Position numbers and translations under genes: made by a program. A model generated the notes under the pieces. That model searched no databases and was not told where the DNA came from. It saw only the letters and a program-made list of their open reading frames with translations. Positions 1-47,784 of a DNA stretch of 47,784 bases are shown here, piece by piece. Within the stretch, counting starts at the first letter, position 1. Each line of letters opens with the position of its first letter. Origin of the DNA: a virus (taxonomy: Duplodnaviria > Caudoviricetes); IMG/VR virus record IMGVR_UViG_3300049139_000048, positions 1-47,784 of that record, one strand, 5' to 3'.

Positions 1-197
1 GTACGGGTCTGGGGGAAACGGCCCCGAGAGGGCGACTGGACGGCTCGCAGGCGGGCGAGCCGGGGTCGGGGTGGCTGATCCGATGGCGCGCGGGAGTGGG
101 CCCGCAGATCGCCTCTCAGCCTCCCGACCCCACACCTCCTAGGGCGTATACGCAGGTCAACGCCCCGAAAGCGTGACATCCGCGCTACACTGGACCC

Positions 198-791
198 ATG
201 ACGACACGGACCTGCGACCAGTGCGGCGGCCCCATGCCGCTCATGGCGCGGGCGCACGCGGTCACCTGCTCGCCGCGGTGCCGTAAGGCGCGGTCGAGGA
301 AGCGGGCGACGGTGCCGGCCGAGCTCACTCGCCGGCCGCGCTGGATCCGGCACACCGCGCGGAAGGTTCCGTTGACGGTCGGCGGCGCGGTGGCGAGCAG
401 CACGGACTCGTCGACCTGGTCGCGGTACCGCGAGGCGGCGGCGAGCACGGCCGGTGTCGGGCTCGGGTTCGTCCTCGACGGTGACGGCGTCGTGTGCCTC
501 GACCTCGACCACTGCCTCGACGAGCAGGGCGAGCCGGCGCCGTGGGCGCGGACGATTCTCGACGCGGTCGGCGGCTCGTCGTGGGTCGAGGTGTCGCGGT
601 CCGGCGACGGGCTGCACGTGTGGGGCACTGGAGTTCTTCCCGGCGGCGCGGGCCGCCGGGTGACGGTCGGCGGTGGCGGCTCGGTCGAGCTGTACGGCAC
701 CGGCCGGTTCATCGCAGTGACCGGGACGACGTTCGGCGACACGCCGTCGCGTCTCGGGGACCTGCAGCACGTGATCGATTCTCTGCTGTAG
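198..791 (+). CDS. Stand-alone primase-polymerase (AEP/NrS-1-like N-terminal domain) with N-terminal Zn ribbon
   Basis: Motifs STW, GLGFVL, CLDLDHC, EVSRSGDGLHVW, ELYGTGRFIAVTG; CxxC...CSPRCR at N-terminus; TACACT -10-like hexamer at 186-191 suggests a leaderless start. Confidence 0.75.
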   Translation: MTTRTCDQCGGPMPLMARAHAVTCSPRCRKARSRKRATVPAELTRRPRWIRHTARKVPLTVGGAVASSTDSSTWSRYREAAASTAGVGLGFVLDGDGVVCLDLDHCLDEQGEPAPWARTILDAVGGSSWVEVSRSGDGLHVWGTGVLPGGAGRRVTVGGGGSVELYGTGRFIAVTGTTFGDTPSRLGDLQHVIDSLL

Positions 792-794
792 CGC

Positions 795-843
795 CCCGAC
801 ACGGGTGTGCTGCGGCGCACCCGACACGGGAGGTACAGCAATG
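795..843 (+). promoter_or_regulatory. Paired CCCGACACGGG motifs, the second overlapping the RBS
   Basis: CCCGACACGGG at 795-805 and 820-830; 819-843 matches 6256-6280 at 23 of 25 nt. Confidence 0.6.
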
Positions 844-1158
844 CCCAGGTTCCGTAAGCGGCCGGTCGAGGTCGAGGCGGTGCAACTGCGTTGGACGCAG
901 TGGAACGAGGTGTGCGAGATGCTCGGCGGCGCGCTGCTCGCTGAGAACCCAGACGGTGCCCGCGAGATCGACGCCGACCAAGCGTCGGACACATGCGGCG
1001 AGGAGGGGCCGACGTACATCGCGCTCGACGTGCGCACGGTGCACGGCGAGATCGCCACGGTCCGGCACGGCGATTGGATCCTGCCCGAAGCGAAGCCCGG
1101 CCGGTTCTACCCGGTCAAGCCGGACGTGTTCGCCGCGACGTACGAGCCGGTGCAGTGA
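841..1158 (+). CDS. Conserved phage hypothetical protein (RKRPVEVEAVQ...GDWIL...YPVKPDVF type)
   Basis: GGAGG RBS before ATG 841; common small phage protein pattern. Confidence 0.7.
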   Translation: MPRFRKRPVEVEAVQLRWTQWNEVCEMLGGALLAENPDGAREIDADQASDTCGEEGPTYIALDVRTVHGEIATVRHGDWILPEAKPGRFYPVKPDVFAATYEPVQ

Positions 1159-1790
1159 TGGCACGTCTGCAGATCCTCGAACTGCCCGAAGGCCCGGACG
1201 ACGAGCGGCCGCCGTTCGTCCTGGTCATCGACCAGGCCGAAGACAGCATCGGTCGTAGCCTGCGCCGCCATGCCGGCGTCCCCGAAGAGGCCGAGCTCAC
1301 AACCAACGTTGCGCACCTGATCGGCGCCCGCGGTGTGCTCGTCTTCGCCGAGACGATCGAGATCCCGGCGAACGAGATCCCGCTCGACGCCGACGGGCAC
1401 CCGGTCCGCCTGCGTGTCGAGGCGGATCTCTCGGCTTTCAATGAGCAGCTTGCCGCAGCGCAGGCGGCGGCCGCTGAACCGGTCACACCGATCCCGGCGA
1501 AGGTTCGGCGGGACGAAGCGTGGGACGGGCATTGGTTCGGGACACCGGGGTACCTCGACCCGCAACGCTGTTCGCAGTGTGGCATTGACCGGCGGTCCTG
1601 GGAGTTCGGCCGGGATCAACGGTCGTGCGAAACGGTGCAAGCGGACGACGAGTCGGGACACGACTTCCGACCCGTCGGGGAGAAGGGCACTCTGACCTGT
1701 CTCCGCTGCGCCGTTCCCCGGATCCAGTGGGCCGCTGGACGCAGCTCGCCACGCTGCGATGCGGGCCGCATGGCGACGGAGGTGAAGTGA
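1158..1790 (+). CDS. Hypothetical protein with two C-terminal CxxC...W...C repeats
   Basis: TGATG coupling to upstream gene; CSQCGIDRRSW..C and CLRCAVPRIQW..C. Confidence 0.6.
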   Translation: MARLQILELPEGPDDERPPFVLVIDQAEDSIGRSLRRHAGVPEEAELTTNVAHLIGARGVLVFAETIEIPANEIPLDADGHPVRLRVEADLSAFNEQLAAAQAAAAEPVTPIPAKVRRDEAWDGHWFGTPGYLDPQRCSQCGIDRRSWEFGRDQRSCETVQADDESGHDFRPVGEKGTLTCLRCAVPRIQWAAGRSSPRCDAGRMATEVK

Positions 1791-2278
1791 TGGCAGGCAT
1801 GGGACCGGCGCCGAAGGACCGTAAGGCGCGCCGCAACAAGGACGCGATCCCGCAGACCGTGCTCAGGTGGGAGCCCGCCGAGGCGCCCGAGCTGCCCGAG
1901 TTCCGCATCGAGCGCGACGGCGACCTGATCGAGTTCGTGTGGCCCGAGCGCACCCGCGAGTGGTGGCAGATGTGGGTCGACTCTCCGCAGGCCGACCATT
2001 TCGGGTCGTCCGACTGGCAGTTCCTGCTCGACACCGCCCTGATTCACGCGAAATTGTGGCGCGGCGATCTGTCTGCGGCGCCCGAGCTGCGCCTGCGGGT
2101 CGCGGCGTTCGGTGCGACGCCGGCCGACCGGGCACGGCTGCGCATGGTGTTCGCCGAGGCGGACGGCGCCGACGGTGGCAGCGGCCGGTCGGGGGGCAGC
2201 GGCCCGTCGGCCCGCGAGCGGTACGGGGCGGCGAAGCTGCGGTCACTGCCGGGCGGGAAAGCCGCCACCGACACGTAG
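1790..2278 (+). CDS. terS: Terminase small subunit
   Basis: MAGMGPAPK start, WW..W..SPQA, ELRLRVAAFGATPADRARLR actinophage TerS pattern; directly upstream of TerL. Confidence 0.85.
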   Translation: MAGMGPAPKDRKARRNKDAIPQTVLRWEPAEAPELPEFRIERDGDLIEFVWPERTREWWQMWVDSPQADHFGSSDWQFLLDTALIHAKLWRGDLSAAPELRLRVAAFGATPADRARLRMVFAEADGADGGSGRSGGSGPSARERYGAAKLRSLPGGKAATDT

Positions 2279-2288
2279 GGGGCTGGTC

Positions 2289-3965
2289 ATGCCGTGGCGC
2301 GGCCCCGAGTTCGAGGGCGAGCGCCCGACGTTGGGCTGGTACGTCCTCGACTGGATGATGCAGAACCTTGCACAGCCCGGCCGGGACGACGGCGAGCCGT
2401 TCGTGCCGACGCAAGAGCAAGCCGACTTCCTGGTCGCGTACTACGAGCTGCACCCGGTCACCGGGAAACGGGCCATTCACCGGGCGCTGCTCTCCCGCCC
2501 CCGCGGGTGGGGCAAGTCCCCGTTCGTCGGGGCGATCGCGCTCGCCGAGGCGTGCGCCGACGTCGTGCCCGACGGGTGGGACGCGTACGGCGAGCCGATC
2601 GGCCGGCCGTGGCACTCGATCCGCACGCCGCTCGTGCGCATCGCCGCGGTGACCGAGCAGCAGACCGACAACACGTGGACACCGTTGCTCGAAATGGCGC
2701 GCGGCCGGTCGCTGTCGACTGACTACGGCCTCGAAGTCCTCGACACCGTGATCTATCTGCCGCGCGGCGAGATCACCCCGATCACGTCGTCGGCCACGTC
2801 GGTCAAGGGCGACCCCGCGTGCTTCGCATCCCTCGACCAAACCGAGGAATGGAAAGAGAGCAACGGCGGGATCAAGCTCGCGAAGACGCTGCGGTTCAAC
2901 GCGACCAAACTCGGCGGCAGCATCATCGAGACGCCGAACGCTTTCACCCCCGGCGAGGGGTCCGTCGCGGAGAACTCGGCGGCCGACTATCAGGCGATCC
3001 TCGACGGCCGGTCACGGGCGCGCGGGATCCTGGTCGACCACCGCGAAGCGCCGCCCGAGACGGACATGACCGACGAGCGGTCGCTCGTCGCCGGGCTGCG
3101 GTACGCATACGGCGACAGCAGCGATCATCCCGACGGGTGTGTGCTGCACGACCCACCGTGCGCGCCCGGCTGGTCACCGATCGAGGGGATCACCGGCGCG
3201 TTCTGGGACACGTCGAACGAGCCGCAGGATCTACGCGCCGACTTCCTGAACCAGATCACGCACGCGTCGGATGCGTGGGTGACCGGGCCCGAGGTGCGCG
3301 CCACGTCCGACGTCGGCAAGCGGGTGGAGCCGGGCGAGCGGATCGTGCTCGGGTTCGACGGCAGCCGGAAACGGTCCCGCGGCGTGACGGATGCGACCGC
3401 GCTGATCGGCTGCCGGCTCAGCGACGGGCACCTGTTCGAGCTCGGTGTGTGGGAGCAGCCGAAGGGGTGGAAGCCGTCGACGGAGGATCCGAAAGAGGGC
3501 TGGCAGGTGCCGGTCGTCGAGGTCCTCGCGAAGGTGCACGAGGTGTTCGACACCTACGACGTGGTCGGCTGGTACGCCGACCCTGCCAAGTGGGAAAGCC
3601 ACGTGGCCGACTGGGAAGCGGCGTACGGTCCTCGGCTGCTCGTGAAGTCGACCCGGCAGCATCCAATCGAATGGTGGATGACCGGCGGCCGGTCGACGCT
3701 GATCGTCCGGGCGTTGGAGAAGTTTCACACCGCGCTCGTCGAGGGCGAGCTGACGCACGACGGATCGTCGGCGCTCGTACGGCACCTGCTCAACGCCCGG
3801 CGCCGCAAGACCCGCACCGGGATCCAGATCATGAAAGAGAACCCCGACAGCCCGAACAAGATCGACGGCGCGATCGCCGCGGTCCTCGCCTGGCAGTGCC
3901 GACTCGACGCGATCGCCGCAGGCATCGCCACCGAGGAAGAAGCCATGGGCGGGTTCACGTTCTGA
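2289..3965 (+). CDS. terL: Terminase large subunit
   Basis: Walker A-like SRPRGWGKSP; nuclease motifs LGFDGS..DATAL and KIDGAIA. Confidence 0.95.
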   Translation: MPWRGPEFEGERPTLGWYVLDWMMQNLAQPGRDDGEPFVPTQEQADFLVAYYELHPVTGKRAIHRALLSRPRGWGKSPFVGAIALAEACADVVPDGWDAYGEPIGRPWHSIRTPLVRIAAVTEQQTDNTWTPLLEMARGRSLSTDYGLEVLDTVIYLPRGEITPITSSATSVKGDPACFASLDQTEEWKESNGGIKLAKTLRFNATKLGGSIIETPNAFTPGEGSVAENSAADYQAILDGRSRARGILVDHREAPPETDMTDERSLVAGLRYAYGDSSDHPDGCVLHDPPCAPGWSPIEGITGAFWDTSNEPQDLRADFLNQITHASDAWVTGPEVRATSDVGKRVEPGERIVLGFDGSRKRSRGVTDATALIGCRLSDGHLFELGVWEQPKGWKPSTEDPKEGWQVPVVEVLAKVHEVFDTYDVVGWYADPAKWESHVADWEAAYGPRLLVKSTRQHPIEWWMTGGRSTLIVRALEKFHTALVEGELTHDGSSALVRHLLNARRRKTRTGIQIMKENPDSPNKIDGAIAAVLAWQCRLDAIAAGIATEEEAMGGFTF

Positions 3966-3986
3966 CGAGCCCGAGAGGGGGCGACC

Positions 3987-5420
3987 GTGCTCGACGAAAC
4001 CCCGGAGATCGACAACCCCGATTTCTGGCTGCTGCGTCTCGGGCGGAAGCTGCGGAAGCGGCAGGGGATCCTCGACGAGTGGTGGCGGTACTACCGGGGC
4101 CGGCCGCCGCTGCCGATGCTGCCGAAGAACGCCGAGCAGGCGTTCATCGACTTTCAGCGCAAGGCGCGCACGAACTTCTGCGGTCTGATCGCGAACGCGT
4201 CCGTGCACCGGCTGAACGCGCTCGGCGTCACCGGCCCGGACGGCGAGCCGGACGAAAACGCGTCGCGGTGGTGGCAGTTCAACCGGCTCGACAGCAGGCA
4301 GAAGCTCGTGTGGCGCACGGCGATGTCACAGTCGACGGGGTACATGCTCGTCGGCGATCACCCGACTCGGGTCGAGGACAACGGGCGCCCGTCGCCCCTG
4401 ATCACGCCGGAGCATCCGAGCGAATGCATCGTCGAGTACGACCCCGAGACCGGCGAGCCCATGGTCGGGCTGAAAGCCTGGCACTCCGATATCGACGGGT
4501 ACGGCCGGGCGGTCGTCCTGTTCGATGACGAGCGGTACGCCTACAAGACGAAGAACCGCAGCACGGCCCGGCTGCCGTGGGGGCCGGACTCATGGGAGCC
4601 CGTCGACGACGGCGTACCGCACGACCTCGGTCGGATGCCGCTGGTCGAGTTCGCACGGATGCCGGATCTCGGCGAGGACCCCGAGCCCGAGTTCGCCGTC
4701 GCCATGGACACGCAGGACCGGGTGAACCTCGGCATCCTGAACCGCATGGCCGCGAGCCGGTACACCGGGTTCCGGCAGAAGTTCGTGACGGGCCACAAGT
4801 TCCAGACGAAGACCGACCCGGTGACTGGGAAGCTCACGCTGATCGAGCAGCCGTTCATCCCTTCGCCGTCCGCGGTCTGGGCGTCCGAAGGCAAGGAGAC
4901 GAAGTTCGGGCAGCTCGACGCGACCGACCTGACCGGGTTCCTGAAGGAACACGCGTCCGACGTCCGCGACATGCTGATCATCAGCCAGACCCCCGCGTAC
5001 TACTACGCCGGCGACCTGGTGAACATCAGCGTCGACACGATCGGCGCCCTCGACATCCTGCACGTAGCGAAGGTGCGCGAGCACATCGCCGCGTTCGGCG
5101 AGGGTCTCGAGGCTGTGTTCGCGCTCGCCGCGGCGCAGGCCGGCGTGCCCGAGGACTACACCGAGGCGGAGGTGCGGTGGGAGAACCCGGCGCACATCAG
5201 CCTCGCAGTCAAGGCCGACGCCGCGACGAAAATGAAGTCGGTCGGCTACCCGCTCGACATCATCGCCGAGGACATGGGCGAGAGCCCGGCACGGGTTCGG
5301 CGGATCACGGGCGGTGCGGCGGCGCAGGCGCTGCTCGCCGCGTCGCTGCTGCCGGCCCCGGGCACCGCCCCGACGGCGGGCAACGTGGACGATGCGGCAG
5401 GCGGTGCGGCCGGTGGGTGA
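3987..5420 (+). CDS. Portal protein (SPP1 Gp6-like)
   Basis: 477 aa after TerL; YYRG, RTNFCGLI, KFGQL patterns typical of actinophage portals. Confidence 0.9.
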   Translation: MLDETPEIDNPDFWLLRLGRKLRKRQGILDEWWRYYRGRPPLPMLPKNAEQAFIDFQRKARTNFCGLIANASVHRLNALGVTGPDGEPDENASRWWQFNRLDSRQKLVWRTAMSQSTGYMLVGDHPTRVEDNGRPSPLITPEHPSECIVEYDPETGEPMVGLKAWHSDIDGYGRAVVLFDDERYAYKTKNRSTARLPWGPDSWEPVDDGVPHDLGRMPLVEFARMPDLGEDPEPEFAVAMDTQDRVNLGILNRMAASRYTGFRQKFVTGHKFQTKTDPVTGKLTLIEQPFIPSPSAVWASEGKETKFGQLDATDLTGFLKEHASDVRDMLIISQTPAYYYAGDLVNISVDTIGALDILHVAKVREHIAAFGEGLEAVFALAAAQAGVPEDYTEAEVRWENPAHISLAVKADAATKMKSVGYPLDIIAEDMGESPARVRRITGGAAAQALLAASLLPAPGTAPTAGNVDDAAGGAAGG

Positions 5421-6219
5421 GGCGCTGCAGCAGGCTCTCACCGACCGGTACGACGCACTGTCGGAAAGCCTGCGAACCCGGCTGATCTCGTTCGTGCTCG
5501 CCGCGTTCGACGGGCTCGGCGAGTACCGCGACGCGGACGCCGCCGAGTTCATCGAGCGGGTGCTGCCGATCGTCCTCGCGACGCAGCAGCAGATGGGGCA
5601 GATCACCGACGCCTATCTCACGGCGATGATTGCCGACCTGACCGGCGCCGGCGCGGCCCCGGCGGGGGTCGTCCTCGATGCGGCGCTGCGCGGCACACCG
5701 CCGGATGAGGTGTATCACCGCCCGTTCGTCACGCTGTACTCGGCGCTCGCGGCCGGGCACGACTTCGCCGACGCGGTCGGGCAGGGCAGGAACCGGCTGT
5801 TGTCCATCACCGAGACCGACCTGCAGCTCGCCCGGACGCACGCCGCCCGGCAGTCGATGACCCGCGGCGGTGCCCGGTTCTTCCGGCGTCGTCTCAGGAA
5901 GTCGTCCGGGACGTGTGCGCTGTGCGTAATCGCGTCGACGCAGCGGTACCGGGTCGAGAATTTGATGCCGATCCATCCGGGCTGCCACTGCAAACCCGAG
6001 CCGCTGCCCGATTCCCGGGATCCGGGGCAGGTCATCGACGAGCAGCTGCTGAAAGCGGCGCACGACGCGATCGCTCGGGACATCGGGCAGTCGGACCGCG
6101 GCGGCCGCGCGCCGGACTACCGCGAGGTCATCATCACCCGCGAACACGGCGAGATCGGGCCGCTGCTCGCGGTCCGACGACACGACTTCACGGGCCCGGA
6201 CGACATCCCGGCCGCGTGA
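5413..6219 (+). CDS. MuF-like head morphogenesis / capsid maturation protein
   Basis: CALC...IHPGCHC motif; between portal and scaffold. Confidence 0.75.
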   Translation: MGEALQQALTDRYDALSESLRTRLISFVLAAFDGLGEYRDADAAEFIERVLPIVLATQQQMGQITDAYLTAMIADLTGAGAAPAGVVLDAALRGTPPDEVYHRPFVTLYSALAAGHDFADAVGQGRNRLLSITETDLQLARTHAARQSMTRGGARFFRRRLRKSSGTCALCVIASTQRYRVENLMPIHPGCHCKPEPLPDSRDPGQVIDEQLLKAAHDAIARDIGQSDRGGRAPDYREVIITREHGEIGPLLAVRRHDFTGPDDIPAA

Positions 6220-6226
6220 CAGAACG

Positions 6227-6280
6227 GCGCCGACACGGCGCAGCACCACACCCCTACCCGACACGGGAGTTACAGCCATG
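6227..6280 (+). promoter_or_regulatory. Paired CCGACACGG motifs upstream of scaffold, the second overlapping the RBS
   Basis: GCGCC-GACAC-GGCGC at 6227-6241 and CCCGACACGGG at 6257-6267. Confidence 0.6.
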
Positions 6281-7054
6281 TCCGCACGCACCCTGCCCCG
6301 GCACGCCCGTACCGGGATCCTCGCGCTCGGCTACCGCAAGGGCCGCCCGTCCGCGGGCGAGGACCCGAGCGAGCGGTACCCGATCTGGCCGATCCTCGGC
6401 GGCGCCCCCGACGACGGGGACGACGACTCGGGCGGCGACGACAGCGACGACCAGGACGACGCCGACGAGTCCGACACGGACAACGACAGCGGCGACGAGT
6501 GGTCCGACGTCATCAAGCAATGGAAGGCAGAGGGGCTCAAGCCGAAGCAAATCGCCGAGCGGCTCAGCGCTTCACGGAAGTGGGAAAGCCGCGCGAAGAA
6601 GAACAGCAGCGCCGCCGAAGAACTCGCACGACTCAAGCGCGAGGGAATGAGCGAGACCGAGGCGGCGGTCGCCGCGGCCCGCGCCGAGGAACGAGTGAAG
6701 GGCGGCGAGCGTATCGCCCGCTCGTCGTTCCTGGCGGCAGCGAAGGGCCGCATCGCCGACCCGAAAGCGGTCGTCGAGGAGATCAACCTTCGCAAGTACG
6801 TCGACGACGACGGCGACGTCGACGACGACGCGATCGCCGCGCTTGTCGACAAGCTCGCCCCGACGCGGTCGGAGTCGGACGACGACGGCGACCAGGACGA
6901 CGAGCGCGACACGCGCCGCCGGCGTCGGCAGGGCGACGGCCACCAGGGCGCACGCAACGGCAGCGGACGCCGCAAGACCAAACGCGGTGCGGTCAACGGA
7001 AACGAGCTGTTCGAGGAACTGCTCGGCCGCAAGCCGCACACATCCTCCCGATAG
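6278..7054 (+). CDS. Capsid scaffolding protein
   Basis: Acidic low-complexity N-region, SRKWESRAK coiled coil, position before decoration and capsid genes. Confidence 0.8.
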   Translation: MSARTLPRHARTGILALGYRKGRPSAGEDPSERYPIWPILGGAPDDGDDDSGGDDSDDQDDADESDTDNDSGDEWSDVIKQWKAEGLKPKQIAERLSASRKWESRAKKNSSAAEELARLKREGMSETEAAVAAARAEERVKGGERIARSSFLAAAKGRIADPKAVVEEINLRKYVDDDGDVDDDAIAALVDKLAPTRSESDDDGDQDDERDTRRRRRQGDGHQGARNGSGRRKTKRGAVNGNELFEELLGRKPHTSSR

Positions 7055-7063
7055 GAGATCACC

Positions 7064-7459
7064 ATGGACCTGAGTCTCACGACTCAGACGTTCGGGGCCG
7101 ACGATCAGTCGTGGCTCGGTAGCGAGCACGGCACGCAGGCCACGGAGCCGGTCACCCTCGACACGTCGCTGTTCACCCCCGCCACGCACTACCCGCAGGG
7201 GTACTTCAAGAGCGGTTTCCCGCTCGGCAAGATCACGGCGACGGGCAAGTACGGCCCGTACTCGGGCGCCGCGGCCGACGGGCGCGAGACGCTCGTCGGG
7301 TTCCTGTACGCCGCCGTCAAGGCGCCGGCCGTGAACACGGTCGACGTCGCCGGCGCGATGCTCGTGCACGGCAAGGTGCGCGAGTCCCGACTGCCCACCG
7401 GTCACGGTGTCGACGCCGCCGGTAAGGCCGACGTCGCCGGCGCGATCCGGTTCATCTGA
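7064..7459 (+). CDS. Head decoration protein
   Basis: 131 aa; SGFPLGKITATGKYGPY...DGRET pattern; directly before the major capsid gene. Confidence 0.8.
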   Translation: MDLSLTTQTFGADDQSWLGSEHGTQATEPVTLDTSLFTPATHYPQGYFKSGFPLGKITATGKYGPYSGAAADGRETLVGFLYAAVKAPAVNTVDVAGAMLVHGKVRESRLPTGHGVDAAGKADVAGAIRFI

Positions 7460-7474
7460 GAGGGGGTGGCGTAG

Positions 7475-8530
7475 ATGGCATGGGTTCTCGACACGGATTA
7501 CATCGAGCCGGAAGAACTGACTGCGCTGGTGCGGGCATCGCTCGCCGAGCAGCAGGTCAACCGGTTCACGCTGTCGCGGTGGCTGCCGAACGTGGCGATC
7601 GACGACATCACGTTCAAGTTCACGAAGGGCGGCACGGGCGGGCTCGCCGACGCGTCGGTCTACCGGTCGTGGGACACCGAGTCCCGGATCGGCCGGCGCG
7701 AGGGTATCGCACAGGTGATGGGCGAACTGCCGCCGATCTCCGAAAAGATCCCGCTGAACGAGTACGACGCGCTGCGGATCCGGTCGCTCGACAGCACGGA
7801 TCCGATGCGTCGGGCGATCGCTCAGGACGCATACCGGATCGCGACGAACATCGCCGCCCGGTTCGAGCTGGGCAAGGGTGAGGCGCTCGCGAACGGTACG
7901 TTCACGATCAGCGAGAACGGCGTCATCCTCGACCCGGTCAACTTCGGCCGCCGCGCCGAGCACTCGGTCACCGCGGCGACGCTGTGGTCGGACCACGCCA
8001 ACGCCGACCCGCTCGGCGACCTCGAAGCGTGGGTGCAGGTGTACATCGACAACCGGGGCCGGCCGCCGGCGCTCATGATGATGCCGCGCACCGTGCTGTC
8101 GCACCTGCGGCAGTGCGATCAGATCGTGCGGCAGGTGTACCCGCTGGCCCCGTCCGGCTCGGCGCCGATGGTGTCGGTCGAGCAGCTGAACACGGTGCTC
8201 GACTCGCTCGACCTGCCGCGCATCGAGCTCAACGATGCGCGTGTGTCGGTCAACGGCACCCCGACGCGGGTCATGCCGTCCGACGCGCTCGTGTTCCTGC
8301 CCGAGCCGGGTCCCACGGACGCGGCGCAGCCGACCGACCTCGGCGGGTTCCTGCTCGGCACGACGGCCGAGTCGCTGGAACCCGAGTACGAGAGCGTCGA
8401 CGGCCGGGCCGGCGTCGTGGCGGCGACGTGGAAGACCAAGGACCCGGTGAGGCTGTGGACGCATGCGGCCGCGGTCGGCATGCCCGTGGTCCGCGAACCC
8501 GACGACACGTTCAAGGCGAAGGTGATCTGA
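7475..8530 (+). CDS. Major capsid protein (lambda gpE-like)
   Basis: 351 aa; ELPPISEK, W.D...DPLGDL, DPVRLWT..AAVGMPV patterns. Confidence 0.9.
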   Translation: MAWVLDTDYIEPEELTALVRASLAEQQVNRFTLSRWLPNVAIDDITFKFTKGGTGGLADASVYRSWDTESRIGRREGIAQVMGELPPISEKIPLNEYDALRIRSLDSTDPMRRAIAQDAYRIATNIAARFELGKGEALANGTFTISENGVILDPVNFGRRAEHSVTAATLWSDHANADPLGDLEAWVQVYIDNRGRPPALMMMPRTVLSHLRQCDQIVRQVYPLAPSGSAPMVSVEQLNTVLDSLDLPRIELNDARVSVNGTPTRVMPSDALVFLPEPGPTDAAQPTDLGGFLLGTTAESLEPEYESVDGRAGVVAATWKTKDPVRLWTHAAAVGMPVVREPDDTFKAKVI

Positions 8531-8883
8531 TGGCTCGCCGACTGAACACGCACGTGCACGTCGCCGGGGCCTGGTACGGGCCCGACGACACGGTGCCCGA
8601 CGACGTCGCCGGGAAGATCGGCGACCACGCGTGGGCCGACGATGACCAGGACGACGGCGGCACGGTCGGGTTCACCGACCCGGCCGACGGCGACCAGGGC
8701 AACCGGGGCGAGGGTGGCGGCGTCGAGGCGCCGCCCCGATCGGGCCGCGGGTCGGGCGTCGAGGCGTGGCGGGCATTCGCCGGGCAGAACGACCTCGACG
8801 TCGCCGACGACGCGAACCGCGAGGACATCATCGCGGCCGCCGAGCAGGCCGGGCTCGTCGAGCCCGAGCAGCCGAGGGAGTAG
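8530..8883 (+). CDS. Hypothetical head-associated protein
   Basis: TGATG-coupled to capsid gene; PPRSGRGS...W..FA...REDIIAA C-terminal domain. Confidence 0.7.
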   Translation: MARRLNTHVHVAGAWYGPDDTVPDDVAGKIGDHAWADDDQDDGGTVGFTDPADGDQGNRGEGGGVEAPPRSGRGSGVEAWRAFAGQNDLDVADDANREDIIAAAEQAGLVEPEQPRE

Positions 8884-8888
8884 GGCGC

Positions 8889-9287
8889 ATGGCGGCGTAC
8901 GCGACAGTCGAGGACTACGAAGCACGCGCCGCCGTCACCCTCGCCGGTGCGAAGCGCGCGCAGGTCGAGGCGTACCTCGACGACGCGTCGGCGCTGATGC
9001 GCCGACACATCCCGGACGGCTACCTGCCGGACGCGGAAACGCTGCGCGCGATCGCGGTCGCGGTGACCCGCCGGGTGATGGCAAACCCCGGCGGGTACCG
9101 TCAGCGCACCATCGGGCAGTACGCCGAGACGCTCGGCGAGAACGGCGGTCTGTACCTGACCGACGACGAGAAGCTGCAGCTGTCGCCGCCCGAGGTTCTC
9201 GACCCGGACGCCGATGCCGCGTACTCGCTCGACCTCGACCCGGGGCTGCCCGGGTGGGTCAACGACACGGCGTGGGGGCGGCTGTGA
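8889..9287 (+). CDS. Head-to-tail adaptor
   Basis: YATVED, LDDASAL, NPGG.RQ.TIG.Y, GGLYLTDDE. Confidence 0.85.
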   Translation: MAAYATVEDYEARAAVTLAGAKRAQVEAYLDDASALMRRHIPDGYLPDAETLRAIAVAVTRRVMANPGGYRQRTIGQYAETLGENGGLYLTDDEKLQLSPPEVLDPDADAAYSLDLDPGLPGWVNDTAWGRL

Positions 9288-9637
9288 TCGACGACGGGCT
9301 GCTGCCGCACCTGGTCGACGTCGAGAACCCGGGCGAGACGACAGACCGGTACGGGAACACGGTTGTCGACTGGACGGTGTCGACGCACCACAACGTCGCG
9401 GCGTGGCTGCAGCAGAACACCGGCGCCGAGGACACCGACCAACGCGACGCGCAGATCGGCGAATGGCTCATGATCTGCAACCCGCACACCGTCGACGGCG
9501 ACCCGCTCACCGTGTACGGGAACGCCCGAGTGCACTGGAACGGGCAGCAGTTCGAGGTGATCGGCCCGGCCGGCCCGGCGTACACGCCGAGCGAGCTGCA
9601 CCACTACGAGATCAGGCTCAAGACCGTGGAGGGGTGA
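9284..9637 (+). CDS. Head-to-tail stopper
   Basis: DRYGN..DW, FEVIG.., HHYEIRL..VEG; synteny. Confidence 0.8.
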   Translation: MIDDGLLPHLVDVENPGETTDRYGNTVVDWTVSTHHNVAAWLQQNTGAEDTDQRDAQIGEWLMICNPHTVDGDPLTVYGNARVHWNGQQFEVIGPAGPAYTPSELHHYEIRLKTVEG

Positions 9638-9641
9638 TCGT

Positions 9642-9914
9642 ATGGCGCGCAGCGGATTCAGGTTCGTCCCGAACGGCCGCGGGATCGCGTCGCTGCTGAA
9701 GACGCCGGGCACCCGGCGGGCGGTCGAGGACAAGACCCGGGAGATCGAGGCCGAGGCGGTCCGGGCCGCCGAGCCCGACGCCGGGCACTTCCGTACGGAC
9801 ATGACCGACGAGCCGAAGCGCCCCCGCGGTGCCGTGATCGGCGACTATGCGACGTCGGACCCCGAAGAGTCCCGGCGGGCGCTGCTGCGCGGTCTGGAAG
9901 GCGGCAGGACGTGA
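9642..9914 (+). CDS. Neck/tail completion protein (hypothetical)
   Basis: Synteny between stopper and terminator; F.PN.RGI..LLK. Confidence 0.6.
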   Translation: MARSGFRFVPNGRGIASLLKTPGTRRAVEDKTREIEAEAVRAAEPDAGHFRTDMTDEPKRPRGAVIGDYATSDPEESRRALLRGLEGGRT

Positions 9915-10312
9915 CGGCGCCGCCGGTCGCGATGCCCGACGCGGTCGCGGTCACGATCGGCTATCTGCGGGCCGCCCTGGTCGCCCGCGGCGACAACGTG
10001 CCGATCGGTACCCGGGTGCCGTCGCCGCGCCCGGCCCGGTTCGTGCGGGTCGAGCGGATCGGCGGGCCGGCCGACTCGATCGTGACGGACCGGCCCCGGC
10101 TCGATGTGCACTGCTGGGGTGCTGATGAGGGCGCCGCGCACGACCTGATGCGGGTGTGCCGGGCGCTGCTCGGCGCGGCCCGCGGGTCGTACGGCGGGAC
10201 GACCCTCGCCCGGCCGGTGACCGGCGGCCCGATCTTCATGCCTGACGCCGAGACCGGTAGTGCGCGGTACGCGTTCACGCTCGATATCACGATGAGAGGA
10301 CAACCCCTATGA
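9911..10312 (+). CDS. Tail terminator
   Basis: RFVRVERIGG...DRPRLDVHCW...RYAFT. Confidence 0.8.
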   Translation: MTAPPVAMPDAVAVTIGYLRAALVARGDNVPIGTRVPSPRPARFVRVERIGGPADSIVTDRPRLDVHCWGADEGAAHDLMRVCRALLGAARGSYGGTTLARPVTGGPIFMPDAETGSARYAFTLDITMRGQPL

Positions 10313-10515
10313 GGGTGACGTTCGCCTATCCGCACACGGCTGCGGACGGCACGAACTACAAGGTCGACGACACGGCCGACCTCGACGACGACGTCGCTCG
10401 GCAGCTCGTCAAGGACGGGCACGCCCGACCGGCCGACAGTAAGACGACCCGCGCGCAGTCCAAGACCACCACCACGACCGGTGGCCGGTCCGACGCGAAG
10501 GGAAGTGACAGCTGA
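10309..10515 (+). CDS. Small hypothetical protein
   Basis: Overlapping start/stop coupling on both sides; 68 aa. Confidence 0.65.
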   Translation: MRVTFAYPHTAADGTNYKVDDTADLDDDVARQLVKDGHARPADSKTTRAQSKTTTTTGGRSDAKGSDS

Positions 10516-11075
10516 TGGCCGGCGACACCGATAACCCGAGGCTGTGGACAGGGGCCGATTTCTACGCGGCACCGGTGGGGACGGCCGCCCCGACCGACGT
10601 CGCGACGACGCTCGCCGCCGCGTGGCTCGCGGTCGGCCTGCTGTCCGAGGACGGCGCGAGCGAATCGCGCGATCAGGACTCGACCGATCACTACGCGTGG
10701 GGCGGGAAGCTCGTGCGCACGACCAGGTCGAAGCACAAAAGGCAGATCAAGGTCACCTGCCTTGAAGACAACCTGGTCGTGTTCGGGCTCGTCAACCCCG
10801 GCTCGACGGCGACGACGACGGGTGGCGTGACGACCCGCGTCATCAAGGTTCCGAAGCAGGACCCGCGGGCGTTCCTGCTCGAGCTGCGCGACGGAGACAT
10901 CACAAAGCGCCGCGTGATCCCGAAGGGTGAGGTCGACAGCGTCGCCGAGACGACGATGTCAGACAGCGAACTCACGGCGTACGAGCTGACGATGACGATC
11001 TACCCGGCCGCCGACGACACGCTGTACTTCGACATCACCGACGACCCGCAGGCCGAGGTGCCGGTCGGTCCCTGA
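10515..11075 (+). CDS. Major tail protein
   Basis: APVGTAAP, GLLSEDG, AWGG.LVR, ELTAYELT.TIYP. Confidence 0.9.
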   Translation: MAGDTDNPRLWTGADFYAAPVGTAAPTDVATTLAAAWLAVGLLSEDGASESRDQDSTDHYAWGGKLVRTTRSKHKRQIKVTCLEDNLVVFGLVNPGSTATTTGGVTTRVIKVPKQDPRAFLLELRDGDITKRRVIPKGEVDSVAETTMSDSELTAYELTMTIYPAADDTLYFDITDDPQAEVPVGP

Positions 11076-11103
11076 CGGCCCCCACTCGGGTCGTCTCTCA
11101 ACT

Positions 11104-11188
11104 GGCGGGCGGCCCGATCTGCGCGGGTCCGGGCCGCCCGTCTCTCTCCTGCCTGATGACCCGCGCGCGCACGAATGGAGACCCGCGC
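11104..11188 (+). promoter_or_regulatory. 13-bp hairpin whose loop is complementary to two downstream GACCCGCGC copies (pseudoknot-capable leader)
   Basis: Stem 11104-11116/11130-11142; loop GCGCGGGTC 11121-11129; GACCCGCGC at 11158-11166 and 11180-11188. Confidence 0.55.
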
Positions 11189-11190
11189 TC

Positions 11191-11547
11191 ATGACCAACA
11201 CAACGACGAAGAAGCCCGCCACACGCCGGCCGGACGACAGCCCGTTCGACTTCAATCTCGATGCGGTGCAGTCCGAGGTCGAACTGCGCCCGTTCGTGTT
11301 CCAGTACGCCGGCCGCCGGTGGACGATGCAGCACCTGCAGGCGCTGAACATCATGCCGTTGATGGCCGCGGCGCAGTCCGGCGACGCCGCGGCGATGATC
11401 GGCGCGTTCCGTGAGGCGCTCGGCGACGACTGGACAGAGTTCGAGAAAGTCGGGCTGCCGCAGTACAAGCTGCAGCCGCTTTTCGACGCGTACAGCGCGC
11501 ACTGCGGCACCGCGCCGGGGGAATCGCCGGCCTCGTCGGACTCCTGA
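11191..11547 (+). CDS. Tail assembly chaperone (short form)
   Basis: Follows major tail gene; GGAG RBS; slippery GGGGGAA near 3' end. Confidence 0.85.
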   Translation: MTNTTTKKPATRRPDDSPFDFNLDAVQSEVELRPFVFQYAGRRWTMQHLQALNIMPLMAAAQSGDAAAMIGAFREALGDDWTEFEKVGLPQYKLQPLFDAYSAHCGTAPGESPASSDS

Positions 11548-11951
11548 GAGAGCACGGCGAGGCGGTCGAGGCCGACCTGCGCGATCACTACGGCGTGCGA
11601 CTCGGGGACCTGTTCGCCCGCGACGCTGCGGGGCGCAGCCTGCTCACGTGGCGGGAGCTCGCGGTGTACGTGCGGCAGCTGCCCCGCGACTGCCGCACCC
11701 GGGTCGCGCTCGGCGACACCGACGGGATGTGGGGGCTCGCCGAGCACCTGCTCGCGATGAACCTCGACGCCGCCCGGGTCGCCAACTGGCAGCGCGCAAA
11801 CGCGGGTTTGAAGTCGCACGAGCAGAGCGAGCCGCCCGAGCCGACCGAGCGGCCCGGCGTGAAGCGGAAGAAGAAGATCACGGCGGCCGAGCTGCTCGCG
11901 CACCGCGAGCGGACACGAGCCCACGCACCACGCGCGGTCACGGCTGCCTGA
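11517..11951 (+). CDS. Tail assembly chaperone C-terminal extension via -1 programmed frameshift
   Basis: CCG GGG GAA at 11515-11523; -1 frame open (GIAGLVGLLREHGEAVEADLRDHYG...) to 11951. Confidence 0.85.
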   Translation, partial: GGIAGLVGLLREHGEAVEADLRDHYGVRLGDLFARDAAGRSLLTWRELAVYVRQLPRDCRTRVALGDTDGMWGLAEHLLAMNLDAARVANWQRANAGLKSHEQSEPPEPTERPGVKRKKKITAAELLAHRERTRAHAPRAVTAA

Positions 11952-11987
11952 GCCGTGCGCCGCCCACACCGGAGGGGAGGGCGGCGC

Positions 11988-14900
11988 ATGGCTGCTGTCG
12001 AGGTCGGCGTCGGATACGTGTCGGTCGTGCCGTCGGCTCGCGGTTTCGCCGACGAGCTGCAGCGGCAGATCGGCGGCGCGACCGTCACCGTCGGCGCACG
12101 AGTCGGTGAGGACTCGGGGCAGGCCGCGAGCCGCAGCATGCTCGCCACGCTCGGTGCCGGGCTCAAGGCCGGGTTGGCGGGCGTCGCGGTCGCTGGCGCT
12201 GCTCTGTTCACCGCAGCGTTCGTGCAGGCGGTCGAGCAGAGCAAGAGCAACGCGAAATTGGCGGCGCAGCTCGGGCTCGACCCGAAGCAGCAGCAGCGGC
12301 TCGGGAAGATCGCAGGCTCGGTCTACTCCAAGGGGTACGGCGAGTCGATCGATCAGGTCAACGACAGCCTGCGGACCCTGGCGCAGAACGGCGTGATCGC
12401 GGTCAACGCACCGCGTAAGGACGTCGAGTCGCTCACGAAATCGGCGCTCAATCTGGCCGAGGCGTTCGACGTCGAGGTCGGCGACGCAGCGCGGGCGGCC
12501 GGTCAGTTGATCCGTACCGGGATGGTGAAGGACTCCCGCGAGGCGTTCGACCTGATCACCCGAGGGTTCCAGGAAGGCGCCGACAAGGGCGGCGACTTCA
12601 TCGACACCCTGAACGAGTACAGCACGCAGTTCAGGAAGGCCGGGCTCGACGGCGCGTCTGCGGTCGGTCTGATCTCGCAGGCGATTCGGGCCGGTGCGCG
12701 CGACAGTGACATCGCCGCCGACGCGATCAAAGAGTTCTCGATCCGGGCTGTCGACGGATCGACCCTGTCCGCCGACGGGTTCAAAGCGCTCGGGCTCAAC
12801 GCCGTAACCATGGGCCAGCAGTTCGCGAAGGGCGGCAGCGCGGCGAACACCGTGCTCGACACCACCCTCGACAAGCTGCGCGGAGTGAAGGATCCCGTGC
12901 AGCAGTCGCAGATCGCGGTCGCGCTGTTCGGCACGCAGGCCGAGGACCTCGGCGCGGCCCTGTTCGCCATGGACCCGACGACGGCGGTCGGCGCGCTCGG
13001 CAAGGTGGGCGGCGCCGCCGACGATATGGGCAAGGCGCTGCACGGCAACGCGGGTGCGTCGATCGAGACGTTCAAACGGCAGATCATGCAAGGGCTGTCC
13101 GACTTCATCACCCGCGAGGTGCTGCCGGCGCTCGTCTCGTTCGGGCAGTTCCTGAATACGTACGTGCTGCCGGCCGCGCGCACCGTCGGCGGGATCCTCG
13201 CCGCGGTCCTGGTCCCGGCGGTCGAGGGGGTCGCGGCGGCGTTCCTCGGCGGGATCCAGTGGCTGCGCGAGTACGGGGCGTGGCTGATCCCCCTCGGTGT
13301 CGCGGTCGGCGGTCTAGCGCTCACGATGGGCGCCTCGGCGATCGCGACCGGCGCGGCGACGCTCACGTTCTCGGTCTATCGCGGGGTGATCCTCGCGGCG
13401 GCCGCGGTCACGCGCGGGTACGCGATCGCGCAGGGAATCCTGAACGCGGTCATGACGGCGAACCCGATCGGCCTGATCATCACCGGTATCGCGGCGCTCG
13501 TCGCGCTGCTCGTCGTCGCCTACAACAAGTCGGACACGTTCCGCGGGATCGTGCAGGCGGCGTGGGCGGGCATCAAGGCCGGTTGGGACCTGCTCTGGAC
13601 CAACGCACTGAAGCCCGGGTTCGACGCTCTCGTGATCGCTCTGCAGGCGATCGGCACGGCGGCGTCGTGGCTGTGGAACACGATCCTGTCGCCCGTGTTC
13701 TCGTTCATCGGCACCGCGGCGAAGGTGCTGTTCGCGATCGTCGCCGTCGCGGTGATCGCCCCGCTCGTGATCGCTTTTCAGGCGCTCGGCGGTATCGCCG
13801 GGTGGCTGTGGGATGTGGCGATTAAGCCTGCGTTCGACGCGATCGGCGCGGCAGCGATGCTGCTCTGGACGGTCTTTGTGAAGCCTGCGTTCGACAACGT
13901 GATGGTGATCATCAACGGTGTGGGCTCTGTCATCTCGTGGCTGTGGAACAGCATTGTGTCGCCCGTGTTCGGATGGATCGGCGACAAGGCGAAGAACCTT
14001 TGGGCGAACTGGATCAAGCCTGCGTTCGATTCCTTCAAACTCGGGCTGCAGATCCTCGGCGACAAGGGCCGGTGGCTGTGGGACACGGTCATTTCGCCCG
14101 TGTTCTCGTGGATCGGCGACAAGGCCGGATGGCTCTACAACAAGGCGATCCGGCCGGCGTTCGACAACGTCAAGAAAGCCGTGTCCCTGGTTGGCGACGC
14201 GTTCGAGGTCGCGAAGGACGCGATCGGTAAGGCGTGGGACAAGGTCTCCGGCATCGCAAAGAAGCCGGTGAACTTCATCATCGAGTGGGTCTACACCAAG
14301 GGCATCAAGGCGGTGTGGGACAAGGTCGCCGGGTTCGTCGGACTCGGGAAGCTGCCCGCTGCGCCGAAGATGCTCGAAGCAGGCGGCACCGTCGGCGACG
14401 GGTGGGGGCCGGCCGCGCCGATGAAGGTCAACCGGCCGACCGCGATTGTCGGCGAGGGCAACCCGGCTCATCCCGAGTTCGTCATTCCGACGGACCCGAA
14501 GTACCGTCAGCGGGCGCTCGCGCTGCACGCCGCGGCGGGTACAAAGCTCATGGCAGACGGCGGGGTCCTCGGCGGGATCGGCGACTGGCTTTCCGGCGCG
14601 GCGCAGAAGGTCGGCGGGGTCGTCATGGACGGGATCGACTTCCTGTCGGACCCGGGCGCCATGTGGCAGAAGGCAACGGCGTTCATCCGCGACAAGGTCA
14701 AGGAAATCGGCGCGTCGTCGTGGGCGCAGACCCTCGCGCGGGTGCCGGGCAAGATGCTCGGCGGGTTGAAAGACAAGATCGTGGCGGCGGCGACGTCGTT
14801 GTTCGGCGGCGGCGACGAAGGCGGCGGCGCATGGCGGCGGCCCGTGTCGGCGTCGCTCGGCACCCGCTACGGCGTCCGCGGCAACATGTGGAGCAGCGGG

Positions 14901-15500
14901 TATCACACCGGGACCGACTTCCCCGCCGCGACCGGCACCGCGGTCCGCGCGGCGGCGAACGGCGTCGTGAGTTCGGCGCGGTCGGGCGGCCCGTACGGCA
15001 ATCACATCATGATCAGTCACGGCGCGCTGTCGTCGATGTATGCGCACCTCTCGAGCATGGCGGTCAGGGCAGGGCAGCGGGTGCTCGCCGGGATGCGGAT
15101 CGGCGCTGTCGGCGCGACCGGCAACACCACCGGCCCGCACCTGCACTTCGAGGCGCGGCGGCGCGGCGCCACGATCAACCCCGAGCCGCTGCTCGGCTAC
15201 GACTCGGGCGGGTGGCTACAGCGCGGTTTCACCCCGGTACTCAACAAGACCGGGCAGCCGGAAGCGGTTCTGACGCCCCGGCAGTGGACGGTCGCGCAGG
15301 CCGCGATCGGCCGGGCGGTCGCCGCGGCCGCGCCGTCGGCGGCGTCTGGCGGGGCCGGCGGCGGGCTGCAGCCGGGCGACCGGCTCGCGCTGCGGATCGG
15401 TGCCCGCGAGTTCGAGGGATACGTCGAGGAACTCGCCGAGGGCGTCGTCGAGGACACGTTCGTGCCCGTAGCGCGGGCTATCTCTGGCAGAAGGGGGTGA
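11988..15500 (+). CDS. Tape measure protein with C-terminal M23 peptidase domain
   Basis: EVGVGYVSVVPS start; Ala/Gly-rich with W/F-periodic repeats; HTGTDF...YAHL...GPHLHFE M23 motifs. Confidence 0.95.
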   Translation: MAAVEVGVGYVSVVPSARGFADELQRQIGGATVTVGARVGEDSGQAASRSMLATLGAGLKAGLAGVAVAGAALFTAAFVQAVEQSKSNAKLAAQLGLDPKQQQRLGKIAGSVYSKGYGESIDQVNDSLRTLAQNGVIAVNAPRKDVESLTKSALNLAEAFDVEVGDAARAAGQLIRTGMVKDSREAFDLITRGFQEGADKGGDFIDTLNEYSTQFRKAGLDGASAVGLISQAIRAGARDSDIAADAIKEFSIRAVDGSTLSADGFKALGLNAVTMGQQFAKGGSAANTVLDTTLDKLRGVKDPVQQSQIAVALFGTQAEDLGAALFAMDPTTAVGALGKVGGAADDMGKALHGNAGASIETFKRQIMQGLSDFITREVLPALVSFGQFLNTYVLPAARTVGGILAAVLVPAVEGVAAAFLGGIQWLREYGAWLIPLGVAVGGLALTMGASAIATGAATLTFSVYRGVILAAAAVTRGYAIAQGILNAVMTANPIGLIITGIAALVALLVVAYNKSDTFRGIVQAAWAGIKAGWDLLWTNALKPGFDALVIALQAIGTAASWLWNTILSPVFSFIGTAAKVLFAIVAVAVIAPLVIAFQALGGIAGWLWDVAIKPAFDAIGAAAMLLWTVFVKPAFDNVMVIINGVGSVISWLWNSIVSPVFGWIGDKAKNLWANWIKPAFDSFKLGLQILGDKGRWLWDTVISPVFSWIGDKAGWLYNKAIRPAFDNVKKAVSLVGDAFEVAKDAIGKAWDKVSGIAKKPVNFIIEWVYTKGIKAVWDKVAGFVGLGKLPAAPKMLEAGGTVGDGWGPAAPMKVNRPTAIVGEGNPAHPEFVIPTDPKYRQRALALHAAAGTKLMADGGVLGGIGDWLSGAAQKVGGVVMDGIDFLSDPGAMWQKATAFIRDKVKEIGASSWAQTLARVPGKMLGGLKDKIVAAATSLFGGGDEGGGAWRRPVSASLGTRYGVRGNMWSSGYHTGTDFPAATGTAVRAAANGVVSSARSGGPYGNHIMISHGALSSMYAHLSSMAVRAGQRVLAGMRIGAVGATGNTTGPHLHFEARRRGATINPEPLLGYDSGGWLQRGFTPVLNKTGQPEAVLTPRQWTVAQAAIGRAVAAAAPSAASGGAGGGLQPGDRLALRIGAREFEGYVEELAEGVVEDTFVPVARAISGRRG

Positions 15501-15506
15501 TGTGCG

Positions 15507-17747
15507 GTGCCGATCCCCGGCAACCTGCTCAGCCCGACGACTGAGAGCGTCGACCCGAATACCTCGGGATGGACGCCGAAGCTGAACTGCACGTTGGTCG
15601 TCGGCGTCAACGGCCGTAACGGCAATGGCTGCCTCGGCGTCAAATCGGTCGCTGCGGGCGAGATGCAGGCCCGGACCGTCGCCGCGTATCCGGTGTCCTC
15701 GGGCACCGAGTACGCGGCGTTCGCCGACGCCGGCGGCCCGGTCGCCGAGCGGATCGGGATCCGGTGGCTCACAGCCGACTCGGCCGAGATCAGCATCACC
15801 TGGTCGGTCACCACCGCGGCGGCGTCGGCGTCGTGGCACAGGATCGCCGTCGCCGGTATCGCCCCGACCGGGGCGACGCAGGCGCAGGTCGTCCTGTCGT
15901 CGATGACGCCGGCCGCCGCGGCGGTAACCCACTTCTTCGAGAACGTGTATCTCGGGCAGCCGATCAGGACCGTCGGCAACCTGTTGACGTTCAACGCGGA
16001 GCAGCTCGAGCGGGACGCGTCGTCCTGGGCGGTCGAGACGAACGCGACAGTGTCGCGGATCGTGCCCGTCGCGTCGTGGCCGGTCGACTACTACCTCGCG
16101 GGCGGGCACATGCTCGCGATGCAGGTGACAGCCGGCGGCAATGCGTCCGTACGGACGACCGAGCAGCCGGCCGCGACACCCGGGACCGAGTACGTCGGCT
16201 ACTGCTACCTGTCGCCGCCGACGTCCGGCTCGTCGGCGTGGGTCGAACTGCGGTTCTACGACGCAGCGCACGCGCAGATCGGATCGGCCACCCGCGCGGT
16301 GCTCGCCGCGCCGGGAACGGGCGTGTACCGGCAGAAAGTGTCAGCGATCGCGCCGGCCGGGACCGCGCACGTCGACCTCGCCGCGGGGCTCACAGCGGGC
16401 ACGGCCGGGCAGATCCTGCGCATCGACGGCGCCGTGATCACCGTGGCCGGACGGGGCCGCGAGGGGAACGTCGTCCCCTACGCCGACAGCAGTTTCGAGC
16501 AGGGCATCGCCGGTTGGACTGTCGCGTCAGGTGTCGCCACGCTCGCCCGGCTCACCCCGTGGGGTACCGACGGGCTCGACGGCTCGTACGCGATGACCGT
16601 CACCTCGGCGACCGCGTCGACCTCGGTCATCCGCTCGGCCAAGCTCCCGATCGGGGCCGCCGCCGGGTTCGACTTCACAGCCGAGGTCGGCGTGCGCGTG
16701 ACCGCGGGCGCGTGGACCTTGACGCGCGCGATCCGCTGGTACGACGCCGGCGGCGCCGAGGTAGGCGTGACGAGCGGCACCGCAGCACCCATTCCCACCC
16801 CGAATTGGTGGCGGCTGAGCGTCAACGGCTCGGCGCCGGCCGGTGCGACGCAGGCGGCGATCGAGTGGACGCTCGCCGCGACGTCGGCGTCGTCGGTGCT
16901 GCGGATGGACGCCGCCTATCTGTGGAAGTCGTTGCCGATCGTCGAGGTGACGCCGCACGATGACGACGCGTACGTGTCGCTGATCCTGCGCGAGTTGACC
17001 GTCGGCGACTACGTCACCGTGTGGCGGATCACGCCCGACGGGCAGCGCACGCTCGTGCGCGGCGCGAACGGTCTGATCGACGGCGATCTGCTCACCTCCG
17101 ATGTCCTGGTCGTCGAGGACTATGAGGCGCCCCTCGGTGTCGGGGTCTCCTACTACGCGGAGGCGCGCGACGTCGACGGCGTGCTGTGGGCGACCCGTTC
17201 CACGCCGCCGGTCACGATCGACCCCGGCGACCCGCTGCTGTGTTGGCTCAAAGATCCGGGCTCGCCGCAGCGCAACACCCGCGCGATGGTCGCGACCCCG
17301 CCCGAGTGGTCGAGGCCGATCGAGCGGGCCGTGTACCGGGTCAAGGGCCGGTCGCGGCCGGTGGTGCGCTCGGGTGTCCGCGGGGACTATGAGGGTTCGC
17401 TCGTCGTGTGGACCCGGTCGGACGCCGAGGCGGACGCGATGAACTGGGTTCTCGACTCGGGCAATGTGTTGCTGCTGCAGTTCGCGCCCGGGTTCCACGA
17501 ATCGGACCGGTACGTTTCCGTCGGCGACGTGCCCCTGCCTCGGCTCGTGCCGGACGGCGAGGAAGAGTGGCGGGCGTGGACGCTGCCGCTGACGACGGTC
17601 GACATGCCGGTGACCGTCGGCGTCGCCGGATCGGCCGGCCGCACGTGGCAGGACATCCTGACCGAGTTCGCAACGTGGCAGGACGTCCTCGACGCGTACG
17701 ACACGTGGGAAGATGTTCTGTTGAACCGAAGGCGGTCGGATGTATAG
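15507..17747 (+). CDS. Minor tail protein (repeated carbohydrate-binding-like modules plus distal-tail-like domain)
   Basis: Three repeats of GNLL...E...W...I.W.D...APAGATQA; DYEAPLG; follows TMP. Confidence 0.8.
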   Translation: MPIPGNLLSPTTESVDPNTSGWTPKLNCTLVVGVNGRNGNGCLGVKSVAAGEMQARTVAAYPVSSGTEYAAFADAGGPVAERIGIRWLTADSAEISITWSVTTAAASASWHRIAVAGIAPTGATQAQVVLSSMTPAAAAVTHFFENVYLGQPIRTVGNLLTFNAEQLERDASSWAVETNATVSRIVPVASWPVDYYLAGGHMLAMQVTAGGNASVRTTEQPAATPGTEYVGYCYLSPPTSGSSAWVELRFYDAAHAQIGSATRAVLAAPGTGVYRQKVSAIAPAGTAHVDLAAGLTAGTAGQILRIDGAVITVAGRGREGNVVPYADSSFEQGIAGWTVASGVATLARLTPWGTDGLDGSYAMTVTSATASTSVIRSAKLPIGAAAGFDFTAEVGVRVTAGAWTLTRAIRWYDAGGAEVGVTSGTAAPIPTPNWWRLSVNGSAPAGATQAAIEWTLAATSASSVLRMDAAYLWKSLPIVEVTPHDDDAYVSLILRELTVGDYVTVWRITPDGQRTLVRGANGLIDGDLLTSDVLVVEDYEAPLGVGVSYYAEARDVDGVLWATRSTPPVTIDPGDPLLCWLKDPGSPQRNTRAMVATPPEWSRPIERAVYRVKGRSRPVVRSGVRGDYEGSLVVWTRSDAEADAMNWVLDSGNVLLLQFAPGFHESDRYVSVGDVPLPRLVPDGEEEWRAWTLPLTTVDMPVTVGVAGSAGRTWQDILTEFATWQDVLDAYDTWEDVLLNRRRSDV

Positions 17748-18828
17748 CGCGACGCCCCGGTTCTTCGCGACGCTCGCCGAGTCGTACACCCCTGTGACTG
17801 AAGTGCAGCTCTTTCGCACCGACGGCAGTGTCGACACGCTCGAGCACACCGGCGGAACGGTCAACGTCGACCGGTCACAGCAGTGCCGGCGAACCTGCTC
17901 GGTCACCGCGCCCGACCCGGGCATCATCCCGCGCACCGCGGCCGACAAGATGTCCGTGTACGGGGCGCAGCTGCGGATCAGCAGCGGCGTACAGATCGGC
18001 TCGTACCGGGAGCTCGTACCGGTGGGGCAGTTCCGGATCGACAACATCGACGGCGACGTCGACGACGGCCCGGCCGTGATCACCGGGCAGTCTCTCGAAT
18101 GCATCGTCGCCGACGACAAGTTCACCGCCCCGTACCGGGCATCCGGCACGGCAGTGAGCGCGATCACGGCGCTGATCCAGCGCAGCATCCCGGATGCGGC
18201 GGTCATCGTCGCGGCGACCGACGCGGCGATCGGCCCGCGAACGTACGACGTCGGCGACGATCCGTGGGAGGCGGTCATCGAGATCGCCGCGACGATCGGC
18301 GCTGAGGTGTACTGCGACGCCGGCGGCTCGTTCGTGATCGCCGAGCTGCCCAACCTGCTCACCGCCACCCCGGCATGGACGATCGCGGCGGGCGAGCACG
18401 GCGTGTATCTGTCGGCGACCCGCGGCATGTCGAGCAAGGGCGTACACAACGGGGTCGTTGTGCGGGGCGAGAACCCGGAGACCGGCGTCAGCACCGGGGC
18501 CGTGCTCGTCGTCGACGACGACCCGAACTCGCCGACCTACTGGGGCGGCCGGTTCGGGCGCCGGCCGACGTTCCACACCTCGCCGACGCTGACGACGACG
18601 GGGCAGTGCCTCGCCGCCGGGACGCTGCTGCTGCGGGCCGCCATGGCGCCGAACGCGGTCGCGAACCTGAAAGCGCTCGTGAACCCGGCATTGGAGGCGG
18701 GCGACGTGCTGCGGGTCGTGTACCCGTCCGGCCCGGCCGACCTAGTGCAAGTGGCTGCTTTCCCGATCGACCTCGGCATCGGCGGAGATTTCGTGGTGCA
18801 GGCGATCAGCGCGAAGGAGGGAACGTGA
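17740..18828 (+). CDS. Minor tail / baseplate hub protein (DUF5047-like)
   Basis: VDRSQQCRRTC, DDDPNSPTYWGG.FGRRP, NPALEAGDV. Confidence 0.75.
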   Translation: MYSATPRFFATLAESYTPVTEVQLFRTDGSVDTLEHTGGTVNVDRSQQCRRTCSVTAPDPGIIPRTAADKMSVYGAQLRISSGVQIGSYRELVPVGQFRIDNIDGDVDDGPAVITGQSLECIVADDKFTAPYRASGTAVSAITALIQRSIPDAAVIVAATDAAIGPRTYDVGDDPWEAVIEIAATIGAEVYCDAGGSFVIAELPNLLTATPAWTIAAGEHGVYLSATRGMSSKGVHNGVVVRGENPETGVSTGAVLVVDDDPNSPTYWGGRFGRRPTFHTSPTLTTTGQCLAAGTLLLRAAMAPNAVANLKALVNPALEAGDVLRVVYPSGPADLVQVAAFPIDLGIGGDFVVQAISAKEGT

Positions 18829-19436
18829 GGGCGGCGACGGTGCGGATCGCGTCGGAGATGTCTGCCGCGGTGCGCGAGCAGGCGGTGCAGGCCGGGCAGA
18901 GCACGCCCGCTGTGCGTGCCGACTGGCGGCTCGCGCAGGTCGACACCGTCGGCGCGGCCGGCACGGTGACGACGACCGACGGGATCATCGCCCGGCGCAT
19001 GGAGTCGTACCAGTACCCGGCAGTCGGCGACACGATCCGCGTGCAGCAGTCGAGCGCCGGTTCGTGGGTGACCGACGGCCGGCTCGGCGACGGGTCGGGC
19101 GGGTGGACTGCTATCAGCCTGTCGGCCGGGTGGACGTGGAACACGGGCTACTACGAGCCGGCCGTGATGGTGCACGGCGACGGGACCGCGTCACTGTGCG
19201 GGCTCGCGCAGATGTCCGGCACGCTCGCGGCGGGCGCCGTCGTGGCGACCCTGCCGGCCGGTGCGATCCCGCAGAAACAGATCCGCAAAGCGGTGCAAGT
19301 GGCTGTCGGGTTCTTCGGCGTGATGACGCTACTCACGAACGGGCAAGTGCAGCTCGGCGACTTCAGCGGCACGCTCGCGACGACCGGCAACAAGTACGCC
19401 GAGTACGACGTCATGTCGCGCTATCGGCTCCGCTGA
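18825..19436 (+). CDS. Minor tail protein
   Basis: GTGA overlap; DWRLAQV...RRMESY.YP.VGD; C-terminal fibre-like TLPAG..P. Confidence 0.7.
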   Translation: MRAATVRIASEMSAAVREQAVQAGQSTPAVRADWRLAQVDTVGAAGTVTTTDGIIARRMESYQYPAVGDTIRVQQSSAGSWVTDGRLGDGSGGWTAISLSAGWTWNTGYYEPAVMVHGDGTASLCGLAQMSGTLAAGAVVATLPAGAIPQKQIRKAVQVAVGFFGVMTLLTNGQVQLGDFSGTLATTGNKYAEYDVMSRYRLR

Positions 19437-19451
19437 CAGGAAGGGGGCCGT

Positions 19452-20093
19452 ATGGCCACCGACAAATTCGGGCAGGCGATCACGCTCCCGGCACTCACCG
19501 ATCAACCGTCGATCGCCGTCGTGCAGGCAGCGCTCGAACTGATCCTCGGCAAGGCGGTGCTCAGCTTCGCCTCGGCGGCCGGCCGTAACGCCACGATCCC
19601 GGCGCCCGTCGAGGGTCAGCTCGCATGGCTGCAGGACAGCAACTCGTTCACGCAGTACAACGGCACCGCGTGGGTGCCGGTCCTGAACGGCGGCACGTGG
19701 ACGGCGTATACCCCGGCGTGGACAGGGTCCGTGACGAACCCGGTTCTCGGCGGCGGCGAACTGCTCGGCAGGTACACGCAGGTCGGGAAGATGGTGGATT
19801 TCGCGATCAAGCTGACGATGGCGAGTAACACGACGTACGGGTCCGGGGCATGGTCGATGTCCCTGCCCGTACCTGCAGCGTCCAATATCGACATGCTCGG
19901 GAAGGTCATGGTCGGCGACGCGTCCGGGACGAACCTCTACAGCATGGGCGTTGCCTACATTCCCGACGGCGGCACGACGGTGAGCATGTACGCCGGCGGC
20001 AAGGGCGACGGCAGCCTGCTCACGGCTACGCACCCGCAGGCGTGGGCGACCGGTGACCGTCTGTGGGTCACGGGCCGCTACGAAGCTGCCTGA
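19452..20093 (+). CDS. Minor tail / tail fibre protein
   Basis: FAS...RNATIPAPVEG..AWL; WTAYTPAW; GRY.QVGK; ends YEAA. Confidence 0.75.
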   Translation: MATDKFGQAITLPALTDQPSIAVVQAALELILGKAVLSFASAAGRNATIPAPVEGQLAWLQDSNSFTQYNGTAWVPVLNGGTWTAYTPAWTGSVTNPVLGGGELLGRYTQVGKMVDFAIKLTMASNTTYGSGAWSMSLPVPAASNIDMLGKVMVGDASGTNLYSMGVAYIPDGGTTVSMYAGGKGDGSLLTATHPQAWATGDRLWVTGRYEAA

Positions 20094-20111
20094 TCTTCCC
20101 GCCCAACTTCC

Positions 20112-20131
20112 GCCCCGCGAGGGGCCTTTTT
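20112..20131 (+). terminator. Putative intrinsic terminator between tail and lysis genes
   Basis: GCCCC-GCGA-GGGGC followed by CTTTTT. Confidence 0.5.
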
Positions 20132-20147
20132 CATGTCTGGAGGTGCC

Positions 20148-21101
20148 ATGGCCGGCGCCCTTTCTGCCGATCGGCTGCTCTCCGCGCTACGCGCTGAGGG
20201 TCTGCGGGTCGTCGAGTACCGCGACTGGCGCACTCACCGGCGCCCCTCATCTGCAGGGACGTTCGGCGAGATCAATGGGGTGATGATTCACCACACCGTG
20301 ACGTCGGGTACGACGTCGTCCGTCGAGCTCTGCTACAACGGGCACTCTTCGCTGCCCGGTCCGCTGTGTCACGGCGTCATCGCGAAGGACGGCACCGTCT
20401 ACCTGGTCAGCAACGGCCGGGCGAATCACGCCGGCCTCGGCGACGACGACGTGCTGCGCGCCGTACAGGACGAGTCATACGACCGCGACCGGCTGCTCGT
20501 GCCGAACGAAGCGAACACCGACGGCAACAGCCGGTTCTACGGGTTCGAGTGCATCAACCTCGGCAACGGAACCGACCCGTGGCCGGAGGCGCAGCGGGAC
20601 GCGATCGTCCGCGCGTCGGCCGCGATCCTCCGCGCATACGGCGGCCCCGCGCAGGGGTGGACCGCCCGCAGCGTGATCGGCCACAAGGAGTGGCAGCCCG
20701 GGAAGGTCGACCCGCGCACGGGCACGGGCGGTGTCGACGTGTCCCCGCCGGTGCTGCGCCGACTGATCGATGACCGTCTCGCCCATTCGGCGAGTTGGAA
20801 CCCCAACGCCCCGTCCGAGGAGGACGACATGACCCCCGAGCAGTCCAAGCAGCTCGCCGAACTGGCCGCCGCGGTGAAGCGGATAGAGGCCGGTCGCAGG
20901 GTCGACCCGTGGCTCTACAAGGGCGACGGCGAGCCGCGCGACATGCACCAGGTCGTCAAGGACATCGACCACGGAGTTCGGGCGTTCGAGCCTGCGGCCA
21001 TGACCGAGGAGCAGGTCGACCGGCTCGCCGCCGCGGTGGTCGAGCACCCGGCGCTCGCCGACGCCATCGCCGACAAGCTCGCCGCACGCCTCGCCAACTG
21101 A
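20148..21101 (+). CDS. Endolysin, N-acetylmuramoyl-L-alanine amidase (Amidase_2)
   Basis: VMIHHT, LPGPLCH, GRANHAG, YGFECIN, VIGHKEWQPGKVDP; GGAGG RBS before 20148. Confidence 0.92.
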   Translation: MAGALSADRLLSALRAEGLRVVEYRDWRTHRRPSSAGTFGEINGVMIHHTVTSGTTSSVELCYNGHSSLPGPLCHGVIAKDGTVYLVSNGRANHAGLGDDDVLRAVQDESYDRDRLLVPNEANTDGNSRFYGFECINLGNGTDPWPEAQRDAIVRASAAILRAYGGPAQGWTARSVIGHKEWQPGKVDPRTGTGGVDVSPPVLRRLIDDRLAHSASWNPNAPSEEDDMTPEQSKQLAELAAAVKRIEAGRRVDPWLYKGDGEPRDMHQVVKDIDHGVRAFEPAAMTEEQVDRLAAAVVEHPALADAIADKLAARLAN

Positions 21102-21123
21102 TCTCACAGAAAGGGGCCCGGCT

Positions 21124-21432
21124 ATGCCTGCCCTGTTCGTCTCGTTCATGCGTACCGCCGTCCCTGCCGTCGCCGGGTGGCTGCTGATGCTCGCCGCCCG
21201 CGCCGGGATCGAGTTCGACTCGACCGCCGTCACCGGCGCCGTGACGGTCCTGCTCGCCGTCGCGTACTACCTGGTCTTTCGGCTGCTCGAGCTCGCCGGG
21301 CAGCGCGCCCGCGGCGACGTCCTGCAGAAGTTCGCCGGGCTGCTGCTCGGCTGGGCGCGGCCGCCCGAGTACCCGAAGCCCGAGGCGATCTCTCCGGTCA
21401 CCTCGTACCGCGGGCAGAGCGACGGCGTGTGA
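21124..21432 (+). CDS. Holin-like membrane protein
   Basis: RT.VP..AGWL, two hydrophobic helices, LLGW..PP.Y; follows endolysin. Confidence 0.75.
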   Translation: MPALFVSFMRTAVPAVAGWLLMLAARAGIEFDSTAVTGAVTVLLAVAYYLVFRLLELAGQRARGDVLQKFAGLLLGWARPPEYPKPEAISPVTSYRGQSDGV

Positions 21433-21504
21433 CAAGGGGTGCGGCCCCGGTGCGGGGCCGCGCGTTACCCGCGCACACAGCCGCACTACGGAAAGGCCCG
21501 GCCC

Positions 21505-21837
21505 GTGGACGCTGTGGTCATCGGCGCAATCGGAACCATGATTGTCGGCGTCGTCACCGGTCTCGCGTCCTGGCACGGACAGCGCAGCAGCGCCCGAGCC
21601 AATCACACCGGCGTCGTCATGACCGGGTACGGCGGGCTCGTCGACAACCTGCAGGAGGAACGCGACAAGCTGCAGGCGCAGGTCACTGAAAAGACCGAGC
21701 AGCTCGCAGCCGCGTACGCCGAACTCGCCCGAGAACGTGCCGAGAAAGCCGGGCTGCAAGCGCAGATCACCACACTCACCACCGAGCGGCAGCAGCTGCT
21801 CGACCGTCTCGCCGCCCTGGGAGGGGACACCCAGTGA
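21505..21837 (+). CDS. Membrane-anchored coiled-coil protein (lysis cassette)
   Basis: N-terminal TM helix then heptad-rich coiled coil; GAAAGG RBS. Confidence 0.7.
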
Positions 21838-22532
21838 CGCACCGACGCCCCGGAATACTCGCCAGACAGTGGCGATCACTCGCCCTAACGGCGTTCCTGC
21901 TCGTTCTCGCGGGCGCGGTGCTGCTCGTGTGGCAGAGGGTCGACGCCGAGACCGCAGCACGCAAGGACGCGACCAATGAGGCGCGGCAGGCCATCGCCGA
22001 GGCCAACAAACGCGGTGACGCTGTCTCGACGCTCGCCGGTGACGTTCGAGTGCTGCGGGCACAGATCGAGGCCCGGGGCGATACGCCGGCCGCACCGGAT
22101 CCGGCGCGGGCGGTCGACGATCTGCCGGACCGGGCCGAGGTGCCGGTGCCGATCCCAGGACCGCAGGGACCGGCCGGTAAACCGGGCGAGCCGGGCAAGA
22201 CAGGCCCGTCCGGCACGCCCGGCGAGCCCGGTGAACCGGGAGCGGCCGGGGCCGATGGCGTGGACGGAAGGGACGGCGTGGACGGCAAGGACGGTGCCAC
22301 CGGCCCGGCCGGACCGCAGGGCGAGCGCGGAGAGCAGGGGCCCCGCGGTGAGCAGGGGCCGCCCGGGCCAGCTGGCCAGTCTTGCCCGGAGGGTTACTCG
22401 TGGCAGACCCCGAGCTACGACCCGGACGCGAAAGTCTGCCGGCGCGACGGCGCGCCGCCCCCGCCCGAGGACGACGACCCTTTGCTGCCTCTGTCCCTGG
22501 CGCTGGACCCGAACCGCCGCCAATACCCGTAA
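21834..22532 (+). CDS. Membrane-anchored collagen-like protein
   Basis: TM helix, coiled coil, long Gly-X-Y run, CPEGYSW...C C-terminus. Confidence 0.8.
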
Positions 22533-22552
22533 CGATCAAAGGAGCATGGATC

Positions 22553-22753
22553 ATGTCTCAGACACCCGCCGAGCGCCCCGCACGGCCGCAGCCGGACCCC
22601 GGCTCGACCGACGTCGGCTCGCAGGTCGACCTCGGGTGGACGGATCCGGAGCCCGAGCCTGCCCCGGCCCCGCCGCCCGAGCCGCAGCCGGACCCCGAGC
22701 CCGAGCCCGAGACACCGGACGAGCCCGCCCCGGACGCGCCGTCTGGCCAGTAG
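22553..22753 (+). CDS. Small Pro/Glu/Asp-rich hypothetical protein
   Basis: AAGGAG upstream; ends just before a terminator. Confidence 0.5.
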   Translation: MSQTPAERPARPQPDPGSTDVGSQVDLGWTDPEPEPAPAPPPEPQPDPEPEPETPDEPAPDAPSGQ

Positions 22754-22760
22754 CACCACG

Positions 22761-22800
22761 AACGCCCCCTCGCGCCTACTGGCGCGAGGGGGCGTTTTCT
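22761..22800 (+). terminator. Intrinsic terminator ending the late operon
   Basis: AACGCCCCCTCGCGCC-TACT-GGCGCGAGGGGGCGTT followed by TTCT. Confidence 0.85.
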
Positions 22801-22816
22801 GCGTTTCAGTCCCGGG

Positions 22817-22839
22817 CTGTCAGCGCCGTGTGCCATAGT
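22817..22839 (+). promoter_or_regulatory. Promoter resembling the actinobacterial RecA-NDp/PafBC motif
   Basis: TGTCAG-N10-CATAGT versus consensus TGTCRG-N10-TANNNT; ends 7 nt before the first CRISPR-like repeat. Confidence 0.5.
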
Positions 22840-22846
22840 CGTCCCG

Positions 22847-23054
22847 TTGCTCCCCGCGAACGCGGGGATGGCCCCTGTGGGGACTGAAGCAGCATGCTCC
22901 CCGCCGCTGCGGGGGTGTACCGATGAGCCCTTACGTCAGTGCGCTGACTGTGGCCCGTCTCTCCGCGCAAGCGGAGGTTTCCCCGCCTATGCGGGGATGG
23001 CCCGAGTTTCAGGGGCGTGCAAGACCTGCTGCCCGCGCATGCGGGAATGAGAGA
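22847..23054 (+). CRISPR. Degenerate cas-less type I-E CRISPR-like mini-array (5 repeat units, 3 spacers of 18, 33 and 21 nt)
   Basis: R1 TTGCTCCCCGCGAACGCGGGGATGGCCCC 22847-22875; R2 ATGCTCCCCGCCGCTGCGGGGGTGTACCG 22894-22922; R3 CGTCTCTCCGCGCAAGCGGAGGTTTCCCC 22956-22984; R4 GGTTTCCCCGCCTATGCGGGGATGGCCCG 22976-23004; R5 CTGCTGCCCGCGCATGCGGGAATGAGAGA 23026-23054; all keep the I-E CCGC-N4-GCGG hairpin. Confidence 0.85.
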
Positions 23055-23082
23055 ACCCCCGCGCTTCCGGCGCGGGGGTTCT
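23052..23082. terminator. Probable bidirectional terminator
   Basis: AGAACCCCCGCGC-TTCCG-GCGCGGGGGTTCT, 13-bp perfect stem between the array and a convergent gene. Confidence 0.8.
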
Positions 23083-23105
23083 TCCGTGTACGCGTTGCTC
23101 CCGGA

Positions 23106-24455
23106 CTAAGCGCCGAGCACATCCATCAAATGATCGTCGAGGTCGGCGACCCAATCCTCACGCCGCCACGGCCGCAACTCCCGCCGCGCCCGCTTGAGTC
23201 GGATCGCCGGTACCCGGCCGCCCGTCGCCGCCGCCGCGGTGACGCACCCGTGCAGCAGCTCGGCGGCCGCCTGCGGCTCCCCCATCCGCACCCGGGCGAG
23301 TGCCTGATCGGTCGTCACGATCGCCCGCTGCACCTGCTCGCGCGGGCCGACGAGCGACGCCGCCGACCGGGCGAACCGGTCGTGCGCGACGGCCGGATCG
23401 CCGACGTACAGCTCGCACACGCCCTCGAACCCGGCGAGGTGCCCCGGCGAGAAGCTGCTCGTCGACGGGTCGCCGTCCGCACCGCTGTCCATGTCATACC
23501 AGGCAAGCCCGAGCGCAGCCTGCGCCTGCCGCTGCTCGTTCGCCCGCGCCGCGATCTCAGCCTGCAGCGCGTGCGCACGGGCCCGAACGGTCACGCTGCC
23601 GCCGGTCCTCGCGTCGCGCACCGCGGCGTCGACCAGGCGCCGCGCGTCCTCGAGGCCCTGCGTCGAGTACAGGGTGACGAGCGCGTGCGACATGTGGACC
23701 GTCGCCCGCCGCCACGGGTCGGCGAGCAGCCCGGCCTCGCGGGTCGCCTCGGCGTACAGCGCCCGCGACGCGGCATCATCCCGCGTCTCGAACGCGAGCC
23801 GGCCAGCGAGCGTACGGGCGGCGACCGCCGCGACCCGCAGCGACGGCAACACCGGCTCGGGCACCGGCCCGCCGAGCAGCTGCCGACATGCCTCGACGAC
23901 GGGGGCGAGCAGCAGCTGCAGCCGCACGAACGGCAGGCTGCCCACTTGCGCGTTGACGTCCGCGACAGCGGCAGCGAGCCCGGCGACGACCGGCTCGTCG
24001 ACACGGGACGGGTCGGCGACCGCCGCGGCGAGCCCGGCCTGCGTCGCCGGCGACAGCAGCGCGAGCAGCCCGCCGCCCTGCTCGGTCGCCGTGCGCAGCA
24101 GCAGCGTCCGCAGCTCGGCGAGCCGGTGCTCACTCTCGCCGAGGTGCCCGAGCGCGTCGAGCAGCTCGGCGAAGTCGGACCCGGCGCCGATCGACAGCGC
24201 GCCGGCCAGGGTGCGGGCGTAGAGGTGGGCGAGCAGCAGCTGATGCCGCTCGTCGGGCCGTGTCGGGGCCGCGGACTCCCATCGGGCGACGGAGCGCTGC
24301 AGCCCGGCGACCGAGGGGAGGCTGCCGCGTGGCTGCCCGAGGTCGTCGGCGATCGCGAGCAGGGCGCGGGCGGTGTCGGCGAGGGATAACCCCCGGCTCT
24401 TGCGCAGCCGCTTCATTGCGGCGGCGCCGGTGGTTCTGTCGTCCATGCCCCCCAT
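23106..24455 (-). CDS. XRE-family HTH regulator with long helical (TPR-like) C-terminal domain
   Basis: LRKSRGLSLAD...LQRSVARWE HTH; Ala-rich helical repeats; TTA codon at 24387-24389; start may be 24446. Confidence 0.8.
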   Translation of the reverse strand: MGGMDDRTTGAAAMKRLRKSRGLSLADTARALLAIADDLGQPRGSLPSVAGLQRSVARWESAAPTRPDERHQLLLAHLYARTLAGALSIGAGSDFAELLDALGHLGESEHRLAELRTLLLRTATEQGGGLLALLSPATQAGLAAAVADPSRVDEPVVAGLAAAVADVNAQVGSLPFVRLQLLLAPVVEACRQLLGGPVPEPVLPSLRVAAVAARTLAGRLAFETRDDAASRALYAEATREAGLLADPWRRATVHMSHALVTLYSTQGLEDARRLVDAAVRDARTGGSVTVRARAHALQAEIAARANEQRQAQAALGLAWYDMDSGADGDPSTSSFSPGHLAGFEGVCELYVGDPAVAHDRFARSAASLVGPREQVQRAIVTTDQALARVRMGEPQAAAELLHGCVTAAAATGGRVPAIRLKRARRELRPWRREDWVADLDDHLMDVLGA

Positions 24456-24473
24456 GGTGACGTATAGAAAACG

Positions 24474-24920
24474 CTACACGGGCACGATCAGGCGAGGTTT
24501 CCCCTGCTCGGCTGTGTAGTTGAGCGTCTGCCAGGTGCCCGACGTCGGCTCGTCGCCGTGCGGGAACCCGACCGTCATCTGCGCATGGTCGACCATGTGC
24601 CGGTTCCGGGCGTGATAGGCGGGTGTGCGCAGCTCGGTCGCGCCGAGCTCGACCAGGTCGACACGGTCGCCGAGTTCACGCACCGCAGCGCGCGCTTCGG
24701 CGGGCTGCTGAGCGAGCCGGCCGGGGGTGACGACGGTCAGGGCGGCCGGGGTGTGTTCGGCGAGCCACAGCAGCGTCAGTGTGTCGATGCCGCGGGCGCC
24801 GCCGATGTAGAACCGCGCGTCGTCGGCGAACGGGGCGAGGTACTGCGCGAACAGGGCCGCGTACTCGTCGACGGGGCGGTGCTCGGTCTTACGGGTGCCG
24901 GTGACAGCGACGCGTCTCAT
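24474..24920 (-). CDS. SLOG-superfamily (DprA/YpsA-like) nucleotide-binding protein
   Basis: VAVTGTR, GGARGID, RNRHMVD, SGTWQT..Y...GKP hallmark motifs. Confidence 0.8.
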   Translation of the reverse strand: MRRVAVTGTRKTEHRPVDEYAALFAQYLAPFADDARFYIGGARGIDTLTLLWLAEHTPAALTVVTPGRLAQQPAEARAAVRELGDRVDLVELGATELRTPAYHARNRHMVDHAQMTVGFPHGDEPTSGTWQTLNYTAEQGKPRLIVPV

Positions 24921-24983
24921 GATCCACTTCCTGTCATAGGTTGTCACATCCCAACCAGTCTGCCGCGCGGGCAGATTGAACGT

Positions 24984-25397
24984 GTGACCCGCAGCCACCT
25001 GCACGAACTCGCCGACAACCTGCGCTTACGGGGCCTGACAGTCGTCATGGACCCGGACGCCGGGACCGTGACCGCAACGAACCCGATGCACCGGCTGATC
25101 GCTACGACGATCAGGTGCACCGGCGACGCCTACCTGACCGAGTACGACTACGAAGTCGGGCAGCGCGGCGACGAACCGGCGAGCGCCGGCCGGATCGCGC
25201 ACCTGCTCGCCATGCCGCAGCGCGACGTGCCGCTGCGCCCGTGCAGCTACTGCCCCCACCCCGGCGCGAACTGCTGCGTCAGGCTCGTCGACACGGTGTC
25301 CGGCCCGCCCCGGCCCGTGCTCGCCCACTGGTCGTGCGCGACGCGCCGCAAGGTGCCGGTGCTGTACTCGCTCATCGAGACGGAGACGACACCGTGA
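24984..25397 (+). CDS. Hypothetical protein with C-terminal Cys/His cluster
   Basis: Divergent from the SLOG gene; CSYC...CC...HWSC; in-frame TTA at 25026. Confidence 0.6.
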   Translation: MTRSHLHELADNLRLRGLTVVMDPDAGTVTATNPMHRLIATTIRCTGDAYLTEYDYEVGQRGDEPASAGRIAHLLAMPQRDVPLRPCSYCPHPGANCCVRLVDTVSGPPRPVLAHWSCATRRKVPVLYSLIETETTP

Positions 25398-25582
25398 TCG
25401 TGACCCGTATCGGCGACCGGATCGCCCTGCCCGCCCCCGCCCTCTGTTGGGTGCCGATGCCGAAGAACCCGACGCGGCGCTGCACGAACCCGGACCCGAG
25501 TCACGATGGGGACCATGAGCACGAGTATTCCGGGGCGACGTGGCCGCGGTACAAGGGCGAGCAGCGGGAGCTGCAGCCGTGA
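25394..25582 (+). CDS. Small Cys/His hypothetical protein
   Basis: GTGA coupling; C..C....H.G.H.H. Confidence 0.6.
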   Translation: MIVTRIGDRIALPAPALCWVPMPKNPTRRCTNPDPSHDGDHEHEYSGATWPRYKGEQRELQP

Positions 25583-25794
25583 CCGCGCCGGCCGCCACCA
25601 CGCCGCCCGCCGACCGCGCCCGGTGCCGTGACGCGAAAATCCCGCCCGCTGCCGCGCTGAAGTATGGGCAGGCTCTCGGCTGGGACTGCTACGCCTGCGG
25701 CAAGACCCTTACAACCGGAGCGATACACGTCGGCCGTGCCGTCGGCCGCGACGGCGCGCACGTCCTCGACTGTGACGTGTACGCGTGCCCCTGA
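25579..25794 (+). CDS. Small Zn-binding-like hypothetical protein
   Basis: GTGA coupling; CYAC...YACP. Confidence 0.6.
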   Translation: MTAPAATTPPADRARCRDAKIPPAAALKYGQALGWDCYACGKTLTTGAIHVGRAVGRDGAHVLDCDVYACP

Positions 25795-25797
25795 TCC

Positions 25798-25881
25798 CCC
25801 TGCCCGCGGATGCCGCCGATCGTCGGCGGGCAGGGATGAGCGGCCCCGGCCTGTTTGTGTCCCCCTCGGGCAGGCCGGGGC
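25798..25881. terminator. Two hairpins between convergent genes
   Basis: CCCTGCCCGC...GCGGGCAGGG and GCCCCGGCCTG...CAGGCCGGGGC. Confidence 0.5.
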
Positions 25882-26117
25882 TACCTACGGCGCATCAGGT
25901 CGGAGAGTTCCACGCCGATGACTTCGGAGATCTGAATCAGGCTGTCGATGCGGGCGGCAGAGTGCCCCTGCTCAATTCGGTTCAGTGTCGTGCGCTCGAT
26001 GCCCGCCTGCAGGGCGACAGCTTCCTGCGTCAGATTGGCCGCGAGGCGCGCCTCGCGAATGTTGTCGCCGATCTCACGACGGCGGGCGAGAAGCCTGGGG
26101 TGATCTAGCGGCGGCAC
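25881..26117 (-). CDS. Small XRE-family HTH protein
   Basis: IREARLAANLTQEAVALQAGIERTTLNRIEQG. Confidence 0.88.
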   Translation of the reverse strand: MPPLDHPRLLARRREIGDNIREARLAANLTQEAVALQAGIERTTLNRIEQGHSAARIDSLIQISEVIGVELSDLMRRR

Positions 26118-26208
26118 TGGTCAACCGTTGCCGCATCAAGATCCAATGTCTGTAGCGTATACCGTACATTCCTGAGTCACGGAACAGTTGCGCGAGCTCA
26201 TCACCCTT

Positions 26209-26224
26209 TCGAATGACTGTTCGC
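26209..26224. promoter_or_regulatory. Putative LexA (SOS) box
   Basis: TCGAATGACTGTTCGC, 2 mismatches to TCGAAC-N4-GTTCGA; intergenic. Confidence 0.45.
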
Positions 26225-26282
26225 ATATGCTCTTGAAACTTGCACAGTGCACAGGTTCGCTAGAACCGAACCACTCATGACC

Positions 26283-26390
26283 GCCGTCACCACCGAGTGA
26301 CGGCTGCCCGCCTGCCCGTGCCCCACACGGCAGGCGCGGCCGCACCCCGGGCGCCATTTCGTCTCCGCAAAGACACGGCGTCCGGGGTGC
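26283..26390. ncRNA. Candidate structured non-coding RNA (three abutting hairpins)
   Basis: Stems 26283-26304, 26306-26340 and 26342-26390 in a gene-free interval. Confidence 0.4.
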
Positions 26391-26412
26391 TCGCATTTCC
26401 GCAGGTGAGCGG

Positions 26413-26462
26413 ATACATGTTTTGGATTCATCTATGAGCGACCACTATCCCAAAACGGGGTA
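26413..26462. other. Candidate attP for the serine integrase
   Basis: Inverted repeat GTTTTGG (26419-26425) / CCAAAAC (26450-26456) centred on 26437-26438, just past the integrase 3' end. Confidence 0.5.
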
Positions 26463-26490
26463 CGCCGCCGGGTAGCGGCAGCAGTCACGA

Positions 26491-28068
26491 CTAGCTGCTC
26501 GGCTGCTCTTCCGGCTCCCACACCGGGACGACGCGCACGCGCTTACCTGCGCAGATGTCGACCCGGCGGATCAGGCTCGCCAGGATGATCCGCTTCGACT
26601 GCACGCTGATCGTCTCCCACTCGTCGAGCAGCCCCTGCACCACATCGCGGAACGGCTCGGGGCTCTGCGGCGCGGCGTCCTCGCGCGGCAGGGCGTCGAG
26701 CTGCGCCTGCAGCGCGTTCGCCTCGCTCACGAACCGGTCGCGGGTCCGCAGGTACGTGTCGCGCGGGATGTCGCCGAGTGCGTGCCCCTCCGTCGCCCGG
26801 TCGATCGCTGCCGACACCTTCGCTAGCTTCGCCTCGAGCGCCTTGCGCTGCACATCGACGTCCGGGCCCTTGCGTTGACGCGGCAGGACAACCGTCCCGG
26901 CCGCGAGCGCGTCGATCTGATCCCGGACGCCGCGCAGCCACTCGTGCACCTCGCCCTCGACGACCACCCGTCGAATCCACACCGTTGGGTGGTCGACGGC
27001 GTGCCGGGCTCGTGCGAGGCAGTGATAGGCGTAGCACGAGTTGTGATGGTTGTCGTTGATCGGGGAGCTGCCGCACTCTCCGCAGCGGATGAGGCCGGAC
27101 AGCGGGTAGGCGGGTTCGTGGCTGCGAGGCGGGGTGGTGCGGCGCGCCTGCCGGCGTTCCTGGTAAGCGTCCCACTCGTCACCGGTCCAGATCGCCTCAT
27201 GTTCGGCAGGCAGGTGCGTGTAGTGGGGTGGCTTCTGGCAGCGGCCGGGGTCACTGCACTTGACGTCACTGCGGTGGGTGACGAGCAGTCCGGCGCCGAA
27301 GCCGCTGTCGTAGTACCAGCGAACCGTCTGGTCCTGCCACGGCCGGCCGCGAGTGTTGAGCACCCCGAGTTCGTTCCAGCGGGCGGCGATCTTCCCGTAT
27401 CCGACCTTGCCCGATCCGTACTGCTGGATTCCTTCGAGGGACAGCTCTGCAAGGTCGGGGGCGACTTCGTACCGCTCGTCCTGCAGCTTCCACCCGCCTT
27501 GCCCGTCCGGGATCCGGCGCGGGAACCAGGTGTACCCGAACCGCTTCCCGCCCGTGGCAGGCAGGCCCTTGCCGCGACGCAGCTCGTGCGTCTCGCGCCA
27601 CTGCTCGCCGGCGCGGTTGGACTCGAACTCGGCGATGTCGAGCAGCATGCCGCGGGTGAGCCGGCCGACGGCGGTCCGGGGGTCGACGTCCTCGGTCGCG
27701 CTGACGAGGTCGCCGCCGACGTTCTCAATGCGGGCGAGGTTGATGTCGACGCCGTGCCGGTTGCGGCCGAACCGGCTGAACTTCCATGCCCACACCTCGC
27801 GCTCGGGGCGTGCGTCGTCCTCGACGATCTCGATCGCGCGCATCACCTTGCGTTTGAAGTTCCGGCCGGTCGCGTCGGGGTCGACGATCCACTCGGCTAC
27901 GTAGCGGCCGCGGCGGGCGGCGGCGTCCTCGACGACACTCTTCTGAATGTCGACGGAAATCATTTCTTCGCGCCACGTGGAAACGCGAGCGTATCCGATT
28001 ACAGGAATCAGACCGCTCGCGATCGCCTTACCACGGGGCACCTGTTCATAAACCTTCAGGGAGCCCAT
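26491..28068 (-). CDS. int: Large serine integrase
   Basis: IGYARVST catalytic motif, SRFGRN, recombinase domain, Zn ribbon LSGLIRCGECG, coiled coil. Confidence 0.95.
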   Translation of the reverse strand: MGSLKVYEQVPRGKAIASGLIPVIGYARVSTWREEMISVDIQKSVVEDAAARRGRYVAEWIVDPDATGRNFKRKVMRAIEIVEDDARPEREVWAWKFSRFGRNRHGVDINLARIENVGGDLVSATEDVDPRTAVGRLTRGMLLDIAEFESNRAGEQWRETHELRRGKGLPATGGKRFGYTWFPRRIPDGQGGWKLQDERYEVAPDLAELSLEGIQQYGSGKVGYGKIAARWNELGVLNTRGRPWQDQTVRWYYDSGFGAGLLVTHRSDVKCSDPGRCQKPPHYTHLPAEHEAIWTGDEWDAYQERRQARRTTPPRSHEPAYPLSGLIRCGECGSSPINDNHHNSCYAYHCLARARHAVDHPTVWIRRVVVEGEVHEWLRGVRDQIDALAAGTVVLPRQRKGPDVDVQRKALEAKLAKVSAAIDRATEGHALGDIPRDTYLRTRDRFVSEANALQAQLDALPREDAAPQSPEPFRDVVQGLLDEWETISVQSKRIILASLIRRVDICAGKRVRVVPVWEPEEQPSS

Positions 28069-28086
28069 TTCGGTTAATCCTATTTA

Positions 28087-28455
28087 TCAGGCACTGCCGC
28101 CGTGTCGGATGTAGGTCTCGTTCCGAGGTCCGGGCATGGGAAGCACATCCGCACGCCCTTCACTGGCCTCGGCAGTTCCCGACGCCGTGACTGTGTCGAT
28201 CTTTGCTGCTCTCCAACCCATCTCGGTGTACTGCTGCGCCTGCCGCTTGGACAGACTGGCGATGCGCGTCTGATGGGTCATGAGGCGCTCTGTGTCCCGG
28301 CGGTTGCTGACTACGACCACGCCGGTCAGTCCGACGAGCAGCAGAACAAGGCCGATCCGGTATGAGGCGGTGTGGTCGTCGAGTGCGGCGTACGTGATCA
28401 ATGCGGCCCCCACTGCCGCAACCGATCCCGCAACCACTCCTCTGGGCACGTGCAT
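28087..28455 (-). CDS. Two-TM membrane protein, probably co-transcribed with the repressor
   Basis: Two hydrophobic segments then a soluble tail; between repressor and integrase. Confidence 0.7.
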   Translation of the reverse strand: MHVPRGVVAGSVAAVGAALITYAALDDHTASYRIGLVLLLVGLTGVVVVSNRRDTERLMTHQTRIASLSKRQAQQYTEMGWRAAKIDTVTASGTAEASEGRADVLPMPGPRNETYIRHGGSA

Positions 28456-28459
28456 CCGA

Positions 28460-28921
28460 TCACCCTTCCGCGGCAGCACCCCCCGCGGTGCTGTCATTCG
28501 CGTCGTCCTGCTTCCGCAGGCGCCTAACCATGGTCGCGAACCAGTCTCGATCGTCCCTCGGAACGCCGGCCATTACGGCAAGCTCTTCGGGAGTCAAAGT
28601 GTGTCCGGACGATACCCCAAAGTGACTGGATTCGTTCGCCGGATGCTGAAAGTCCGCTTCCGTTGCCTTGCCCGTGCGGACCAGCAACTCATCGAGCGGT
28701 TTCTGCAGGAACCGGGCGAGTGCCACCTGCACTTCGAGGTTGGGGACGGTGCCGCTCAGGATCCGGGTAACCGTCGACGGGGCGATGCCCGCGTCGGCAG
28801 CGAACCGCACCCGGTCCCCCCCTCGGGGCGACTGCACGTCGTAGCCGCGATCGGCGAGTTCGCCGTATAGCCAGGTGAGCCACCCTGGCGCCTTGTCTTC
28901 ATGATCGTCTCGTCTCCGCAT
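28460..28921 (-). CDS. Immunity repressor (XRE HTH)
   Basis: RFAADAGIAPSTVTRILSG HTH; divergent from a Cro-like gene. Confidence 0.8.
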   Translation of the reverse strand: MRRRDDHEDKAPGWLTWLYGELADRGYDVQSPRGGDRVRFAADAGIAPSTVTRILSGTVPNLEVQVALARFLQKPLDELLVRTGKATEADFQHPANESSHFGVSSGHTLTPEELAVMAGVPRDDRDWFATMVRRLRKQDDANDSTAGGAAAEG

Positions 28922-28930
28922 GCGTGCAGG

Positions 28931-29152
28931 CTACCGCTCACGGCAGGAAGTTAGGTCAACCTTCCATCCGTGAAAACACAGGTCAATGACTTACCGGGGC
29001 AACCTTTGGTCGTCTCAGCAGTCTAGGCCCATCTTCGAACACGCGCTCGAATATCGCAATCGCCGGATTGGGTGACGCTGCTTCCTTCCGCGGCAGGAAA
29101 CAACGTGCTACCTTCCCTCCACGGGTCGAACTTCCACCGATGGAAGGAAGCA
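28931..29152. promoter_or_regulatory. Immunity control region with repeated CTTCC-N6-GGAAG-like operators
   Basis: Perfect CTTCCACCGATGGAAG at 29131-29146; variants at 28931, 28961, 29081/29085 and 29112. Confidence 0.6.
29035..29050. promoter_or_regulatory. Putative LexA (SOS) box
   Basis: TCGAACACGCGCTCGA, 1 mismatch to the actinobacterial consensus. Confidence 0.6.
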
Positions 29153-29159
29153 CCGAACG

Positions 29160-29399
29160 ATGAGTATCCACCTGCGCGCCGCGGCATACGCCGACCTCGC
29201 CAAGGCGCACGGCCACCACACCTACGAGCAGCAGGCAGTCGCCGCCGGCCTCGGCATCGCGACGATCCACCGCCTGCGCAAGGGGGGTCCGGCCAGCTCC
29301 ACCGCCGTCGCTGCTCTGTGCAGCCTCTACGGCTGCGAGTTCGCCGACCTCTTCGAGATCCGGACACCCAAGCCCGAGCAGACCTCGGTCGCGGCATGA
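29160..29399 (+). CDS. Cro-like HTH protein
   Basis: QAVAAGLGIATIHRLRKG...FADLFEI; first rightward early gene. Confidence 0.8.
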   Translation: MSIHLRAAAYADLAKAHGHHTYEQQAVAAGLGIATIHRLRKGGPASSTAVAALCSLYGCEFADLFEIRTPKPEQTSVAA

Positions 29400-29617
29400 G
29401 CAGCGAGCAGATCACACGCCTTCGCGCTCTGCAGACCGCAGCGAACGCCCTGGTCGACGCCGTCGCCGAGCGCGCGTCGCAGACACCGCGACAGGCGGCA
29501 GAAGCGGCGTACTACCCCGGGCATCCGCTCGGGTCAGTCGACGCGATCGAGGCCGAGATCGTCCGCCGGCGCGAGCTGCAGTCGGCCGGGCCGGCTGCCG
29601 TTCCGCAAGCGGCATAG
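29396..29617 (+). CDS. Hypothetical protein
   Basis: ATGA coupling. Confidence 0.6.
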   Translation: MSSEQITRLRALQTAANALVDAVAERASQTPRQAAEAAYYPGHPLGSVDAIEAEIVRRRELQSAGPAAVPQAA

Positions 29618-29704
29618 GGCCGTACGTCAAGGGGCCGCCCCGTCCGACCGGAGCGACCCCAAGAGGCCCGCACCTACCAACCCCAAGGAAGAGAGGCACG
29701 AGCC

Positions 29705-30064
29705 ATGAGCGCTCAGCCTACCGAAACACCACCCCCGGACGTATCCGCCGCGATCAGTGACAACCGTCTCGCCGTGCAGGTCGTCATCGACGAACTCGCC
29801 CTGCCCGCGCCGACGCTGGTCGCCCGCCCGCTGCTCGTGCACATCACGCTCGCCGACGTCGACGACCTCGCCGAGTGGCTGCTCGCCCTCGGCGGGCACG
29901 TCACCCGCAGCGTGCAGAACCCGGCCGCCGGTGCGTCGCTGTGGACCCTGCGCACCGAAACCCCGGTGCGGGCGAACGGGCGGGCCGTGGCGATCCACGT
30001 GCACTGTCCGGTCGTGTCCGGCGAGGACGTTCTGACCGAGGTGCTGTCGGCGGTGACCGAATGA
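29705..30064 (+). CDS. Hypothetical protein
   Basis: GAGAGG RBS; operon coupling. Confidence 0.65.
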   Translation: MSAQPTETPPPDVSAAISDNRLAVQVVIDELALPAPTLVARPLLVHITLADVDDLAEWLLALGGHVTRSVQNPAAGASLWTLRTETPVRANGRAVAIHVHCPVVSGEDVLTEVLSAVTE

Positions 30065-30444
30065 CGATCACCGACCCGTTTACGGCCCCCGGCCGCAACC
30101 GGCCCGCCCCGTCCCCGGCCGCTGTCGCCCTCGCGGTGCAGTGCCGCAAGGCGAAAGCGCTCGCCGACACCGCCCCGGCCCGGTTCGCCGACATGCCCGC
30201 CCCCGCGCCGACCGCGTCGGCCGCCGGCGGCGAGGTTCAGCTCGTCGTACGCCCGCGTTCGATCACGGACTGGGACCGGTGGACGCGCGAGCTCGGCGCG
30301 ACCGACCAGCGGCGCACGACGCACACCGGTGCGGCGACGATCGCCCGCTGCGTGGTCGGCGGCGTCCGGGTCCGGCTGATCGGCGAGGGCGTGCCGGCGC
30401 TGCTCTCCGAGCACGACCGCCGTGCGGGGGTGCGCCGTGGCTGA
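30061..30444 (+). CDS. Hypothetical protein
   Basis: ATGA coupling. Confidence 0.6.
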   Translation: MTITDPFTAPGRNRPAPSPAAVALAVQCRKAKALADTAPARFADMPAPAPTASAAGGEVQLVVRPRSITDWDRWTRELGATDQRRTTHTGAATIARCVVGGVRVRLIGEGVPALLSEHDRRAGVRRG

Positions 30445-30940
30445 GTGCACCCATGGACGGCTGATCACGGTTGACGCCTGCTTCGGCTGCGACAAGGCGG
30501 CGAAGACACCGCACAAGAGCGACATGGAGTGGGTTCGCCCCCTCGACGGTAAGCCTGCGTTCCAGCGGTGCCGCGAGTGCGGGCAGCCGGCCGGACATGC
30601 CTCGCACTGGACCGAGACCGGGCAGCCGGTTGACGGGCCGTACACGGTGACGGTCGGCGAGACGGACAGCGTGGTTTCCCTCGACGTGACCGCGTTCGTG
30701 ACGGACCTGGTGACGACCCTCGCGCAAGGCGCGCTCGCCGCCGACTTCTGCGACCTGATCGACATGTACGAGACGGCGTCGACGCACGACGGGCACGACC
30801 GCGAGCAGATGCTCGTCGAGCGGCTCGTCGAGGCTCTGCCGACGCGGCTGCCGCTGTATCCGGCCCGTGCTGCTGCGCTCGCCGACGAGATGCGCGGGCT
30901 CGCCCTGCGGCTCATGAGCGCGAGGACGGGTGCGGCATGA
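30437..30940 (+). CDS. Hypothetical protein with Cys/His motifs
   Basis: Overlapping start; CFGC, CREC...H. Confidence 0.6.
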   Translation: MAECTHGRLITVDACFGCDKAAKTPHKSDMEWVRPLDGKPAFQRCRECGQPAGHASHWTETGQPVDGPYTVTVGETDSVVSLDVTAFVTDLVTTLAQGALAADFCDLIDMYETASTHDGHDREQMLVERLVEALPTRLPLYPARAAALADEMRGLALRLMSARTGAA

Positions 30941-31557
30941 AGAACGAACTGCTGCTCACCTTCGCCCGCGGGATCGTGTGGCGCACGTGGATGACCAGTG
31001 GCGACGACCTCGCATCGTCCGCGGTGCAGGCGTTCATCGACGAGGGGATGCTCGTCGAGCCGGGCGGCGCCGCCGAGTTGGAGGACCGCCGGAAGCGACT
31101 GCCCGAGGTTTTGGAGCAGCTGCGCCGGTCGCGTCAGGAAGCCAAGGGGCGCGAGGCGTACGGGAAGCTGCTGAAGATCGAGAACGCCGGGCTGCGGGCC
31201 GAGAACCGTCGGCACATCACGGCGAACCTCGAAGCGGCCGAGCGGGCGCAACGCGAGATCGAGACTCTGCGCGCCCGGGTCGCCGAGTTGGAGCGGCCGG
31301 CGATCGAGGCGCAGCGTAACGAGATCCGCGACGTGCTCAACACCTCGCGCGCCGAGGCCGAGCAGGGCCGCGACTTCGAGGGCGCCGCAACCGTCGCCCA
31401 GCAGCTCGACGCGTACGAGGCCAAGTGGGCGGCCGAGGACGCGCCGCCCGCCCCGCCGCGGGGCGCATCCGAGATCAAGCACCCGGCGATAAGGCGTACC
31501 CGCGCCCACTTCGCCGAGAACCCGCTGCCCGAGCAGCGACAGGGAGGTGCGGCGTGA
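30937..31557 (+). CDS. Coiled-coil hypothetical protein
   Basis: ATGA coupling; LRARVAELE heptads. Confidence 0.65.
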   Translation: MKNELLLTFARGIVWRTWMTSGDDLASSAVQAFIDEGMLVEPGGAAELEDRRKRLPEVLEQLRRSRQEAKGREAYGKLLKIENAGLRAENRRHITANLEAAERAQREIETLRARVAELERPAIEAQRNEIRDVLNTSRAEAEQGRDFEGAATVAQQLDAYEAKWAAEDAPPAPPRGASEIKHPAIRRTRAHFAENPLPEQRQGGAA

Positions 31558-32048
31558 ACCGCATGAACATTCTCGCCGCCGGGATCCGGTGGCTGTACGG
31601 CACCGAGCAGCCCGACGGAGCGATTCAGCAGCACCTCGGGATCAGCATCCCGGACGTCCCGGCGAACCGGCTGTACGGCTTCTGCCCGTCCGGGTCCGGT
31701 GCTCTGCCGGTCGTGTCCGTGCAGGTGTCCCGCCCCGTGTTCTCGCGGCCGGGCCCGTACGGCGAGATCGTGAACGGGATCGGGCTGCACGAGCTCGACG
31801 ACATTCGGGCCGAGCTCGCGGTGCTCGACGTCGAGGTGTCGCACACGTGGAACGGGCACCCCGGTATCTCGGGCAGCCTCGGGCTCACGGTCGAGGCGCA
31901 CCCGTCGCTGCTCGCGGCGGTGGCCCGGTACCGGGCCGGCTGCCCCAACCACCCGGGCAAGATCCTGTGTAGCTGGGACGGCTGCCCCTGGTTCGGCACG
32001 GGCGACGCGCTGATCGTCCGGCCGACCCTGGTCGGCGGTGCGGTGTGA
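31554..32048 (+). CDS. Hypothetical protein
   Basis: GGAGG RBS, GTGA coupling. Confidence 0.6.
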   Translation: MNRMNILAAGIRWLYGTEQPDGAIQQHLGISIPDVPANRLYGFCPSGSGALPVVSVQVSRPVFSRPGPYGEIVNGIGLHELDDIRAELAVLDVEVSHTWNGHPGISGSLGLTVEAHPSLLAAVARYRAGCPNHPGKILCSWDGCPWFGTGDALIVRPTLVGGAV

Positions 32049-32656
32049 GCGCCCGCGAGCGGGTCCTCGCCGCCCTCGAAGGGGCGCCCGAAGTTCGACC
32101 CGGCACCGCCGAGCAGCTCGTCGCCGACCTGGTCGCCGAAGTGCTGCACGAGACGCCGCTGTACCTCGCCGAGTACGACAGCGTCGAATCCGAGGTGCAC
32201 CTGACCCTCGACGATGCCCGCGACTTCTGCGACGACATCGCCAAGACCGTCGGCTACGGCCAGTGCTGGGACTGGTCCCGGAACGAAGACGGCGTGTACG
32301 TCCAGTTCTGGACGCACGCCGACGACGACCGGCCGCTGCACCTCACGGGCGGCACGGTCACCGAGGTTCGGGTGCAGCGCTCGGCGGGCGAGCAGGGGAA
32401 GGGCACCCGCGAGGGCGAGCTCACCCCGGCCCGCCGGTCGTCGATGCGGCTCGCCGCGTTCCTCGCCGGTGCGCACAACGGTCGGGCCATGATGGGCGGT
32501 GCCGCCCTGACCGTGACGGCGCCCGAGTGCGACGACTGCGGCTCGGGCCCCGCCGCCTGCGGGCACTGCCCCACCTGCGACGTCTGCCTCGACTGTCACG
32601 AGTGCTCCATCGGCGACGGATGCAAGTGCCGCTGCTCGATGGGCGGTGCCTCATGA
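32045..32656 (+). CDS. Hypothetical protein with Cys-rich C-terminus
   Basis: GTGA coupling; about 11 Cys in the last 40 aa. Confidence 0.6.
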   Translation: MSARERVLAALEGAPEVRPGTAEQLVADLVAEVLHETPLYLAEYDSVESEVHLTLDDARDFCDDIAKTVGYGQCWDWSRNEDGVYVQFWTHADDDRPLHLTGGTVTEVRVQRSAGEQGKGTREGELTPARRSSMRLAAFLAGAHNGRAMMGGAALTVTAPECDDCGSGPAACGHCPTCDVCLDCHECSIGDGCKCRCSMGGAS

Positions 32657-33063
32657 GTGCCGAGCACCGTCGCGCCGCTGTCACGGTGGCTGACCGCGCC
32701 ACCGGCCCGGACGATCTGCGGCTGTTGCTCGCCATGCTCGGGCTCGACGCGCTGGCACCGAAGCCAACGCGTCGTCCTGGTCGGCCGCCGGTCGACCACG
32801 GGCACGGCGACTACCGCACGTACAAGAAGGGCTGCCGCTGCGCCGCATGCCGTGACGCCCACCGGAACTACTGCGCAGGGCAGCGCTCCGTCCGCAAGCA
32901 AGAGCCGTCGTCCGCCGACCGTGCCGGGCACGGCAAGCCGTCGACGTACAAGAACCACGGCTGCCGGTGCACGCCCTGCTCGAAGGCGAACACGGCAGAC
33001 GTCGCCGCCTACCGGGCCCGGCGCCGCGAACGTGAACTGGCCGAGACGGGCGGTGCCCAGTGA
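32653..33063 (+). CDS. Hypothetical protein with two HG...Y...GCRC..C motifs
   Basis: HGDYRTYKKGCRCAAC and HGKPSTYKNHGCRCTPC. Confidence 0.65.
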   Translation: MSAEHRRAAVTVADRATGPDDLRLLLAMLGLDALAPKPTRRPGRPPVDHGHGDYRTYKKGCRCAACRDAHRNYCAGQRSVRKQEPSSADRAGHGKPSTYKNHGCRCTPCSKANTADVAAYRARRRERELAETGGAQ

Positions 33064-33893
33064 CCGACCCGAAATGGGCAGTCGCAACCGAGCGGGGTCG
33101 CTACTACCGCGACCCCGCCGGGGGCCCCGACCTGATCAGCGTCACGAACGTCCTCGACGCCGGCGTGAACAAATCGTTCGCGCTCATGCCGTGGGGCGCC
33201 GGACTCGTCGCCGACCACATCATCGCCGACCCGATCAACACCGCCCGCCGGGCCCGGACCGAGCCGACCGCGCTGCGCCGCGAGCTCGTCGCCGTGCCCC
33301 GCGGCCGTTCCGACAAGGCGAAGAACCTCGGCACCCGCGTGCACAACCGGGCGCAGGCGCTCGTGCTCGGTGTGCCGTACCCGGCCGATCCCGAGGTCGA
33401 GCCGTACGCGCAGCAGCTCGCGAAGTGGTTCCGCCTGTGGCGCGTCGACTTCGAGCGCGACGTGATCGCCGTCGAGTCGACCGTGCTCAACCGCAAGTGC
33501 GGCTACGCCGGCACCGGCGATCTGTGGATTTGGCTCGGCACCGGGCCGCACCGGCGGCGGCAGCCGTGGCTCATCGACTACAAGAGCAGCGCGACCAAAC
33601 CGGCGACGACGGTCTACGACGAGCAGCCGCTGCAGCTCGCCGCGCTGCGTCACGCGCCGGTGCTGCTGCTGCCGGACGACACCGACGAGCCCGCCCCGAA
33701 AGTGCTGCGCACGGGGCTGCTGAACCTGCGGCCGCGGTCGCACCGGCTGATCGAGGTGCCGTCGGGCCCGGCGCAGTTCCGGGCGTTCCTCGGCGCGCTG
33801 CGCACGGCCCGGTACCTGCACACCGCGCCGGCCTCTTACGACACGATCCTGCCGCCGTGGGCGCCGGGGTCTCCCGAGCGAAAGGCAGCCTGA
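33060..33893 (+). CDS. PD-(D/E)XK exonuclease (RecE/Cas4-like phage nuclease)
   Basis: SVTNVL, GTRVH, YAGTGDL, IDYKS, QLAA. Confidence 0.85.
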   Translation: MTDPKWAVATERGRYYRDPAGGPDLISVTNVLDAGVNKSFALMPWGAGLVADHIIADPINTARRARTEPTALRRELVAVPRGRSDKAKNLGTRVHNRAQALVLGVPYPADPEVEPYAQQLAKWFRLWRVDFERDVIAVESTVLNRKCGYAGTGDLWIWLGTGPHRRRQPWLIDYKSSATKPATTVYDEQPLQLAALRHAPVLLLPDDTDEPAPKVLRTGLLNLRPRSHRLIEVPSGPAQFRAFLGALRTARYLHTAPASYDTILPPWAPGSPERKAA

Positions 33894-33895
33894 TC

Positions 33896-34987
33896 ATGGG
33901 CTCCCGCATCAAGACCATGCAGAAGCAGGCGGCCGAGCTCGGTCGCATCCGCACCGGCTACAGCCGGCCGAACCCGAAGCCCGACGGGCGCCCGATCCCC
34001 GTCAAGAGCAAGACGTTCGTGCTCAGCAGCCACTCGCGCGAGTACGTCGAGCGGGCCGCCGAACTGTACGGCGGCACCGTCGAGGAATGGACGCCGCAGG
34101 GGCAGAAGATCGCGCAGTACCGGGTCATCACCGACGCGACCGAGCTGCGGGCGATCCTGCCCGCCGGCGACCCGCTGTCACAGAACTATGAACGGTGGTC
34201 GGGCGGTGGATGCGACCGGCGCTGCGACGGAGAGACGGAGCAGCTGTCACGGCAGCCGTGCCGCTGCTTCGCGCAGTACGGGCCCGACTGGCACGAGCAG
34301 AACGAGGTCAAGCAAGGGTCGGTATGCAAGCCGACGAGCCGCATCGGTGTGTTCCTGCCCGACCTGCCCGACCTCGGCGTGTGGCGACTGGAATCGAAGA
34401 GTCACTACGCGGCCGACGTCATGGCCGGCGGTATCGACACGGTGCTGCAGGCGACCGGCGGCAAGGGCCTGATGCCTGTGCGGATGTGGATCGAGCAGCG
34501 CACGGCGGTGCGGCGGGGTAAGACGAAGCAGTTCCCCGTCGTGATGCTCGTGCCGTCGCTGCCGACGCTGCGGCAGGCGCTTTCTGGGCCGTTGTCGACC
34601 GCCGCGGCGCTCAATGGTGGGACGGTCGTCGACCGTCCGGCGATCGAGGCGGCACGCCCTGACTACGTGGCCGAGGCACGGGCGTGCCGGACGGTCGAGG
34701 CGGCACGGGAGGTGTGGCACCGGGCGAACCGTGCGGGGCACGTCGACCCGAAGGGCGCCGACGAACTGTCGCAGCAGCTCGTGCAGATCGCCCGGGACAT
34801 CGAGGCCGGGGTCGACACGCACACGGGCGAGCTCGGCGACCAGGACGACGAGCAGACGGGGCCGGACGACGACGTCATCGACGCCGAGTTCGTCGAGGAC
34901 GGCGACGACCAGGGCGACGACGAGCCGCCGGCCGCGTTCCCGTCCGCGTCGTGGCCGACCGTGGCGACGCCGGGGGGTGGACGGTGA
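33896..34987 (+). CDS. Recombination directionality factor-like protein (phiC31 gp3-like)
   Basis: ELGRIRTG, W.GGGC.RRCDG, CKPTSR, GVWRL.S.S..AA, FPVV; acidic tail. Confidence 0.7.
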   Translation: MGSRIKTMQKQAAELGRIRTGYSRPNPKPDGRPIPVKSKTFVLSSHSREYVERAAELYGGTVEEWTPQGQKIAQYRVITDATELRAILPAGDPLSQNYERWSGGGCDRRCDGETEQLSRQPCRCFAQYGPDWHEQNEVKQGSVCKPTSRIGVFLPDLPDLGVWRLESKSHYAADVMAGGIDTVLQATGGKGLMPVRMWIEQRTAVRRGKTKQFPVVMLVPSLPTLRQALSGPLSTAAALNGGTVVDRPAIEAARPDYVAEARACRTVEAAREVWHRANRAGHVDPKGADELSQQLVQIARDIEAGVDTHTGELGDQDDEQTGPDDDVIDAEFVEDGDDQGDDEPPAAFPSASWPTVATPGGGR

Positions 34988-35346
34988 CTGCGACCTATGA
35001 CGAAGTGCTGATCTCGCTCGGCATGAAGCCGTCGGTGCGGCCCTACAACGATCAGCCGCTGTGCGGCACGTACTCGGGTTACAACTCGCACCTGAACAAG
35101 GGCGAGGAACCGTGCGGGGACTGCCGCGAGGCGAACAACGACTACAAGCGTCGGCGCTACACGGCGCCGAAGGACCCGGCGCGGTTGCAGCCCATCGAGC
35201 ACGGCACGCCGAAGGGTGCGCGGCAGCACTGGTACCGCCGGGAGACGCCGTGTGACGCATGCCGTGTCGCCTACTACACGTGGCACAAGCCACGGCAGCG
35301 CGAGCGCTACGCCCGTCGGGCGAAGGTTCGGGGCGGTGGTCGGTGA
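34984..35346 (+). CDS. Hypothetical protein with two (C/H)GT..G...H...E.PC..CR.A motifs
   Basis: CGTYSGYNSHLNKGEEPCGDCREA and HGTPKGARQHWYRRETPCDACRVA. Confidence 0.65.
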   Translation: MTATYDEVLISLGMKPSVRPYNDQPLCGTYSGYNSHLNKGEEPCGDCREANNDYKRRRYTAPKDPARLQPIEHGTPKGARQHWYRRETPCDACRVAYYTWHKPRQRERYARRAKVRGGGR

Positions 35347-36140
35347 TGTGGCACCGCAACAGGCTGTGTGCGTTCGACCTTGAGACGACCGGGGTCGACG
35401 TCGAGCAGGACCGCATCGTGACCGCCGCAGTGATCGGCGTCGGCGGCGACCAGCCGACCGACGCGAGCGAGTGGCTCGCCGACCCCGGCATCGAGATTCC
35501 CGAAGGTGCGACGGCCGTGCACGGCATCACGACCGAGCACGCCCGCAAGCACGGTTCACCGGCCCGGCAGGTCGTCGATGAGATCGCCGCGGCGCTCGTC
35601 GCCGACTCCCGCAAGGGGGCGGTGATCGTCGGGCACAACGTGGCCTACGACCTGACGCTGCTCGACCGCGAGTGCAGGCGGCACGAGCTGCCGACGCTCG
35701 TCGACCGGGTCGGCGACCGGCCGCCGTACGTGATCGACACCCGTGTGCTCGACACGCACTGTTCGCCGTACCGCAAGCGGGTGTCGGAGACGCAGGGCCC
35801 ACGGCAGTTGATCACCCTCGCGCAGGTCTACGAGCTGCCGTGGAACGAGAGCGAAGCGCACGGCTGCGCGTATGACGCGCTCATGGCCGCGCGGATCGCG
35901 TACCGGATCGGGGTCCTCGCCCATATGCGGCGCTCCGACTGGCCCGAGTCGATCCGGTTCAGCAAGCGGCCCCGCTTCCACGAGCTGAAAGACCTCGATC
36001 TCGCGCAGCTGCACGAGCTGCAGGTGAAGCTCGCCGCCGAGCAGGCGGCCGGGCTGCAAGAGCACTTCCGCAAGACCAACCCCGACGCCGTCGTCGACGG
36101 CTCATGGCCGATGCGCCCGATGGAGGCCGACCGTGTCTGA
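35346..36140 (+). CDS. DnaQ-like DEDDh 3'-5' exonuclease
   Basis: FDLETTG, HGIT, GHNVAYDL, AHGCAYDA. Confidence 0.9.
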   Translation: MWHRNRLCAFDLETTGVDVEQDRIVTAAVIGVGGDQPTDASEWLADPGIEIPEGATAVHGITTEHARKHGSPARQVVDEIAAALVADSRKGAVIVGHNVAYDLTLLDRECRRHELPTLVDRVGDRPPYVIDTRVLDTHCSPYRKRVSETQGPRQLITLAQVYELPWNESEAHGCAYDALMAARIAYRIGVLAHMRRSDWPESIRFSKRPRFHELKDLDLAQLHELQVKLAAEQAAGLQEHFRKTNPDAVVDGSWPMRPMEADRV

Positions 36141-36612
36141 AACCCAAGAGCCAGCTATCACCCTGATCGACCTGAACGAGCAGGCGCTCGTCGTCACCGT
36201 CGACTACCAGGGCCGCGTGAAGTATCGGATCGGCAACGTGTGCCCGAACGGGATCGCCGGCCTGCTGCGCGAACTCGCCGAGCGGGTCGAGGCAAACCAC
36301 CCGCCCTTCCCGTGCCACTGGGACGAACGCCGCGGCGAGCCCGAGCCGACCGACCGGCCCGCCGAGCCGCTCGTGCCGGACCGGGGCAGCCTCGACGCCG
36401 ACGCGCAGGTGTGGACCGACGGCACCGGGCACCGGTGGGACCTGTCGGTGCCGTGGGACGACGTCACCGACGTCCGGTGGCACTGGACCGGTCGCATGGA
36501 CGGGCAGGGCGTGCCGCTGATGCGGAGCAACGACGGCGAGGAAACCGCGTCGCTGGACGTGATCCGCGCGGTGACGGGCCCGATCGCCCCCGTCGTGGGA
36601 ACGGAGGGCTGA
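36133..36612 (+). CDS. Hypothetical protein (Trp-rich C-terminal domain)
   Basis: GGAGG RBS; overlap with the upstream stop. Confidence 0.6.
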   Translation: MSETQEPAITLIDLNEQALVVTVDYQGRVKYRIGNVCPNGIAGLLRELAERVEANHPPFPCHWDERRGEPEPTDRPAEPLVPDRGSLDADAQVWTDGTGHRWDLSVPWDDVTDVRWHWTGRMDGQGVPLMRSNDGEETASLDVIRAVTGPIAPVVGTEG

Positions 36613-36615
36613 CCC

Positions 36616-37014
36616 ATGGGCTACATCACACACGTCACGGGCGAGTTCGCCATCGAACCGCCGCTCGCCTGGCCCGAGTTCAAGGGCAGCGAATTCGCCC
36701 CGCACAACATCACCTGCTCGAACCCCGACCTGATCCTGCGCGTCCACGAGACAACCGTCGACACCCCGGACGGGCCGCTGCTGCACCGCACGGCAACCGC
36801 GCTCGTCATGCGCGAGATCGACGAGTACCGGGCGTACAACCTGCTCAACCAGGTACAGAAGGCCGTCGACGCCTTCCCGGGCCACACGTTCACCGGCCGG
36901 CTGAACTGCGAAGGCCAGGAGAGCGACGACCTATGGCGCGTCGTCATCCGCGACGGCCGCGCCGTGAAGGTCAAACCGCGCATCGTGTGGCCAGACGAGG
37001 ACGGTGCCGCATGA
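36616..37014 (+). CDS. Hypothetical protein
   Basis: GGAGG RBS; MGY.T...G...I.PPL N-terminus. Confidence 0.65.
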   Translation: MGYITHVTGEFAIEPPLAWPEFKGSEFAPHNITCSNPDLILRVHETTVDTPDGPLLHRTATALVMREIDEYRAYNLLNQVQKAVDAFPGHTFTGRLNCEGQESDDLWRVVIRDGRAVKVKPRIVWPDEDGAA

Positions 37015-37631
37015 CGATCCCCGGACTCATCCCGGCCGGCGCCCGGTCGCCGGTCGTCGACCTGGTCGCCAGGGCCGCCGAGGGGCTGCGCGTGATCGGG
37101 CTCGACCTGTCGCTGACGTCGACCGGGATCTGCCTGCCCGACGGCAAGACCGCCCGGATCAAGACCCGGCAGAAGGACGGCGACCGGCGCCTGCAACAGA
37201 TCCGCGACTACATCGCCGCCGCGGTCGAGGCCGAACGCCCGGACGTCGTCGTGATCGAGGACTTGCCCAAGCACGCCATGGCGGCCGGGATCACCGCGCA
37301 GGTGCACGGCCCGGTGAAGTGCGTCCTGCTCGACGCTCGGGTGCCATACACCACGGTCGTCCCGGCGACGCTCAAGAGCTTTGCCTGCGACCACGGCAAC
37401 GCCGACAAGTCGCGCATGGCTGCGGCGGCGTACCTCGCGGCCGGGGTCGAGTTCGTCGACGACAAGGGCGGCGACCAGTGCGACGCGTGGTGGCTGCGGG
37501 CCGCCGGCCACGACGCGTACGGGGTGCCGTTGTTCGACCTGCCGCAGGCGCAGCGGGACCGGCTGTCAAAGGTCGAGTGGCCCAACCTTCTTCCGCAGCG
37601 ATTCGTGATGGGGGTCCGCGATGAGCCGTGA
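37011..37631 (+). CDS. RuvC-like Holliday junction resolvase
   Basis: VIGLDLSLTSTG, VVIED, P.TLKSFA..GNADK..M, DQCDA. Confidence 0.88.
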   Translation: MTIPGLIPAGARSPVVDLVARAAEGLRVIGLDLSLTSTGICLPDGKTARIKTRQKDGDRRLQQIRDYIAAAVEAERPDVVVIEDLPKHAMAAGITAQVHGPVKCVLLDARVPYTTVVPATLKSFACDHGNADKSRMAAAAYLAAGVEFVDDKGGDQCDAWWLRAAGHDAYGVPLFDLPQAQRDRLSKVEWPNLLPQRFVMGVRDEP

Positions 37632-38403
37632 TCACGGATACGCCCGGTACAAGCTCGACGGCTGCCGCTGCTACACCTGCGGGTTCGCCGTCTCCCAGTA
37701 CAACGACACCCGCGAACGGGCCATCGCCTACGGCACATGGCAGCCGTACGTCGATGCCGCACCGGTACGCGAGCACCTGCTGCGTCTCAAGTCCTGCGAC
37801 ATGGGCCTGCGGACGATCGCCGCCGTCGCCAAGGTGGACCGCAAGCGGCTGCAGGGCATCCTCACAGGCCGGCCCGAGCGTGGCACCGGCCCTCAGGAGA
37901 AGGTGAGGCCCGCCCTCGCCGCCGCGGTGCTCGCCGTCGAACCGACCCTCGAGAACCTTGCGCCGTCCACGCTGATCAGTCCCGTCGGTACCCAGCGTCG
38001 TGCGCACGCCCTGGTCGCGGTCGGCTGGCCGCAGCGGCACCTCGCGGCACATCTCGGCATGCTGCCGGGCAACTTCGGTTCCATGCTCGCCTGCGAGCAC
38101 GTTCTCGTGCGCCGCGCGCTCGCCGTGCGCTCGATGTACGACGACCTGTGGCGAGCCGACCCGGCAGAACACGGCGCGACTCACGGTGGGATCACCAGGG
38201 CGCGGCGACACGCGGCCGCGCACGGTTGGGCGCCGGTAGGGGCGTGGGACGACGACACGATCGACGACCCGTCTGCCTTCCCCGACTGGACTGGCCGTTG
38301 TGGAACACCGGCGGGGCCCGGCGCTCATTACCAGGCCCGTACGCCCGTATGCCAGCCGTGCCGGGATGCCCGTACGGCGGCACGCCAGGCGGTGCTGGCG
38401 TGA
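37621..38403 (+). CDS. DNA-binding protein (GCRC motif, two HTH-like regions, C-terminal Zn motif)
   Basis: HGYARYKLDGCRCYTC; MGLRTIAAVAKV; RRAHALVAVGW; CGTPAG...H...CQPC. Confidence 0.7.
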   Translation: MSRDHGYARYKLDGCRCYTCGFAVSQYNDTRERAIAYGTWQPYVDAAPVREHLLRLKSCDMGLRTIAAVAKVDRKRLQGILTGRPERGTGPQEKVRPALAAAVLAVEPTLENLAPSTLISPVGTQRRAHALVAVGWPQRHLAAHLGMLPGNFGSMLACEHVLVRRALAVRSMYDDLWRADPAEHGATHGGITRARRHAAAHGWAPVGAWDDDTIDDPSAFPDWTGRCGTPAGPGAHYQARTPVCQPCRDARTAARQAVLA

Positions 38404-38684
38404 CCGGGGCAGTCGGCGCCGGGCCGACGATCGCGCTCCCGCACCCCGGGTACGGGCTGCGGATCCGCCTCGACCACGCGAAGGCGAAGACCCTCGCAGC
38501 CGCCGACTTCGCGTGCTCGTGCGGAGCGCCGTCCGAGGACGCGTTCGGCTACGAGGACGTCGAGTCGCTCGTGATCCGAGCCGAGCGGCACATGCGCGAC
38601 GACTGCCCCAACCCCGACGTACGAGCGGCCGCTGCCCTGCGCAGCCACCGCCGCAAAGAGCAGCAGAAGCGAAAGAGGAAGTGA
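38400..38684 (+). CDS. Hypothetical protein
   Basis: GTGA coupling; CSC...H...C. Confidence 0.6.
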   Translation: MTGAVGAGPTIALPHPGYGLRIRLDHAKAKTLAAADFACSCGAPSEDAFGYEDVESLVIRAERHMRDDCPNPDVRAAAALRSHRRKEQQKRKRK

Positions 38685-38689
38685 TCAGC

Positions 38690-39130
38690 ATGCCAAGGCT
38701 CGGCAAGCACGACCCCGTCGAGATCAAGCTCGACAGCGGCGCCGCCATGGTGCACGCCGCAATCCCGCCCGAGATGCGGCGTGGACTGTTCGAGCGGCCC
38801 GGAGACTCGATCTTCGCCGTCGTGCAGCTCACCAGCACCTCATACACCGGGCACGCCGACGGTGAAGAGAAGGACGCGCAGGTGAAGGTGCGCATCACGC
38901 TGTGCGAGGTCGCCCTCGATAACAAGCGGGCCGAGCAGATCGCCGAGCTGATGCGGGCGCTCATGCGGTACCGGAAGACGGAGGGCACCTTCGACGGTGA
39001 GAACGGCATCGCTGAGGCCGACGTCGAGATCGCCGTCGCCGACGCGCTCCGGACACTGCCCACGGAAGCCGAGTACGAGGCATATCAGGAACGGAAGCGG
39101 CGCGGCAGCCGGATCGAGCAGCACGCGTGA
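38690..39130 (+). CDS. Hypothetical protein
   Basis: GAGG RBS; alternative GTG start at 38681. Confidence 0.65.
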   Translation: MPRLGKHDPVEIKLDSGAAMVHAAIPPEMRRGLFERPGDSIFAVVQLTSTSYTGHADGEEKDAQVKVRITLCEVALDNKRAEQIAELMRALMRYRKTEGTFDGENGIAEADVEIAVADALRTLPTEAEYEAYQERKRRGSRIEQHA

Positions 39131-39447
39131 CCAGGGAACCGCGGGCCGGTGCCGCACGGCGGCAGAAGTGCCGCTGCGGCCGAACCGTGCTGCGGCAGCT
39201 CGTCGGCCGAATCGCCGCACTCGACGTCACCGCCGACGCTGCACCGCTCACCCCCGCGGCGGCCGCCGCCCTGCGTGAACCGAACCGGCTCGACTGGTGC
39301 CTGCGCACCACGAAAGCCGGGCTCGAGCTCATGTGGGCCGACTGCCGCCGGCGCAGCACCCCGTGCGGCCGCGAGCACGTGATCGACCACCAGTGCACCG
39401 GCCCCGCGGTTCCCGCCGCACCCACCGCCGTACAGCTCACGCTCTGA
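39127..39447 (+). CDS. Hypothetical protein
   Basis: GTGA coupling; CRC...H..DH.C. Confidence 0.6.
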   Translation: MTREPRAGAARRQKCRCGRTVLRQLVGRIAALDVTADAAPLTPAAAAALREPNRLDWCLRTTKAGLELMWADCRRRSTPCGREHVIDHQCTGPAVPAAPTAVQLTL

Positions 39448-39462
39448 ACCTCTGGAGACACC

Positions 39463-40230
39463 ATGCCGTTCTTCGTCGTCGACGACGGGGCGCACAGCCA
39501 CCCGAAGATGATGGCTGCGGGCAATGCGGCCGTTGGTCTGTGGTCGCGGATCGGCTCGTACGTGGCGCAGCACCTCACCGACGGGCACGTGCCGGGTGAC
39601 GTGGCGAAGATGTACGGCACCGCCCCGCAGATCCGCAAGCTGGTCGCGGTCGGACTCTGGCACGACCATGCGCACACCTGCGGCCGCTGCCCCGCCGTTC
39701 GGCCGGGCGACTACCACATGCACGACTATGCCGAGTCCGGCAACCCGACCCGCGCCGAGGTCCTCGCCCGCAGGAAGCGCGAGGCGGATAAGAAGCGGGC
39801 GTACCGGGACCGGCAGGCGGGGCAGCAGATGCGGCTCGACGACCCGCCGCCCCCGCCGCCGCGGCGGCAGCACGACCCCGAGCCGGCGCCCGCACGCACC
39901 GGGATCCCCGCCGACTGGGAGCCGTCTGCCGACGACGTGCGGGCCGCGCAGCTCGCCCGCGCCGAGGACGGGCAGCCGCAGCTCACCGCCGACCAGGTCG
40001 ACGCCGTCACAAGGAAGTTCGTGCGCCGGATGCTCGACGACGGCACCCGCGCCGCAGCGTGGGGCGGCCGGTGGCAGCAGTGGGCCGAGAACGAACGCAC
40101 CGACCGCGAACCGTCCGGCGGCGGGGTGGTCGTCCGGCCCCCGTTCGGACAGCAGCCCATGACCAAAGGACAGCAGCAGCGCGCCGGCCTCGACCGGCTG
40201 CGCGAGCGCATGCAGGGAGGCACCGCGTGA
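39463..40230 (+). CDS. Putative phage replication initiator
   Basis: MPFFVVDD..HSHPK...AVGLW...TDG.VP...LV..GLW...HDY pattern of actinophage initiator-like proteins; IPADWEP. Confidence 0.6.
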   Translation: MPFFVVDDGAHSHPKMMAAGNAAVGLWSRIGSYVAQHLTDGHVPGDVAKMYGTAPQIRKLVAVGLWHDHAHTCGRCPAVRPGDYHMHDYAESGNPTRAEVLARRKREADKKRAYRDRQAGQQMRLDDPPPPPPRRQHDPEPAPARTGIPADWEPSADDVRAAQLARAEDGQPQLTADQVDAVTRKFVRRMLDDGTRAAAWGGRWQQWAENERTDREPSGGGVVVRPPFGQQPMTKGQQQRAGLDRLRERMQGGTA

Positions 40231-40724
40231 ACGTCGACGAAACCATCGAACTGTTTCAGCAGATCTCGCTGATCGACGACCGTGTCGTGCGGATCGACGA
40301 GACCGAGCAGGCGGCGCAGCTCACGCTGTGGGCGGCCGTGCTGCGCGAGGTGCCGTTCGAGTTCGCCGGGCAGGCGATCGGCGAGCACTACGCCGAGTCG
40401 GCGTGGCCGATCATGCCGAAGGACATCGCGGCCCGGTGGCGCAAGGTTGCCCGCGACCGGCTCGCCCGGCACACGGGCACGTTCGAGCCGACCCGGCACC
40501 CGCGGCTCGACCCCGACGACATCCCGGGCTATCGGGCGGCGCTGCGGGCGCAGCGGCACGCAGTGCGCTGCGGGGGCGAGCAGCCGGTCGAGTGGCGGGC
40601 CCTGACCGCCGGTGACGCGGTGCCGAGCAGCGCGGGCGAGCCGACCGACGAGTACCGGCGGGCACGGGAGTTGCTGCGCCGGCTGCGGTCGGATGCCGAT
40701 GCCGATGCCGAGCAGGTGGCGTGA
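40227..40724 (+). CDS. Putative helicase loader-like partner
   Basis: Follows the initiator; W...L..VP...A..A...HY.....IMP.DI. Confidence 0.45.
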   Translation: MNVDETIELFQQISLIDDRVVRIDETEQAAQLTLWAAVLREVPFEFAGQAIGEHYAESAWPIMPKDIAARWRKVARDRLARHTGTFEPTRHPRLDPDDIPGYRAALRAQRHAVRCGGEQPVEWRALTAGDAVPSSAGEPTDEYRRARELLRRLRSDADADAEQVA

Positions 40725-40999
40725 TGGCGTTCGCGGCCCGCACGGTGTGGGCGGTCGAATGCAACCGGTGCGGCGTCTCGTTCGCCGACCCCGAGGACGA
40801 CGCCGAGGTGCTGCTGCTCGACACCGTCGAGGGCGCCGACAGTCTCGCCGCCGAAATGTGCCGCACCGGATGGGTCGCGGTCGGCGGCACCCGGCACTTC
40901 TGCCCGCCGTGCGTGGTCGTCGAGCAGGCCGCGGTCATGGACCGGCTCGCGATCGAGTCGACGCACGAGCCGCTTCCATTCGACGGCGGTGACGCGTGA
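40721..40999 (+). CDS. Small Zn-ribbon hypothetical protein
   Basis: CNRC...GW...HFCPPC. Confidence 0.6.
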   Translation: MMAFAARTVWAVECNRCGVSFADPEDDAEVLLLDTVEGADSLAAEMCRTGWVAVGGTRHFCPPCVVVEQAAVMDRLAIESTHEPLPFDGGDA

Positions 41000-41196
41000 T
41001 GTACGCCCGCACCGAACGCTCCCAGATTCCCGACGCCGTCGCCGCTGTGGTGGCCGCGGTCGTCGCCGACCACCCGCAGGCAGGCCCGGACGCGATCGGC
41101 CGCCTGACCGTGCTGGAACTCGCCCGCGAGGGCTGGCACATCACCCCCGACGCGCTGCTGCGTCGGGCCGAGACCCGCATGCCCACCACGCCCTGA
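40996..41196 (+). CDS. Hypothetical protein
   Basis: Start/stop coupling. Confidence 0.55.
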   Translation: MMYARTERSQIPDAVAAVVAAVVADHPQAGPDAIGRLTVLELAREGWHITPDALLRRAETRMPTTP

Positions 41197-41206
41197 AGGA
41201 CCCGCC

Positions 41207-41764
41207 ATGGAACAGACCTCTCTACTCCCGCTGACTCCCACTTCGCGGCCCGAGTACCGGCCGATCACGCACCGAACCGTCGAGTTCAGCGACTGCGGCC
41301 GATACCGCTACCGGCTCACCCGCGAGTGGGACGACACCCGGCCGCCCGCCACGTTCGTCATGCTCAACCCGTCCACGGCTGACGCAGACCGGGACGACCC
41401 GACCGTGCGCAAGTGCGTGCGGTACGCGCAGCGGTGGGACTGCGGCTCACTCGTCGTCGTCAACCTGTACGCGTACCGGGCGACGAACCCGAACGACCTG
41501 CCCGCCGACGAGCCGACACGCATCGGCCCGGCCGGCGACGGGTGGCTGACGCAGGCCGCGCTCGACGCCCTCGAATCGGGCGGTCCGCTCGTCGCTGCGT
41601 GGGGTGCGAGGGCGACCGAGCAGCGGGTCGCCGATGTGCTCACTCTGCCGGGCATGGACCGTCTGCAGTGCCTCGCAGTGACGTCGGCGGGGATGCCGCG
41701 GCATCCGCTGTACGTGCGGGATGCGGCGCCGCTCGTCGACTGGACGCCGGCGGGTGCCCGATGA
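41207..41764 (+). CDS. DUF1643 family protein
   Basis: YRYRLTREW, FVMLNPSTAD...DDPT, VNLYAYRAT.P, AAWG, PRHPLY. Confidence 0.88.
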   Translation: MEQTSLLPLTPTSRPEYRPITHRTVEFSDCGRYRYRLTREWDDTRPPATFVMLNPSTADADRDDPTVRKCVRYAQRWDCGSLVVVNLYAYRATNPNDLPADEPTRIGPAGDGWLTQAALDALESGGPLVAAWGARATEQRVADVLTLPGMDRLQCLAVTSAGMPRHPLYVRDAAPLVDWTPAGAR

Positions 41765-41934
41765 CCGGCCCGAGCCGGCTGCCGCACGGATGGCACGCCC
41801 GGGAACCCCGCGCGCAGGTGCTCGGCACCGTTGAGCAGGTCGTCGACGACGACGCCCCCGACCCGGCGCCCGCTCGGAACCGATCCGACCGCCGGGCGGC
41901 CGCCCGCGCACTCAAGAAGGGCAAGCGCCGATGA
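41761..41934 (+). CDS. Small hypothetical protein
   Basis: ATGA coupling at both ends. Confidence 0.5.
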   Translation: MTGPSRLPHGWHAREPRAQVLGTVEQVVDDDAPDPAPARNRSDRRAAARALKKGKRR

Positions 41935-42125
41935 ACAACCCGAAGCGGGTCGCCGCCCGCGCCGTCGCCATCACCACCGGCGCCGCCATCGTCGCCGGGA
42001 TCTCGACCGGCGCCTACCTCGACGCCGGCGGGTGGCCGGCCGTGGCTGTCGTGTGGGGCATGGCTGCCGTGCTGCTCGGTCTGGCCCGCGCGTTCGTGTG
42101 GGCCGTCGACAACTGGAACGCATGA
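41931..42125 (+). CDS. Small two-TM membrane protein
   Basis: Two hydrophobic helices; coupling. Confidence 0.6.
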   Translation: MNNPKRVAARAVAITTGAAIVAGISTGAYLDAGGWPAVAVVWGMAAVLLGLARAFVWAVDNWNA

Positions 42126-42574
42126 TGACGACCCTGCCGAACGGCTACTACGCCGCCATCGACCCCTCCGACCCGACCACGATGACCTACTGGCGATCCC
42201 ACAACGGCATCGTCTCCGTCTGGCCGAAGCGTGCATGGTACGGACCCGCCCGGCCCCTGAAGCGCGACGCCCCGGCCGACGCCGACGAGCGGATCGCGTG
42301 GCTACGCGAGTGGCAGGCTGGATACCTGAAGTGGCTCCGGAGTGTCCATGCCGTGATCGACCAGGACCCGGCCGCCGCTCGCCGCCTGTTCGCTGATCTG
42401 TCGACGCGCTGCTGCCAATGCGGCCGCGCCCTGACCGACGACCGGTCCAAGGTGCTCGGCGTTGGCCCTGAGTGCCGCCGGGACCTTGACGAGGCGATGC
42501 TCGCGCAGCTCGTCACACCCGCGATCGCCGCCGCACACGCGGTCCGCACTGCCGAGGAAGGACTGCACCGATGA
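42122..42574 (+). CDS. DUF6011-like Zn-finger protein
   Basis: CCQCGRALTDDRS...GVGPEC. Confidence 0.7.
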   Translation: MMTTLPNGYYAAIDPSDPTTMTYWRSHNGIVSVWPKRAWYGPARPLKRDAPADADERIAWLREWQAGYLKWLRSVHAVIDQDPAAARRLFADLSTRCCQCGRALTDDRSKVLGVGPECRRDLDEAMLAQLVTPAIAAAHAVRTAEEGLHR

Positions 42575-42984
42575 CCGTCCGCTCACCCGAAAGTGCCGTC
42601 GACAACCTGCGCATGATCCTGCACGACGTATTCGCCGACCGGCCCGGCGCGCAGCAGCTGCTCGACGACGTCACCCGCGAACTCACCGGCCGCACAGTCG
42701 TCCACCGCGACCAGGACGTACAACCGCGCCGGTTCGTCCTGCGCCGCACCGTCGACGTGTCCGGCGTCAGCGGTACCGGAATGGTTGCCGACGGCGTGCT
42801 GTGGCCCGACGGCACAGCCTCGATCCGGTGGCGCGAGGAACACCCGAGCATCGTGTTCTGGGACCGCGGCCGCGTGTCGGTCGAGTTCATCCACGGACAC
42901 GGCGGCGCGACCACGATCGAGTGGCTCGACGACGAGCCGGCCGACGTGCCCGAGCAGCGCGGCGTGCAGGCCGGGGGCCAATGA
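42571..42984 (+). CDS. Conserved actinophage hypothetical protein
   Basis: RRFVLRR..DVSGVSGTG.VADGV.W.DG...HGH.GAT. Confidence 0.7.
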   Translation: MTVRSPESAVDNLRMILHDVFADRPGAQQLLDDVTRELTGRTVVHRDQDVQPRRFVLRRTVDVSGVSGTGMVADGVLWPDGTASIRWREEHPSIVFWDRGRVSVEFIHGHGGATTIEWLDDEPADVPEQRGVQAGGQ

Positions 42985-43286
42985 TGAGCAACCACATCGA
43001 GCCGTTCCCCCACCTCACCCCTACAACCCGCAAGGGTGACGCTCGCTGCGGTTCGAGGTCCGCCGAAGGTGCCCCCGAGTGTGGCGCGCCCGCCACATGG
43101 CATGTCGCCTGGACCCTCACCACACCCGCGCAGTTCTCCCTGCATTGCGACACGCACATGGCCTTCGTGCAGCAGCACATGGTGTACGCCGACCGGCACC
43201 CGGTCGCAGTGGCGTGCGACATGCCCGGTACGGGATGGCTGACCACGGATCCGTCGCTGTGCACGCTTCCCCCAGGGGCCGACTGA
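42981..43286 (+). CDS. Cys/His-rich hypothetical protein
   Basis: Coupling; CGAPATWH...CDTH. Confidence 0.6.
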   Translation: MMSNHIEPFPHLTPTTRKGDARCGSRSAEGAPECGAPATWHVAWTLTTPAQFSLHCDTHMAFVQQHMVYADRHPVAVACDMPGTGWLTTDPSLCTLPPGAD

Positions 43287-43873
43287 TGCCGATCCGACCC
43301 GAGAACCGCGACCGGTACCCCGCCGACTGGCCGGAGATCAGTGTGTCGATCCGGTTCGACCGTGCCGCCGGCCGGTGCGAGTGCGTCGGCGAGTGCGGCC
43401 GCGGCACGCACGCCGGCCGGTGCCCGAACGAGCACGGCGGCGAGGCGTACGGCACCGGCTCGCGCGTGGTGCTCACCGTCGCGCACCTCGACCACACCCC
43501 CGAGAACTGCCAACCCGGCAACCTGCGCGCCATGTGCCAGGGCTGCCACCTGCACTACGACCGTGACCACCACCGGCAGACCGCCGCCGCGACCCGCCGC
43601 GCAGCGATCGAAGCGGCCGGGCAGCTCGCCCTCGAACTCGGCGAGTTCACGTTCGACCCCGACCTCGACGAGTCCGACGACTACGGCGACGAGTACGACC
43701 TCGAAAGGCTGATCGACGACGACGCCGAGTTCTACGACGAGCGGCCCCGGATCCGCGGCGAGTACAGCCGGCCCGCGACCCGGGCCCCGATTTGGCTCGA
43801 CCGATCCCGGACCCTTGTCGACCTGCCGCCGCTCGACAACTACCTGCCCACCGTCCTTACGGAGGCCGCGTGA
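43286..43873 (+). CDS. HNH-like endonuclease with acidic C-terminal extension
   Basis: MPIRPEN..RYP.DW, RCEC, VLTVAHLDH.PEN...NLRAMCQ.CHL.YD. Confidence 0.75.
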   Translation: MPIRPENRDRYPADWPEISVSIRFDRAAGRCECVGECGRGTHAGRCPNEHGGEAYGTGSRVVLTVAHLDHTPENCQPGNLRAMCQGCHLHYDRDHHRQTAAATRRAAIEAAGQLALELGEFTFDPDLDESDDYGDEYDLERLIDDDAEFYDERPRIRGEYSRPATRAPIWLDRSRTLVDLPPLDNYLPTVLTEAA

Positions 43874-44130
43874 TGCCCGGTTCCCCGCAGCAGTTCGCAC
43901 GCCTCGCCGTGCTGCTCGCCGAAACGACCGACCCCGAAACGATCGACCGGCTGCTCGACCAGTGGCTCGACTACGGCCGACTGGCGACCGAGTTCGACGT
44001 CGAGAAGTGGGGATTTCCGCCCGGCTGGTGCTCGAAGGAGCGGCGCGAGTTGATGCGCCGGGCCCGCCACTCGACGGGGGTTGTCCCGCTCGACGACGCC
44101 CTCGGCACTACGGAAGGAACCGCAGCGTGA
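43873..44130 (+). CDS. Hypothetical protein
   Basis: GGAGG RBS; coupling. Confidence 0.55.
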   Translation: MPGSPQQFARLAVLLAETTDPETIDRLLDQWLDYGRLATEFDVEKWGFPPGWCSKERRELMRRARHSTGVVPLDDALGTTEGTAA

Positions 44131-44306
44131 CCGCTTCACACGTCGACTGCCCCGAGCAGTGCGAGATTCCCGACGGCGTCGACCTGACCGAGGTCCCCCG
44201 CCCCCGTCACGCATGGGGCGATGTCCTGAACTGCCCCAACGACGGATGCGGTCGATCCTTCATGGTCCGGCAGACCAGCGGCGCCGAGACCGACACGAGC
44301 ACCTGA
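44127..44306 (+). CDS. Small Cys-containing hypothetical protein
   Basis: AAGGA RBS; GTGA coupling. Confidence 0.55.
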   Translation: MTASHVDCPEQCEIPDGVDLTEVPRPRHAWGDVLNCPNDGCGRSFMVRQTSGAETDTST

Positions 44307-44395
44307 CCGACGCGAACGGGGCGCCCCCATCCGGCCAGATGTCCGGGGCGCCCCACACGGTGCGATCACCCTACGCGCCACAGGAGACACCCGCC

Positions 44396-45313
44396 ATGAG
44401 CAACCGCACGCCCGCCGAGAACCTGCAGCACGTCATCGACCACTGGGACCACCTGCGCGCCCTGCTCGACACCGCCGACCCCGGCCAGACGTGGCCGCCA
44501 CAGAAGCCGGGCGTCGAGTACCTGCGCGCCCTCGACGACCAGGACGCCGCCGAAGTGTCCGCCGAGCAGCAGCTCGCCGCCGCGATCGCGCACGCCCTCG
44601 ACCACCCGCAGCGGCTCGTCACAACCCGACACCACACCGGGCAGCTGTACTACGAGTGCGCATTCTGCGAGCGCGTCGGCGAGGGACACAGCCACCCCGT
44701 CCGCGAGGACCGCGACCCGGCGCAGCTCGGCGAACGCCCGGTGCCGATCCGGCTGCACGTCGCCGACGCCTGCCGTGCGATCGAAGTCGCCCTCTGCGGG
44801 CTCGCCGACTCGATCGCATCCCGCGATGCCCTCGACCCTGCCGACTGGCACGGCACCGACCGGGCGCAGCGCACCGTTCCGGCCGCCGCCCGCTACCTGC
44901 TCGGCCGGCTCGGCGGCCCGTGCTGCGGGACGCACGACACGGAGCAAGCGCGGATCGCCGAGTTCGCCCGCGAGGCCGCGGCCCGGCTCGACCGCGTCCT
45001 CGGCATCAGCCGCACCTCGGCAGTCATGCCCGGCCGGCCGTGCCCCTGGTGCGGTGGCGACCTGGTGCTGCACACCGAGGCCGAGACCGTGATGAGCGTG
45101 ACCTGCTCGACCGGGCTCGTCGACTGTGCGGCGCCCGTCGCGTTCGACGTCGACCGCCGGGCCCGGGTGTGGTCGACGCCCGAGCAGCTCGCCGGGCTGC
45201 AGAAGGCGCTCGACGCCGCCGAGCGGAAGCGCGCCGAGGCGGAGCAGCGGGCGAAGCGGGCCGAGGCACGGCGGCAGCAGCGGGCCGCGGCGAAGAGCCG
45301 GGCTGCGGCGTAG
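44396..45313 (+). CDS. Zn-finger hypothetical protein at the end of the early operon
   Basis: AGGAG RBS; CAFC, CPWCGG.L...C...C; followed by a terminator. Confidence 0.7.
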   Translation: MSNRTPAENLQHVIDHWDHLRALLDTADPGQTWPPQKPGVEYLRALDDQDAAEVSAEQQLAAAIAHALDHPQRLVTTRHHTGQLYYECAFCERVGEGHSHPVREDRDPAQLGERPVPIRLHVADACRAIEVALCGLADSIASRDALDPADWHGTDRAQRTVPAAARYLLGRLGGPCCGTHDTEQARIAEFAREAAARLDRVLGISRTSAVMPGRPCPWCGGDLVLHTEAETVMSVTCSTGLVDCAAPVAFDVDRRARVWSTPEQLAGLQKALDAAERKRAEAEQRAKRAEARRQQRAAAKSRAAA

Positions 45314-45328
45314 GATCCGGGCAGACAG

Positions 45329-45365
45329 CAGCGCCCCCGCCGATCTCCCTTCGGCGGGGGCGCTG
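45329..45365. terminator. Bidirectional terminator
   Basis: CAGCGCCCCCGCCGA-TCTCCCT-TCGGCGGGGGCGCTG, 15-bp stem between convergent genes. Confidence 0.8.
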
Positions 45366-45378
45366 TCGTGTCGAGCCG

Positions 45379-45630
45379 CTACTGCTCGGGCTGTTCGAGG
45401 TCAGTTCGCCGGCCCGGCCGTAGCGGGTGCGCCTCGAAGTACGCGGCGACCTCGCTGCGCCGGTATCGCGGCCGCGTGCTGCCCGGTGTCCCGACCGGCT
45501 GCGGAAAGCCCGAGTCGGGGTTCGCGCGCAGACCGTGCAGTGTCTGCCGACTGACGCCGTGCTCGGCGCAGATCTCGGCGATCGTCATGGGCTGATCACC
45601 GCTCTCGGGTGGGGTCGGCTCGTCCGGCAC
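45379..45630 (-). CDS. AlpA/excisionase-like (MerR-type wHTH) DNA-binding protein
   Basis: MTIAEICAEHGVSRQTL...FPQP...YRRSEV..Y; start is GTG 45630 or ATG 45588. Confidence 0.75.
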   Translation of the reverse strand: MPDEPTPPESGDQPMTIAEICAEHGVSRQTLHGLRANPDSGFPQPVGTPGSTRPRYRRSEVAAYFEAHPLRPGRRTDLEQPEQ

Positions 45631-45647
45631 GGGCTCATCCTCTCCGA

Positions 45648-45681
45648 ACCTCTTGACAATGTAAAGAGGTCTCCGTACGTT
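45648..45681 (+). promoter_or_regulatory. Housekeeping-sigma promoter overlapped by a palindromic operator
   Basis: TTGACA (45653-45658)-N17-TACGTT (45676-45681); palindrome ACCTCTTgACAaTGTaAAGAGGT at 45648-45670. Confidence 0.75.
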
Positions 45682-45695
45682 CGTAATCGCAGAAA

Positions 45696-45800
45696 GCCCC
45701 GTCCGGTGGTGACACACCGAACGGGGCCGCAACACGACCGGGCCCGGTGGTGACACACCGGGCCCGGCCAGACCCCGCAGGTGGTGACACACCTCGCGGG
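45696..45800 (+). repeat. Three tandem hairpins sharing GGTG-GTGACA-CACC (structured leader or ncRNA)
   Basis: GGTGGTGACACACC at 45705, 45746 and 45780, each extended by a different complementary stem. Confidence 0.8.
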
Positions 45801-45837
45801 ACGCCCGACACCCTGCTGTGAACAGGAGCGTCAGACA

Positions 45838-46158
45838 GTGCTGAATCGTATCCGGGGCAAGCGCCCCGCCCCCACCCCTCCGCCGGCGACGGTCTTACCG
45901 ATCGCCGAGCCGACATTCACGGCGCAGATCCTGCTCGTCGCCGCGCACATCCTGGACATGGACCCGACGCACCCGCTCGACCCGCGCGTGCTCGATGCCT
46001 CCATGGATGCCGCCGCCGATGCCGTTCTCCGCCCGCTGCCCGACATCGTCCGGTCCCAGACACTCGACTCGGTCCGCGTTGCGCTGCCCCGCTCCGTCGA
46101 CGGCGACACCCGGGCCGAGTACGCGCTGCGCCTGCGACAGACGGCGAGGTCCGTGTGA
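45838..46158 (+). CDS. Hypothetical protein (TTA codon)
   Basis: AGGAG RBS before GTG; in-frame TTA at 45895. Confidence 0.65.
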   Translation: MLNRIRGKRPAPTPPPATVLPIAEPTFTAQILLVAAHILDMDPTHPLDPRVLDASMDAAADAVLRPLPDIVRSQTLDSVRVALPRSVDGDTRAEYALRLRQTARSV

Positions 46159-46322
46159 TGGACCTGCCCGAGTACGAGCCCGCGCCCGAGCCGGACCGCA
46201 CCCCGCGGCCGAACACGATCGTCGACGTGCCCGCGACCCCGATGGGCTGCGCCCTCGACTACAACGCCGGCGAGGACGTGCGCGCCGAGATGGACAAGCA
46301 GCGCGCCCTCGGCCGCGGCTGA
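46158..46322 (+). CDS. Small hypothetical protein (54 aa, below the ORF-track cutoff)
   Basis: TGATG coupling, GAGG RBS; MDLPEYEPAP...ALGRG. Confidence 0.55.
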   Translation: MDLPEYEPAPEPDRTPRPNTIVDVPATPMGCALDYNAGEDVRAEMDKQRALGRG

Positions 46323-46396
46323 ACCGGCACACCCTGATCGGCCGGCCCGCAGCGCCCCCAGCCTGCGGGCCGGTCCCCTTCCCCATGGGAGCACCC

Positions 46397-47542
46397 GTGC
46401 ACCGTCCCGAACTCACACCTGCGCAGCGCAAGCTCGTGACCGTCGTCGTCGGCGGCGCCGTACTGCTCGCCGCGATCGGGTTCGTCGGCTCGTACGCCGC
46501 CGTTCGTGAACTCGCCGTGCAGAAGGGGTTCGGCAACTTCGCGCTCGCGTTCCCGATCGGGCTCGACGCCGGGATCGTCGTGCTGCTCTGCCTCGATCTG
46601 CTGCTCGCATGGCTGCGCATGCCGTTCCCGCTACTGCGCCACACGGCATGGCTGCTCACCGGGGCGACGATCGCGTTCAACGCCGCGGCGGCGTGGCCCG
46701 ACCCGCTCGGCGTCGGCATGCACGCGGTGATCCCGCTGCTGTTCGTCGTCGTCGTCGAGGCCGCCCGGCACGCGGTCGGCCGGATCGCGGACATCACCGC
46801 CGATCGGCACATGGAACCGGTACGGCTCGCCCGGTGGCTGCTCGCCCCGCGGCAAACGTTCGTGATGTGGCGGCGTATGAAGCTGTGGGAGATGCGTTCG
46901 TACCCGGACGTGATCAGGTTCGAGCAGGACCGGCTCGTCTACCGGGCGCAGCTCGAAGCGCGGTTCGGCCGGCGGTGGCGCAGGAAGGCACCGGTCGAGA
47001 TGTTGCTGCCGCTGCGGCTCGCCCGCTACGGCCGGGCGCTCGACGAACCCGCACCCGCACCTGTACCCGACGAGCAGCCCGTGCTCGACTTCGATACGGC
47101 GGCCGCCGAGGCGCTCGCACTCGCACCCGCGACGATGCCCGACGGGTTCGTGCTGGACCTCGCACCGATGCACCCGCCGATCCCCGAACTGACCGCACCC
47201 GAACCCGCGGTCGTGTTCGCGGCGGCGCACCCGCGGGTCGAGGTGCACGCCCGGATCCCGGACCCGGTCGACGAACCCGCACCCGTAGTCGAACCCGAGT
47301 GCGTCGAACCCGAACCCGAGCCGGAACCCGAGCCGGAACCCGAACCCGAGCCGGAACCCGAGCCGCACCCGAACCCGAGACGGCGCACCCGAACCTCACC
47401 CGCCGAGTTCGCCGACCTGGTCCGCCGAGCCCGCGTGCTCGCCGAAACCGAACCGCTGACACTGCGGGGCGTACGAGCCGAGTTCGGCATCGGACAGGCC
47501 AAGGCGCAGCGCGTCATCGCCGCCGCGTCCAAGGGGGACTGA
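46397..47542 (+). CDS. DUF2637 membrane protein (Streptomyces plasmid/AICE Spd-like) with Pro/Glu linker and C-terminal HTH-like tail
   Basis: IGFVGSYAAV, FPIGLDAGI, TIAFNAAA, HAVIPLLF...EAARH, RWLLAP..T...WRRMKLWE; LRGVRAEFGIGQAKAQR. Confidence 0.8.
   Translation: MHRPELTPAQRKLVTVVVGGAVLLAAIGFVGSYAAVRELAVQKGFGNFALAFPIGLDAGIVVLLCLDLLLAWLRMPFPLLRHTAWLLTGATIAFNAAAAWPDPLGVGMHAVIPLLFVVVVEAARHAVGRIADITADRHMEPVRLARWLLAPRQTFVMWRRMKLWEMRSYPDVIRFEQDRLVYRAQLEARFGRRWRRKAPVEMLLPLRLARYGRALDEPAPAPVPDEQPVLDFDTAAAEALALAPATMPDGFVLDLAPMHPPIPELTAPEPAVVFAAAHPRVEVHARIPDPVDEPAPVVEPECVEPEPEPEPEPEPEPEPEPEPHPNPRRRTRTSPAEFADLVRRARVLAETEPLTLRGVRAEFGIGQAKAQRVIAAASKGD
47306..47365 (+). repeat. Coding tandem repeat (EP)n
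   Basis: GAACCC/GAGCCG hexamer run inside the DUF2637 gene. Confidence 0.8.
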
Positions 47543-47545
47543 CCG

Positions 47546-47698
47546 GTGCACGCCGTGTTCGCCGCACTCGCCGCCCTGTCGATGCTCGGCGCCTTCGCCG
47601 GGCTCACCCACCTTGCACCCGCACCCGGACCCCGCACCCGTTACGCACTCGCGCTCGGGCTCGTCGCCGGGTGCGCACTCGCCCTCGCACTCGCTTAG
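47546..47698 (+). CDS. Small two-TM membrane protein (50 aa)
   Basis: VHAVFAALAALSMLGAFAGL...YALALGLVAGCALALALA. Confidence 0.6.
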   Translation: MHAVFAALAALSMLGAFAGLTHLAPAPGPRTRYALALGLVAGCALALALA

Positions 47699-47706
47699 GA
47701 CCCGCC

Positions 47707-47784
47707 ATGCCCGAACCGATCACACCGACGCGGATCATCCCGCCCGGCGCGGCACTGCCCGCCCGGCCGCCCGCACCCGGCGAC
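47707..47784 (+). CDS. Pro-rich protein, N-terminus only (truncated by window)
   Basis: AGGA RBS; MPEPITPTRIIPPGAALPARPPAPG. Confidence 0.55.
   Translation, partial: MPEPITPTRIIPPGAALPARPPAPGD

Follow-up and report, generated by a model that had tools for sequence, protein, structure and literature searches.

Arrays of the Cracr type are already known, and the one described here is of that kind. Their mechanism was shown with a Salmonella type I-E Cracr array (bioRxiv 10.1101/2024.10.29.618823, Liu et al.); as far as the text of that preprint describes them, the I-E example silences casA only and toxin silencing belongs to type I-F. On the host side, a 2022 review outlines a STAND-linked variant without Cas3 or array, for which a role in defence is predicted (PMC8730458). 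We analysed a degenerate type I-E array carried by a phage and consider it likely that this array is a set of multiplex guide mimics of the Cracr type, which would repress host defence genes via the Cascade of the host. All the features of a Cracr array that are testable by sequence were found in it.

The array and its genomic setting

The window, i.e. the whole stretch of DNA that was analysed, is an entire virus of 47,784 nt with about 70% G+C, and the phage is a temperate one of Streptomyces type. Head, tail, endolysin, integrase and repressor genes were recognized among the 59 ORFs (of 323 listed) that were scanned against PHROGs; no cas gene was found among these 59, in agreement with the sequence-only reading, which had seen none in the window. 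Since all the records matched by the array region in BLAST (9/9) are Streptomyces phages and Streptomyces CRISPR spacers match the window, we infer that Streptomyces is the host genus. On this mobile element, the array is not part of a cas locus; its neighbours are the lysis cassette on one side and, on the other, a convergent regulator gene of the NsdA family (23106-24455, minus strand). The 449-aa neighbour is not a constant companion of the array, one of three related loci having one at that place. A 66-codon Pro/Glu-rich ORF without an NCBIfam match is located at 22554-22753, directly before the hairpin that precedes the array.

The array itself consists of five hairpins and three spacers on the plus strand. 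R1 (22847-22875), a repeat of the ATG-handle class with 27 of 29 positions identical to a host repeat, is followed by the 18-nt guide S1 (22876-22893), by R2 (22894-22922, GTG-handle class, 25/29) and by the 33-nt guide S2 (22923-22955). R3 (22956-22976) is a 21-nt hairpin only, of the CTCC class (19/21), with neither a handle nor a spacer of its own; it is fused to R4 (22976-23004; hairpin and ATG-class handle, 22/29), the gap between them being -9, i.e. an overlap. The array ends with the 21-nt guide S3 (23005-23025) and the terminal 5-bp hairpin R5 (23026-23046), which has no handle-like tail. When compared with 77 host consensus repeats, the repeats form a mosaic of three host classes, and R1, R2 and R4 keep both the Cas6 hairpin and the handle. 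The spacer lengths and the array coordinates were as first read from the sequence; the five 29-nt units proposed at the same time, each with stem and handle, hold for the stems and not as complete units, R3 and R5 being handle-less and R5 having the shorter stem.

The 6-bp hairpin motif occurs four times on the plus strand of the window, every time in the array (22852, 22899, 22961 and 22981), whereas 200 Markov-resampled windows scanned for the same motif contained 0.25 copies on average and never more than 2. The array region folds with a z-score of -4.0, none of 200 shuffles being equally stable, and an Rfam search of the array gave no match. Self-folding of the spacers is not claimed as a design feature: 21.7% of shuffles equal S2 in stability (z-score of -0.70), the mean for 13 host guides is -0.07, and 26 long phage spacers lean structured (mean -0.75 vs -0.21, p = 0.001, with related sequences kept in). 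The best score for self-targeting inside the phage was 8.5 of 12, and none of these sites was credible.

Terminator-like hairpins are found on both sides of the array: a perfect one of 16 bp, on the plus strand 3' of the lysis cassette (22761-22796), which would insulate the array from late transcription, and one of 15 bp between the array and the regulator gene (23051-23083). An extended -10-like motif (22831-22839, plus strand), with a predicted start about 7 nt downstream, at R1, is read from the sequence as a putative promoter; the window has a single copy of it, and it also precedes 12 of 58 related arrays and is found in BC-cluster phages. A strict scan of the region called no promoter and no terminator. 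The flanking terminators and the promoter-like motif of the sequence-only reading are thus retained as hairpins and as a motif, not as promoter or terminator calls. In the BC-cluster phage Ididsumtinwong (L004, 1500-1700) the same extended -10 region comes after the lysis genes, and is followed by a different non-coding stretch ending in one degenerate repeat.

Cas6e cleaves at the hairpin base. The array is likely transcribed, and host Cas6e would cut the transcript into short guides, the predicted products of such cutting being 47, 62, 20 and 50 nt.

The same stretch could be what is left of a captured array, decayed or neutral, or else a part of a short coding gene. The repeats are indeed degenerate, a 67-codon ORF runs across 22847-23050, and one unit is missing relative to the close relative L001, which has the same array plus one extra 61-nt unit, with one more spacer, at the R3-R4 junction. 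This 61-nt indel, however, breaks any reading frame, and L001 has identical R1, S1, R2 and S3 despite different flanks. Repeats from three host classes, conserved seeds and the specific targets described below also argue against decay, and we regard both the remnant and the coding gene as highly improbable. The longer form, with its 61 extra nt, is also present in contigs of runs X2 and X4, perhaps not independently of L001. In contigs of X1, X3 and X4, the stretch corresponding to window 22960-23015 belongs to a second element having the same fused R3-R4 block and L010-type spacers; such blocks are therefore shared between phages.

Host loci matched by S1 and S3

Of 401 Streptomyces-genus genomes, 167 have a Cse1 match, and 124 host loci were fetched, 120 from among 150 listed Cse1 matches (68 further matches lay outside the list) and 4 found separately; the unpublished genome G135 was counted in genome tallies only. 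The genus-wide searches share one genome sample and therefore are not independent. Many cse1 matches (L106-L120, L124, L126, L142, L144 and L225) belong to long open frames (1,500-1,800 codons) in which cas3 is matched as well, which suggests, at the level of sequence, cas3-cse1 fusions.

S1 is a mimic of a host mini-guide present at caspase-STAND-linked I-E loci. It is identical to the 18-nt mini-guide of locus L185 at 17 of 18 positions, with no difference in the first 14 nt, and variants of this mini-guide occur in L187 and L188; none was detected in L195. In all four loci, S1 matches a site flanked by an AAC or AAG PAM; a -10-like hexamer precedes this site by 19-20 nt, the likely start of cse1 follows about 25 nt further on, and a divergent gene also has the site upstream of it. 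Over 12 informative positions, the match amounts to 12 for L185 and L188, 11 for L195 and 10.5 for L187. In each of these loci cas1 is absent from the fetched stretch and a frame of 1,504-1,608 aa with a Walker A motif is present, the L185 copy giving caspase, AAA and WD40 matches. The divergent gene corresponds to the Cas3 HD domain alone, the first His and the HD pair being replaced in 4/4 loci. Canonical arrays are found in L188; L185, L187 and L195 show none.

The targets of S1 are rare (3-4 of 401 genomes). A search of 401 whole genomes with the S1 PAM and seed pattern gave three matches, all at these sites, and a reversed control gave one; the pattern was written to include the known sites, and its informative part is the absence of others. 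L188 holds a perfect S1 site together with a 31/32 spacer (AAC) against the capsid gene of this phage (window 8315-8346, minus strand), which shows an ecological link between the phage and the S1 target. The effect of S1 would be to keep either the Cascade operon or the HD remnant of the STAND-linked system repressed. A second Cascade variant without cas1 (L105 and L217; also L211 and L222) adjoins small ORFs and a divergent gene of 1,300-1,400 aa, with HTH or AAA matches in L105 and L217; each of these two loci contains a mini-guide as well as an AAC-flanked site, and phage L064 carries a mimic.

S3 resembles host guides located 3' of a small membrane ORF in cas3-cse1 inserts, with identities of 15/20 in L145, 14/20 in L131 and 13/21 in L137, and is taken as their mimic. 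Its three best PAM-adjacent matches are in the same three loci, all with ATG handles, where the cas3-cse1 gap measures 547-683 nt, whereas most such loci have overlapping genes. On its reverse strand the insert shows a -10-like hexamer, an AAC PAM, the target, an ORF of 69-73 codons and a two-repeat mini-array. The target overlaps the purine-rich ribosome-binding stretch of the ORF, and the 20-21-nt spacer of the mini-array resembles both the target and S3. This succession of target, gene and guide inside a cas locus is the layout of CreTA and CRISIS modules. Taken by itself, the best S3 match has equals among the mocks (20 of 500) and needs G-U wobble pairs at positions 3-4; likewise, S3 shares at least 9 PAM-proximal bases with a host guide only via wobble or changes at positions 3-4 and 6.

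The small ORFs are 58-63% identical to each other, contain two hydrophobic segments and diverge in a coding-type manner (25-32 of 59 codons at third positions, 8-16 at first or second positions). They were found in 3 of 381 genomes, always in the cas3-cse1 insert, and a homologue check recovered 2 homologues among 12 candidates; one viral match was judged to be due to chance. The 69-73 aa two-helix protein had no Pfam match above the cut-off, and its best Atlas score of 0.85 is taken as a lead only. Judged from the layout only, this protein is likely a toxin, and upon dilution or inhibition of Cascade its gene would stay repressed through S3.

To place these matches among all possible ones, 71,797 PAM-adjacent sites were counted in the 124 cse1 loci, 3,044 of them (4%) in regulatory windows. 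The top three matches of S1 were all regulatory (mocks 1/500), as were those of S3 (mocks 0/500), and the top-three score was reached by 0/500 mocks for S1 and by 2/500 for S3; the three matches of each guide are orthologous sites and not independent, and the regulatory windows, like the genome-wide pattern of S1, were fixed after the first matches had been seen. Between guide and target, mismatches fall at positions 6 and 12 and pairing ends near position 14, a profile described for regulatory guides (bioRxiv 2023.03.03.530964). PAM-flanked partial matches at a cas or putative toxin promoter are present for S1 and S3, which are aimed at different I-E architectures; the match of S2 is not significant. 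The spacer search with PAM check proposed in the sequence-only reading accordingly gave PAM-adjacent host sites for two guides and no significant target for the third.

The PAM usage was evaluated from 2,364 host spacers compared with the phage loci, which gave 12 rows with at most 5 mismatches. AAG is found in 4/4 rows with a GTG handle, and the 8 rows with an ATG handle comprise 3 AAC, 1 AAT and 4 weaker ones with other triplets. AAC goes with ATG-handle and AAG with GTG-handle host spacers, and the PAM class therefore follows the handle class; AAG is also the published PAM of S. avermitilis (PMC4762764). With their ATG handles and mostly AAC targets, S1 and S3 are consistent with this pairing. 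Further protospacers in the window were located at about 3050-3081 (L201 spacer, 29/32, AAG), 20685-20716 (L197, 28/32, AAG), 36076-36107 (L214, 27/32, AAG) and 22125-22156 (L188, 28/32, GAT), and this phage group is targeted by canonical host spacers of several I-E classes.

By analogy with the Salmonella I-E Cracr and with CreR, guides of about 14 paired bases would let Cascade bind downstream of a promoter without licensing cleavage, and the bound Cascade would repress host defence genes at their start regions, presumably to the benefit of the phage. The possibility of guided, non-cutting repression, one branch of the sequence-only reading, is strengthened by the host counterparts of S1 and S3 and by their PAM-adjacent sites upstream of defence genes. 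All the products of the array would additionally compete for Cas subunits, and such competition could be the whole effect, the RNAs soaking up Cas6e, Cas7 or Cascade and the seed matches being relics of captured host mini-arrays. Racrs act in this way, two of the I-E type being reported as active (PMC10651486), competition for Cas is reported for Cracrs as well (bioRxiv 10.1101/2024.10.29.618823), and the R3-R4 fusion would release a spacer-less hairpin of 20 nt. In contrast, seed mutation abolished the effect in the I-E case published in the latter preprint, and sequestration alone would derepress a guide-controlled toxin. Seeds moreover follow the host targets and are conserved across unrelated phages, in contrast to the drifting distal halves. 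A pure Racr is by definition a solitary repeat without target, which does not apply to an array with five hairpins and three spacers, two of them with targets. A decoy function only is unlikely in our opinion, and repression by guide mimics is the reading retained here.

S2 and related arrays in other phages

No significant target was found for S2. Its best match is flanked by AAG and lies in L197, between cas3 and cse1, with a score that 456 of 500 mocks equalled; the mini-guide of L197 itself resembles the extra spacer of L001, and the 28/32 spacer against this phage cited above belongs to the array of the same locus. An exact search for the PAM and seed pattern of S2 found it in 0 of 391 genomes, and S2 shares fewer than 9 PAM-proximal bases with any host CreR/CreA spacer compared. 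The handle and seed pattern of S2 was matched in 5 of 401 genomes, four of these matches not being repeats and one being L197; among viral contigs it was found in L001 only, and in metagenomes there were three matches, all of them due to chance, in coding DNA without hairpins or cas genes.

With its full length of 33 nt, S2 had been thought able to target a competing element, and the guides of the array, above all this one, could direct the Cascade-Cas3 of the host at competing phages or plasmids. BLAST searches of 50,697 phage and 72,556 plasmid records with S2, S1 and S3 being too short for such a comparison, gave no support to this idea, however, the best E-values being 3-4, with none of the matches in a Streptomyces element and no near-full protospacer. 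Furthermore, S1 and S3 have host targets, and S2 changes between close relatives in the pattern of a seed-only guide, positions 6, 16, 18, 19, 29 and 33 being altered in L001 and positions 1-5 and 7-15 kept. A role in competition between mobile elements appears quite improbable from these data, and within the guide-mimic reading S2 probably serves as a third guide, meant for a GTG-handle system outside the sample.

Two repeats with a short spacer were found at 63 viral loci, many of which are similar degenerate arrays with recurring spacer families. S1 recurs in L001, L046 and prophage L088, where it varies at positions 6 and 10, and the S3 family has 15 distinct members, partly selected by pattern. 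Among the 22 matches of the S3-pattern scan of genome contigs, seven are mini-arrays (L071, L072, L076, L079, L082, L084 and L086), to which L088 is added, one is a canonical array (L087) and 13 are without array. In a set of 118 spacers, taken from 55 arrays with no more than 9 units and a G+C of 64% or higher, the best match was regulatory in 27.2 cases (23%) vs 63.5 of 1,180 mocks (5.4%); this set is enriched for S3-family arrays because seven prophage loci were found by the S3 pattern. At the level of sequence, the logic of guide mimicry recurs in other actinophage arrays.

Tight fusions of hairpins, 19-21 nt apart, were observed at nine loci, i.e. about eight distinct arrays; a CCCC-class hairpin is joined to a CTCC-class one in 7/9, the other 2/9 being of another composition. 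ATG and GTG handles are mixed in 12 of 58 arrays. By such a fusion, one guide may end in the hairpin of one system and the next begin with the handle of another, and slippage between hairpins is an equally likely cause.

Several of these arrays deserve mention on their own. The cultured Streptomyces phage Cumberbatch (L005, 1500-1800; MT451982.1) carries an unannotated degenerate I-E array of six hairpins and offers a ready experimental system. In genome G001, a spacer of the prophage array L076 closely resembles the mini-guide of the I-E locus of its own host (L104), where an AAG-flanked site matches it at 11 of 12 positions. Mini-guides of 14 nt were also seen in the cas3-cse1 gaps of L159, L167, L171, L172, L173 and L175, and a family of 14-nt spacers in many phage arrays mirrors them. 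Since several further families of phage spacers have counterparts at other host loci, phage mini-arrays can serve as a finder for hidden regulatory guides of the host.

Possible defence layers and comparison with known systems

A bolder proposal, which we put forward only tentatively, is that one RNA disarms two undescribed defence layers of Streptomyces, a guard-type STAND-linked I-E system and a CreTA whose toxin would be a new membrane protein, the first protein-toxin case in type I-E, the fused hairpins of the RNA passing neighbouring guides to different Cas6e classes. As a guard, the STAND-linked Cascade would hold a single self-targeting guide, and the loss of repression, for example upon an anti-CRISPR attack, would unleash a caspase-STAND death pathway; the dead Cas3 HD remnant would then be a decoy or an adaptor. 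The STAND-linked I-E variant, which has been described as having neither a guide nor a known function, is now given a candidate for its guide, a target site and a mimic in phages, and it can therefore be argued that this variant matters in phage defence, which promoter reporters could test. The array further suggests a candidate for a new family of toxins that guard I-E CRISPR. These observations are relevant to phage contamination of Streptomyces fermentations and to the use of native Cascade for multiplex repression.

In the literature searched, to which the supplementary tables of the Cracr preprint (Actinomycetota included) did not belong, neither these spacer families nor the guide of the STAND variant nor an I-E protein-toxin module were found, and two small supplement files of the mini-array preprint held no match to these families. 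Streptomyces is mentioned neither in the main text of bioRxiv 2024.10.29.618823 nor in bioRxiv 2023.03.03.530964 and 2023.03.10.532045, and the CreTA/CrePA/CRISIS texts (bioRxiv 2024.01.05.574328; 2024.12.27.630466) mention neither I-E nor Streptomyces.

In its parts, the system resembles several described ones. As in the autoregulation of casA by CreR, in the form described in bioRxiv 2023.03.10.532045 and 2023.03.03.530964, the host counterpart of S1 is directed at the Cascade operon of its own locus, where its target site is flanked by a PAM; unlike the I-E systems of CreR described there, the locus is cas1-less and contains a caspase-AAA-WD40 gene and a Cas3 HD remnant without catalytic residues. 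It is also like the STAND-NTPase-associated derived I-E systems of Streptomyces outlined in PMC8730458 and PMC12642450, Cascade adjoining a STAND NTPase and no adaptation module being present in the fetched stretches. Compared with the variant as the review presents it, the loci differ by a single self-targeting mini-guide in 3/4, a divergent HD remnant in 4/4 and arrays in one of them (L188), and by the mimicry of the guide by phages. The target module of S3 is like the CRISIS modules described in bioRxiv 2024.01.05.574328 and 2024.12.27.630466, having a PAM-flanked target, a gene and a repeat-derived guide inside a cas locus. With the Racrs, as described in PMC10651486, the phage array shares viral repeat mimics, an own promoter (putative here) and the absence of cas genes; those Racrs are solitary repeats that act by sequestration, whereas this is a multi-unit array with targeting seeds. 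Compared with the Cracr arrays described in the text of bioRxiv 10.1101/2024.10.29.618823, a single I-E array here carries one guide against a STAND-linked variant and another against a toxin-like ORF, and combines three host repeat classes with a fused double hairpin.
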